A stretch of DNA of 64,000 bases from Atribacterota bacterium (GTDB lineage: Bacteria; Atribacterota; Phoenicimicrobiia; Phoenicimicrobiales; Stramentimicrobiaceae), in assembly GCA_040767965.1 (NCBI GenBank), contig JAXGNR010000005.1:128001-192000 (forward strand). Direction: 5' to 3'. Under the pieces are notes generated by a model that was not told the origin of the DNA, made no database searches, and saw nothing but the letters and a program-made list of their open reading frames with translations. Positions 1 to 64,000 of this stretch are shown here, piece by piece. The position numbers and the translations under genes are program-made. Positions within the stretch are counted from its first letter, which is position 1. The number at the start of each line of letters is the position of its first letter.

Positions 1-974
1 TATTTCAAGTCACCCACAATAGGAATATCTATTTTTATATTCTTACTAATTTCTGCCGGGTCAATATCAACATGGATAAAGCTGGCTTTAGTGCAAAATA
101 ATTTTTTACTGCCAGTTACCCGGTCATCAAAGCGAACTCCCAGAGCAATAATCAAATCTGCTTCATTGAGAGACATATTGGCACAATAAAGGCCGTGCAT
201 TCCCAACATACCTAGAGATAGCGGGTGATTTTCTGGAAAACCACCTAACCCCATTAATGTTGTTGTTACAGGAATATTAGCTTTTTCAGCTAGTCCAAGT
301 AATTCTTTTGCTGCGTTAGAAGTAATAACTCCTCCTCCGGCGTAAATGACCGGTTTTTTTGCTTTTTGAATCGCATCAGCAGCTTTTTTTATCTGGTTTA
401 GATTTCCCTTTACAGTTGGATGATATCCTATGTATTTGTCTTTTTCAGGATAATGAAATTCTGTTTTTGCAATTTGAACATCTTTGGGTATGTCTATTAA
501 AACCGGACCAGGCCTTCCGGTTCTTGCCAAATAAAACGCTTCTTTAATTGTGTTCGCAAGATCTTTTACATCCATAACTAAATAGTTATTTTTGGTTACA
601 GGAAGGGTAATACCAATAGTGTCAACTTCCTGAAAGGCATCAGACCCAATAAGGGGTGATGCAACCTGGCCAGTAAAGGCAACGATGGGAATTGAATCTA
701 GATAGGCATTTGCCAGGCCTGTGACTAAGTTGGTAGCACCTGGACCTGATGTGGCTATACATACCCCGACATCTCCGGTGGCACGGGCATAGCCGTCAGC
801 TGCATGAATTGCTCCTTGTTCATGTTTTGTTAATATATGAGTAAAAGTAGCTTTTTCATGGATTGTATGATAAAGAGGTATTACAGCACCTCCAGGTATC
901 CCGAAAACTACCTGTACCTTTTCTCTTTTAAGACATTCAACGACAATTTCAGTCCCGCTTAATTTCAATCTCAT
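1..974 (-). CDS. ilvB: Acetolactate synthase large subunit (5' part; runs off window start)
   Basis: Manual minus-strand translation from ATG at 974 (SD AAGGAGG): [16 protein letters not shown]...FGIPGG...[18 protein letters not shown]...TSGPGATN...AFQEVD...[12 protein letters not shown]...LGMLGMHG...RFDDRVTG. Not in the ORF track because there is no stop in the window. Confidence 0.96.
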
Positions 975-1055
975 TTCCTCCTTCTGTTAATTAGTCTGAC
1001 TAACTTACTTTCTGTTCTAACTAATTTTTTTAAAATAATGCATCAGATCTTAAAT

Positions 1056-1330
1056 AAAAAAACTCTCATCCCTATCCTAATCATTTTAGATTAAAATAGG
1101 GACGAGAGCTCGTGGTACCACCCTAATTCAATAAAGAAAAAATATCTTTATACTTAATTTGGATAACGTATCATAAAATAAAAATATGCCATTGGCAATA
1201 TATGAATACGGTTGAATTTAAATCTATCAACTGAATATGAAAGTGATTTTCAGTAAAACTAAAAACTGCCATTTTGCACCAGGTACAGGCTCTCTTTAGT
1301 TTTTTGTTTTACTTACTCGCTTTTATAAAT
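1056..1330 (-). promoter_or_regulatory. T-box riboswitch (Ile specifier) upstream of ilvB
   Basis: Minus strand has stem I motifs AGTA, AGAGA and GGTGCAA, specifier GAAA-ATC-AC (ATC at 1247-1245), T-box AATTAGGGTGGTACCACG (1128-1111) followed by CGTCCCT, and terminator CTCTCGTCCCTAT...ATAGGGATGAGAG plus a T run. Confidence 0.92.
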
Positions 1331-1356
1331 AAGAAAATACTATTAAATTTCTACCG

Positions 1357-1385
1357 ATTTTACTAAAAAAAAATATAAATGTCAA
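1357..1385 (-). promoter_or_regulatory. sigma70-type promoter for the T-box/ilvB transcript
   Basis: Minus strand TTGACA (1385-1380) - 17 nt - TAAAAT (1362-1357). Confidence 0.75.
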
Positions 1386-1424
1386 AACAATTTTTATATT
1401 TTTTTATAATTTGTTTAAAAAAGC

Positions 1425-1453
1425 TTGACAGCTGATTTTATTTATGTTAACTT
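1425..1453 (+). promoter_or_regulatory. sigma70-type promoter for the aro operon leader
   Basis: TTGACA (1425-1430) - 17 nt - TAACTT (1448-1453), with extended -10 TG at 1445-1446. Confidence 0.72.
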
Positions 1454-1484
1454 TTATTTTAATCAAAAAATTAGGAGCAATAAG

Positions 1485-1571
1485 ATGCTAAGGAAACAAA
1501 GCCAAATTCAGTTTTATTTTAGCTATTTATATTTCTATTTTATTGGCGATGTTTGTGCCTTAGTATCATAA
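1485..1571 (+). CDS. Phe/Tyr-rich attenuator leader peptide, 28 aa (MLRKQSQIQFYFSYLYFYFIGDVCALVS)
   Basis: SD AGGAG at 1473-1477, ATG 1485, TAA 1569-1571. Codons 10-19 hold 4 Phe and 4 Tyr. Lies directly upstream of alternative hairpins and the aro operon. Confidence 0.88.
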   Translation: MLRKQSQIQFYFSYLYFYFIGDVCALVS

Positions 1572-1699
1572 GCAAAGCATATACAAAATAGCTAAAAAAG
1601 ATACCATAGGCAGAAACATCGAAAATGCCTATGGTATCTTTATATGTTAGTACATATAAAGGACTATAGGATTTTTTATACCTATAGTCCTTTTTTTTT
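1547..1699 (+). terminator. Attenuator: mutually exclusive hairpins ending in an intrinsic terminator
   Basis: 16-bp perfect stem 1597-1612/1626-1641. Antiterminator 1628-1646/1653-1670. Terminator AAAGGACTATAGG 1658-1670/CCTATAGTCCTTT 1681-1693 with T9 (1691-1699). 1547-1567 is complementary to 1600-1621. Confidence 0.88.
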
Positions 1700-1771
1700 A
1701 TTCTTTCTTATCTTTCTTATTGAAAGAATATTCAAGTTAAGTTTAATTACGAAATAACAGGAGGAAAATTA

Positions 1772-2149
1772 ATGTCAGTAAGAGGTATCAGGGGTGCAAC
1801 TACAGTAAATGATAATAGTAAAAAATCTATTTTAGAAGGAACTAAGGAATTGTTAATAGAACTGCGAACTGCAAATAAATTCGATACAGAAGATATTGTG
1901 ACCATCTTTTTTAGCTCAACTCCTGATTTAAATGCTGCATTTCCTGCAGCAGCAGCCAGAGAGCTTGGCTGGAATATGGTACCTCTTTTTGGTATGCAGG
2001 AGGCGAACATAAAGGAAGGCTTGAAGAAATGTATCAGAATCCTTATTCAAATAAACAGCAATAAATTACAAGCTGAAATGAAACATTGTTACCTGCATGA
2101 AGCCAAGGGATTGAGAAAAGATTTAATTGATAAAAAAGGGGAGAGATAA
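1772..2149 (+). CDS. aroH: Chorismate mutase, AroH class
   Basis: VRGIRGATT, TPDLNAAFPAAAAR, CIRILI, YLHEAKGLRKDL motifs; SD AGGAGG. Confidence 0.95.
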   Translation: MSVRGIRGATTVNDNSKKSILEGTKELLIELRTANKFDTEDIVTIFFSSTPDLNAAFPAAAARELGWNMVPLFGMQEANIKEGLKKCIRILIQINSNKLQAEMKHCYLHEAKGLRKDLIDKKGER

Positions 2150-2151
2150 AA

Positions 2152-3198
2152 ATGATATTAGTAATGGATAGTCATTCCGGGGAAGAAGAACTTAACAAGA
2201 TCAGCAATAAATTAAAAAGCATGGATTTTGAATTAGAGATAAGCAAGGGAAAAGAAAAGATAATAATTGGAATTATCGGAGATACAAGAAAGCTGCTTGA
2301 TTTTCCTTTTTATTCATATTCAGGAGTAATTGATGTTTTAAAAGTATTAAAACCTTATAAACTTGCCAGTCGGGAGTTTCGGGAAAAATCTACTATTGTT
2401 AAAATTGGGAATACTTTAATAGGAGAGCATGAATTGACTTTTATGGCCGGCCCTTGTTCTGTAGAAAATGAAGAGCAAATGTATGAAGCAGCTGCAGGTT
2501 TAAGCAAAATGGGCGTGAAAATCCTGCGTGGCGGAGCTTTTAAACCAAGAACTTCTCCATATAGTTTCCAGGGATTAGGGAAAAAAGGCTTGGAGATGAT
2601 GAGCGATGCTGCCAAAAAACATAATTTACTGGTAATTACTGAAGTTATGTCAATCGAGCAAATAGATATAATTACTCCTTATGCAGATATCCTGCAGGTA
2701 GGCGCCAGGAATATGCAGAATTTCATGCTTTTAAAGGAATTAGGTAAAATAAAGAAACCCGTTATGCTCAAAAGAGGGATGTCTTCTACAATCGAGGAAC
2801 TTTTATTGTCAGCTGAATACATATTATCAGGAGGCAATAAAAAAGTTATTCTTTGCGAAAGAGGTATTCGTACTTTTGAAACTTACACTCGTAATACCTT
2901 AGATTTAAGTGCAGTACCGGCAATTAAAGAATTAAGCCATTTGCCAATTATTGTTGATACCAGTCATTCTACTGGTCGCAAAGAATTAGTTTGCCCTATG
3001 TCAAAAGCAGCTATTGCCTGTGGCGCTGATGGATTAATGATCGAAGTGCACCCATATCCGAATCTTGCCCTGTGCGATGGAGCACAATCGCTTAGTTTAA
3101 ATGAATTTTCAGATCTATTAGCAGAAACTGAAAAGATAGCTCATGCTATGGGAAAAACATTTCATGCTGCCTGCAGCACTGCTGATACCATAGCTTAG
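2152..3198 (+). CDS. aroF: DAHP synthase type I-beta with N-terminal ACT-like regulatory domain, copy 1
   Basis: AGPCSVE, RGGAFKPRTSPYSFQG, GARNMQNF, LCERGIRTFE motifs. Confidence 0.95.
   Translation: MILVMDSHSGEEELNKISNKLKSMDFELEISKGKEKIIIGIIGDTRKLLDFPFYSYSGVIDVLKVLKPYKLASREFREKSTIVKIGNTLIGEHELTFMAGPCSVENEEQMYEAAAGLSKMGVKILRGGAFKPRTSPYSFQGLGKKGLEMMSDAAKKHNLLVITEVMSIEQIDIITPYADILQVGARNMQNFMLLKELGKIKKPVMLKRGMSSTIEELLLSAEYILSGGNKKVILCERGIRTFETYTRNTLDLSAVPAIKELSHLPIIVDTSHSTGRKELVCPMSKAAIACGADGLMIEVHPYPNLALCDGAQSLSLNEFSDLLAETEKIAHAMGKTFHAACSTADTIA
2503..2945 (+). repeat. 443-bp block identical to 3689-4131 (also 53-bp block 2998-3050 = 4184-4236)
   Basis: Base-by-base comparison by eye at constant offset 1186 showed no mismatch inside the blocks; flanks are diverged. 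Confidence 0.9.
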
Positions 3199-3337
3199 AA
3201 TAAATATTTAATAATTTAATAATAGGACAAATAAAAGGTTCTTTTCAAATTCAGAGAAGACCAGATAAGGATAGAAATTTTTTAAAATTAGATTAGTAAT
3301 AATATTAAAAAGACAGGTAGCCTAAAGGAGAAAAATT

Positions 3338-4375
3338 ATGGTAATAGTTATGGATGGAAAAACTGAAGAGAATAGTATTACAAAGATCAGCGATAAGTTA
3401 AAAAGCATGGGTTTTGAACTACAAACTATTAAAGGAAAAAATAAAATTGTGATTGGAATTATTGGAGATACCAGAAAGTTATTGAATTTTCCTTTTCATT
3501 CTTATGAAGGAGTTGTGGATGTTCTGAAAGTTTCTAAACCGTATAAACTTGCAAGCAGAGAATTTAGAGAATTGTCCACCATTATAAAAATTAACGATGT
3601 GCTTATAGGAGGTCAGGATACTGTTATTATGGCTGGCCCCTGCGCTGTAGAAAACGAAAAACAAATCTATGAAATTGCCGAGAATATCAGCAAAATGGGC
3701 GTGAAAATCCTGCGTGGCGGAGCTTTTAAACCAAGAACTTCTCCATATAGTTTCCAGGGATTAGGGAAAAAAGGCTTGGAGATGATGAGCGATGCTGCCA
3801 AAAAACATAATTTACTGGTAATTACTGAAGTTATGTCAATCGAGCAAATAGATATAATTACTCCTTATGCAGATATCCTGCAGGTAGGCGCCAGGAATAT
3901 GCAGAATTTCATGCTTTTAAAGGAATTAGGTAAAATAAAGAAACCCGTTATGCTCAAAAGAGGGATGTCTTCTACAATCGAGGAACTTTTATTGTCAGCT
4001 GAATACATATTATCAGGAGGCAATAAAAAAGTTATTCTTTGCGAAAGAGGTATTCGTACTTTTGAAACTTACACTCGTAATACCTTAGATTTAAGTGCAG
4101 TACCGGCAATTAAAGAATTAAGCCATTTGCCTGTCATAGTTGACCCCAGTCATGGAACCGGGAGAAGAGAAATGATTAATTCCATGTCAAAAGCAGCTAT
4201 TGCCTGTGGCGCTGATGGATTAATGATCGAAGTGCATCCGCATCGCGAAATGGCTTTAAGCGATGGTTCTCAATCATTAGACTTTGAAGCATTTAGAAGT
4301 TTGCTGATAGATTTAAAAAGGGTAGCTGATTCAGTAGACCGAACTGTTAATTATAATTATATATCATTTTTATAG
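3338..4375 (+). CDS. aroF: DAHP synthase type I-beta with N-terminal ACT-like domain, copy 2
   Basis: Same motifs as copy 1, plus DPSHGTG and ALSDG; SD AAGGAG. Confidence 0.95.
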   Translation: MVIVMDGKTEENSITKISDKLKSMGFELQTIKGKNKIVIGIIGDTRKLLNFPFHSYEGVVDVLKVSKPYKLASREFRELSTIIKINDVLIGGQDTVIMAGPCAVENEKQIYEIAENISKMGVKILRGGAFKPRTSPYSFQGLGKKGLEMMSDAAKKHNLLVITEVMSIEQIDIITPYADILQVGARNMQNFMLLKELGKIKKPVMLKRGMSSTIEELLLSAEYILSGGNKKVILCERGIRTFETYTRNTLDLSAVPAIKELSHLPVIVDPSHGTGRREMINSMSKAAIACGADGLMIEVHPHREMALSDGSQSLDFEAFRSLLIDLKRVADSVDRTVNYNYISFL

Positions 4376-4401
4376 GAAGTTTATAGGAAGGAAATAAACG
4401 T

Positions 4402-5697
4402 TTGGATAATATAGTAAATGGAATAAAAAATAAATTGCTAAAAAAAACTATATATATTCCCGGAGACAAATCAATTACTCATCGTGCAATTATTTTATCT
4501 TCTATTGCATCAGGTGAATCAATAATAAATAATTATTTAAATGCTTTGGATTGTCAGAGTACCATAAAATGCATGCAAAACTTAGGAGTAATAATTGAAG
4601 AAAAAGATCCCATGACATTAAGAATATTTGGCAAGGGGATTAAAGGACTGCAAGCCCCAAGCAATGTTTTGGATGTGGGAAATTCAGGAACAACGATAAG
4701 GCTATTAGCTGGATTACTTTGTGGACAGGAATTTACAAGCACTCTCGATGGTGATGATTCTGTCAGGAAAAGACCGATGGATAGAATCATTAAGCCATTA
4801 TCATTAATGAATGCTGATATAAATAGTTTGACAGAGAAGAAGTTTGCACCTCTGAAGATAATCGGAAAACCATTAAGGCCTATACACTATAGCATGCCAG
4901 TAGCAAGTGCCCAGGTGAAATCGGCAATACTGCTGGCTGGTCTTTATGCTGATGGAGAAACAATAATCAGGGAAAAAGAACAAACAAGAGATCACACTGA
5001 AAGAATGTTAAGTTTTATGCAGGTTGATATTAAAAGAAGGCCAAAAAAGATTATTACTATTACACCCGTAAAAGCACTTAAAAATGTTAATATTGATATT
5101 CCAGGAGATATTTCTTCAGCCGCTTATTTTCTAGCATTAGGGTGTGCCAGAAAAGATTCAGAACTAATCATTAGAAATGTAGGAATCAATAAAACCCGAA
5201 CAGGCTTTCTGGAGGTGCTCAAAAAAATGGGAGCTAACATTACAATTATAAATAAAAAAGTTATTTCCAATGAACCCAGGGCAGACCTCCTTTTAAAAGG
5301 AGGTCTTTTAAAAGGTATAAAGATTGATCAAAAAATAATTGCCAACATTATTGATGAACTGCCATTAGTTGCTGTTCTGGGGGCTCTAGCAAAAGGAAAA
5401 ACTATAGTTGAACAGGCCCAGGAATTAAGAGTAAAAGAAAGTGATCGCATTAAAGCAATTGTGGAAGGATTAGCAAGAATGGGGGCTAAAATCATCGAAA
5501 AAGAAGATGGATTTGAAATTATAGGTCCCGCAAAGCTAAAAGGAAATACGGTTAACAGTTATAAAGATCATCGTATAGCCATGTCTTTGACTATTGCCGC
5601 TTCCTATGCAGAAGGGAAAACAATTATTCAAGATGCACAGTGTATTGATATATCTTATCCCGGATTTGTTAACAGTTATCAGGAAGTAATGAAATAA
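4402..5697 (+). CDS. aroA: 3-phosphoshikimate 1-carboxyvinyltransferase (EPSP synthase)
   Basis: PGDKSITHRA, GNSGTT, SAQVKSA, RDHTERM, RVKESDR, DHRIAM; TTG start. Confidence 0.96.
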   Translation: MDNIVNGIKNKLLKKTIYIPGDKSITHRAIILSSIASGESIINNYLNALDCQSTIKCMQNLGVIIEEKDPMTLRIFGKGIKGLQAPSNVLDVGNSGTTIRLLAGLLCGQEFTSTLDGDDSVRKRPMDRIIKPLSLMNADINSLTEKKFAPLKIIGKPLRPIHYSMPVASAQVKSAILLAGLYADGETIIREKEQTRDHTERMLSFMQVDIKRRPKKIITITPVKALKNVNIDIPGDISSAAYFLALGCARKDSELIIRNVGINKTRTGFLEVLKKMGANITIINKKVISNEPRADLLLKGGLLKGIKIDQKIIANIIDELPLVAVLGALAKGKTIVEQAQELRVKESDRIKAIVEGLARMGAKIIEKEDGFEIIGPAKLKGNTVNSYKDHRIAMSLTIAASYAEGKTIIQDAQCIDISYPGFVNSYQEVMK

Positions 5698-5727
5698 ATT
5701 ATTAAAATATTAGGATTTAAAAAAAAG

Positions 5728-6582
5728 ATGAAATCTTTAATTTCTATTTTAGGATTAATAGGAGAGCATATCGAGAACAGCCTTTCTCCTTTTATTCACA
5801 AATCTTTTATCTCTGAGCATAGTCTGAATTATTGTTATTTGCCTTTCCAAATAAAAAAAGAGAATTTGGTAAAAGCAATTATTGGAGCAAAATCATTGGG
5901 GGTTAAAGGACTCAATATTACTTTCCCCTTCAAAGAAAAAACAATTTTGCTGTTAGATGAAATAGACTCAGATGCAGAAAATATCGGAGCAATAAATACT
6001 ATTCTAATTAAAAATAATAAAATATGTGGATATAATACTGATTGGAAAGGGTTTACGATTCCTTTAATTAAAAGAAAAATAAAATTAAAAAATAAAAATG
6101 CCATTGTTTTAGGGGCAGGTGGAGCAGCAAGAGCAGTTGTGTATTCTTTAGCAAAGGAAGAGTGTTCTGCTATCTCTATCTTTAATAGGAATCTGGAACA
6201 CGCTTTAGAAATAAAAAAAGATTTTCAAGGATTGTTTCCGTCATGCAAAATAAATATTTTTTCTTTAGATGATGGTGAATTAAAAAAGATAATAAAAAGT
6301 AGCATTTTGCTTGTTAACACTACTCCTTTGGGAAGCTGGTATTATCTTGAACAGTGTCCTTTGCCTGCAGAGATCGATTTGCCTCCCGAAATGTTTGTTT
6401 ATGATTTAATTTACAATCCGGACAAAACACCATTGGTGAAAATGGCTGAAATAAAAGGCAATAAAACAGTAAATGGCAAAGAAATGCTCGTATATCAGGC
6501 AGCAGAGAGTTTTTCCATTTGGACCGGATTATATCCAGGACAAAATACTATTAACCAAATTTTAGATGGTATAAAAGACTAA
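5728..6582 (+). CDS. aroE: Shikimate dehydrogenase
   Basis: SLSP, GLNITFPFK, GAINT, NTDWKG, GAGGAARA, DLIYNP. Confidence 0.95.
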   Translation: MKSLISILGLIGEHIENSLSPFIHKSFISEHSLNYCYLPFQIKKENLVKAIIGAKSLGVKGLNITFPFKEKTILLLDEIDSDAENIGAINTILIKNNKICGYNTDWKGFTIPLIKRKIKLKNKNAIVLGAGGAARAVVYSLAKEECSAISIFNRNLEHALEIKKDFQGLFPSCKINIFSLDDGELKKIIKSSILLVNTTPLGSWYYLEQCPLPAEIDLPPEMFVYDLIYNPDKTPLVKMAEIKGNKTVNGKEMLVYQAAESFSIWTGLYPGQNTINQILDGIKD

Positions 6583-6608
6583 GAAATAATGTAGTTAAGA
6601 GGTATATT

Positions 6609-7784
6609 ATGGTTTTAAGATTTTTAGATGCAGGAGAATCTCATGGAAGGTGTTTATTAGGAATAATTGAAGGATTTCCTCAGGGCGTTGAATTAAATCA
6701 GGAAAAAATAGATTATCAACTACAAAGGAGACAAGGTGGATTTGGAAGGGGAAGCCGGATGAAAATCGAACAAGATCACCTGGAAATCCTGGCTGGAATT
6801 ATAGAAGGGAAATCTATAGGAAGCCCAATCGGATTATTAATTAAAAACAAAGATTGGGAAAATAATGACCCGAAAAATATGAATGAGTTGACAATTCCCC
6901 GACCCGGACATGCTGATTTAGCAGGGTTAATTAAATATAATCTGGATAACTATCGACCAATTCTAGAGCGAGCGAGTGCCAGAAATACAGCGATGCGTGT
7001 TGCAATCGGAGCTATTGCTCAGCAATTGCTGGAATATTTTTCGATCTATTCATTTAGTCATGTTATCAGCATAGGTAATATTTCTGTTAAAAACGCAATT
7101 TTACAAAAAATAAAAAAAGAAAATTCTGTTGATTCATTGACAGAATTGAAAGATAAGATTAACAAATCAGCTGTTTTTTGTGTAGATGATGAGACATCTC
7201 AAGGAATGGTTCAGAAAATAAAACAGGCAGCTGAAGAGGGCAATTCTTTAGGGGGGCAATTTGAAATAATAGTAAGAAATGTTCCTATTGGGTTGGGTAG
7301 TCATGTTTTCTGGGATAGAAGAATAGATTCGCGCATTGCAGGTGCTCTAATGAGCATTCCCAGTGTGAAAGCTGTAGAAATAGGGGAAGGAATAAAAAGT
7401 TCTAAAAATAAAGGATCTATAGCCCATGATGCGATTTATTTCCAGAAAAACAAACAAAACTCTAATTATTATCGTAAAAAAAATTGGGCTGGAGGGATTG
7501 AAGGTGGAATAACAAATGGGGAGAATATAGTTGTGCGAGTTTACCTGAAGCCAATACCTACACTCTTGCAACCTCTTCCTTCAGTAGATATCAAAACAAA
7601 AAAAGAGATCAGAGCTGATTACCAAAGATCAGATATCTGTGTTGTTCCTGCAGCTAGTGCGGTAGGAGAGGCAGTAGTAAATTGGGAACTGGCCACAGTT
7701 TTTATAGAAAAATTTGGAAATGATTCTTTAAGAGAAATAGAAAATAACTTTAATAATTATCTGAAAAGGATACAGGAGTGTTAA
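6609..7784 (+). CDS. aroC: Chorismate synthase
   Basis: AGESHG, PRPGHAD, LERASAR, GGIEGGITNG, KPIPTL, RSDIC. Confidence 0.96.
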   Translation: MVLRFLDAGESHGRCLLGIIEGFPQGVELNQEKIDYQLQRRQGGFGRGSRMKIEQDHLEILAGIIEGKSIGSPIGLLIKNKDWENNDPKNMNELTIPRPGHADLAGLIKYNLDNYRPILERASARNTAMRVAIGAIAQQLLEYFSIYSFSHVISIGNISVKNAILQKIKKENSVDSLTELKDKINKSAVFCVDDETSQGMVQKIKQAAEEGNSLGGQFEIIVRNVPIGLGSHVFWDRRIDSRIAGALMSIPSVKAVEIGEGIKSSKNKGSIAHDAIYFQKNKQNSNYYRKKNWAGGIEGGITNGENIVVRVYLKPIPTLLQPLPSVDIKTKKEIRADYQRSDICVVPAASAVGEAVVNWELATVFIEKFGNDSLREIENNFNNYLKRIQEC

Positions 7785-8299
7785 GTAAAAATATTATTAT
7801 TACCGGATTTATGGGGACAGGCAAAAGTACTGTCGGTAAATCTTTGGCGTTTATCTTGAAAAAACAGTTTTTGGATATGGATTCTCTGATTGAAGAAAAA
7901 GAAGGGAAAAGTATCACTGATATTTTTCAACTAAAAGGAGAAAATTATTTTAGAAATTTGGAAAAAAATATCTTAAAAGAAATTATAATGGGAGAAAATA
8001 TGGTTATTGCAACTGGAGGAGGGGCTTTACTGGAAGAAGATAATTTTATATTAGCCAACAAAGAAGGATTGGTTGTATTGCTAAAGGCAACCCCGACTGT
8101 AATATTTTCAAGATTAAAAAAGGATAAGAACAGGCCTTTGCTGTCAGGTGATGATAAATTAAGAAAAATCATCGATTTGATGGAAAAAAGAAAAGAGAAA
8201 TATGACCGTTTTGCTAATTCCATAGATACTTCAGATTTTACAGTAGAACAGATTGTTGGTGAAATAATAAAAATCTATCGGAGAAAATATAATGAATAA
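7778..8299 (+). CDS. aroK: Shikimate kinase
   Basis: GFMGTGKST P-loop, GENYFR, ATGGG, RPLL. Confidence 0.95.
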   Translation: MLSKNIIITGFMGTGKSTVGKSLAFILKKQFLDMDSLIEEKEGKSITDIFQLKGENYFRNLEKNILKEIIMGENMVIATGGGALLEEDNFILANKEGLVVLLKATPTVIFSRLKKDKNRPLLSGDDKLRKIIDLMEKRKEKYDRFANSIDTSDFTVEQIVGEIIKIYRRKYNE

Positions 8300-9383
8300 A
8301 ATAGAATTAAAATTTCAAAAACAATATGATTGTAAAATAATAATAAAAAAGGACATTCTAACAAAAATTGACCATTATCTAATTCCACTGCTGACAGGAA
8401 ACCATATTGTAATAATTACCAATAATTTGGTAAAGAATCTTTATGGAGATAATATCAGTAAAATAATTTCTAAGAAAAATATCACTGTTGACTTTATAGA
8501 AGTGCCTGATAGTGAAAGCAGCAAATCATTAACAGTTGCAGGTATGATTTATGATGAATTATTACAATTAAAAGCAGACAGGTCTACTGTTTTAATTACC
8601 CTGGGAGGAGGCGTAATTGGCGATTTAGGTGGATTTATTGCATCTACTTTTATGAGAGGAATTCCTTTTATACAAATACCTACTACATTGCTGGCTCAGA
8701 TTGACAGTAGCATAGGAGGAAAAGTTGCAATAGATCATTTTAAGGCAAAAAATATAATAGGGAGTTTTAATCACCCTATTGCCAATTTTATTGATCCGAA
8801 TGTTTTGATAAGTTTACCAGTCTCTCATCTGAAAAATGGAATTACTGAAGCAATTAAAATTGCCATAATATTTTCTCCAGATTTTTTCACCTGGATTGCT
8901 GAAAATCTAGATAAAATATTGCAAAAAGATGAAGAGTCGTTAGGTTTTTTGATAAAAGAAGCTGCTCAATTAAAAATTAAGACTGTACTGGAAGATCCCT
9001 GGGAAAAAAATCAACGACATTTTCTTAATCTGGGACATAGTATCGGACATGCAATCGAATCTGTTAAGGGATATGAGACTATTTCTCACGGAGAGGCAGT
9101 TGCCATGGGGATTGTGCTGGAAACAAGAATTGCTTACCAGAAAAGAATATGTAGCCTGGAAACCAAAGAAAAAATTGAGAATATTTTTCAAAAAATAGAT
9201 ATCCTTCCAGAAGTATGTTTGGATAAAGAAACTCTGGGGAAATATTGGAATTCATTGCTTTTAGACAAGAAAAATAAAAACGGAATAATTCGTTTTGTAT
9301 TGCCTGAAAAAATAGGTAAAGTGCAAATGTTTCAGCCGATATATAAAGAAGACCTGGAATTTGCATTTAACTCGCTTAGATAA
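8292..9383 (+). CDS. aroB: 3-dehydroquinate synthase
   Basis: GGGVIGDL, PTTLLAQIDSSIGGK, LNLGHSIGHAIE, HGEAVA, DKK. Confidence 0.96.
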   Translation: MNKIELKFQKQYDCKIIIKKDILTKIDHYLIPLLTGNHIVIITNNLVKNLYGDNISKIISKKNITVDFIEVPDSESSKSLTVAGMIYDELLQLKADRSTVLITLGGGVIGDLGGFIASTFMRGIPFIQIPTTLLAQIDSSIGGKVAIDHFKAKNIIGSFNHPIANFIDPNVLISLPVSHLKNGITEAIKIAIIFSPDFFTWIAENLDKILQKDEESLGFLIKEAAQLKIKTVLEDPWEKNQRHFLNLGHSIGHAIESVKGYETISHGEAVAMGIVLETRIAYQKRICSLETKEKIENIFQKIDILPEVCLDKETLGKYWNSLLLDKKNKNGIIRFVLPEKIGKVQMFQPIYKEDLEFAFNSLR

Positions 9384-9405
9384 AAAAGAAAAAAGAGGGA
9401 AAACA

Positions 9406-9849
9406 ATGAAAATTAATATTATTCATGGTCCGAATTTAAACCAGTTAGGCAAGAGAAAGAAAGAGCATTATGGAGTATTATCTCTGGAAGAAATTAACTG
9501 TCTGCTAGAGAAAAAAGCTGCCCAGCTTAATATTCAATTGAAAATATTGCAATCAAACTATGAAGGGAAAATAATAGATTTTATTCAACACTCTTCCCAA
9601 GAGGCTGATGGTTTGATAATTAATCCAGGTGCTTTCACTCATTATAGTTATGCGATTAGCGATGCTTTGGAAGACTGTAAGATTCCTGCTATTGAAGTGC
9701 ATCTGTCCAACATATATTCCCGTGAAGATTTTAGAGCAAAATCGGTAACAGCAAGATCCTGCACAGGTCAAATTGCTGGTTTGGGATATCATGGGTATTT
9801 GCTGGCAATAGAAGGAATGTATTTTTTAATTAATGGGAGGAAAGCTTGA
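9406..9849 (+). CDS. aroQ: Type II 3-dehydroquinate dehydratase
   Basis: HGPNLNQLG, INPGAFTHYS, IEVHLSNI; start moved to ATG 9406 (MKINII). Confidence 0.95.
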   Translation: MKINIIHGPNLNQLGKRKKEHYGVLSLEEINCLLEKKAAQLNIQLKILQSNYEGKIIDFIQHSSQEADGLIINPGAFTHYSYAISDALEDCKIPAIEVHLSNIYSREDFRAKSVTARSCTGQIAGLGYHGYLLAIEGMYFLINGRKA

Positions 9850-9863
9850 AAAAGGAGTATTTA

Positions 9864-10742
9864 ATGAATGAAGATAGTGATTTTAGTGAATTTAAAAGGA
9901 TTACAATTATAGGTTGTGGTTTGATCGGAGGTTCAGTCGGTCTTACTTTAAAGAAAAAAAAATACGCAGTTGAAATTGTCGGAATTGATCATGAACAAAT
10001 AATTGAGAAAGCGTCCTCGTTAGGAGCGATCGACTGGGGAACTACAGAAATTAGAAAAGGTGTTGAAGGAGCAGATCTGGTAATCCTTGCTACACCGGTA
10101 AAAGAAATAATAAAACTCATGACAGAGATTAAACCTTTTGTATCAGCTAATTGTCTTGTTACTGATACAGGAAGCTCTAAAGAAAGGATTCTAATAGAAG
10201 CGCAAAAAATATTTTGTGATAAATGTGATTTTATAGGGGGCCATCCAATGGCTGGACTGGAAAATGGGGGAATTGAATTTGCTCAAGCCGGTTTATTTTC
10301 TAACAAACCTTTCATTTCTGTTGAAAAAAAAGGAAATAAGCTGCAAGCCAGACAAAAAATGACTAATTTCATAAAAATGATAAATGCTATAGAAATAAAG
10401 TTAAGAGCTATTGAACATGATCAAATTATTTCCCTGGTCAGTCATGTTCCACAATTAGTTGCTATTATTTTTACTAACTTGTTTGGCCAGCTAATACAGA
10501 AAGATTTTTCTGAAGACTGCTATAAAATAGGGGGTAAAGCTTTTAACGAAATGACCAGAGTAGCAAGCAGTCCTTTTTCCATGTGGGGAGATATCTATGA
10601 AACTAACAACATATGGACAGTTGATTCTATTGAAAAAATAGAAGAAATGCTAAAAAAAATAAAAGAAAAAATAATTAAAAATCCAGAAGAGTTGAAAGAG
10701 GACTTTTTAGCGGCAAAATATTTTAAAGAGAAAATGTCTTAA
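9864..10742 (+). CDS. tyrA: Prephenate dehydrogenase (no C-terminal ACT domain)
   Basis: GCGLIGGS, DTGSSK, GGHPMAG, HD...SHVPQ, TRVA; ATG 9864 follows SD AAGGAG. Confidence 0.92.
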   Translation: MNEDSDFSEFKRITIIGCGLIGGSVGLTLKKKKYAVEIVGIDHEQIIEKASSLGAIDWGTTEIRKGVEGADLVILATPVKEIIKLMTEIKPFVSANCLVTDTGSSKERILIEAQKIFCDKCDFIGGHPMAGLENGGIEFAQAGLFSNKPFISVEKKGNKLQARQKMTNFIKMINAIEIKLRAIEHDQIISLVSHVPQLVAIIFTNLFGQLIQKDFSEDCYKIGGKAFNEMTRVASSPFSMWGDIYETNNIWTVDSIEKIEEMLKKIKEKIIKNPEELKEDFLAAKYFKEKMS

Positions 10743-10824
10743 AATTCTATTAATTTTAAAATATTAAAATAAATAATTACATTAATTAAAAAAATTAAAA
10801 GAATAAAAGAAGAGGTAGTAAATT

Positions 10825-11706
10825 ATGGATGAAAATAGTGATTATGAATATAAGATGAATAAAAAAATAGCTTTACAAGGAGAAATCGGGTCTTTTAGTG
10901 AAATGGCTGCTTTGAATTATTTTGGTTCTGCAATTGAAATATTACCCTGCAACAGTTTTGAACAGGTTAGCCAAAAAATGAAAGAAGGCATGGCAGAATA
11001 TGCGATATTACCAATTGAAAACTCTCAAACTGGTAGCATTAATAGTGTTCATGATATTCTTTTAAATGAAGATTTATTTGCAAATGGAGAGATTGCTCTA
11101 AAAATAGAACATTGTCTTATTACTCATTATGACGTTGTTCAGGAGCAAATTGAGAAAATCTTTTCTCATCCTCAGGCTTTAGCCCAATGTGAAAAATATC
11201 TTTCGCAAAAATTTCCGAACAGGCATATAATCCCAGTGTATGATACTGCAGGCAGCATCAAGCAAATCAAGGAATCGCATGATGTCAAAGCAGCCGGGAT
11301 TGCCAGCAGCAGGGCAGCAGCTTATTACGAAATGCAAATTATGGAAAAGGGAATAGAAGATAACCCGTTTAACTATACTAGATTTTTGGTTTTATCCAGA
11401 GATAGAAAGGAAAACAGAGAAAATAATAAAACATCTATTATATTTGCTGTAGTCAGTGTTCCGGGAGCAATTTACAGATGTTTGCAAGAATTTGCAATCA
11501 GAAATATTAATTTATCCAGATTGGAGTCCAGACCCAGCAGGAGAAGACCATGGGAGTATGTTTTTTATATGGACTTCGAAAAAGGAATACAGGACGAGGT
11601 ATCACAAGAGGCTTTAAATGCTCTTAAAAGTCATACAACATTTGTGAAAATTATCGGCTCATATCCTTCAACAGCAAATCCTTTAAATATGATCAGCTCA
11701 GTATAA
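10825..11706 (+). CDS. pheA: Prephenate dehydratase (PDT + ACT, no chorismate mutase domain)
   Basis: PIENSQTG, SHPQALAQC, NYTRF, LESRP, IIGSY. Confidence 0.94.
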   Translation: MDENSDYEYKMNKKIALQGEIGSFSEMAALNYFGSAIEILPCNSFEQVSQKMKEGMAEYAILPIENSQTGSINSVHDILLNEDLFANGEIALKIEHCLITHYDVVQEQIEKIFSHPQALAQCEKYLSQKFPNRHIIPVYDTAGSIKQIKESHDVKAAGIASSRAAAYYEMQIMEKGIEDNPFNYTRFLVLSRDRKENRENNKTSIIFAVVSVPGAIYRCLQEFAIRNINLSRLESRPSRRRPWEYVFYMDFEKGIQDEVSQEALNALKSHTTFVKIIGSYPSTANPLNMISSV

Positions 11707-11947
11707 AAAAGAAATAAAATTGATAAAACTAAATAACTTAATTTTATAATTATTTATTTAAAGATTAATTCAACTTTTCAGACGTTTCAATGTTCTTCAC
11801 TTTAAGCCGGCATGGATTTTTTATTATAAATGTTGTAATATATAGAACATCATCATAATATTTAATTATTGTTTTTTCTGTGTTATTATTATTTTTATAT
11901 ATTTAGATGAAAAAGTTAATACATTTTCGGGGGAATTTTTATTTCAA

Positions 11948-13663
11948 ATGAATACTAATAATCATGAATCTAAAGAAAAAGTTAATTTTATTCAAGCAAT
12001 TATAGATCAGGATAAAGAAAAAAATAAATATAATGGCAGAATTCATCTGCGCTTTCCTCCTGAACCAAACGGATATTTACATATCGGGCATGCTAAGTCC
12101 ATTTGTTTAAATTTTGGCTTAGCAGAAAAAAATAATGGGCTTTGTAATTTACGCTTTGATGATACAAATCCATCAAAAGAGGATACAGAGTATATTAATT
12201 CAATTATTCGTGATGTGAAATGGTTGGGATACGATTGGGGAGACCGGCTTTTTTATGCTTCAGATTACTTTGACAGAATGTATGAAGATGCTGTTTCTCT
12301 TATTAAACAAGATAAAGCCTATGTATGCGATTTAAGCCCGGATGAAATCAGGGAATATAGAGGGACTTTTATTAAAACAGGGGAAAACAGCCCTTATCGA
12401 AATAGATCTATAGAAGAAAACTTAAAGTTATTTCAACAGATGAGAGAGGGCAAGTTTGAGGATGGCTCACGAGTGTTAAGAGCTAAAATAGATATGAACT
12501 CACCCAATCTGAATATGCGTGATCCTGTTCTGTACAGAATAGTAAAAAAATCACACCACCGAACCGGAAACAAATGGCATATTTATCCTATGTATGATTA
12601 TGCTCATCCTTTAGAAGACTATTATGAGAACATAACTCATTCAGTATGTACATTGGAATTCGAAGACCACAGGCCTTTGTATGACTGGATTCTTTCAAGT
12701 CTTTATTCAACTGAACTTCCTCAGCAAATCGAGTTTGCCAGACTAAACCTCAGCAGGACTATCATGAGCAAGAGAAGACTTAGAGTATTGGTAGAAGATG
12801 GTTATGTAAATGGATGGGATGACCCTCGTCTGCCTACCATTTCAGGGTTACGAAGAAGAGGCTATACCCCTGAGGCAATTAGAAAATTTTGTGATCGAAT
12901 TGGAGTAGCAAAAACAAACAGTGTGGTTGATATTCAATTTTTGGAACACTGCATAAGAGAGGATTTAAATAAGAGTGCACAAAGAGTGATGGCTGTTTTA
13001 AATCCGTTAAAACTTATAATTGATAATTACCCGGAAGATTATACAGAAGACCTGGAATGTGAAAATAATCCTGAAGATCCTCAGGCCGGAACCCGCAAGG
13101 TCTCCTTTTCCAGAATTTTATACATTGAAAGAGAAGATTTTCATGAAGATCCTCCCAAAAAATATTTTAGACTGGCTCCAGGGAAAGAAGTAAGATTAAA
13201 AAATGCCTATATTATTAAATGTCATAACTTTGTAAAAGATGAACAAACAGGTGAGGTTAAAGAAATACATTGTTCTTATGACCCGGAAACCAAAAGTGGC
13301 GGTCCTGGCGCCAGCAGAAAAGTGAAAGGAACTTTACATTGGGTTTCTGCAAAACATGCTGTAAAAGCTGAAATCCGTTTATATGACTATCTTTTATTGG
13401 AAGAAAGAGATAATAAAGGAGAAGAGGGAAAAGACAATTTTACTGATTGCATTAATAACAATTCTCTGGAAATATTAAAAGACTGTCTGGTAGAACCAGG
13501 TTTGACCAATGCTTTTAAAGAAGATAAATTCCAATTTATGCGAAAAGGTTATTTTTGTTTTGATCCAGACTCAAAGCCTGACAAGTTAGTTTTCAACCGT
13601 ATTGTTACTTTACGAGATAGCTGGGAGAAAATAATAAAATCAAACCAGATTGGTGATAAATAA
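11948..13663 (+). CDS. glnS: Glutamine--tRNA ligase
   Basis: [41 protein letters not shown]. Confidence 0.96.
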
Positions 13664-13700
13664 TGCCTTTATATTACTATAAATACCAGGTTAAATATAG

Positions 13701-14861
13701 ATGAAGATTGCCTTTTTTACCAATTGTTATAAGCCTTTGATAAATGGTGTAGTCAGCAGCATTATTTCATTAAAAACTGCCTTTGAGAAAAAAGGTCACA
13801 GTACTTATATTTTTGCCCCAAAAGTAGAAGGATATACCGATGAAGAAGAAAATATATTCAGATACCACTCTGTTAATTTAACAAATCGGGTAAAATATCC
13901 TATCGCCATCCCTCTTTCGATGAGGGCGAGTAAGGTTATTAATGAATTTAAACCAGATATAATTCATCTTCATCATCCTTTTGTGTTAAGCATGCCTGCT
14001 ATTATGTATGCGGAAAAATTAAAAATACCTAAAATATTGACTATTCACACTCAATACGAAAGGTATGCATATTATATTTCTCCAATACCGCAGGCTATTA
14101 TACAGGAGGCAATTAAAAGAATAATATTTCACCTGGCAGATAAAATTGATGTTATAACTACACCTTCAGAGTCTATGAAAAATTTTATTAATAAGTACAA
14201 AATAAAAAAAGATATAGTTGTTGTACCTAATGCCATTAATTTAAATCTTTTTCAGGACAGGGATCAACAGGAATGCCATTCATTAAAAGAAAAATTTGAG
14301 ATAAAAGAGAATGATACTACTATTCTTTATGTAGGTAGAATTTCTCTGGAAAAAAATATAGAAAAAATCATTCAAGCTGTTGCACTGATTCATGAAAAAG
14401 GTATCATAAACATAAAATTATTATTGGTTGGCGACGGAACAGCTCTGGAACAGATGAAAAAGCTGGTTAAAACATTAAAAATAGATAAAATGGTTCATTT
14501 TGCTGGTGCCGTAAAGAATGAGGTTATTAAAAGTTATTATCAAATATCAGATATATTTGCTTTTACATCTACCTCTGAAACATTTGGACTGGTGATAATT
14601 GAAGCAATGGCTTCAGGTTTACCGGTATTGGCAGTTAAGGCTCCAGGTGCTGTGGATATTATCAGTGATGGTAAGGATGGTATCTTATCTGAAGATGATG
14701 TTGCTAATTTCGCAATTCATTTAGAAAAGTTAATAGTTGATAAAAATTTTAGGAATTATCTTTCTCAAGCTGCTCTTTTAACTGCAAAAAAATATAGTTT
14801 TGATTCTGTTGCTGATAAAATGTTAGAAGTATATCAAAGATTAAGCATGAACCGTAAATAG
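13701..14861 (+). CDS. Glycosyltransferase family 4 (diacylglycerol glucosyltransferase-like)
   Basis: YKPLINGVVSS, HTQY, VGRISLEKN, SETFGLVIIEAMASG. Confidence 0.88.
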   Translation: MKIAFFTNCYKPLINGVVSSIISLKTAFEKKGHSTYIFAPKVEGYTDEEENIFRYHSVNLTNRVKYPIAIPLSMRASKVINEFKPDIIHLHHPFVLSMPAIMYAEKLKIPKILTIHTQYERYAYYISPIPQAIIQEAIKRIIFHLADKIDVITTPSESMKNFINKYKIKKDIVVVPNAINLNLFQDRDQQECHSLKEKFEIKENDTTILYVGRISLEKNIEKIIQAVALIHEKGIINIKLLLVGDGTALEQMKKLVKTLKIDKMVHFAGAVKNEVIKSYYQISDIFAFTSTSETFGLVIIEAMASGLPVLAVKAPGAVDIISDGKDGILSEDDVANFAIHLEKLIVDKNFRNYLSQAALLTAKKYSFDSVADKMLEVYQRLSMNRK

Positions 14862-15059
14862 TTTAGGATTACATTTCTGCCAATCTTTATATTAATAGCT
14901 ATTTAAATCTATTTGAGATTCTCAAATAGATTTCTAAATTTTAAGGTAGAAAGTTTATTTATTACATTTTTTAAGCTAAAATCTTTTAGCGTAATACATA
15001 GTAAAAATATTATATTTTATGAAAATATAAATATAGAACATAATAATGGAGGAAAACGA

Positions 15060-16247
15060 ATGGTAAAACCATTACAGGGAATTCGCGTTTTGGATTTAGG
15101 GCATGTTCTTTCTATGCCGACTTGCACCATGCAACTAGCTTCTCTGGGAGCAGAGGTAATAAAAATAGAAAGACCTGGATTAGGCGATGACGCAAGAAGA
15201 TTTGGTCCTTTTATCAATGGAGAAAGCGGATATTTTATAAGTATTAATTGCAATAAAAAAAGCATAACTTTAGATTTAAAAAAAGAAAAAGGGAAAGATA
15301 TTTTTAAAGAATTAGTAAAAAAAGTTGATATAGTTACGGAAAATTTCAGACCTGGTACTATGGCTAAAATGGGTTTAGATTATGAAAATTTAAAAAAAAT
15401 TAATCATGGAATAATATATGCTTCTATAAGTGGTTTTGGCCATAAAAGTGTTGATAAAAAAAGGCCCGGTTATGATATTATAGCTCAGGCTGTTGGAGGG
15501 ATTATGGCTATTACCGGTTACCCGGATAGCCCGCCTACCAGAACCGGCTTTTCAGCTGCTGACATTTTTTCCGGAACATTTTCTACTATTGGAATTTTGG
15601 CAGCTTTGAGATACAGGGATATTACCGGAGAAGGGCAATCTATAGATATAAGCATGATGGATTCAGCTGTTTCAGTTCTTGAAAATGCTCTGGTAAGATA
15701 TACTTCCACCGGGATTTTACCAACCCGTATTGGCAGTCAACATCCTTCAATTACTCCTTTTGATGTATTTGAAACTAGAGACGGATGGGTTGTAATTGCC
15801 ATTGGAAACGACTCTCTTTGGAAAAAATTTTGCAAAGCAGCTAATCTGGAAATACTGCTTGAAAACCCTAATTACAGTACAAACGAAAAACGTACAGAAA
15901 GTTACCAGCAATTAAAGCCGATTATTTCCAAATGGACAAAAAATATTTCTTCTGAATCTATAATCAGTCAATTGAATGAAGCAGGGATTCCAGTTGGTAA
16001 TGTTAATAATGTAGAAGATATAATCCATGACCCTAATATTAAATTAAGGGATATGCTGGTAGATATAGAACATCCTGTAGCGGGAAAAATGACCATTGTC
16101 AATTCACCAATAAAATTGTCAAAAAGTGAAAATGTTGATGTTTCTCCTGCTCCATTACTGGGAGAACACACAACAGATGTTTTGAAAACTATACTGGGAT
16201 TATCACAAGAAAATATTGATAAATTAAAAAAAGAACAGATAGTTTAA
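15060..16247 (+). CDS. CaiB/BaiF family III CoA-transferase
   Basis: PLQGIRVLDL, LGAEVIKIE, NKKSITLDLK, ENFRPG, GYDIIAQA, APLLGEHT; start moved to ATG 15060 after GGAGG. Confidence 0.92.
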   Translation: MVKPLQGIRVLDLGHVLSMPTCTMQLASLGAEVIKIERPGLGDDARRFGPFINGESGYFISINCNKKSITLDLKKEKGKDIFKELVKKVDIVTENFRPGTMAKMGLDYENLKKINHGIIYASISGFGHKSVDKKRPGYDIIAQAVGGIMAITGYPDSPPTRTGFSAADIFSGTFSTIGILAALRYRDITGEGQSIDISMMDSAVSVLENALVRYTSTGILPTRIGSQHPSITPFDVFETRDGWVVIAIGNDSLWKKFCKAANLEILLENPNYSTNEKRTESYQQLKPIISKWTKNISSESIISQLNEAGIPVGNVNNVEDIIHDPNIKLRDMLVDIEHPVAGKMTIVNSPIKLSKSENVDVSPAPLLGEHTTDVLKTILGLSQENIDKLKKEQIV

Positions 16248-16356
16248 TTATAATAAAAACTATCTGGTACACCAGGACAGACTATATTTTTATTTTTTCC
16301 GTAATGCTATAATATATTTAAAATATTCATATTATAGATGAAAGGAGAAAAGTAAA

Positions 16357-17460
16357 ATGAGAAGACCAGATATGATGAAAAAAAAGATAAATATAATTAG
16401 AAAAGCTCTTTTAATATTAATATTTGCAACTATACTTGCTGTTAATTTGCTGGCTTTTTGCCAGGAAGAAGCAATTGAAAAAGCTACTTTTGCAGGAGGA
16501 TGTTTTTGGTGCATTGAAGCTGCATTTGAAAAATATGAAGGAGTAGTAGAAGCCGTATCCGGTTATATTGGAGGGCATACTATTAATCCTACCTACGAAG
16601 AGGTCTCCACCGGGAAAACCGGACATTATGAGGCTGTGGAAATACATTATAATCCGAAGATTATTAATTATCAAGAATTATTAGAGATATTCTGGCAAAA
16701 TATAGATCCCACTGATGCAGGAGGGCAATTTGCTGATAGGGGAAGCCAGTATTTAACTGCTATTTTTTATCATAACCAGCAACAAAAAGAATTAGCAGAA
16801 ATATCTAAATTAAAAATCGAGGAATCACTAAAATATGAAAGGGATATTGCCACCAGGATATTACCGGCAGCTGAATTTTATCCTGCAGAAGAGTACCATC
16901 AGGATTATTATAAAAAAAATTCTTTTGGTTATACATTATATAGTGTAGCTTCTGGCAGGAAAGATTATCTAGATTCAATCAAGGAGGATAATGTTATGGA
17001 AAGAGCTTGGGATCAAAATTATCAAAAACCAACAAAAGATGAATTAAAAGAAATGTTAACAGATTTACAATATGAGGTTACTCAGGAAAATGGGACTGAG
17101 CCTCCTTTTGAAAACGAATACTGGAACAATAAAAAAGAAGGAATATATGTAGATATTGTTTCCGGGGAACCATTATTCAGCTCTATAGATAAATTTGATT
17201 CTGGTACTGGCTGGCCTAGTTTTACCAAACCTTTAGAGCCGGATAATATAACAGAAAAAGAAGATAGAAGTTATTCGATGTTGAGAATAGAAGTAAGAAG
17301 CAGATATGCAGATTCTCATCTTGGGCACCTGTTTAATGATGGCCCACCGCCAACAGGAATGCGTTACTGCATTAATTCTGCTGCGCTGCACTTCATAGAA
17401 AAAGAAAACCTGGAAAAAGAAGGTTATGGGGAATACCTTGAGTTGTTCAATATTAATTAA
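16357..17460 (+). CDS. msrAB: Exported bifunctional methionine sulfoxide reductase MsrA-MsrB
   Basis: Basic + hydrophobic N-terminus; GGCFWC and AEEYHQDYY (MsrA); [21 protein letters not shown] (MsrB). Confidence 0.94.
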
Positions 17461-17504
17461 ATTATTATCCCTTGAATTAATAAAAAATTAATTAATATTC
17501 TGAA

Positions 17505-17574
17505 TTGACTTTCTTTTTTTATGTTGTTATAATGTGTTAAAATATTAATACATTAAAAGTTTAATGGATTAAAG
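17505..17574 (+). promoter_or_regulatory. Promoter plus tandem operator array upstream of the YerC/TrpR-like gene
   Basis: TTGACT 17505-17510, TGnTATAAT 17525-17533, then TTAA at 17537, 17545, 17553, 17561 and 17569 (8-bp period). Confidence 0.7.
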
Positions 17575-17604
17575 AAAATAAATTAAGTCATTTAGGAGTA
17601 AAAC

Positions 17605-17907
17605 ATGGATAATTTCCCTAAATGGAGAAATGAAATGACCGATCAGCTTTTTAAAGCAATAATGTTGTTGGAAAATATCGGTGAATGTTACAGGTTTTTT
17701 GAAGATGTAGCTACCATAAATGAAATAAAAGAACTTAGTCAACGATTGGAAGTAGCCAGAATGCTCGATGAAGGTTTTATTTATGAAGATATTGTACAAA
17801 AAACCGGAGCTAGTTCAGCCACTATTAGCAGAGTGAAGAAATGCTTAAATTATGGCGCTGATGGCTATCAGCTAATTTTGAAAAAATTTAAAGAACAAAA
17901 AAAATAA
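17605..17907 (+). CDS. YerC/YecD family TrpR-related repressor (HisR-like)
   Basis: ECYRFFEDVATINEIKELSQRLEVARML...TGASSATISRVKKCLNYGADGY. Confidence 0.92.
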   Translation: MDNFPKWRNEMTDQLFKAIMLLENIGECYRFFEDVATINEIKELSQRLEVARMLDEGFIYEDIVQKTGASSATISRVKKCLNYGADGYQLILKKFKEQKK

Positions 17908-17922
17908 AAAATGGAGGAATGG

Positions 17923-18696
17923 ATGTATAAAAATAAAAAAATTGTAGCAGTACTTTTTAGTTTGTTATTTTTCTTTGCAAGCCTGGGCTTTTCTGCAGTA
18001 TGTGCTGATAAGGCTATTTATGTTAATGGGATAGATGCCGATTATCCTCCACATGCTTATGTAGATGAACAGGGAAACCCGGCTGGTTTCGATGTTGAAG
18101 CTTTGGATTGGATTGCTGAAGAAATGGGCTTTGAAGTTATTCATCAGCCAACGGCCTGGGATGGCATTGTGTCAAGTCTGTTAGCCAAGAAAATTGATAT
18201 GGTCTTCTCTGGAATGAGTATCACAGAAGAAAGAAAAGAAAGAGTTAATTTTTCGATTCCATACTGGTCAATCGATCAGGCTATTGCTGTGAATATGGAT
18301 TCTGACTTAAATGCCATAGAACTGTTTATGGGCGATTATTTGGTAGGCACTCAACGTGGTTGTACAGCTGCTATGTGGATTGAAGATAATCTGATAAGTG
18401 ACGGATTGTTTTCGAAAGATCAACTAAAGTTATATGAAGGTTTTTCTTTGGCTGTACAAGATCTTTTAAACCAAAGAGTAGATGCTGCAATGATGGATGA
18501 TGTTATGGTAGAGGATGCTATCCGTAAAGGGATGCCAATTAAAATAGTCGGGACTATTAAAACTGGTGAAGAATATGGTATTGCTGTTAGAAAAGATGAC
18601 AAGGAATTATTAGACTTAATCAATGAAGGTCTTAACCGGATAATGCATTCAACTAAATGGGATGAATTAAAAGCAAAATATTTTCAAGCCCAATAA
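17923..18696 (+). CDS. Polar amino acid ABC transporter substrate-binding protein
   Basis: Signal peptide; YPP, GFDVE, WDGIVSSL, SGMSITEER, FSIPY, YGIAVRK. Confidence 0.92.
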   Translation: MYKNKKIVAVLFSLLFFFASLGFSAVCADKAIYVNGIDADYPPHAYVDEQGNPAGFDVEALDWIAEEMGFEVIHQPTAWDGIVSSLLAKKIDMVFSGMSITEERKERVNFSIPYWSIDQAIAVNMDSDLNAIELFMGDYLVGTQRGCTAAMWIEDNLISDGLFSKDQLKLYEGFSLAVQDLLNQRVDAAMMDDVMVEDAIRKGMPIKIVGTIKTGEEYGIAVRKDDKELLDLINEGLNRIMHSTKWDELKAKYFQAQ

Positions 18697-18778
18697 AATA
18701 AAGTTAATAATTCAATAAAAATAGTGTGAATTAAGTAATTTAAATAAAAATAATAATCATGTATAACTAAATGAAAAA

Positions 18779-18818
18779 AAGATGGGGATATAGACCTATA
18801 AGTTTATATCCCCATCTT
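18779..18818 (+). terminator. Intra-operon stem-loop after the binding-protein gene
   Basis: AAGATGGGGATATA / TATATCCCCATCTT 14-bp stem with no long T run; partial terminator or mRNA stabiliser. Confidence 0.6.
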
Positions 18819-18919
18819 AATGAAAATATGATCATTGTAAAAATTAGCGCAGTATGAATAAATCATTATTAAATTATGGGATTGTTTGATTTATATTAAT
18901 ATTATGAAAAAGGTTAAAG

Positions 18920-19585
18920 ATGGAGAATTTTATAGTAATATATCAGGCTTTACCGTTTTTACTACAAGGCATTTTAACCACTTTGGGGCTGGTTTTAAGT
19001 TCCCTTTTTTTAGGTCTTGTAATAGGCCTGCCTTTATCGGTTGGTGAGGTATACGGGCCATGGTATCTAAAAAAATTAATTGGAATTTATATTTGGCTTT
19101 TCAGAGGATTGCCAATTTTGGTTCTTTTATTCTTATTTTATTATGGTTTGTTTAATCTGATAAACTTAAATTTATCTGCTTTTATTTCAGCTGTGCTGGT
19201 TCTGGGTTTACGAAGTTCGGCTTATCAGGCACAAATATTCAGAGGTAGCATTCAATCTTTAAGCCAGGGACAATTGCTGGCAGCACAATCTCTTGGTATG
19301 AGTAAAAATATGGCAATTTGGAGTATTATTCTGCCACAATCATTGAGGATGTCAATCCCTGGCTGGTCAAATGAATATCCTGCTATGCTGACCGAATCTG
19401 CTGTTACCTATTCAATTGGAGTGATGGAAGTATTAACAAGAGGGAACTTTATTGCATCAAGAACTTATAGGCCTATGCCAATCTACCTAACATGTGCCTT
19501 AATATTTTTATTTTTATCATACTCAGGCATGAAATTACTTCACATTTTAGAGGAAAAAGTAAGAATACCTGGATTTGAAGAGTGA
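18920..19585 (+). CDS. Polar amino acid ABC transporter permease
   Basis: FRGLP, SAYQAQIFRG, GQLLAAQSLGMS, IILPQ. Confidence 0.92.
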   Translation: MENFIVIYQALPFLLQGILTTLGLVLSSLFLGLVIGLPLSVGEVYGPWYLKKLIGIYIWLFRGLPILVLLFLFYYGLFNLINLNLSAFISAVLVLGLRSSAYQAQIFRGSIQSLSQGQLLAAQSLGMSKNMAIWSIILPQSLRMSIPGWSNEYPAMLTESAVTYSIGVMEVLTRGNFIASRTYRPMPIYLTCALIFLFLSYSGMKLLHILEEKVRIPGFEE

Positions 19586-19598
19586 AAGGTTTACCGGA

Positions 19599-20378
19599 AT
19601 GACAGTAAAAAAAGAAATAGTATTAAGAGTAAGAGATATACACAAAGCATTTAACGGGAAAGAAGTATTAAGAGGTGTTTCTTTTGATGTATTTAAAGGG
19701 GAAACGAAAGTAGTAATTGGCCCTTCCGGGACTGGTAAGAGCACTCTTTTGAGATGTATTAACCAGTTGACAATTCCTGATCAGGGAACTGTTTGGCTAA
19801 GAGATCAAGAAGTAACACATCATAATTTGAAAGGAATAAATCAATTCCGTCAAAAGATTGGCATGGTCTTTCAAGATTTTAATTTATTTGACCACCTCAA
19901 TGCTGTTGGAAATGTTGAAATTGCTTTAATCAAAGTCAAAAAAATGAATAGGGCAAAAGCAAGAGAAAAGGCTGTATTAGAATTAAAAAAAGTTGGATTA
20001 GGGAAGCAAGCTTTACTTTATCCTGCTCAATTATCTGGTGGTCAACAACAGCGAGTATCCATAGCCAGGGCATTAGCAATGGATCCCGAAGTTATGCTTT
20101 TTGATGAGCCAACATCAGCTCTCGATCCCGAACTTATTGGAGAAGTATTAGGTGTAATGCAAAAATTAGCAAAAGAAGGAATGACTATGATTGTAGTCAC
20201 CCATGAAATGGGATTTGCGCGTTCAGTAGCTGATGACATAATATTTTTAGAAAAAGGAAAACTACTGGAAAGCGGCTCTCCTGATAAATTATTTTATCAA
20301 CCAAAGTACGAAAGAACAAGAAAGTTTTTATTTAAATTGACAGAGTTGTATGGAGATATTAACAAGGAAAAAATATGA
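19599..20378 (+). CDS. Polar amino acid ABC transporter ATP-binding protein
   Basis: GPSGTGKST, LSGGQQQR, FDEPTSALDPE, VTHEMGFA. Confidence 0.94.
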   Translation: MTVKKEIVLRVRDIHKAFNGKEVLRGVSFDVFKGETKVVIGPSGTGKSTLLRCINQLTIPDQGTVWLRDQEVTHHNLKGINQFRQKIGMVFQDFNLFDHLNAVGNVEIALIKVKKMNRAKAREKAVLELKKVGLGKQALLYPAQLSGGQQQRVSIARALAMDPEVMLFDEPTSALDPELIGEVLGVMQKLAKEGMTMIVVTHEMGFARSVADDIIFLEKGKLLESGSPDKLFYQPKYERTRKFLFKLTELYGDINKEKI

Positions 20379-21055
20379 TTGGATTAGAATTTTTTTCAAA
20401 TATCTTATTTCCTTCCGTTTTAGAAGGAATGTCAATGACTTTAAAGTTAATCGCCTGGTCAATTCCAATCGGGTTGATTGTAGGGATTTTAGTTGCTATT
20501 GGTAGAGTCTACGGAAATGCGATAATATCATTTTTTAGTAAAGCTTATATTATCTTTTTCAGAGGAACCCCTTTGCTAATTCAACTGTTTATGCTTTACT
20601 ATGCTTTTCCTTCAATAGGGATCTACTTATCACCATTTGTTGCTTCCATTATTGGTTTTGTGCTGTGTAGCAGTTCGTATCATGCTGAATACATACGGGG
20701 TTCTATTCAATCAGTAAAAAGCGGTCAACTTTTAGCAGCGCAAGCATTAGGTATGAGTAAAATAAGTGCTGTCATCAACATAATACTGCCCCAGGCTTTA
20801 CGAAGGGCTATTCCCGGATGTTCAAATGAGGTTATATATTTAATAAAATATTCATCTTTGGCTTTTATGGTTACCTGCATTGAATTAACAGGCGCCGGTA
20901 AAATTGTTGCTTCAAGGTATTTTACATATACTGAAGTCTTTTTGGTAATTGGTGCAATTTATTTGATAATTGTCTCCATAGCTACCAGGATACTTAATAT
21001 TCTAGAAGAAAAATTAGCATATCCTGGTTGGGAAAAAGGAGGAAAAGACAGATAA
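20375..21055 (+). CDS. Polar amino acid ABC transporter permease
   Basis: FRGTPLLIQL, EYIRG, GQLLAAQALGMS, ILPQALR. Confidence 0.92.
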   Translation: MIGLEFFSNILFPSVLEGMSMTLKLIAWSIPIGLIVGILVAIGRVYGNAIISFFSKAYIIFFRGTPLLIQLFMLYYAFPSIGIYLSPFVASIIGFVLCSSSYHAEYIRGSIQSVKSGQLLAAQALGMSKISAVINIILPQALRRAIPGCSNEVIYLIKYSSLAFMVTCIELTGAGKIVASRYFTYTEVFLVIGAIYLIIVSIATRILNILEEKLAYPGWEKGGKDR

Positions 21056-21056
21056 C

Positions 21057-22055
21057 ATGATCAAACCTCTCTGTTTAGATCATTCCAGCTTGAAACATCC
21101 TCTACCTCCAAAATTAATAGAGGAACTCCAGCCGGAATTACAAAAGATAAATGAATATCCAAGCGGAGGATCATATGATGATCTTTGTAAAAAAACAGCA
21201 GAATATTTTGCTGTATCAACAGAAAATATACTGCCTACAAATGGGTCAGATGAAGCTATTGAGGCTACTACCAGAGCATTTGGAAATAAGCTGATATTAA
21301 TACCTGCACCAACTTTTTCGCAATATGAAGTAAGTGCTTCTAGAAACAATATGCACTTTAAATTAAGTCCTTGTTTATCAGATGATAACTATCAGTTAAA
21401 ATTTATTAATGACAATCTGGAGGATGCAAGTCTGGTCTGGATTTGCAATCCCAATAATCCTACAGGAAATTCTATCCCAAGGGAAAAAATAATTGAAACA
21501 ATTGAAAAGACTAGTGGAATAGTCACTGTTGATGAATGTAATTATGAATACTTGAAAGAAACTGTAATAGATTTGGTAAAAAAATACCCTAATCTGGTAG
21601 TAATTCGCAGTTTTTCAAAAAACTTTGGTCTTGCTGGCTTGAGAATAGGTTTTGTCATTTCATCCAGTAAAAACATTAAGAATATCAAGAGATATTGCCA
21701 ATACTTTCGAGTGAATAAAATTGCTGAAAAGGCAGCCATTAAGGTTTTGCATTATTTGGATGAATATCAGGAGATATGGAATGATATTGCTGTTACACGG
21801 GATACATTTGTAGATAATTTGCAACATCTTAAGATAAAAGCTTTTCCATCTAAAACCAATTTTGTACTGATAGATTTGCATACCAAAAAGGAAACCAGAC
21901 GAATATGGGAATATCTAAGAAGCAAAAAAGTGTATGTTTTAGCATCCTGGGAAGATGAGTTTTCTGGATTAGGGGATCATTATATTCGTTTTGCAATTGG
22001 TAGCTCACAAGAAATGAATTATGTTTTTACATTATTAAAAAATTTTAAAAAATAA
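21057..22055 (+). CDS. hisC: Histidinol-phosphate aminotransferase-like PLP enzyme
   Basis: NGSDEAI, PTFSQY, CNPNNPTG, VDECNYEY, RSFSKNFGLAGLRIG. N-terminus is atypical, so the substrate is uncertain. Confidence 0.7.
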   Translation: MIKPLCLDHSSLKHPLPPKLIEELQPELQKINEYPSGGSYDDLCKKTAEYFAVSTENILPTNGSDEAIEATTRAFGNKLILIPAPTFSQYEVSASRNNMHFKLSPCLSDDNYQLKFINDNLEDASLVWICNPNNPTGNSIPREKIIETIEKTSGIVTVDECNYEYLKETVIDLVKKYPNLVVIRSFSKNFGLAGLRIGFVISSSKNIKNIKRYCQYFRVNKIAEKAAIKVLHYLDEYQEIWNDIAVTRDTFVDNLQHLKIKAFPSKTNFVLIDLHTKKETRRIWEYLRSKKVYVLASWEDEFSGLGDHYIRFAIGSSQEMNYVFTLLKNFKK

Positions 22056-22398
22056 ATATCAATTCTGCATTTTATTCCAGATATTATTCATATTATTTTA
22101 TTATATCAAAATATAGTGCTGAATCATGTATTACAATAGGTAAATGGATTCAAAATACTAAGCATGATTCATTTATAGAAAACATTCTACGTTAAGAAAC
22201 TGTTGAACACATAAAAAAGATTCTACGGGAATATGAAATCTGTCAAATAATTTACGAAAGTCAGTGATAAAGATATATCAGATAAATATCCTAATACAAC
22301 TAAACCAAATCTATAGACATATCGATAGATTGACAATATCATAAAAAGACAATAAAATATGTTTAGGTATCATTATATATGTACCAAGGAGGCAGAAT

Positions 22399-22584
22399 AT
22401 GGAAGAGTATCTTACAGCAAAACAGGTGGCTGACTATTTACAGGTGAAACCACTAACAATTTATCAATGGGCAAGAGAAGAAAAAATCCCTGCCATTAAA
22501 ATTGGAAGGATCTGGCGTTTTAAAAAAGATGTTATAGATAATTTTCTAGAAGAACAATTACGTAATAAGGATTTCAAAAAATAA
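22399..22584 (+). CDS. Small HTH_17 (excisionase/MerR-like) DNA-binding protein
   Basis: YLTAKQVADYLQV...TIYQWAREEKIPAIKIGRIWRF; SD AAGGAGG. Confidence 0.9.
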   Translation: MEEYLTAKQVADYLQVKPLTIYQWAREEKIPAIKIGRIWRFKKDVIDNFLEEQLRNKDFKK

Positions 22585-22800
22585 TTGAATATTTATAAAA
22601 ATAGCTAGATTAAATATAGATATTTTTAAAAGAATGTTTTTTTATTTTTAGAAATGTGCTATTATTGTTTGAAATAATATATAAACTAGAAACTAGACAA
22701 AACTAGCTATCCTCACATTAATCTTGCCTGGAATCTCTCCAGGAACCCGGGCAAGATAATAATAAAATATTTTATAAAATAAATAAAGGTGTATGCAAGA

Positions 22801-24735
22801 ATGAATTATGTCAAAAACAATAAATTTAATCACACCCACACTAAAAGCATCAACATAAAAAAAATATTTTTAATTATTCCCATGCTTTTTTTAATAATTT
22901 CTATAAACATTTCAGCACAGCAATATATTGATTACCAGATAAGAGAAGGCGATTGTCTCTGGACTATTGCACGCGAATATCAGCTTTCTATTCAGGAAGT
23001 AGCAAAAGTGAATGATATCAAAGAAGAAGAAATATTATCTCCTGGCCAACTTATAAAAATACCATTAACTCAAACTAGTCAGCAGGATCAAAATTCTAAA
23101 ATAATTATACATACTGTAAAAAAAGGAGAAAGCCTTTGGGATATTGCACAACAATATCGGTTATCACTGGATTGTATTTCTTCGGTGAATGATTTAAAAC
23201 AGCCTGATTCACTTTATATTGGACAGGAAATAAATATTCCCATGGAAGATGACAATATTGAAATAGTTAAAGAACTATCTTTTGTAAAAGCAGATTCTGA
23301 GGAAAATAATTCAAAATACCAGGGAATGAGCTCAAGCCTAAATCAAGAGTTTCAGGAATCGTTAAAAGAAGCAAATTATACAGTAAAAGCTGGAGAAAGC
23401 CTATGGACCATCGCACAGGATTATAAAGTTTCAATAAATGAAATATCCAGAGTAAATGGTATTGAAAACGAAGATAAATTGTCAATTGGTCAAATAATAA
23501 AAATACCACTTTCCGGGAAAGGGAAGGATGAAGATAATTCTTTTGCCTCTGAACAAACTGAGATAAATACAGATGAATTCCAGTATGAATGGGTTGAACA
23601 TATCGTTGAAACAGGCGAAAGTATATCCCTTATCGCACAAAAATACCATGTATCAATAGCAACAATATGTCAATTGAATGACATAACTGAAAAAGATTAT
23701 GTTTATCCAGGACAAAGAATAAAAATTAAGGCCACTCCTTCAGGTGACAACAAAAATAAGATCATTGATGATTACCAGCCAATTTATTATACAGTAAAAG
23801 CTGGAGATACATTATGGACTATTGCCCAGGAGTATAGTGTGACATTAGAGGGAATACTTGCAGTTAATTATTTAAATGATAAAGATGTTTTATCTGTCGG
23901 TCAAAAATTAGAAATCCCTGCAATAGGAGGGGTTAATAGTAAAAAAATGATTCAGACTGTAGAATATTCTGTTGTAAAGGGGGATTCCCTTTGGAATATA
24001 GCAGAAAAATTTAATGTAAAAATGACCGATATTATTAATGCTAACCAGTTACAGAATGTAACTCAGTTATCAGTGGGACAAAAGTTAAATATCCCTTCTA
24101 CTCCATCTGCTATAGCAGCTGTACAGGCAAGAACCACAACTACTACTTCAGCTTCAGAAGTTACAGAGAAAACTGGGGAAAAACCGCAAGACCTAACACA
24201 CTATGTTCAAAAAGGAGAAACCCTCTGGGGTATTTCCAGAAAATACCAGGTCAATATTCAGAATATTACCAGTGCTAACAATATTACTGAAACCAGCAGA
24301 TTAACTGTTGGTCAAAAACTTATTATTCCCAATGTAAGGTATTCTTCAATATCCCCAAGATCATTTGTCTGGCCAGTGAACGGATTAATTACTTCTCAGT
24401 TTGGTATGAGGACGCTTGGAGGAAGAAGAGACTATCATACTGGTATTGATATAGATGGGAATACTAGTACTTCAATTAGAGCTGCTGAGAGCGGTAAAGT
24501 GAGTTTCAGCGGATATATAAATGGATATGGTAATATAATAATCATAGATCATGCTGGTGGTTATTCAACTGTTTACGCTCACAATTCTAGCAATCTAGTA
24601 AAAGAAGGACAGAACATCAATAAAGGAGACCTGATTGGGAAGGTTGGAGCCACAGGCAATGCCACAGGATCTCATTTACATTTTGAGATCAGGGAAAACG
24701 GGAAGCCAATAAATCCTTTAAGTTATCTACCTTGA
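22801..24735 (+). CDS. Peptidoglycan endopeptidase with 7 LysM domains and C-terminal M23 domain
   Basis: Seven LysM repeats (x-V-x-x-G-[DE]-[ST]-L-W-x-I-A ... GQ-x-[IL]-x-IP, some degenerate); M23 motifs HTGID, YAH, HLHFE; N-terminal signal/anchor. Confidence 0.93.
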   Translation: MNYVKNNKFNHTHTKSINIKKIFLIIPMLFLIISINISAQQYIDYQIREGDCLWTIAREYQLSIQEVAKVNDIKEEEILSPGQLIKIPLTQTSQQDQNSKIIIHTVKKGESLWDIAQQYRLSLDCISSVNDLKQPDSLYIGQEINIPMEDDNIEIVKELSFVKADSEENNSKYQGMSSSLNQEFQESLKEANYTVKAGESLWTIAQDYKVSINEISRVNGIENEDKLSIGQIIKIPLSGKGKDEDNSFASEQTEINTDEFQYEWVEHIVETGESISLIAQKYHVSIATICQLNDITEKDYVYPGQRIKIKATPSGDNKNKIIDDYQPIYYTVKAGDTLWTIAQEYSVTLEGILAVNYLNDKDVLSVGQKLEIPAIGGVNSKKMIQTVEYSVVKGDSLWNIAEKFNVKMTDIINANQLQNVTQLSVGQKLNIPSTPSAIAAVQARTTTTTSASEVTEKTGEKPQDLTHYVQKGETLWGISRKYQVNIQNITSANNITETSRLTVGQKLIIPNVRYSSISPRSFVWPVNGLITSQFGMRTLGGRRDYHTGIDIDGNTSTSIRAAESGKVSFSGYINGYGNIIIIDHAGGYSTVYAHNSSNLVKEGQNINKGDLIGKVGATGNATGSHLHFEIRENGKPINPLSYLP

Positions 24736-24891
24736 TTTTTGCTTAAAATCACCCTATTAATAATTTTGTTCTCTAAATCCCTATTTTATTATTTTTATAA
24801 ATCATCAATGTTTGACTATACAATTTGAATGGTGTATTATTAATTAGGAATTTATTAAAATTAGGCTAATTTATTATGATTAAAACTGGAG

Positions 24892-25398
24892 GTGAAAACG
24901 GATTATTACCCGCTATCAATGTTTAAAAAAGGAGATAAAGTTTCTCATCCTATTTTTGGGGTTGGAAACATCTTAAAAATAGAAGAGAAAAATGTTTTAG
25001 AAAAAAGCGAGAAATATTATATTCTTGATCTGTCAATTAATCATATGACTTTGATGATTCCTGTCAGAAAAGCAAAAGAAATTGGCTTACGGAAAATAAT
25101 AAGCAAAGAGAAAATTCCTGAAGTGTTGGAAGTGTTGTCTTCTGATATGGATGAAATGGATCAGGATTACAAAACCAGGATAAAATCGCAAATGGAAATG
25201 GTTGATAGTGGTAATTTAAAAAAAGTGGCTCAAGTAGTCAAAAACTACAATAGAAGAAAAAAAACAGATGTTTTATCTGCAACTGAAAAAAGTTTACTGG
25301 AAAGAGCAAAGAAAATACTTATTAGTGAAATTAAAGCATCTTATGATATAGACGAAAATTCCACTAAAATAATAATTAAGGATTATTTGAAAAAATAG
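24892..25398 (+). CDS. carD: CarD family transcriptional regulator
   Basis: FKKGDKVSHPIFGVGNI, LMIPV, IGLRKII, LSATEKSLLERAKKILISEI; start could be ATG 24919. Confidence 0.88.
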   Translation: MKTDYYPLSMFKKGDKVSHPIFGVGNILKIEEKNVLEKSEKYYILDLSINHMTLMIPVRKAKEIGLRKIISKEKIPEVLEVLSSDMDEMDQDYKTRIKSQMEMVDSGNLKKVAQVVKNYNRRKKTDVLSATEKSLLERAKKILISEIKASYDIDENSTKIIIKDYLKK

Positions 25399-25445
25399 AA
25401 AAAACAAAACAATTTATACGATTAACTTTGAAATATTATTTTTAT

Positions 25446-25480
25446 AAATCTGCAAGAAAAAGAATTGCAGATTTTTTATT
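25446..25480 (+). terminator. Intrinsic terminator after carD
   Basis: AAATCTGCAA / TTGCAGATTT stem followed by a T-rich tract. Confidence 0.65.
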
Positions 25481-25556
25481 TAAAAAAGAATGGTTTCCAT
25501 TATTTTAAATAAATGATATATTTGTAAATAAAACTCTATGGGAAGGTAGTTAACAA

Positions 25557-26438
25557 ATGAACAGTAAAAATAACAATATAATTGACGGGAGGGCTATCGC
25601 TAACGATATTGCAGGAGAACTTAAAATAGAGGCAGAAAAATTTTACCAGCTTAAAAGAATAAAACCAAAACTTTCTGTAATTATATTGGGAGAAGATCCA
25701 GCATCTGTTTTTTACGTTAAAATGATAGAAAAAAGTTGTCAAAAAGTTGGCTTTCAATTTGAGAAAAACAATTTAAAAGAAAATACCGCACAGGAAGATC
25801 TTTTAAAATTAATAAACCTTTTGAATGATAATAAAGATATTCATGGTGTTATTGTTCAGACACCCCTTCCAAAAAATATCAACCAAAAGGTTATCCAGGA
25901 GTCATTGAATCCTGATAAGGATGTAGACTGTTTTAATCCTATCAATATGGGTAAGCTGGCTTTAGGAAATCCCGATTTCCTGCCATGTACTCCCTATGCT
26001 GTTTTTGAAATATTAAAAAGAGAGAAAATAGACTTGGAAGGGAAACATGTGGTGATCATAGGAAGAAGCAGTATCGTAGGAAAACCATTAGCACTGATAT
26101 TATTATTAAAAGACCCAAATGCTAATGCTACTGTTACTGTGTGTCACTCTAAAACACCTGATATTTCATTTTTCACTAAAAAAGCAGATATTGTGATAGC
26201 CGCTGCAGGTAAAGCAGGCTTGATCAGGGCGGGAATGCTAAATAACGGTACAATTATTATTGATGTTGGGACAAATGAAGTTAACGGGAAACTGGTTGGT
26301 GATGTCGAATTTGAAGAAGTAGCACATATTTCTAAAAAGATAACACCAGTACCAGGTGGAGTAGGACCAGTTACAAACATGATGCTTATGGGGAATCTTT
26401 TAAAAGCAGCCAAGATTCAGCAAAAAATATTGTATTAA
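25557..26438 (+). CDS. folD: Bifunctional methylene-THF dehydrogenase/cyclohydrolase
   Basis: IIDGR, KDVD, PCTP, GRSSIVGKP, TVCHSKT, GDV, TPVPGGVGP. Confidence 0.96.
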   Translation: MNSKNNNIIDGRAIANDIAGELKIEAEKFYQLKRIKPKLSVIILGEDPASVFYVKMIEKSCQKVGFQFEKNNLKENTAQEDLLKLINLLNDNKDIHGVIVQTPLPKNINQKVIQESLNPDKDVDCFNPINMGKLALGNPDFLPCTPYAVFEILKREKIDLEGKHVVIIGRSSIVGKPLALILLLKDPNANATVTVCHSKTPDISFFTKKADIVIAAAGKAGLIRAGMLNNGTIIIDVGTNEVNGKLVGDVEFEEVAHISKKITPVPGGVGPVTNMMLMGNLLKAAKIQQKILY

Positions 26439-26501
26439 TACTTATTAAATGCAAATATAAAATGTTTGTGACTGAAAATATAGTATTATTTTTATTAAAT
26501 G

Positions 26502-28379
26502 CTAAGATGATTTTTTGCGTTTCATTTTTTCCATATTAATCATTAAAGCAGTTATATCCGAAGGGGTGATTCCAGGAATCCTTTTAGCCTGTCCTAATGA
26601 CACGGGCTTAATTTCGCTTAATCTCTGAATCCCCTCATGAGAGATTCCATAAAGTTCTGCGTAGTTTATATCAGTAGGTATTCTATAATTCTCCATTTTT
26701 TTAAACCTTTTTACTTCATCTTCCTGGCGTTGCAAATAACCAGAATATTTTATTTGGATTTCAACCTGTTCAATGACTTCCTGATTTAACAATGGTCTTT
26801 CCGAATCAAGAATTTTAGAAGAATGATAAGATAACTCTGGTCTTGTCAATAATTCCGACAAGGAAACTGGTTTTTGAAGAGGAGAGGTATTTAGCTTTGC
26901 AAGTTGATTATTGGTTTCAGCAGTTGGGAATATTTTTAATTGTTGCAATCGTGTTATTTCATTTTCAATTGCCTCTTTCTTTTTAAGAAATTTTTGATAC
27001 CTTTCTTTGGAAATTAGTCCGTATTTATAACCAAAAGGAGTTAATCTTAAATCAGCATTATCCTGACGAAGTAATAGGCGGTATTCTGCCAGCCCTGTTC
27101 TTAATCTGTATGGTTCAGTAATGCTTTTTGTGACCAAGTCATCTATTTCAACTGCTATGTAAGCCTGCGATCTGTCCAGAATAAGCGGGTCCTGGTTATT
27201 TAGCAATTGAACTGCATTTATTCCAGCCAGGAGACCTTGCTCGGCAGCTTCTTCATAACCCGATGTTCCATTTATCTGTCCTGCTAGAAAGAGTCCGGTT
27301 ATCATTTTTGTTTCCAGAGAATATTTTAATTGATGAGGAAATATTACATCATATTCAATGGCGTAACCATATCTAACAATGTGACAATTTTCTAATCCTC
27401 TGACAGTTTGTAATGCTTGCTGCTGAATCAGAGGGGGTAGACTTGTAAAAAATCCTTGCAAATAGATTTCTTCAGATGCCTCACTTTCTGGTTCTAAAAA
27501 CAATTGGTGAGACTCGTGTTGAGGAAATCTCACAATTTTATCTTCAATTGAAGGACAGTATCTGGTTGCGGTGCTTTCAACTGTTCCATTAACTAATGGT
27601 ATTTGATGCAGGTTGTCCATTATTATTTGCTGAGTTGTTTTATTGGTACGTGTTATGAAGACTGTATGTTTACTGTAAACTCTTTTTTCAGATTCAAAAG
27701 AAAAAGCAAGAGGTTCCATGGCACTTTTTTGTTCAGTTAATTCTGAAAAGTTTATACTTCTCCGGTCTATTCTTGGAGGTGTGCAGGTATTAAGTCTGGT
27801 TGATTTAAAACCTAATGCTTTTAGCTGGTTTGCAAGATCGACAGAGGCAATTTCTCCAGCCCTACCGGCATTATATCGTGTTTTTCCAATATAAATTATA
27901 CCATTCAGGAAAGTCCCTGCAGCGATAATGGCTGTTGGGGAATAGTACTCTTTCCCTCCTTGTACAGATACTCCTTTTACCTGATTGTCTTTTATTATAA
28001 TACTGGTAACCATTTCTTGTAACAAAAAAAGATTGGCTTGATTTTGAATTGTTTTTATCATTTCTTCTTTATATTTATTTTTATCTACTTGAGCTCTCAA
28101 TGCCCACATTGCCGGACCCTTGCTGGTGTTAAGCAGTCTTATATGTAAAGTAGATTTGTCAGTTATTTTTGCTAGTTCTCCGCCTAAGGCATCAATTTCT
28201 TTAGCTACATGCCCTTTGCCAGGCCCCCCAATGGAAGGATTGCATGGTAACAGGGCAGTGTTGTCCAAATTTGAGGTAATCAAAAGTGTTTTAGCACCCC
28301 GTCTAGCAGCAGCCAATGCAGCTTCACAACCAGCATGTCCTGCTCCGATTACTATAACATCATACTGAAAACGATTCAT
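26502..28379 (-). CDS. mnmG: tRNA uridine-5-carboxymethylaminomethyl modification enzyme (GidA)
   Basis: VIGAGHAGCEAA, CNPSIGG, RYCPSIEDK, GYAIEYD, AGQINGTSGYEEAA, EPYR; start MNRFQY at 28379. Confidence 0.96.
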   Translation of the reverse strand: MNRFQYDVIVIGAGHAGCEAALAAARRGAKTLLITSNLDNTALLPCNPSIGGPGKGHVAKEIDALGGELAKITDKSTLHIRLLNTSKGPAMWALRAQVDKNKYKEEMIKTIQNQANLFLLQEMVTSIIIKDNQVKGVSVQGGKEYYSPTAIIAAGTFLNGIIYIGKTRYNAGRAGEIASVDLANQLKALGFKSTRLNTCTPPRIDRRSINFSELTEQKSAMEPLAFSFESEKRVYSKHTVFITRTNKTTQQIIMDNLHQIPLVNGTVESTATRYCPSIEDKIVRFPQHESHQLFLEPESEASEEIYLQGFFTSLPPLIQQQALQTVRGLENCHIVRYGYAIEYDVIFPHQLKYSLETKMITGLFLAGQINGTSGYEEAAEQGLLAGINAVQLLNNQDPLILDRSQAYIAVEIDDLVTKSITEPYRLRTGLAEYRLLLRQDNADLRLTPFGYKYGLISKERYQKFLKKKEAIENEITRLQQLKIFPTAETNNQLAKLNTSPLQKPVSLSELLTRPELSYHSSKILDSERPLLNQEVIEQVEIQIKYSGYLQRQEDEVKRFKKMENYRIPTDINYAELYGISHEGIQRLSEIKPVSLGQAKRIPGITPSDITALMINMEKMKRKKSS

Positions 28380-28525
28380 GTTTATTCCTTTTCTCCTACT
28401 AATTAAATTATCAATATAAAAAGATAGCATATTATTTGATATTTTGCATCTTTTTGGAAAATAATTGCATTATAATAGCTGTATTTAATGTTGCCTGTAA
28501 AAAAGTATTATGTTATACTTGAAAC

Positions 28526-28620
28526 GGAGAGATGACCGAGAGGCCGAAGGTGGTTGCCTGCTAAGCAATTGAGTGGATTTTAAGTCCGCTCCGCGGGTTC
28601 GAATCCCGCTCTCTCCGCCA
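28526..28620 (+). tRNA. tRNA-Ser(GCT)
   Basis: GGAGAGA acceptor, anticodon loop CT-GCT-AA, long variable arm, GGTTCGAATCC, encoded CCA. Confidence 0.96.
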
Positions 28621-28661
28621 TTTTTTAATTCATCCTCATCCATATCACCCGGGGAGGTTAT

Positions 28662-29180
28662 GTGGCTTCCATTTTGAATCAAAAGCTTTTAAGACAAATA
28701 AACATTAACAGTAATTTCCAATATGGTGATTTGGGAAAAGTTTTGCTTTTGCATGGACAGGTTTACCATCAAATATACGGATTTAATCATAAATTTGAGG
28801 CATATGTCGCAGAAGGTCTAGCAGAGTTTGCAAGAAAATACCAAAAGAAGAAAAGCAAATTATGGATTGTTGAAAAATCTGGAACTGCTATTGGCTCAAT
28901 AGCTATTTTAGAAAAGAGCAGCAAGATAGGACAATTAAGATGGTTTTTGGTACACCCGGATTATCAAGGTTTAAAAATTGGGAAGAGTTTATTAGAAGAA
29001 GCTATTATTTTTAGCAAAAAAGTCGGATATAAAGAAATATTTCTCTGGACTTTAAGCAACCTGGAAACAGCCAAAATAATCTATGAAAAAGCCGGATTTA
29101 AACTGAAAGAACAAAAAGAAAGCTTTATTTGGGACAGAAAACTGGTTGAGGAATTTTATATATTAGAATTAGATAATTAA
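28662..29180 (+). CDS. GNAT N-acetyltransferase
   Basis: GQLRWFLVHPDYQGLKIGKSL, LWT, IYEKAGF. Confidence 0.88.
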   Translation: MASILNQKLLRQININSNFQYGDLGKVLLLHGQVYHQIYGFNHKFEAYVAEGLAEFARKYQKKKSKLWIVEKSGTAIGSIAILEKSSKIGQLRWFLVHPDYQGLKIGKSLLEEAIIFSKKVGYKEIFLWTLSNLETAKIIYEKAGFKLKEQKESFIWDRKLVEEFYILELDN

Positions 29181-29240
29181 ATCAAAAATAAACTAATCCT
29201 AATTATTATATTATTTCAGTAAGAAGGAGAAAAGGAGATA

Positions 29241-29666
29241 GTGAAAAAAATATACAGATCTAGAAAAGATTACATTATTGGTGGTGTATGTGGGGGAATT
29301 GCTGACTATTTTGATATTGATCCAACATTAGTGAGAATTTTGGCTATTCTTATTATATTTCTGGGCGGAGTTGGTCTGGTTGCTTATGTATTAGCATGGA
29401 TAATTATTCCACCAAATCCAGATCAATTAAAAGAAGAGAAAAATGATTCTAGTAATATCAAGAATGATAATTATGAGGAAATAATAAAAAAAGACAATAA
29501 CCAGAAAAATATCTGGGGGGGTTTGTTATTAATTTTTTTAGGATTATATTTTTTACTTAGAAATTTTTTCCCTCGTATAATTTTACTGAAATTTTGGCCG
29601 GTTATATTTATAATTATTGGTGTTATTTTGATTTTTCAATCTTTTATCAAAAAAAGTAATAATTAA
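29241..29666 (+). CDS. PspC domain membrane protein with C-terminal LiaF/DUF5668-like helices
   Basis: KKIYRSRKDYIIGGVCGGIADYFDIDPTLVR, AYVLAWIIIP, FWPVIFIIIG. Confidence 0.88.
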   Translation: MKKIYRSRKDYIIGGVCGGIADYFDIDPTLVRILAILIIFLGGVGLVAYVLAWIIIPPNPDQLKEEKNDSSNIKNDNYEEIIKKDNNQKNIWGGLLLIFLGLYFLLRNFFPRIILLKFWPVIFIIIGVILIFQSFIKKSNN

Positions 29667-29810
29667 GACTTAAAATATAAGGGACATTTATTCAACTCCA
29701 CTTTAAAAGATAGAGTAAAAATATTTTAAATATTTACAAAAAATTCATATTTATAAATATAATATTAAATAATAAAATAAATAGTATAACTAAATTATCA
29801 GGAGATAAAA

Positions 29811-31253
29811 ATGAAATTACCAGAATTTAAAACAAAAATTATTTGTACTTTAGGACCGGCAACCCATAATAAAGACATAATAAAAAAATTAGTACTGGCC
29901 GGCATGAATGTAGGCAGGCTCAATCTGGCTCATGATACCAAAGATTATCATCGGAATACATTAAAGTATGTTCGTGAAGTAGAAAAAGAACTAAATGTAT
30001 CAATTCCAGTAATGATGGACATTCCTGGTCCAAAAATAAGAATTGGTACAATAGAAAATGGGCCGGTCGTCTTGAAAAAAGGAGAAATGGTTCGATTAAC
30101 GACAAAAAAAATAATTGGTAATAATGCTATTATACCTGTTGAATATCAGCATTTATTTAAGAGTATAAAAAAAGATAGCCTTGTATATTTATATGATGGC
30201 TTTATTCAGCTTAAAGTAAAAGAGATTATTGATGATGAAGCTTTCTGTCAGGTTATAACCGGTGGAAAACTTGATTCGCATAAAGGCCTTAATTTACCCA
30301 ATAGTAAAATATACCTTGATCCTATCAGCGAAGAAGACCTTGAACTAATATCCTTTGGCTTGGAAGAAGGAGTGTCTATTTTTGGCATATCATTTGTGGA
30401 AAAAGCTGAAGATATTGTTAAGGTAAAAGAATTTGCCCAAAAAAAAGGTAAAGAAATATTTACTATTGCCAAAATTGAGCGAGAAGAAGCTGTAAATAAT
30501 ATAGATGAGATATTAAAAGTTACTGATGCCGTTATGATAGCCAGAGGAGATTTAGGAGTACAGGTTGATATTCAAAACATCCCAGTTATTCAAAAAAAAT
30601 TAATCTCCCAGGCAAATTTAATGAGTAGGCCTGTAATTACTGCAACTCAAATGTTAGTTTCTATGACTGAACATATCCGCCCAACTCGTTCTGAGGTTAC
30701 TGATGTTGCTAATGCTATTTTAGATGGCACTGATGCTACTATGCTTTCAGAAGAAACCGCTGTTGGTCAATTTCCAGTTGAAGCAACCAGGATGATGGCT
30801 AGTATAGCCATATCAACTGAAAGACAATATAGGAATTTAAGTTATACTTCTTCTTTGATGAACAATCTTCATAATTCTTTTCTGCAACAAAAACCATCAG
30901 TTGAAGATGTAATATCAATTCATACAATGGAAAGTAGCCAAATATTAAGAGCTAAATATATATTAACTCCAACGGAAAGTGGAAATACTGCACGTAGAAT
31001 TTCGAGATTTAAGCCTTATTGCTGGATTTTTGCGTTTACTACTAACAAATTCAAGGCTCGTTTTTTAAGTCTTTCGTATGGAGTTATACCTTTTTTGATG
31101 CCTGAACAAAAAGGTGACTGGTATAAGAGTATTTTAAATTTATTAAACGAGAAGAAACTAATCAACAAAGGTGAAAATTTAATATTAACAGAAGGCACTA
31201 TAAGAAGAAAAATAGGTGGTACTGATACAATCAGAATTATTTCAGTAGAATAA
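29811..31253 (+). CDS. pyk: Pyruvate kinase
   Basis: TKIICTLGP, GPKIR, AKIE, MIARGDLG, ATQML, PTRSEVTDVANAILDG, MLSEETA. Confidence 0.96.
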   Translation: MKLPEFKTKIICTLGPATHNKDIIKKLVLAGMNVGRLNLAHDTKDYHRNTLKYVREVEKELNVSIPVMMDIPGPKIRIGTIENGPVVLKKGEMVRLTTKKIIGNNAIIPVEYQHLFKSIKKDSLVYLYDGFIQLKVKEIIDDEAFCQVITGGKLDSHKGLNLPNSKIYLDPISEEDLELISFGLEEGVSIFGISFVEKAEDIVKVKEFAQKKGKEIFTIAKIEREEAVNNIDEILKVTDAVMIARGDLGVQVDIQNIPVIQKKLISQANLMSRPVITATQMLVSMTEHIRPTRSEVTDVANAILDGTDATMLSEETAVGQFPVEATRMMASIAISTERQYRNLSYTSSLMNNLHNSFLQQKPSVEDVISIHTMESSQILRAKYILTPTESGNTARRISRFKPYCWIFAFTTNKFKARFLSLSYGVIPFLMPEQKGDWYKSILNLLNEKKLINKGENLILTEGTIRRKIGGTDTIRIISVE

Positions 31254-31274
31254 AATCAGTGAATAGGATAATGA

Positions 31275-33071
<1,797 letters not shown>

Positions 33072-33079
<8 letters not shown>

Positions 33080-33404
33080 AAATAACAATTCTGAGAAAAA
33101 AAGAGAAAAAGAATTTCTACGAGAGATTGAAAAGAAGGAAAAAAGAAGAATAAAGGCTCAAAGCAGAAAAAATCGCACTATCTGGATGGGATTTGGACTT
33201 TTTGGCGTTATTGGCTGGTCGGTGATGATTCCAACCATAATTGGGATTAGTATTGGATTGTGGGCTGATAAAAAATGGCCTGGACAGGTATCATGGACTT
33301 TGACCTTTCTTGTTCTGGGTATTGCCCTGGGTTGTTGGAATGCTTGGTACTGGGTGCAGAAGGAACGAAAAGTTATTGAAAAAGAAATAGATGAAGAGGA
33401 GTAA
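33072..33404 (+). CDS. atpQ: N-ATPase AtpQ (AtpZ/AtpI family) membrane protein
   Basis: GLFGVIGWSVMIP, GLWAD, SWTLT, GCWNAWYWV; position in operon. Confidence 0.88.
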
Positions 33405-33409
33405 TTAAA

Positions 33410-33697
33410 ATTAAAATACTTAATTTTATTATTTTAGGTATTCTATCTGGAATATTTTACTTTGGCGGATTATGGTTGACTTTGCAATATATGGTGCGCT
33501 CACCTTATCCTGCAATAGTTACCATGCTCAGCTATATCTTGCGCGTTGCTGCCTCCTTTTTTATTCTCATTTATATTGCCCGTCTTGGAGAATGGGCTTA
33601 TATTTTATACTGGTTAGCAGGTTTTATCTTAGCCCGTATTGTATTATCACGCTGGTTAAGTGATAATTATCCAAAGAAAGATAAGAAGGAGCAATAG
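33410..33697 (+). CDS. atpR: N-ATPase AtpR subunit, probable ATT start
   Basis: Frame is open back to TGA 33392 and includes LGILSGIFYFGGLWLT upstream of the track's TTG; SD GAGGAG 33396-33401. Confidence 0.82.
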   Translation: MKILNFIILGILSGIFYFGGLWLTLQYMVRSPYPAIVTMLSYILRVAASFFILIYIARLGEWAYILYWLAGFILARIVLSRWLSDNYPKKDKKEQ

Positions 33698-33699
33698 TT

Positions 33700-34413
33700 A
33701 TGGAAATAACTCCTGATACCATTATTTATTTTCAGTGGAATGGCATCCATTTAAATGCAACAATCGTATTTACATGGGTAGTAATGTTTCTATTGGTATT
33801 AATTAGCTGGTTGGCTACAAGGGATTTACGGGTCGGACCAGATATCAGTCGCTGGCAAACTTCTCTGGAAGTAATTATAAGCTATATTCGCCAGCAAATT
33901 GAGGAAATTACCCAGCAAAACCCGGATCAGTTTATTCCTTTTTTAGGAAGTCTTTTCTTATTTATTTCTATTTCTAATTTGCTAACTATTGTACCAGGGT
34001 ATCAACCTCCTACAGGTTCGCTTTCAACAACAACAGCCTTGGCGATTTGTGTATTTTTTGCTATTCCCATTTTTGGCATCGACAAAATTGGTGTTAAGAA
34101 TTATTTAAAGCAATATCTTAAACCATCTGTTCTAATGCTGCCATTTAATATTATTGGAGAATTTTCCCGAACACTAGCCCTGGCAGTAAGACTATTCGGA
34201 AATATAATGAGTGGTACTTTAGTAGCCGGAATTTTGCTGATTATTGTTCCATTGTTTGTGCCAATTATTATGCAGATATTAGGACTGTTAATAGGCCAGA
34301 TACAAGCATATATTTTTACAATTCTAGCTACAGTTTATATTGCTTCTGCCACTCAGGCAGAAAGTGAATTGTACCAAAAAAATAACGATGAAGGAAGTGA
34401 GAAAAATGAGTAG
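33700..34413 (+). CDS. atpB: ATPase a subunit
   Basis: PPTGSLSTT, PFNIIGEFSRTLALAVRLFGNI, IQAYIFTILATVYI. Confidence 0.95.
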   Translation: MEITPDTIIYFQWNGIHLNATIVFTWVVMFLLVLISWLATRDLRVGPDISRWQTSLEVIISYIRQQIEEITQQNPDQFIPFLGSLFLFISISNLLTIVPGYQPPTGSLSTTTALAICVFFAIPIFGIDKIGVKNYLKQYLKPSVLMLPFNIIGEFSRTLALAVRLFGNIMSGTLVAGILLIIVPLFVPIIMQILGLLIGQIQAYIFTILATVYIASATQAESELYQKNNDEGSEKNE

Positions 34414-34675
34414 TATTGATATTGTAAGTGCAATTTCTATTTTTACAGCTGGCATTACCATGGCTATCGGCTCTATTGGTCCGGCAATCGGACAGGGAAT
34501 GGCTGTAGCAAGAGCATTAGGAGCAATTGCTCAGCAACCCGATGAGGCAAATACTATTACCAGAACTTTATTTGTTGGTTTAGCTATGGTTGAGTCAACT
34601 GCTATCTATTGTCTGGTAATTTCCGTAATTCTTATTTTTGCCAATCCTTTCTGGAATTATATTTTAAGCCAATAA
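34406..34675 (+). CDS. atpE: ATPase c subunit with Na+-binding signature
   Basis: GPAIGQG, AQQP, AMVESTAIY; start moved to ATG 34406. Confidence 0.95.
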   Translation: MSSIDIVSAISIFTAGITMAIGSIGPAIGQGMAVARALGAIAQQPDEANTITRTLFVGLAMVESTAIYCLVISVILIFANPFWNYILSQ

Positions 34676-34685
34676 GGGGAATTAT

Positions 34686-35501
34686 ATGATAATTGACATG
34701 TTTACAGTAATAGCACAGATTATCAATTTTTTAATTCTGGTTATATTACTGAAAAAATTTCTTTTTAATAAAATTGTTGGCATTATAGACGAAAGAGAAG
34801 ATCAAATTAAAGAGCAAATAATAAATGCTGAACAAAAGCAAAAAGAAGCTGAAAAGGAGATAAAAAAACAAAAGAAAATTAGGGAAGAACTGGAAGGAAA
34901 ATGGGATGAAAATCTTGCTCAAATGAAAAAAGATCTCCAAAATAAACGTGAGAAATTGATGGAAGAAACCAGGCATTCGATTGATAAAGAAGAGAAAAAC
35001 TGGAAAAAATCAATAGCCAAACAAAGGGATGCTTTTTTAAACGAATTGAAACAGCTTTCCTGCCAACAGGTGTGCAGAATATCCAGAAAAGTTTTAACAG
35101 ATCTAGCCAATGAAAGGTTAGAAAACAAGCTGATTGAAAGCTTTTTGCAGCAGTTGAAGGAAGCCAATGGCTATGCTGGAAAAGGATTCCAATTATCTGA
35201 TCTAAACTCCAGTAAAGAAATTGAAATAAATACAGCTTTTGAATTACATCAAAAAGAAAAAGAAATAATTATTGATAATTTGCAAACCCTCCTGAAAGAT
35301 GAAATACTCATTAATTTTAAAGAATCTGCAGATCTTATCTGTGGAATTGAATTAAGAACAGAAGGAAAGAAAATCTCCTGGAGCATAGAAAGTTATCTCA
35401 ATTCTCTGGAAAAAAGCTTACAAGAAATGTTTGATGACGCTACAATCCAGCAGGGGAATAATAGAGAAGAAATTAAAATTGAAGGTTTAACAGAAGAATA
35501 A
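34686..35501 (+). CDS. atpF: N-ATPase b subunit with delta-like C-terminal extension
   Basis: FTVIAQIINFLILVILLKKFLF, coiled coil, DLICGIEL...ISWSIESYL. Confidence 0.92.
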   Translation: MIIDMFTVIAQIINFLILVILLKKFLFNKIVGIIDEREDQIKEQIINAEQKQKEAEKEIKKQKKIREELEGKWDENLAQMKKDLQNKREKLMEETRHSIDKEEKNWKKSIAKQRDAFLNELKQLSCQQVCRISRKVLTDLANERLENKLIESFLQQLKEANGYAGKGFQLSDLNSSKEIEINTAFELHQKEKEIIIDNLQTLLKDEILINFKESADLICGIELRTEGKKISWSIESYLNSLEKSLQEMFDDATIQQGNNREEIKIEGLTEE

Positions 35502-35507
35502 ATTCTT

Positions 35508-37091
35508 TTGGAGAAAGATAAAATGAAGGAATTGACCGAAGAAATGTCACTACAGAGACAGATAAAAGAAACTTTTTCCAGGATGGAGAAGGTTATACAA
35601 AAGAAGGAAGTACCTTTTCATTTTCAAGAAATAGGCCTCATTAAATCAGTAGGCAAGAACATTGTAAAAGCAAATGGACTGCCAAATGTGAAATTTGGAG
35701 AGATTGTACATTTTAAAAAAGGACAATTGGGGATGGTATTTAATTTAAACCCTGAAAGTGTTGACATTATCCTTTTGGATGATGCAAAATCTATTACATC
35801 CTCAAATGAAGTTGTAAGGACTAATCAGGTTATGAGTGTTCCGGTAGGAGATAGACTGCTTGGTAGAGTTATAGATGCAGTTGGCAGACCATTAGATGGT
35901 AAAGGTGCTATTGGAAACACAGAAATTGCCCCTATTGAACAGGATGCAACTGCTATTATGGACAGAGATCCTGTAAATATGCCTTTACAAACAGGATTGC
36001 TGGTAATTGATTCTTTAATTCCGATTGGGAGAGGGCAGCGAGAATTGATTTTAGGTGATCGGCAGACTGGAAAAACAGCAATAGCTATTGATACTATTTT
36101 AAACCAAAAAAATGATGATGTTATTTGTATTTATTGTGCAATTGGACGGCAAATATCTTCTGTTGCCAGAGTAATCTCCAGACTTGAACAATCTAAAGCA
36201 ATGGATTATAGTATCGTAATGGTAGCCTCCGGTGATGAAGCGCCAGGGATGAATTATATTGCTCCTTATGCTGCAACCAGTATTGGAGAATATTTTATGA
36301 AAAAGGGTAAAGATGTTCTTGTTATCTATGATGACCTTACTCAGCATGCACGTGCTTATCGCGAATTATCCCTGTTGATGAGGAGACCTCCTGCAAGGGA
36401 AGCGTTTCCTGGAGATATTTTTTATATTCATTCACGTCTTCTTGAAAGGGCTACTCATTTGAAAAAAGAATATGGAGGAGGCTCTTTAACAGCTTTGCCT
36501 ATAGTTGAAACTGAAGCACAAAACTTATCAGCCTACATACCAACAAATATTATATCAATTACTGATGGGCAGATATATTTATCCCCTCAATTATTTCAAG
36601 GAGGTATTTTACCAGCTGTTGATGTAGGGAAATCTGTTTCCCGGGTTGGCGGAAAAACCCAATTAGCAGCATATCGAAAAGTAGTAGGAGACTTACGATT
36701 AAGTTACTCCCAGTTTCAAGAGTTAGAAATATTTTCCCGGTTTGGTACTCAATTAGATGAAAATACCAAAAAGGCTTTAACCAGAGGAAGAAGAATAAGA
36801 GAAATACTAAAACAAAATCAATATGATCCTTATTCTGTTTTAGAGCAAATTATTTTACTTCTGGCTGTCTCCCGTGGTTTGCTGGATAATATTCCTGTAA
36901 ACAGGATTAATGAATTCAAAAAAAATATCAAAGATGGGGTAAAGGAAAAATTTTCAGGAATCACCGAAAGAATTAATAATAATAAAATACTATCTTCAGA
37001 CGATGAAGATAGATTAACTGTTTTCATTCAAGAAAAAACTGACCTGATTGTTGAGGATAATGATTATGCAGATGCTGGAGACGATTCGTAG
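35508..37091 (+). CDS. atpA: N-type ATPase alpha subunit
   Basis: [47 protein letters not shown]. Confidence 0.96.
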
Positions 37092-37953
37092 AAAAATTGA
37101 AAGTGCAAAAGATTTACATTCAGTTGTAAAAACAATGAAAGCATTAGCCGCTGTAAATATTCATACCTATGAAAAAGCTGTTCGTGCTATAAATTTTTAT
37201 TTTCAGAATATTGAAGCAGCTTTCCAGGTTGTTTTAAAAGAAACCCCGGATATTTTTAAGACAGTTTCTGCCGAAGAAGATTATCCTGTTGGAATAATTG
37301 TTTTTGGTGCTCAAAGAGGAATGGCTGGTAATTTTAATTTGCCAATTGCAAATAAGCTGGATACCTGGCAAAAAAATATTGGTTTAAAAGATAAAGTTCC
37401 TCCGGTTGTCTGTATAGTAGGAGACAGAATCTCAGAACAATTAAAAGATCTTGGAATTGTTGCAGATTACTATTTAGACTTTCCCAGCTTTCGCTATCAT
37501 TTAGATGGCACTATCCAAGAGATACTTTTGATAATAGAAGAATGGCGTTTTCAGAAAAAAGCATCCAGTATTCATCTTTTTTATAATCGTCCAACAAGCG
37601 GCTCTTCTTTTACTCCAAACCATTCTCAACTGTATCCATTGAACCATGAATGGCTACAAGAATTATCAACCAGGAAATGGGATTCTCGTTCAATACCTAT
37701 GCACACTATTCCAGCGGGAGACTTGTTTAATCAAATTATCCAGCAATACCTCTATATATCTCTATATAAGGCATTTATTGAAACAATGGCCAGTGAAAAT
37801 GCCAGCAGATTGATTGCTATGCGTAAAGCAGAACAGAATATTGAAGAAAAATTAGAAGATTTAGACTCTCAATTTAATAAACAAAGACAAGATTCTATTA
37901 CCGAAGAGTTACTTGATATTGTCGCTGGATTTGAAGCTTTGACCAAAGAATAA
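37066..37953 (+). CDS. atpG: N-type ATPase gamma subunit
   Basis: [53 protein letters not shown]. Confidence 0.94.
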
Positions 37954-38024
37954 TTTTCATTTTTTAGAAAAAAATGTTATCATTATATGTTGTTAAGACA
38001 GATAATATAAATGGTAAAAATTTA

Positions 38025-40181
38025 ATGAATGGTAAAAACACTAAAGATTTTAAAAAAAATATTAAAATAACCGGGATGACTTGTATAAATTGTGCCAAAC
38101 GGGTAGAAGATAAATTATCTAAAATCAGTGATGTAAAATATGCTTCTGTAAATCTGGCAACAGAATCAGCCTATATAATAAGTCAACGAGTGCTGTCTGA
38201 TGATGAAATAAAAATGGCAGTTGAAAGTGCTGGTTATGGTATTGTGAAAAACACAGATAAAGATAACAGTCGAAGAAGATACCAAAAATCCAGAAAAAAT
38301 GTTACAACTGCCTGGATTATTACTATACCTTTATCAGTCATGATGATTTTCCATATGTTCGGCTATCATATTAATTTTTTTAATCTTATGGAAATACTTG
38401 GAGGCGCTGTAGTAATATTTTATTGTGGTTTTGCTACCATAAAAAGTGCCTGGATTGCGCTTACTCATTCTCATTCAAATATGGATACTCTTATTTCGAT
38501 TGGCTCAATAACATCATGGATCACAGCTGTTTTTAATTTTGCTGGTTTGCCAATTATGTCTTTTGGGACTATTGGGGCTATGATTATTTCAATTCACTTA
38601 ACTGGCAGATTTATTGAATCACATTTAAGAGATAAGGCATCTAAAGAAATAAAATCATTAATTTCTTTGCAGCAAAAAGAAGCTACGGTTGTTTTTGCAA
38701 ATGAAGAAGTGAAATTGCCTATTGATATGATTAAAAAAGATCAGCTGGTTAAAGTCAAGCCAGGAGATCGTATTCCAGTGGATGGAATTGTGGTCAATGG
38801 CCATTCGGTAGTTGACGAATCATTTATTTCCGGAGAGCCGATACCTAAAGAGAAAAAAGAAAATGATCAGGTAGTGGGAGGTTCTGTTAATTTATCAGGA
38901 TCTCTAATTGTAAAAGCAGTTAGTATTGGGGAAAAATCTTTTTTATCTCAAATGATTCAATTAATAAAAGAAGCTCAAGGTACAAAAGTTCCTATCCAGG
39001 CTTTGGCTGATAAGATTACTAATTATTTTGTTCCCGCTATTATTCTCTTGGCAACCATAAGTGCAATTTTTTGGTTTCTTAATTTATCAAAATATGGTGT
39101 TTTTTTTCTAAAAGCAAGAGAAATATTTCCCTGGATACTAATAACTGAAAGTAATTTATCTTTTGCCGTCTTTGTTTTTATTTCTACTGTAGTTATTGCC
39201 TGTCCCTGTGCTTTAGGGTTGGCTACCCCAATGGCTTTAATAACAGGAAGTGCTCTGGCTGCTAAGAATGGTTTAATAATCAGGAATGCTGAAGCTATTC
39301 AAACATCTAAAGATGTAACACATGTTTTACTGGATAAAACTGGAACTATTACTTACGGAAAGCCTTCTGTGATTTATCATAATCTTGATTTTGCTGAAAT
39401 GAAAATTGTAGCTTCTATCGAAAATAGTTCTCATCATCCGTTAGCGCAGGCTATTGCCGATAAAGTAAAAGAAAAAATAAAAATAGACAATATTAAGGAG
39501 ATTCCAGGAGAAGGTGTATTAGCTGATTATAATGAAGATCGTTATTTTATTGGCAAACCAAAAATGAACAAAGAATATACCGAGTATTTACAAAAAGGAC
39601 AAACAGTTGTTGAAATATTGAAAAATAATAATACAATAGGTTTTATTGTTCTGGAAGATCAGATCAGAAAAGAATCAAAAAAGGTAATTAATAGATTGAA
39701 AGAATTAAAAATAACTACAGTGATGGTGACAGGTGATGATCAAATTACTGCTGAGAAGGTAGCTTCTGAGATTGGGATTGAAAAAGTGTATGCTGGTATT
39801 AAACCAGCAGGTAAATTGAATATTGTCAGGAGATACCAAAGTTCTGAAGGGAAAGTATTAATGATTGGCGATGGGATCAATGACGCTGCCTCCTTGAAGG
39901 GTGCAGACATTGGAGTTGCCATGGGGAAAGGATCTGATCTAGCCATAGATAGTGCTGATATAGTTATAATAAAAGAGGGTATTTTAGGATTACTTCACTG
40001 TATAACAATATCTTCAAAGATATTCAGAATTATCCAGCAGAATCTTTTTTGGGCTTTTCTCTACAATATCCTGGCTATACCCATGGCCATGTTAGGATTA
40101 CTTCATCCAGTAATTGCCGAAGGAGCAATGGCTTTTAGTTCAATTACTGTTATCATAAACTCTTTAAGAATTAAGACATAA
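38025..40181 (+). CDS. copA: Heavy-metal (Cu+) P1B-type ATPase
   Basis: GMTCINC, CPCALGLATP, DKTGT, HP, GDGINDA, YN and MAFSS motifs. Confidence 0.92.
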   Translation: MNGKNTKDFKKNIKITGMTCINCAKRVEDKLSKISDVKYASVNLATESAYIISQRVLSDDEIKMAVESAGYGIVKNTDKDNSRRRYQKSRKNVTTAWIITIPLSVMMIFHMFGYHINFFNLMEILGGAVVIFYCGFATIKSAWIALTHSHSNMDTLISIGSITSWITAVFNFAGLPIMSFGTIGAMIISIHLTGRFIESHLRDKASKEIKSLISLQQKEATVVFANEEVKLPIDMIKKDQLVKVKPGDRIPVDGIVVNGHSVVDESFISGEPIPKEKKENDQVVGGSVNLSGSLIVKAVSIGEKSFLSQMIQLIKEAQGTKVPIQALADKITNYFVPAIILLATISAIFWFLNLSKYGVFFLKAREIFPWILITESNLSFAVFVFISTVVIACPCALGLATPMALITGSALAAKNGLIIRNAEAIQTSKDVTHVLLDKTGTITYGKPSVIYHNLDFAEMKIVASIENSSHHPLAQAIADKVKEKIKIDNIKEIPGEGVLADYNEDRYFIGKPKMNKEYTEYLQKGQTVVEILKNNNTIGFIVLEDQIRKESKKVINRLKELKITTVMVTGDDQITAEKVASEIGIEKVYAGIKPAGKLNIVRRYQSSEGKVLMIGDGINDAASLKGADIGVAMGKGSDLAIDSADIVIIKEGILGLLHCITISSKIFRIIQQNLFWAFLYNILAIPMAMLGLLHPVIAEGAMAFSSITVIINSLRIKT

Positions 40182-40223
40182 TTTAATAAAAAAACAAAAA
40201 ATGTTAATCGAAAGGAAAGTATT

Positions 40224-43200
40224 ATGAAACACAAAATGATCACTTTAGACGGTAATACGGCAGCAGCTCATACTGCGTATCACCTTAGCGAAAATGTTAC
40301 GATTTATCCGATTACCCCCTCTTCTGTTATGGGAGAACTGGCAGATTTATGGGCATTTCAAGGTAAAAAAAATATTTGGGATGCAGTTCCTTTTGTTGCT
40401 GAGATGCAAAGTGAAGCTGGTGCAGCTGGAGCAGTGCATGGTTCTTTGCAAAGAGGAGCCCTGACCACTACCTTTACAGCCTCTCAGGGATTGTTGCTAA
40501 TGCTGCCTAACATGTTTAAAATTGCCGGTGAGCTAACACCTACAGTTTTTAATGTTTCAGCGCGCTCAGTAGCAACTCATGCTTTGTCTATTTTTGGAGA
40601 CCATTCTGATGTAATGGCAGCAAGGACAACAGGTTTTGCTTTAATAGCAGCTGCTTCTGTCCAGGAAGCTATGGATTTCCCTTTAATCGCAATGGCTGCT
40701 TCTCTAAAATCCAGAATTCCTTTTTTACATTTCTTTGATGGGTTCCGCACTTCTCATGAAGTATCAAAAGTAGAGCTTTTGGAAAATGAAGAAATGAAAC
40801 AGATGATTGACGATGAACTGGTATATGAACACAGGGCACGTGCTCTATCACCAGAAAAACCAGTAATAAGGGGTACTGCTCAAAATCCAGATGTTTTTTT
40901 CCAGGCAAGAGAAGGATGTAATCCTTTTTATGAAGCATGTTCAGAAATTACTGAAGAAGCTATGAAAAAATTTAAAGAGATTACCGGTAGAGAATATCAT
41001 CTTTTCCAATATGAAGGAGCACCTGATGCAGAATACGTAATAGTATTAATGGGATCAGCATGTGAAACAGTGCAGGAGACAGTTGAATACCTGGCCGGAA
41101 AAGGTGAAAAGATAGGAGTATTGAAAGTCCGCTTATTCAGACCATTTTCCATTAAACACCTGTATCAAGCAATCCCTGAAACAGTCAAAAAATTATGTGT
41201 TTTAGATCGGACAAAAGAACCAGGTAGTTCAGGTGAACCATTATATATGGAAGTTTTATCTGGTATTAATGAATACATGAATGAAAATGGAATTGAAAGA
41301 AAAATAAAAGTAGTGGGTGGAAGATATGGATTGTCATCTAAGGAATTTACCCCTGCTATGGTTATGGGAGTATTTGAAGAAATAAAAAAAGAAAACTCCA
41401 TGAATCATTTTACTGTGGGAATTAATGATGATGTAACTCACAAGAGCGTGAAATATCCAGAACATTTCCATATCGAACCTGCTGATAGAGTAAGAGCTGT
41501 TTTTTATGGGCTAGGTTCTGATGGAACCGTAAGCGCAAATAAAAGCTCCATTAAAATTATTGGAGAAGATACTGATAATTTTGCCCAGGGTTATTTTGTA
41601 TATGATTCTAAAAAAGCAGGCTCGCTGACAATTTCCCATTTACGCTTCGGGAAAGACCCTATTCACTCACCATACCTGATCGAAAAGGCAAACTTTGTTG
41701 GGTGTCATCAGTTTAGCTTCCTGGAAAAGTATGATGTATTAAAGCTTGCTGAAGACAATGCTGTATTTTTGTTAAATACTCCATTCCCAACTGAAGAAGT
41801 CTGGGATAAAATTCCAAAAGAAGTACAAGAAACTATTATTAAAAAAGGTATAAAATTATATGCGATTAATGCTTATGAAATCGCAAAAGAAACCGGCCTT
41901 GGAGTTAGAATAAATACCGTAATGCAGACAGCATTTTTCTTATTAAGCAAGATTTTACCTGAAGATGCAGCTATTGATAGAATTAAGCAATTCATCAAAA
42001 AATCTTATGGCACTAAAGGAGAGTCAATCTTAAATAAAAATAATAAGGCAGTTGATTTAGCTAAAGAATCAATACAGGAAATAAAAATTCCTGCTCATGC
42101 CAGCAGTGAAATCAACAAAAAAGATGCTGTTTCTTCTGAGGCTCCTAAATTTGTAAGAGAGGTAACTGCCAAAATGATTGCCCAGGAAGGAGACTCCATA
42201 CCAGTCAGCGCCTTTGATCCAGATGGAACCTTCCCTTCAGGGACCACTAAATGGGAAAAAAGGAATATTGCATTAGAAGTACCTGAATGGGATCCTGATG
42301 TCTGTATTCAATGTGGTAATTGTGTTTTTGTTTGCCCGCATGCGGTCATTAGAAGCAAAGTATATTCACCGGAGTTGCTTGAAAATGCCCCAGCAGGATT
42401 TAAATCTACTGATAGTAAGATGAAAGAATTTAAAGATCAAAAATTCACTTTACAGATATCTCCAGAAGATTGTACCGGTTGCGGATTATGTGTTGAAGCA
42501 TGTCCTGCAAAAAATAAGAAAGAACCAGGCAAAAAAGCTATTAATATGGTCTTTATCGAAGATGTTCATGAACAAGAGAATAAAAACTGGAAATTCTTTG
42601 AAAGTCTTCCACTTGTCAATAGAGAAAAATTACAGCTTAACAGGGTTAGAGATTTACAGTTAACTCAACCACTATTTGAATTTTCTGGCGCTTGTGCAGG
42701 TTGTGGTGAAACTCCTTATGTAAAACTTGTCAGCCAGTTGTTTGGAGATAGAATGGTAGTAGCTAATGCTACTGGATGTTCATCAATTTATGGCGGCAAT
42801 CTGCCTACGACCCCATGGACTTCTAATCAGGATGGGCATGGTCCTGCCTGGTCTAACTCTCTCTTTGAAGACAATGCCGAATTTGGTTATGGCATGAGAT
42901 TAGCAATTAATCAGCAAAAGAAAACAGCAATATCTATATTAGAGAAGATGAAAGGGGATATTGGTGAAGAATTGGTTGACAGCCTGATTAATGCTAAACA
43001 GACAAATGATGAAGAAATTCAGGCTCAAAGAAGCAGAGTAAAACAATTAATTCAAAAGATCCAAAATATTTCTACAGACGAGGCAAAACAATTGCTCAGT
43101 TTAGCTGAGGCCCTTATCCAAAAGAGTGTCTGGATTATTGGAGGAGATGGCTGGGCTTATGACATTGGTTATGGCGGATTGGATCATGTTATTGCTCAAC

Positions 43201-43778
43201 AGCAGAATGTCAACATTCTGGTACTGGATACAGAAGTATATTCAAATACAGGAGGGCAGATGTCCAAAGCTACTCCTTTAGGAGCTGTTGCAAAATTCGC
43301 TGCAGGCGGTAAGCCTATGGCTAAAAAAGACCTGGCTTTAATGGCAGTTAATTATGGCAGTGCATATGTAGCCAGGATTGCATTAGGAGCAGATATGAAT
43401 CAGGCAATAAAGGCATTTAGAGAAGCAGAAGCTTATGATGGACCATCTTTGATTATTGCTTATTCACATTGTGCTGGGCATGGTTTTGATCTTAAAAATG
43501 GATTAAAACAGCAAAAAGCAGCAGTAGCCTCTGGATATTGGCCATTAATGAGATACAATCCGGAATTACAGAAAGAAGGAAAGAATCCATTTATTCTTGA
43601 TAGTAAAGCACCCAGTATCCAACTAGACGAATATATTTATGCTGAAAATAGATATAGAATTTTGACTTATAGCAAACCAGAAATCGCGAAAGAATACTAC
43701 AAGAAAGCACAAGCAGAAGTTCTGAATCGATGGAAGATTTATGAAAAATGGGCACGAGATGATAATTCTCAGAAGTAA
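40224..43778 (+). CDS. nifJ: Pyruvate:ferredoxin (flavodoxin) oxidoreductase, single-chain type
   Basis: YPITPS, MQSEAGAAG, two CxxCxxCxxxCP motifs, ACAGCGE, GGDGWAYDIG. Confidence 0.96.
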   Translation: MKHKMITLDGNTAAAHTAYHLSENVTIYPITPSSVMGELADLWAFQGKKNIWDAVPFVAEMQSEAGAAGAVHGSLQRGALTTTFTASQGLLLMLPNMFKIAGELTPTVFNVSARSVATHALSIFGDHSDVMAARTTGFALIAAASVQEAMDFPLIAMAASLKSRIPFLHFFDGFRTSHEVSKVELLENEEMKQMIDDELVYEHRARALSPEKPVIRGTAQNPDVFFQAREGCNPFYEACSEITEEAMKKFKEITGREYHLFQYEGAPDAEYVIVLMGSACETVQETVEYLAGKGEKIGVLKVRLFRPFSIKHLYQAIPETVKKLCVLDRTKEPGSSGEPLYMEVLSGINEYMNENGIERKIKVVGGRYGLSSKEFTPAMVMGVFEEIKKENSMNHFTVGINDDVTHKSVKYPEHFHIEPADRVRAVFYGLGSDGTVSANKSSIKIIGEDTDNFAQGYFVYDSKKAGSLTISHLRFGKDPIHSPYLIEKANFVGCHQFSFLEKYDVLKLAEDNAVFLLNTPFPTEEVWDKIPKEVQETIIKKGIKLYAINAYEIAKETGLGVRINTVMQTAFFLLSKILPEDAAIDRIKQFIKKSYGTKGESILNKNNKAVDLAKESIQEIKIPAHASSEINKKDAVSSEAPKFVREVTAKMIAQEGDSIPVSAFDPDGTFPSGTTKWEKRNIALEVPEWDPDVCIQCGNCVFVCPHAVIRSKVYSPELLENAPAGFKSTDSKMKEFKDQKFTLQISPEDCTGCGLCVEACPAKNKKEPGKKAINMVFIEDVHEQENKNWKFFESLPLVNREKLQLNRVRDLQLTQPLFEFSGACAGCGETPYVKLVSQLFGDRMVVANATGCSSIYGGNLPTTPWTSNQDGHGPAWSNSLFEDNAEFGYGMRLAINQQKKTAISILEKMKGDIGEELVDSLINAKQTNDEEIQAQRSRVKQLIQKIQNISTDEAKQLLSLAEALIQKSVWIIGGDGWAYDIGYGGLDHVIAQQQNVNILVLDTEVYSNTGGQMSKATPLGAVAKFAAGGKPMAKKDLALMAVNYGSAYVARIALGADMNQAIKAFREAEAYDGPSLIIAYSHCAGHGFDLKNGLKQQKAAVASGYWPLMRYNPELQKEGKNPFILDSKAPSIQLDEYIYAENRYRILTYSKPEIAKEYYKKAQAEVLNRWKIYEKWARDDNSQK

Positions 43779-43808
43779 ATAAATTAACAAAATTAGGAGG
43801 ATAAGCAA

Positions 43809-44807
43809 ATGACCGATTTAAGTACCAAATATTTGGGCATTAAATTAAAAAATCCAATAGTTGCCTCTGCATCCCCGTTGTGTGAAGATATTGGAAATAT
43901 CAAACAGATGGAAAAAAGTGGGATTTCGGCTATAGTTTTACATTCACTTTTTGAGGAACAGATTCTTTTACAAGAAAAAGAGTTGGACTATGCTTTAACT
44001 CAAGGCACTGAGGCTTATGCTGAATCATTAAGCTATTTTCCTGATACAGATAATTATCGTTTTGCTCCTGATGAATATATTGAATATATTGCTAAAGTAA
44101 AAAAGGCTGTTGATATTCCAATTATCGGCAGCCTGAATGGAATCTCGAATAGTGGATGGATTGATTATGGCAAAAAAATTGAAGATGCAGGAGCAGATGC
44201 CCTTGAACTGAATATTTACTATTTACCTACTAAAAAAAATGTCACTGGTGAGTATGTTGAAAATAATTATATAGATTTAATTAAATCTATAAAGAAAAAC
44301 ATAGAAATACCAATTGCTGTTAAATTAAGCCCTTATTTTAGCTCAATTCCTGACATTGCAGACAAGCTTGCCGGTGAAGGAGCTGATGGCCTGGTTTTAT
44401 TTAATAGATTTTACCAGCCTGATATTGATATAGTAAAAATGAGTATAACTCCTGATCTGGAATTAAGTAGCTCATCTGAGTTGCGATTAAGATTAAGGTG
44501 GGTTGGACTGCTTTATCAGAAAATAAAAACTGACCTGGCAATTACAGGTGGAATCCATACTGCTGAAGATATAATCAAAGGCATATTAGCTGGTGCAAAT
44601 GTGACAATGATTACCTCAGCTTTATTATTAAAAGGGATTTCTTACATCGAAGAGCTTATTACAGACTTGGAAGAATGGATGAGAAAAAGCCAATACGATT
44701 CAATTCATGACATTCAAGGGCTTTTAAGTCATAAAAATATTAAAGAAACTGATGCCTTTGAAAGGGCAAATTATCTAAAAGTGTTAAGATCTTATCGCTT
44801 TGAATAA
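43809..44807 (+). CDS. Dihydroorotate dehydrogenase-like flavoprotein
   Basis: YLGIKLKNPIVASASP, SLFEEQI, ALELNIY, VKLSP, LFNRFYQPDID, TGGIH. Confidence 0.85.
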   Translation: MTDLSTKYLGIKLKNPIVASASPLCEDIGNIKQMEKSGISAIVLHSLFEEQILLQEKELDYALTQGTEAYAESLSYFPDTDNYRFAPDEYIEYIAKVKKAVDIPIIGSLNGISNSGWIDYGKKIEDAGADALELNIYYLPTKKNVTGEYVENNYIDLIKSIKKNIEIPIAVKLSPYFSSIPDIADKLAGEGADGLVLFNRFYQPDIDIVKMSITPDLELSSSSELRLRLRWVGLLYQKIKTDLAITGGIHTAEDIIKGILAGANVTMITSALLLKGISYIEELITDLEEWMRKSQYDSIHDIQGLLSHKNIKETDAFERANYLKVLRSYRFE

Positions 44808-44835
44808 AAAGATTTTATCCTATATTGTTTTATAT

Positions 44836-44884
44836 TGAATAGGCAATTTGATTTTATGATTTTAAAAATCAAATTGCCTATTCA
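44836..44884 (+). terminator. 20-bp perfect inverted repeat after the DHOD-like gene
   Basis: TGAATAGGCAATTTGATTTT / AAAATCAAATTGCCTATTCA. Confidence 0.65.
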
Positions 44885-44907
44885 TAAATAGAAAGGTTTT
44901 AAAAAAT

Positions 44908-45771
44908 ATGTTAGGAATAGAATGGGCACATATACCAGAAACTATTAATCCTGTACTATTATCCTTAGGCCAATTTAAAATATACTGGTATGGACTTATG
45001 TATCCTGTAGCCTTTTTAACCGCTTTTTCTATAGCTATTTATCGTATTCGTTCTGAAAAGTTAATTTTTAAAGAATCTACAGTGTTGGATTTTCTTATCT
45101 GGGCTATAATTATGTTAATTCTTGGAGCAAGGATAGGACATGTAATTTCTTCAGATATTGGGTACTATCTGGCTAATCCCTGGAGAATAATTTTACCATT
45201 TGAGTTTTCAGGAGGACTAAGCTATACAGGTATATTAGGGATGTCCTATCATGGTGGTATGATTGGCATTGTGTTGGCTTTTATAATATTTTGTTACAAA
45301 AGAGGAATTAATCACTGGCAATTTGCCGATATGGGTGTTCCGGGAATCCCCGCTGGTTATACCTTTGGTAGAATAGGGAATTTTATAAATGGAGAATTAT
45401 ACGGAAGGGTCACAGATTTGCCCTGGGGGATGTATTTTCCTAATGATCCCACTAATCAACTAAGACATCCTACTCAGTTATATGAAGCATTTTTTGAAGG
45501 AATTGTGCTCTTTATTATTTTATGGTATCTAAGAAAGAAAAAATGGTTTAATGGTTTAACATTGAGTATTTATTTTATTGGCTATGGGATAGTACGTTTT
45601 TTGAATGAATTTCTTAGGGAACCTTCACCTGTGACAGAAACAACCTATCTTGGTTTTATGAACTTAGCTCAAATAATGTCTTTACTGATGATTCTGGGTG
45701 GGTTCTTATTAATTATGTTCAGGAAAGACAAACCTTATTTCCCTATAGGCAAGGAGGATATTAATGAGTAA
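44908..45771 (+). CDS. lgt: Prolipoprotein diacylglyceryl transferase
   Basis: YWYGLMY, LGARIG, GMSYHGG, GRIGNFINGELYGR, RHPTQLYE. Confidence 0.96.
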   Translation: MLGIEWAHIPETINPVLLSLGQFKIYWYGLMYPVAFLTAFSIAIYRIRSEKLIFKESTVLDFLIWAIIMLILGARIGHVISSDIGYYLANPWRIILPFEFSGGLSYTGILGMSYHGGMIGIVLAFIIFCYKRGINHWQFADMGVPGIPAGYTFGRIGNFINGELYGRVTDLPWGMYFPNDPTNQLRHPTQLYEAFFEGIVLFIILWYLRKKKWFNGLTLSIYFIGYGIVRFLNEFLREPSPVTETTYLGFMNLAQIMSLLMILGGFLLIMFRKDKPYFPIGKEDINE

Positions 45772-45844
45772 CCAATTTATAATTTTCTTAGCAATCATTG
45801 CTCTTGTTGCGTTTTTGTTCAAAGATGGCTTTCTGAATATATAA
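45764..45844 (+). CDS. Putative 26-aa single-TM small protein (MSNQFIIFLAIIALVAFLFKDGFLNI)
   Basis: SD AAGGAGG 45751-45757; ATG overlaps the end of lgt; hydrophobic core of about 15 residues. Confidence 0.5.
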   Translation: MSNQFIIFLAIIALVAFLFKDGFLNI

Positions 45845-45927
45845 TTTTTATTTATCAGTCAAATAAACCAATAACGAGAACAACAATGGTATAATGATGT
45901 AAATATCAAATGAGAGGATTGTGAATT

Positions 45928-46500
45928 ATGTTAAAAGAATTAATATTGAAAAATAGAAGTTATAGACGCTTTGATGAAAAAAAAGAAATAAAAAAAGAAG
46001 ATTTACTTGATTTAATAGAACTAGCTAGACTGTCACCATCTGCAGCTAACAGACAACCTCTAAAATACTATATTTCTTGTGATCAGGAAATAAATAAGAA
46101 AATATTCAGCACTCTTGCATGGGCGGCATACCTTAAAGATTGGAATGGACCGGCAGAAGGTGAAAGACCAACTGGTTATATTATTATTCTTGGAGATAAA
46201 AATATCACTGAAAACTTTGGTGTTGATCCAGGAATTGTAGCACAGAGTATTTTGCTGGGCGCTGCTGAAAAAGGATTAGGCGGATGTATGTTTGGTTCAG
46301 TTTCACGTGAAAAATTAAGAAAACTGCTAAATATAACTTCTCAGTATGATATTTTATATGCACTGGCAATTGGTTATCCAACAGAGAAGATCCAAATAGA
46401 AAAGGTTACAGATAGTAATGATATTAAATATTGGAGAGATGAAAAACAGGTTCATCATGTACCAAAAAGAAGTCTTTCTGAGATTGTAATTTCTTCATAA
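45928..46500 (+). CDS. Nitroreductase family protein
   Basis: NRSYRRF, ARLSPSAANRQP, GLGGC, ALAIGYP, VPKR. Confidence 0.9.
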   Translation: MLKELILKNRSYRRFDEKKEIKKEDLLDLIELARLSPSAANRQPLKYYISCDQEINKKIFSTLAWAAYLKDWNGPAEGERPTGYIIILGDKNITENFGVDPGIVAQSILLGAAEKGLGGCMFGSVSREKLRKLLNITSQYDILYALAIGYPTEKIQIEKVTDSNDIKYWRDEKQVHHVPKRSLSEIVISS

Positions 46501-46536
46501 AGAAAATATATTTTTGAATAAATAGAAAGGAAAAAC

Positions 46537-47241
46537 TTGAAAATAATACGTACTATTTTGTGGTGGTTTTTTATAATAACAATTCCTATTTTATTGGTAA
46601 CCACAGTAGTCAGACTGGAAGTACAATTTTTACCATTTTACGAATATGAATATGAAAAAAACAGTATTAGTCAAATCACTGGATTTGATGATCACCAGTT
46701 AGGGATAATCACCAGACATTTAATACAATATTTTAACGATAAAATTAAAAATCCTCAATTAATTGTAGAAAAAAATAATAAAGCAATTCAACTATTTAAT
46801 GCTCATGAAATAATTCATTTAAAAGATGTCAAAGAAATATTTCAAATTGTATTTAGAGTACAATATATAGCTCTGGGATATTTCATCTTATATATGCTTG
46901 TTAATATCCTTTTTAAAAAAAAGGAAAAAATGTTTTATTTTTGGAAAGGTTTAAAAAATGGCAGCATTTTAACGGTTATCCTGCTTTCAATTCTGGGGAT
47001 AGGATTATTTACCGGATTTTATCAGCTATTTATTCAATTTCATTATCTAGTCTTTGGTGATCCTCAAAGTTCTCCCTGGATTCTAGATCCTAGAACAGAT
47101 CACCTGGTAATGATGTACCCGTTGAATTTTTGGCAGGATGCTGCTCTTTTGGGAGTATTTGTTATTTTAAGCACATCTATTATCCTTATTATGCTTAGTT
47201 GTTTAGTTTTGTTAAGCTATCGATCTAAAAGAAAAGAATAA
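46537..47241 (+). CDS. TIGR01906/DUF1461 membrane protein (lipoprotein intramolecular transacylase Lit-like)
   Basis: Four TM segments; EIIHLKDV and FIQFH...F...W...P..D.L..M.P..F motifs. Confidence 0.8.
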   Translation: MKIIRTILWWFFIITIPILLVTTVVRLEVQFLPFYEYEYEKNSISQITGFDDHQLGIITRHLIQYFNDKIKNPQLIVEKNNKAIQLFNAHEIIHLKDVKEIFQIVFRVQYIALGYFILYMLVNILFKKKEKMFYFWKGLKNGSILTVILLSILGIGLFTGFYQLFIQFHYLVFGDPQSSPWILDPRTDHLVMMYPLNFWQDAALLGVFVILSTSIILIMLSCLVLLSYRSKRKE

Positions 47242-47427
47242 ATAATAATTTTTCATTTTTTTAAATTAATTTAAGTAAAAATAATAGTATGTGAATTGAT
47301 TTAGTCAGATTAATTCTGAATTTTAAAACTTTTGAAAAATTTTTTTGATAACCAGCAATAAAAGGCAAAAATTAAGTTGAAAATACAAAGCATGGTTATT
47401 AAGGAATTTTAAGATTAGGAGGGGAAA

Positions 47428-48375
47428 ATGTCGCTAGCTATTAATGCCACTATCCCTGAAGGAATTGTACTGGCAGCAGACAGTCGACAATCTTATCGAA
47501 ATCAAAAAGGCATGGCCAGAATAGGAAGTGATAATGCTTCAAAGCTTTTCCAATTAAATCAAAAAATTGGCATAGCCGTAACAGGTCTGTCTTTTCTACC
47601 AGAAAATGGTGTTTTAAAAAGTATCAGTAGTTATATTAAAGAATTCATCAAAAATAAACAGCTGGAAAGTTATTCTGTTGAAGAAATAGTAGAACACCTA
47701 ATTCGCCTGTTTAATGAAAAATATGAGTGGGAAAAACAATTGGAACAAACTAAACAGAGGATTGAAAAAGACTTGCTTCTAAAAAAATATGAAATACTGG
47801 AGATAATAAAAAGAGAATATCATATTGATTTTCGTTATAAAGATACTCAAGGATTAATAAGGAATGGTCTGGGCAAAATTGATCCTATCAGTTTTATTGT
47901 GGCTGGCATTAATAAAGATAGCTCTTACCAGGTATATACCTGCCATATTCCGGGAGAAAAAAAGAAAACAAGGGACAGTGGAGAAAGAGGGCATGAATAT
48001 GGTGCAAGTTGGATTGGACAGACTGATGTTGTTTCACGGATAGTATTGGGATTTGATGGACGTATTATTAATTTACCTTTCATTAATCAGCATAATAAGC
48101 AAATAGATAAGGATATGATGGGAAAACAGCTAAGAAATATGGAGTATGTTATTCAATGGGGAACTATGACCTTACAAGATGCTATTGATTTTTGCACGTT
48201 AATGATTGAAACAACTTCTGCAATACAGAAATTTTCTGATGGTATTAAGGCTAATCCTGGAGATTTGCCAGGAGTAGGCGGGCCAGTAGAGGTATTAACG
48301 ATCACACCAGAAGAAGGTTTCAGGTGGATCCGCAAGAAAAAAATTATAGTTCACGATTATCTTGTTAGTGATTAA
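47428..48375 (+). CDS. Ntn-hydrolase, proteasome beta-subunit-like protein with N-terminal Ser
   Basis: (M)SLAINATIPEGIVLAADSR (Ser1, Asp17), DNASKLF, FIVAG, GVGGPVEVLTIT. Confidence 0.72.
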   Translation: MSLAINATIPEGIVLAADSRQSYRNQKGMARIGSDNASKLFQLNQKIGIAVTGLSFLPENGVLKSISSYIKEFIKNKQLESYSVEEIVEHLIRLFNEKYEWEKQLEQTKQRIEKDLLLKKYEILEIIKREYHIDFRYKDTQGLIRNGLGKIDPISFIVAGINKDSSYQVYTCHIPGEKKKTRDSGERGHEYGASWIGQTDVVSRIVLGFDGRIINLPFINQHNKQIDKDMMGKQLRNMEYVIQWGTMTLQDAIDFCTLMIETTSAIQKFSDGIKANPGDLPGVGGPVEVLTITPEEGFRWIRKKKIIVHDYLVSD

Positions 48376-49784
48376 AGTTTAATTAAGCTAGAAACTGATT
48401 GACGAAAAGAGTTACCTCTGTCAAATTCATTTTGAAACATGCCAAAACTTGTTGCACCAGGTGAAAGTAAAATAATTGTACCTGGTATAGATTCTTCATA
48501 TGCTGTTTTGGTAGCAGCCTGCATACTTTCTGTAATTTTTATTATAGGTTTTAGCCCAAGCTCGTTTAGCTCTTTGAGTATAATTTCGCTAGCATCATAT
48601 TCGGGATGTTTCAAAATTACTATTGATAAGATATTATTGCTATTTCTGATTGCTTGGCACAAAGTATCGTATTTTAATTTCTTATTTCTGCCTCCCAGAA
48701 TTAGAGTAATTGGTTTTTTAGGAAAAGATTTGATGGCTGCAATTGTAGCTTCAGGAGTTGTAGCACAAGTGTCATTATAGAAATAAATATCATTAAAATT
48801 AGCAATTCTTTCCAGCCTATTAGGGACGCCTTTAAATGTCTTTATACCCTCTCTGATCTTGTTTATAGGTAAATTCATAAGAAAGGCTGCATTAATAGCT
48901 GCCATAGTATTTCCTATATTATGTTCTCCAGGAATAGGTATTTGATCAATGTTACAAATCACTGTTTTTTGATTGTTAAAACAGAAAATAATGCTTCCAT
49001 CCTCCAGATAACAGCCCTGAGGAACATTATTTTTAGTGCTAAACCAAAATATATTAGTAGCCTTCTCTTGTTCTATTTTTTTAGTAATAGGATTATCGAA
49101 ACTGGTAATTAAGAAATTGGTTGTATTTAAATATTGACAAATCAACTTTTCAGAATTAGCGTATTCCTCAAAGTCTTTGTAACGATCAAGATGATCTGGT
49201 ATAATATTTGTTAAAACAGCAATTTTAGGGTTAAATATTGTTTTTTTCATTCCCTCCAATTGCCAGCTGGAAATTTCAAGCAAGACAAATGTTTTTTCTT
49301 TAATTTCAGGCAAAACATCAAATACTGAGATTCCAATATTTCCACCATGAACTATATCTTTATTGGCATAGGAAAACAGGTGAAATATAAAATTAGTAAC
49401 AGTGCTTTTTCCTTTTGTGCCAGCAACTGCAATAAAATTATTGGAAGGGCATATTTTTAAAAATAAAGATAGATCTGTTTCAATAGGAGTCCCTAATTCT
49501 CTGGCAATCTGTAAGTATTTAGAGTTATTGGGAACACCGGGATTTTGTATAATCATATCTTTACCAATAAAATTTTCTGTTTTATGGCACCCTAAAACAT
49601 ATTCGATATTATAGTCTTTTAATTCATCCAGGGTTTTTTGCAGTTGATTTTTTCCCTTTAAATCAGTTACCAGAACATTGGCACCACTTTGAGCTAAAAA
49701 TTTTGTAATTCCTAATCCGCCTCTATTTAATCCCAGTCCCATTACTGTAATATTTTTATTTTTCAGGTCAATAAATTCTTTCAT
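48372..49784 (-). CDS. murD: UDP-N-acetylmuramoyl-L-alanine--D-glutamate ligase
   Basis: GTKGKST, GGNIG, LEISSWQL, PDHLDRY, NDTCAT, LLSPGATSFGMF...RG. Confidence 0.94.
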   Translation of the reverse strand: MKEFIDLKNKNITVMGLGLNRGGLGITKFLAQSGANVLVTDLKGKNQLQKTLDELKDYNIEYVLGCHKTENFIGKDMIIQNPGVPNNSKYLQIARELGTPIETDLSLFLKICPSNNFIAVAGTKGKSTVTNFIFHLFSYANKDIVHGGNIGISVFDVLPEIKEKTFVLLEISSWQLEGMKKTIFNPKIAVLTNIIPDHLDRYKDFEEYANSEKLICQYLNTTNFLITSFDNPITKKIEQEKATNIFWFSTKNNVPQGCYLEDGSIIFCFNNQKTVICNIDQIPIPGEHNIGNTMAAINAAFLMNLPINKIREGIKTFKGVPNRLERIANFNDIYFYNDTCATTPEATIAAIKSFPKKPITLILGGRNKKLKYDTLCQAIRNSNNILSIVILKHPEYDASEIILKELNELGLKPIIKITESMQAATKTAYEESIPGTIILLSPGATSFGMFQNEFDRGNSFRQSVSSLIKL

Positions 49785-49970
49785 ATTAATATCACCTTAA
49801 AATGAAGCATACTATACAATATAACAGAATAACCAAAAAAGTGGTAGGCGAACAGGAAATATTTAATAACTAAAAGATCTATTATCTAATGTTATTTGGT
49901 GAAAATATTATTGCAAAAATATTAAAAGAAAATGAATGATCAAAAAATGTAAAATGTTTACTTTTTTCAT

Positions 49971-49999
49971 TTGACGAGGATTTTAAATTATAATACAAT
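49971..49999 (+). promoter_or_regulatory. sigma70-type promoter for tRNA-Arg/tadA
   Basis: TTGACG - 17 nt - TACAAT. Confidence 0.65.
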
Positions 50000-50041
50000 C
50001 ATATTTAGCTTTATCATAGATAATGTATTTCCTTCATAAAT

Positions 50042-50118
50042 GCGCCCGTGGCTCAATTGGACAAAGCAACTGACTACGGATCAGTAGATTGGGGGTTCGA
50101 GTCCCTCCGGGCGCACCA
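50042..50118 (+). tRNA. tRNA-Arg(ACG)
   Basis: GCGCCCG/CGGGCGC acceptor, loop CT-ACG-GA, GGTTCGAGTCC, CCA; D-stem GCTC/AAGC has a C-A mismatch. Confidence 0.95.
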
Positions 50119-50151
50119 TTTTTTAAGATTTCATACCAAAAAGAATAACTT

Positions 50152-50610
50152 ATGACAAAAAATATAAATCAAACAATGATTAAAACAGCATTGGAACTAG
50201 CTCGGGATGCATATAATAGAGAAGAAGTTCCTGTTGGTGCCTTGATAGTTTTTGAAAATAGAATTATAGCTCAAGCTTCTAACAAAAAAGAAGAATTACA
50301 GGATCCGACTGCTCATGCTGAGATCCTGGTTTTAAGAGAAGCTTGTAGATCTATGCATAGCTGGAAACTAGATAATACAACTATTTATGTTACTTTAGAG
50401 CCGTGTCCTATGTGTGCATATGCAATTATTCAAGCAAGAGTGAAGCGTTTGGTTTTTGGAGCTTTTGATCCAAAGGCAGGAGCAGCTGGAAGTGTTTTAA
50501 ACTTGTTTAAGAGTAAAATGTTCAACCATGATGTAGAGGTCATTGGCGGGGTGTTGGAAGATGAATGTGGCTTAATTTTAAAGAATTTTTTTCAAGATAG
50601 AAGGATCTGA
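50152..50610 (+). CDS. tadA: tRNA adenosine(34) deaminase
   Basis: EVPVGA, DPTAHAE, TLEPCPMC, FGAFDPKAGA, NH. Confidence 0.95.
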   Translation: MTKNINQTMIKTALELARDAYNREEVPVGALIVFENRIIAQASNKKEELQDPTAHAEILVLREACRSMHSWKLDNTTIYVTLEPCPMCAYAIIQARVKRLVFGAFDPKAGAAGSVLNLFKSKMFNHDVEVIGGVLEDECGLILKNFFQDRRI

Positions 50611-50650
50611 CCTAATACTGTATGCTTTAGAATAGATAATAAAAAAACAA

Positions 50651-50745
50651 GGAGAGGTGGCCGAGTCCGGCCGAAGGCGCTCGACTCGAAATCGAGTAGG
50701 CAGCTAATCCCTGTCTCGCGGGTTCGAATCCCGCTCTCTCCGCCA
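50651..50745 (+). tRNA. tRNA-Ser(CGA)
   Basis: CTCGA-CT-CGA-AA-TCGAG anticodon arm, long variable arm, T-arm, CCA. Confidence 0.96.
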
Positions 50746-50963
50746 AAAAACAAATTATAATTTAACTTCTGTTTCAGATAAATATGGAATATGATAACTA
50801 AAAATAATATTTTCTTTACTAGCAATTCCGAGAAGCAATGTTCTGCGATTTTTTAATTAATTAATTTTTGTTTTTAATAAAATAAATTATTTTTATTTAG
50901 TTTTTCGATGCAGTTAAAGCAGGTAAAGGAAGGATAATTCTTATGAAATAACAGGGGAGCAGT

Positions 50964-51389
50964 ATGGACCATGTTGTATATTTAGATGCAAAAGCAGGTG
51001 AGTTGGATAATTTATTATCTGGTAAAAAAACTATGATTATAAGAGGAGCCACAGGCAGAAAATTACCATATGGGAAGGTAAATACAGGGGATAAACTGTA
51101 TTTAATTAATAATAATGCAGAGGGTACGATTAAGGCAATGGCAGTGGTTTCTTCTGTATTTAATTCTGAAAAAATGAACCGAGAGGAATCTGTTGATCTG
51201 ATCACAAAGAATCAGAACAAATTGTTATTAAATAGTATACAATTCAAACGGTGGGCTGGAAAGAGATATGTTGTGTTAATAGAGGTTGATACAATAGATG
51301 AAGTGAAACCCTTCACAATAGATAAAAGCGGTTATGGTAATATGGATGACTGGCTGCCGGTTGGAAATATTGAAAAAGTAAAAAAATAA
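50964..51389 (+). CDS. ASCH/PUA-like domain protein
   Basis: LLSGKKTMIIR (GxKT-x-x-x-R) and GDKLYL; SD GGGGAG. Confidence 0.65.
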   Translation: MDHVVYLDAKAGELDNLLSGKKTMIIRGATGRKLPYGKVNTGDKLYLINNNAEGTIKAMAVVSSVFNSEKMNREESVDLITKNQNKLLLNSIQFKRWAGKRYVVLIEVDTIDEVKPFTIDKSGYGNMDDWLPVGNIEKVKK

Positions 51390-51765
51390 TCATTTAGTTA
51401 CTTTGTGTAATGTGATAATTGATATAATGCGAGAAAATAATTAAGTCAGAGAACAATAAGGATATTTATAATTTAAAATATTATAAAAAATTAAAAATTT
51501 AGATAACATCAAAAGCCCAAAAGTTGTAAATTAAAAAGAAAATGAATTAGAACATGGTTAAATCTTCTTATATGGGATTATATAGTCATATTTAGGTATT
51601 ACAAGAAAAATAATATAATTAATCAGAGTTTTGGTATCTTAAAGAATAAAAGTATTAAATGTTGCAACTCATACAAATTATTTCATTATTTTAATATTAA
51701 TTTAAGCAATAGTCTATCTAGATAACTTGACTAATTAAATTTCAGAGAATTTACAGAGGTAATTT

Positions 51766-52329
51766 ATGGGAATAAATTATCCAGAGATTGGTATATGCGG
51801 GCTTTCTTGTCGACTTTGCCCGCATTATCACATGAATACCGAAAGCCGCTGCCCGGGATGTAAAAGTGAAGATAGAATGAAAGTGGGATGTCCTTTTATT
51901 ACCTGTGCCATTAAGAGAAAGAGACTTGAGTTTTGCTGGCAATGTTCTGAAAGCCAAACTTGTGAGAAATGGAAAAATCATAGACAAGCAGGAAGGAAGA
52001 TTGATTCATTCAAATGTTATCAGAAATTAGAAAATGACATTGCTTTTATTAGCATTAAAGGGGTATCAGAATTTGAAAAAGACCAAAAAATAAGAGAGCA
52101 GTTATTGAGAGAAATGTTGGGATATTTTAATGAAGGCCATTCCAAAAGTTATTATTGCATTGCAGCTACTGTTCTGGAGATTGAAGAGCTTGAACTGGCA
52201 CTAGCAGAGGCAAAGCAAAAATCTGTTGGGTTTGATATAAAACATAAATCCAGAATATTTCACAATATATTAAATAATATCGCAAGAAAGAAAAACTATT
52301 ATTTGGGGCTGAGAAAGAATTCTAAATAG
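51766..52329 (+). CDS. DUF3795-like Cys-rich protein
   Basis: CGLSCRLCP, CPGC, CPFITC, FCWQC, C pattern. Confidence 0.8.
   Translation: MGINYPEIGICGLSCRLCPHYHMNTESRCPGCKSEDRMKVGCPFITCAIKRKRLEFCWQCSESQTCEKWKNHRQAGRKIDSFKCYQKLENDIAFISIKGVSEFEKDQKIREQLLREMLGYFNEGHSKSYYCIAATVLEIEELELALAEAKQKSVGFDIKHKSRIFHNILNNIARKKNYYLGLRKNSK

Positions 52330-64000: not shown

Follow-up and report, generated by a model that had tools for sequence, protein, structure and literature searches.

A candidate Phe/Tyr leader-peptide attenuator in front of the aromatic amino acid operon in two families of Atribacterota

Results

Gene content of the locus

The window, i.e. the whole stretch of 64,000 nt analyzed in this study, contains a cluster of eleven genes located on the same strand, to which the following names were assigned:

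1772..11706, plus strand: aroH (chorismate mutase), two DAHP synthases, aroA, aroE, aroC, aroK, aroB, aroQ, tyrA and pheA (NCBIfam names)

The first gene encodes a chorismate mutase of the AroH type, while the last two genes encode a prephenate dehydrogenase and a prephenate dehydratase. This is the gene content which an initial annotation of the DNA had claimed for an 11-gene operon ending with tyrA and pheA. The largest gap between the genes comprises 139 nt and no convincing internal terminator was detected. The common strand, the short gaps and the lack of such a terminator suggest that the eleven genes are transcribed into a single mRNA. Judged from the spacing of the genes, all of them may be controlled by the leader site described below. 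The two DAHP synthase genes are arranged in tandem (2152-3198 and 3338-4375), lie 139 nt apart and share 78% identity with each other.

The upstream region was also inspected for known regulatory RNAs. On the minus strand, a match to the T-box family RF00230 was found at 1095-1329 (71.3 bits, which falls short of the gathering score of 93; E value 4.6e-14). It possesses its own terminator (1108-1063) and precedes ilvB, the gene of the acetolactate synthase large subunit (3-974, minus strand). A promoter-like site of the T-box (1385-1357) is situated back to back with the promoter of the aro leader. This match on the opposite strand, running from 1329 to 1095 ahead of ilvB, was the sole T-box match, and RF00230 gave none on the plus strand. 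Rfam cmscan of the positions 1-16000 at E ≤ 1 did not reveal any plus-strand match near 1460-1700. At the same threshold, the Rfam leader families (Phe, Trp, His, Leu, Thr, leu/phe) and the riboswitches were without a match on this strand.

Promoter and leader ORF

Upstream of aroH, the following features were identified, which belong to a leader RNA and a leader ORF unannotated in the window:

1425..1430, plus strand: -35 hexamer TTGACA of the leader promoter (from the sequence; kept in relatives)
1445..1453, plus strand: extended -10 region (TGt TAACTT; TAACTT itself at 1448-1453), with a 17-nt spacer ending in TGt
1473..1477, plus strand: Shine-Dalgarno sequence AGGAG of the leader ORF, 7 nt 5′ of the ATG
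1485..1571, plus strand: leader ORF of 28 codons plus TAA, MLRKQSQIQFYFSYLYFYFIGDVCALVS (ATG at 1485, TAA at 1569-1571)
1512..1541, plus strand: control codons F Y F S Y L Y F Y F (codons 10-19), four of them for Phe and four for Tyr

The Shine-Dalgarno sequence AGGAG and an ORF at 1485-1571 with four Phe, four Tyr and no Trp codons had been predicted by the initial annotation, and all of them are present at these positions. Transcription of the leader probably starts near 1460, and a promoter of the sigma-70 type would give rise to a leader RNA of about 240 nt. The leader ORF is separated from the first structural gene by an intrinsic terminator (1658-1699). A simple promoter/terminator scan of the region did no better than chance and overlooked this terminator on account of its 10-nt loop.

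The genome was also searched for further leader peptides, using as criteria a Shine-Dalgarno sequence, a start codon, at least four codons of one residue within eight and a perfect-stem terminator within 220 nt. Seven candidates were obtained: the aro leader, three ORFs in alternative frames, and the sites C16:15287, C4:175101 and C4:438742. Three Leu-rich leader-like candidates were discarded, as they represent alternative reading frames within the 3′-terminal parts of genes for RNA-binding proteins. Three paralogous RRM-type genes located outside the window (C4:79993, minus strand; C5:46975; C5:111673) each carry a strong terminator right after their stop codon.

Alternative pairings of the leader RNA

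The leader RNA can be divided into six segments, whose positions and partners are as follows:

1484..1503, plus strand: segment 0, start-codon region and first six codons; pairs with segment 1 (from the minimum free energy fold and kept complementarity)
1545..1567, plus strand: segment 1, final codons of the ORF; partner is segment 0 or segment 2 (duplex with segment 2 computed for 1547-1567)
1597..1621, plus strand: segment 2; partner is segment 1 (helix 1:2) or segment 3 (helix 2:3)
1626..1646, plus strand: segment 3; partner is segment 2 or segment 4 (antiterminator 3:4)
1653..1670, plus strand: segment 4, serves the antiterminator as 3′ arm and, with 1658-1670, the terminator as 5′ arm
1681..1699, plus strand: segment 5, forms the terminator's 3′ arm (1681-1693) and continues into a run of T up to 1699

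The four chained pairings between the segments 1 to 5, which had been claimed before, were all recovered in the window with duplex energies from -18.8 to -24.5 kcal/mol. Helix 1:2 (1547-1567/1600-1621) yielded -23.5 kcal/mol and helix 2:3 (1597-1612/1626-1641), which consists of 16 perfect base pairs, -24.5 kcal/mol. For helix 3:4 (1628-1646/1653-1670) a value of -18.8 kcal/mol was calculated, and for the terminator helix 4:5, whose 13-bp stem (1658-1670/1681-1693) is followed by nine T, -20.0 kcal/mol. When folded as single hairpins, the energies amounted to -18.5 (0:1), -21.5 (1:2), -24.2 (2:3), -18.8 (3:4) and -17.3 kcal/mol (4:5).

Distribution of the leader among relatives

The region 1420-1780 of the window was used as BLAST query against 60 relatives and the own genome (61 genomes in total). 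Matches at E ≤ 0.001 were obtained in 36 of the 61 genomes, and 30 of the 60 relatives matched at E ≤ 4.1e-9. They occurred in 15 of 21 genomes of the family of the window (f1) and in 20 of 30 genomes of a sister family (f2) belonging to the same order of the Atribacterota, while none of nine genomes from four other families of the phylum gave a match. Thus, the leader is conserved in two families of one order. In four out of five genomes from other families, no leader is present upstream of aroH, which there directly follows another gene. The fifth of these genomes (L090, G052:C14) contains approximately 100 bases read as N just upstream of aroH.

A 20-nt degenerate motif of segment 1 was additionally scanned over 185,579 species genomes (one genome per species). 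The scan yielded 62 stretches, 38 of which contain a leader ORF; most of the latter are titled Atribacterota. One stretch (L026) harboring the hairpins of segments 2 and 3 together with a degenerate ORF was left out. The 23 other stretches were rejected as leaders: they belong to unrelated taxa, many lie within longer open frames, and leader features were not seen in them, so that they look like chance matches.

Downstream of 36 leaders we found aroH in 26 cases, a DAHP synthase gene in six cases and aroE in one case; in three cases the gene could not be told. In the relative with aroE (L013/L061, G002:C156), this gene and not aroH directly follows the leader, indicating that the order of the genes downstream of the leader varies. 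For all further comparisons the leaders were aligned by MAFFT (alignment A1). It comprises 39 distinct leaders, after removal of 17 exact duplicates between two sources and of L034 (150 nt). In each of the 34 leaders with enough upstream sequence, TTGACA is followed, after a spacer of 17 nt, by a hexamer resembling TAnnnT. Since the ORF, the promoter and all helices are conserved in the 39 distinct leaders, a chance occurrence of the element is excluded.

Coding signature of the leader ORF

An open frame reaching from a start codon with a Shine-Dalgarno sequence to a stop at the end of segment 1 was found in each of the 37 rows of A1 left intact by contig ends; in two rows of the alignment the stop is located four codons past the end of segment 1. 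The ORF varies in length between 26 and 33 codons and every change of length keeps the frame. Start codons are ATG in f1 and GTG in f2, with the exception of one f2 sequence starting with ATG.

Within the ten codons in front of segment 1, 280 out of 380 codons specify Phe (136) or Tyr (144) in 38 leaders. Hence, the Phe/Tyr-rich short ORF, whose conservation in related genomes the initial annotation had proposed to check, is indeed kept. Codons for both amino acids exist in each of the 39 leaders and Trp codons in none of them. Among the third bases of the codons in the control run there are 271 T, 103 C, five A and one G, i.e. a pyrimidine in 374 of 380 codons, in a genome with a G+C content of 33%. 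T-rich DNA alone would not avoid A at third positions, and we therefore dismissed the objection that the Phe and Tyr codons might be merely a by-product of such DNA. A pyrimidine at this position avoids Leu and stop codons. The third commonest codons of the control run are those for Asn (AAT/AAC; 55 of 380), which often alternate with Phe codons (FNFN; columns 60-100 of A1). These signs are indirect and consistent with each other, and they indicate that the leader ORF is probably translated.

Covariation of the helices

Each of the two alternative states was evaluated over the 39 leaders. For the terminator state (2:3 and 4:5), 95.3% of the cells were paired, compared to 37-57% in controls with slid pairings, and ten pairs showed changes on both sides. 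The antiterminator state (1:2 and 3:4) disclosed 96.3% paired cells, compared to 34-49% in the slid controls, and seven pairs changed on both sides. As the structure had been read from a member of the alignment itself, the comparison is biased in its favor and against the slid controls. In both states the covariation score was reached by none of 500 shuffles, a control which ignores the relatedness of the leaders, most of the two-sided changes separating f1 from f2 and few being independent events. The terminator helix 4:5 on its own was paired in 98.5% of the cells and contains four pairs with changes on both sides. Five columns of A1 (132-178-210-269-293), one in each of the segments 1 to 5, switch together between the families (A/G, U/C, A/G, U/C, A/G). 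Smaller, independent covariation events were detected in L016, L012, L011, L023, L063 and L074. Covarying stems in relatives had been named as a check of the proposed relay, and all four helices from 1:2 to 4:5 covary in the 39 leaders.

The outcome was different for a further pairing, a 12-bp helix between the control codons (1517-1528) and the positions 1586-1597, which the initial annotation had included. The helix exists in the window (-10.8 kcal/mol) and is not conserved in the 39 leaders: 54.4% of the cells were paired, a value lying within the range of the slid controls (45-68%). This pairing is specific to the sequence of the window and was not retained as part of the model.

A sixth segment at the start codon

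In the minimum free energy fold of the free leader, segment 1 is paired, over its whole length, with the positions 1484-1503. The relay proposed by the initial annotation comprised five segments and missed this partner (segment 0). Six segments make up three hairpins (0:1, 2:3, 4:5) versus two (1:2, 3:4). Complementarity between segments 0 and 1 was found in all 37 evaluable leaders, with duplex energies between -13.6 and -23.8 kcal/mol. Compared to shuffled upstream sequences, the mean z score was -4.5, and in 26 of the 37 leaders none of 200 shuffles gave a value as low. In f2, the homologue of segment 0 overlies the Shine-Dalgarno sequence, the spacer and the GTG start codon; there the N-terminal peptide differs and the complementarity stays. 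Within the families, helix 0:1 was paired in 99.1% (f2) and 91.8% (f1) of the cells, while slid controls reached 29-53%. Nearly all changes in this helix are one-sided and compatible with wobble pairing; a change on both sides was found for one pair out of 37, in one sequence of f1, and for none in f2. The data indicate that helix 0:1 is well supported as kept complementarity, yet not proven by covariation.

Folding of the leader with a ribosome in place

Constrained folds, which the initial annotation had suggested as a further check, were calculated with all RNA 5′ of the ribosome blocked and the A site positioned at the Phe codons 1512, 1521, 1530 or 1539. For transcripts ending at 1675, in which segment 4 has been made and segment 5 is absent, the stalled ribosome gave helix 1:2 (13-18 bp) together with helix 3:4 (18 bp) as the minimum free energy structure. 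With a ribosome at the stop codon, helix 2:3 was held and helix 4:5 followed as soon as the transcript reached 1699. These folds describe the geometry and the thermodynamics of the relay. Folds in which only 28 nt were blocked by the ribosome were discarded, as helix 0:1 closed around the ribosome, a physically implausible structure, and these folds were repeated with all of the 5′ RNA blocked.

When segment 5 was included, the terminator state was the minimum free energy structure of both the free full-length RNA and the stalled RNA. As the terminator is the optimum once segment 5 is present, read-through would have to rest on kinetic trapping during transcription. It would then depend on the order of folding in the course of transcription, as in other attenuators.

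From these features the following course of events is proposed. When charged Phe- and Tyr-tRNAs are plentiful, the first ribosome would reach the stop codon (1569-1571) and cover segment 1. Segments 2 and 3, and subsequently segments 4 and 5, would pair, and the RNA polymerase would stop near 1697-1699. If either tRNA is scarce, the ribosome would stall at 1512-1541 and hold segment 0 off segment 1, which could then capture segment 2 as it emerges. Upon formation of this helix, segment 3 would pair with segment 4, so that the terminator would be blocked and the genes from aroH to pheA transcribed. Without translation, helix 0:1 would form and would also hide the start codon; owing to this pairing, untranslated RNA is predicted to terminate and not to be read through. 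The OFF state would accordingly be composed of the helices 0:1 and 2:3 and of the terminator 4:5 with its T run, the ON state of helix 1:2 and the antiterminator 3:4. That the position of the ribosome decides between 1:2 plus 3:4 and 2:3 plus 4:5 had been claimed by the initial annotation, and this idea is supported by the covariation, the codon signature and the constrained folds. Stalling, termination and the choice of the amino acid that acts, as well as an "OR gate" for Phe and Tyr, are what we infer from them. A search for RNA runs from which 3′-ends could be read gave none: no dataset containing the sequence is registered as RNA, and the contigs of the one that was aligned, probably DNA, yielded five short pieces, of which one covers 1541-1795, and carry no information on RNA ends.

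Paralogous leaders with different codon bias

In f1, a single leader of mixed Phe and Tyr content precedes an operon which comprises tyrA, pheA and two DAHP synthase genes in tandem. Several f2 genomes carry two leaders, as seen from locus pairs within one assembly and from the genomes G063 and G064, each of which gave two strong matches. In the f2 genome G061, the leader located before aroH is followed by aroH, one DAHP synthase gene, aroA, aroE, aroC, aroK, aroB, aroQ and tyrA, while pheA lies on another contig between ilvC and leuA. There (L087, G061:C9:22000-31000, minus strand), pheA resides inside a cluster for branched-chain amino acids with the order ilvB, ilvN, ilvC, pheA, leuA. The gap of 188 nt before this pheA contains short direct repeats (aattggt/aattggag units), and a Phe-rich ORF was not seen in it. 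The second leader of the f2 genome G029, the one stand-alone locus inspected beyond its first gene, precedes a lone DAHP synthase gene, after which a gap and unrelated genes follow.

The leaders of the window's group contain on average 4.2 Phe and 4.9 Tyr codons (n = 15). Leaders of f2 situated before aroH contain on average 3.5 Phe and 5.7 Tyr codons (n = 13), whereas 5-6 Phe and 2-3 Tyr codons were counted in the six f2 leaders before a separate DAHP synthase gene, which probably stem from one or two events; this pattern of bias is suggestive rather than statistical. The stand-alone DAHP synthase of G029 and the operon copy of G061 are 80% identical, compared to an identity of about 60% across the families. 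According to these values, the DAHP synthase gene was duplicated independently in f1 and f2.

It is possible, and we suggest it with some reserve, that the codon content of the leader acts as an evolvable "address label". The leader would have been duplicated in f2 together with the DAHP synthase gene and the copies would have diverged into a Tyr-biased and a Phe-biased one, while f1 has a single mixed leader. In E. coli, the entry into the pathway is subject to isozyme-specific control by way of aroF and aroG. If the paralogous leaders are functional, such isozyme-specific control of pathway entry would be achieved purely by leader codons. Mixed, Tyr-biased and Phe-biased leaders all occur within this family, a clean natural setting in which to study how an attenuator derives its specificity from its codons.

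Discussion

We consider it highly likely that the element upstream of aroH is a ribosome-mediated (leader-peptide) transcription attenuator, which very probably turns on the aromatic operon when charged Phe or Tyr tRNA is scarce. Its response might nevertheless be restricted to one amino acid, e.g. Phe, the other codons being tolerated filler. This we regard as unlikely, since codons of both types are kept in 39 of 39 leaders and since their ratio tracks the controlled genes, Tyr-rich leaders standing before operons that end with tyrA and Phe-rich leaders before separate DAHP synthase genes, which is hard to reconcile with an inert codon type. On the other hand, the relatives L012 and L016 possess Phe-biased leaders (6 Phe, 3 Tyr) although these are located ahead of aroH. 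In addition, the aroR leader with its Phe-Tyr-Phe triplet ahead of the aroF operon of C. glutamicum (Neshat et al. 2014) is described as responding to Phe limitation and not to Tyr limitation (PMC11802643). Because aroR, the only tested analogue, was according to this description unaffected by Tyr availability (PMC11802643), dual sensing by the Atribacterota leader is not assured.

Two other explanations dispense with a stalled ribosome. The switch might be set without translation, by a TRAP-like protein bound to the UAU/UUU run, by uncharged tRNA or by a small ligand, the ORF being incidental. An in-phase run of UWY triplets could in principle serve as a repeated binding site, the region is rich in U and A, and RNA helices alone are no proof of translation. 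Yet no Rfam family, be it the T-box, a riboswitch or a known leader, was matched on the plus strand at E ≤ 1. Moreover, both families have kept a Shine-Dalgarno sequence, a start codon and a stop that coincides precisely with the end of segment 1, although the start codon has moved; all changes in leader length are in frame, and 374 of 380 codons end with a pyrimidine. Taken together, this makes such a switch very improbable. Still fainter is the prospect that a constitutive terminator is joined to a conserved structured RNA, such as a small RNA or a stabilizing element, whose state is unregulated. The thermodynamic optimum of the full leader is indeed the terminated form, but covariation was detected for each of two helix sets that exclude each other, more than one static structure would call for, and an essential pathway would be shut down by a constitutive terminator ahead of the sole shikimate operon. 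We therefore favor the ribosome-mediated attenuator.

Leader-peptide attenuation as such is a textbook mechanism. The his leader (hisL) of Salmonella and E. coli and the multi-hairpin leu, thr and ilv leaders are built from six segments forming three versus two hairpins, and their RNA is terminated when it is not translated. The Atribacterota leader resembles hisL by its six segments, by a last hairpin that is either terminator or antiterminator, and by the predicted termination of untranslated RNA. Unlike in hisL, its control codons are placed in the loop between segments 0 and 1 and not inside the first segment. Segment 0 overlaps the start codon in f1, or the Shine-Dalgarno sequence and the start codon in f2, so that helix 0:1 would shut off translation of the leader. 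Furthermore, the leader encodes two amino acids instead of one. The pheL and pheM leaders of E. coli are proteobacterial, sense Phe only, belong to short operons and have a four-segment layout. The Atribacterota leader differs from them by its combination of Phe and Tyr codons, by its six segments and by the lack of a match to the Rfam Phe leader.

In the published descriptions, runs of Phe codons in the leaders of pheL-pheA and pheM-pheST control termination before Phe-related genes of E. coli (PMC11802643, PMC3082878). The initial annotation knew of no described Phe and Tyr leader over a whole shikimate pathway. This statement has to be narrowed, as a Phe/Tyr leader before a DAHP synthase is known from C. 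glutamicum according to PMC11802643; a description of the Atribacterota family itself was not found. Compared by description, aroR and the Atribacterota leader have in common adjacent Phe and Tyr codons before a DAHP synthase operon and a transcription that increases, by prediction in the Atribacterota leader, upon ribosome stalling, while they differ in the phylum and in the number of codons, one Phe-Tyr-Phe triplet there and eight Phe/Tyr codons within ten here. Moreover, the genes of the entire pathway, together with tyrA and pheA, seem to be united in the Atribacterota operon. A further parallel is the uORFC-13-1 motif upstream of aroF in Acholeplasma, a predicted Phe uORF next to an intrinsic terminator (PMC8632094). 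It is reported from Acholeplasma and unidentified environmental sequences only (24 representatives), and the text describing it speaks of "at least one" Phe codon and leaves Tyr unmentioned (PMC8632094). As far as this text description goes, both elements consist of a uORF with Phe codons and a terminator before a DAHP synthase gene.

The attenuator survey of Naville and Gautheret (PMC2965389) contains no mention of aromatic, tyrosine, phenylalanine, aroF or aroH, and a study on Shewanella (PMC2659441) merely cites an old hypothesis on Tyr-tRNA attenuation of aroF. Our literature searches did not reveal any paper describing the Atribacterota Phe/Tyr leader family. A search for leader-peptide attenuation in Atribacterota likewise gave no description, the sole co-mention being an unrelated review on bacterial surfaces. 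The mechanism is classical; what merits attention is the phylum, the relay of six segments, the first of which covers the translation start, and the Tyr- and Phe-biased paralogues.

For the Atribacterota, a phylum that is widespread and has hardly any cultured members, the leader offers a testable regulatory element of aromatic amino acid synthesis. Annotation would profit from a covariance model based on the 39 leaders. A working attenuator needs the first ribosome close behind the RNA polymerase, and the conservation of the leader thus argues for coupled transcription and translation. A cultured member of the Atribacterota is described as having a membrane around its nucleoid (PMC7736352). 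If our interpretation is true, transcription and translation would be tightly coupled in a phylum whose cultured member possesses such a nucleoid membrane.
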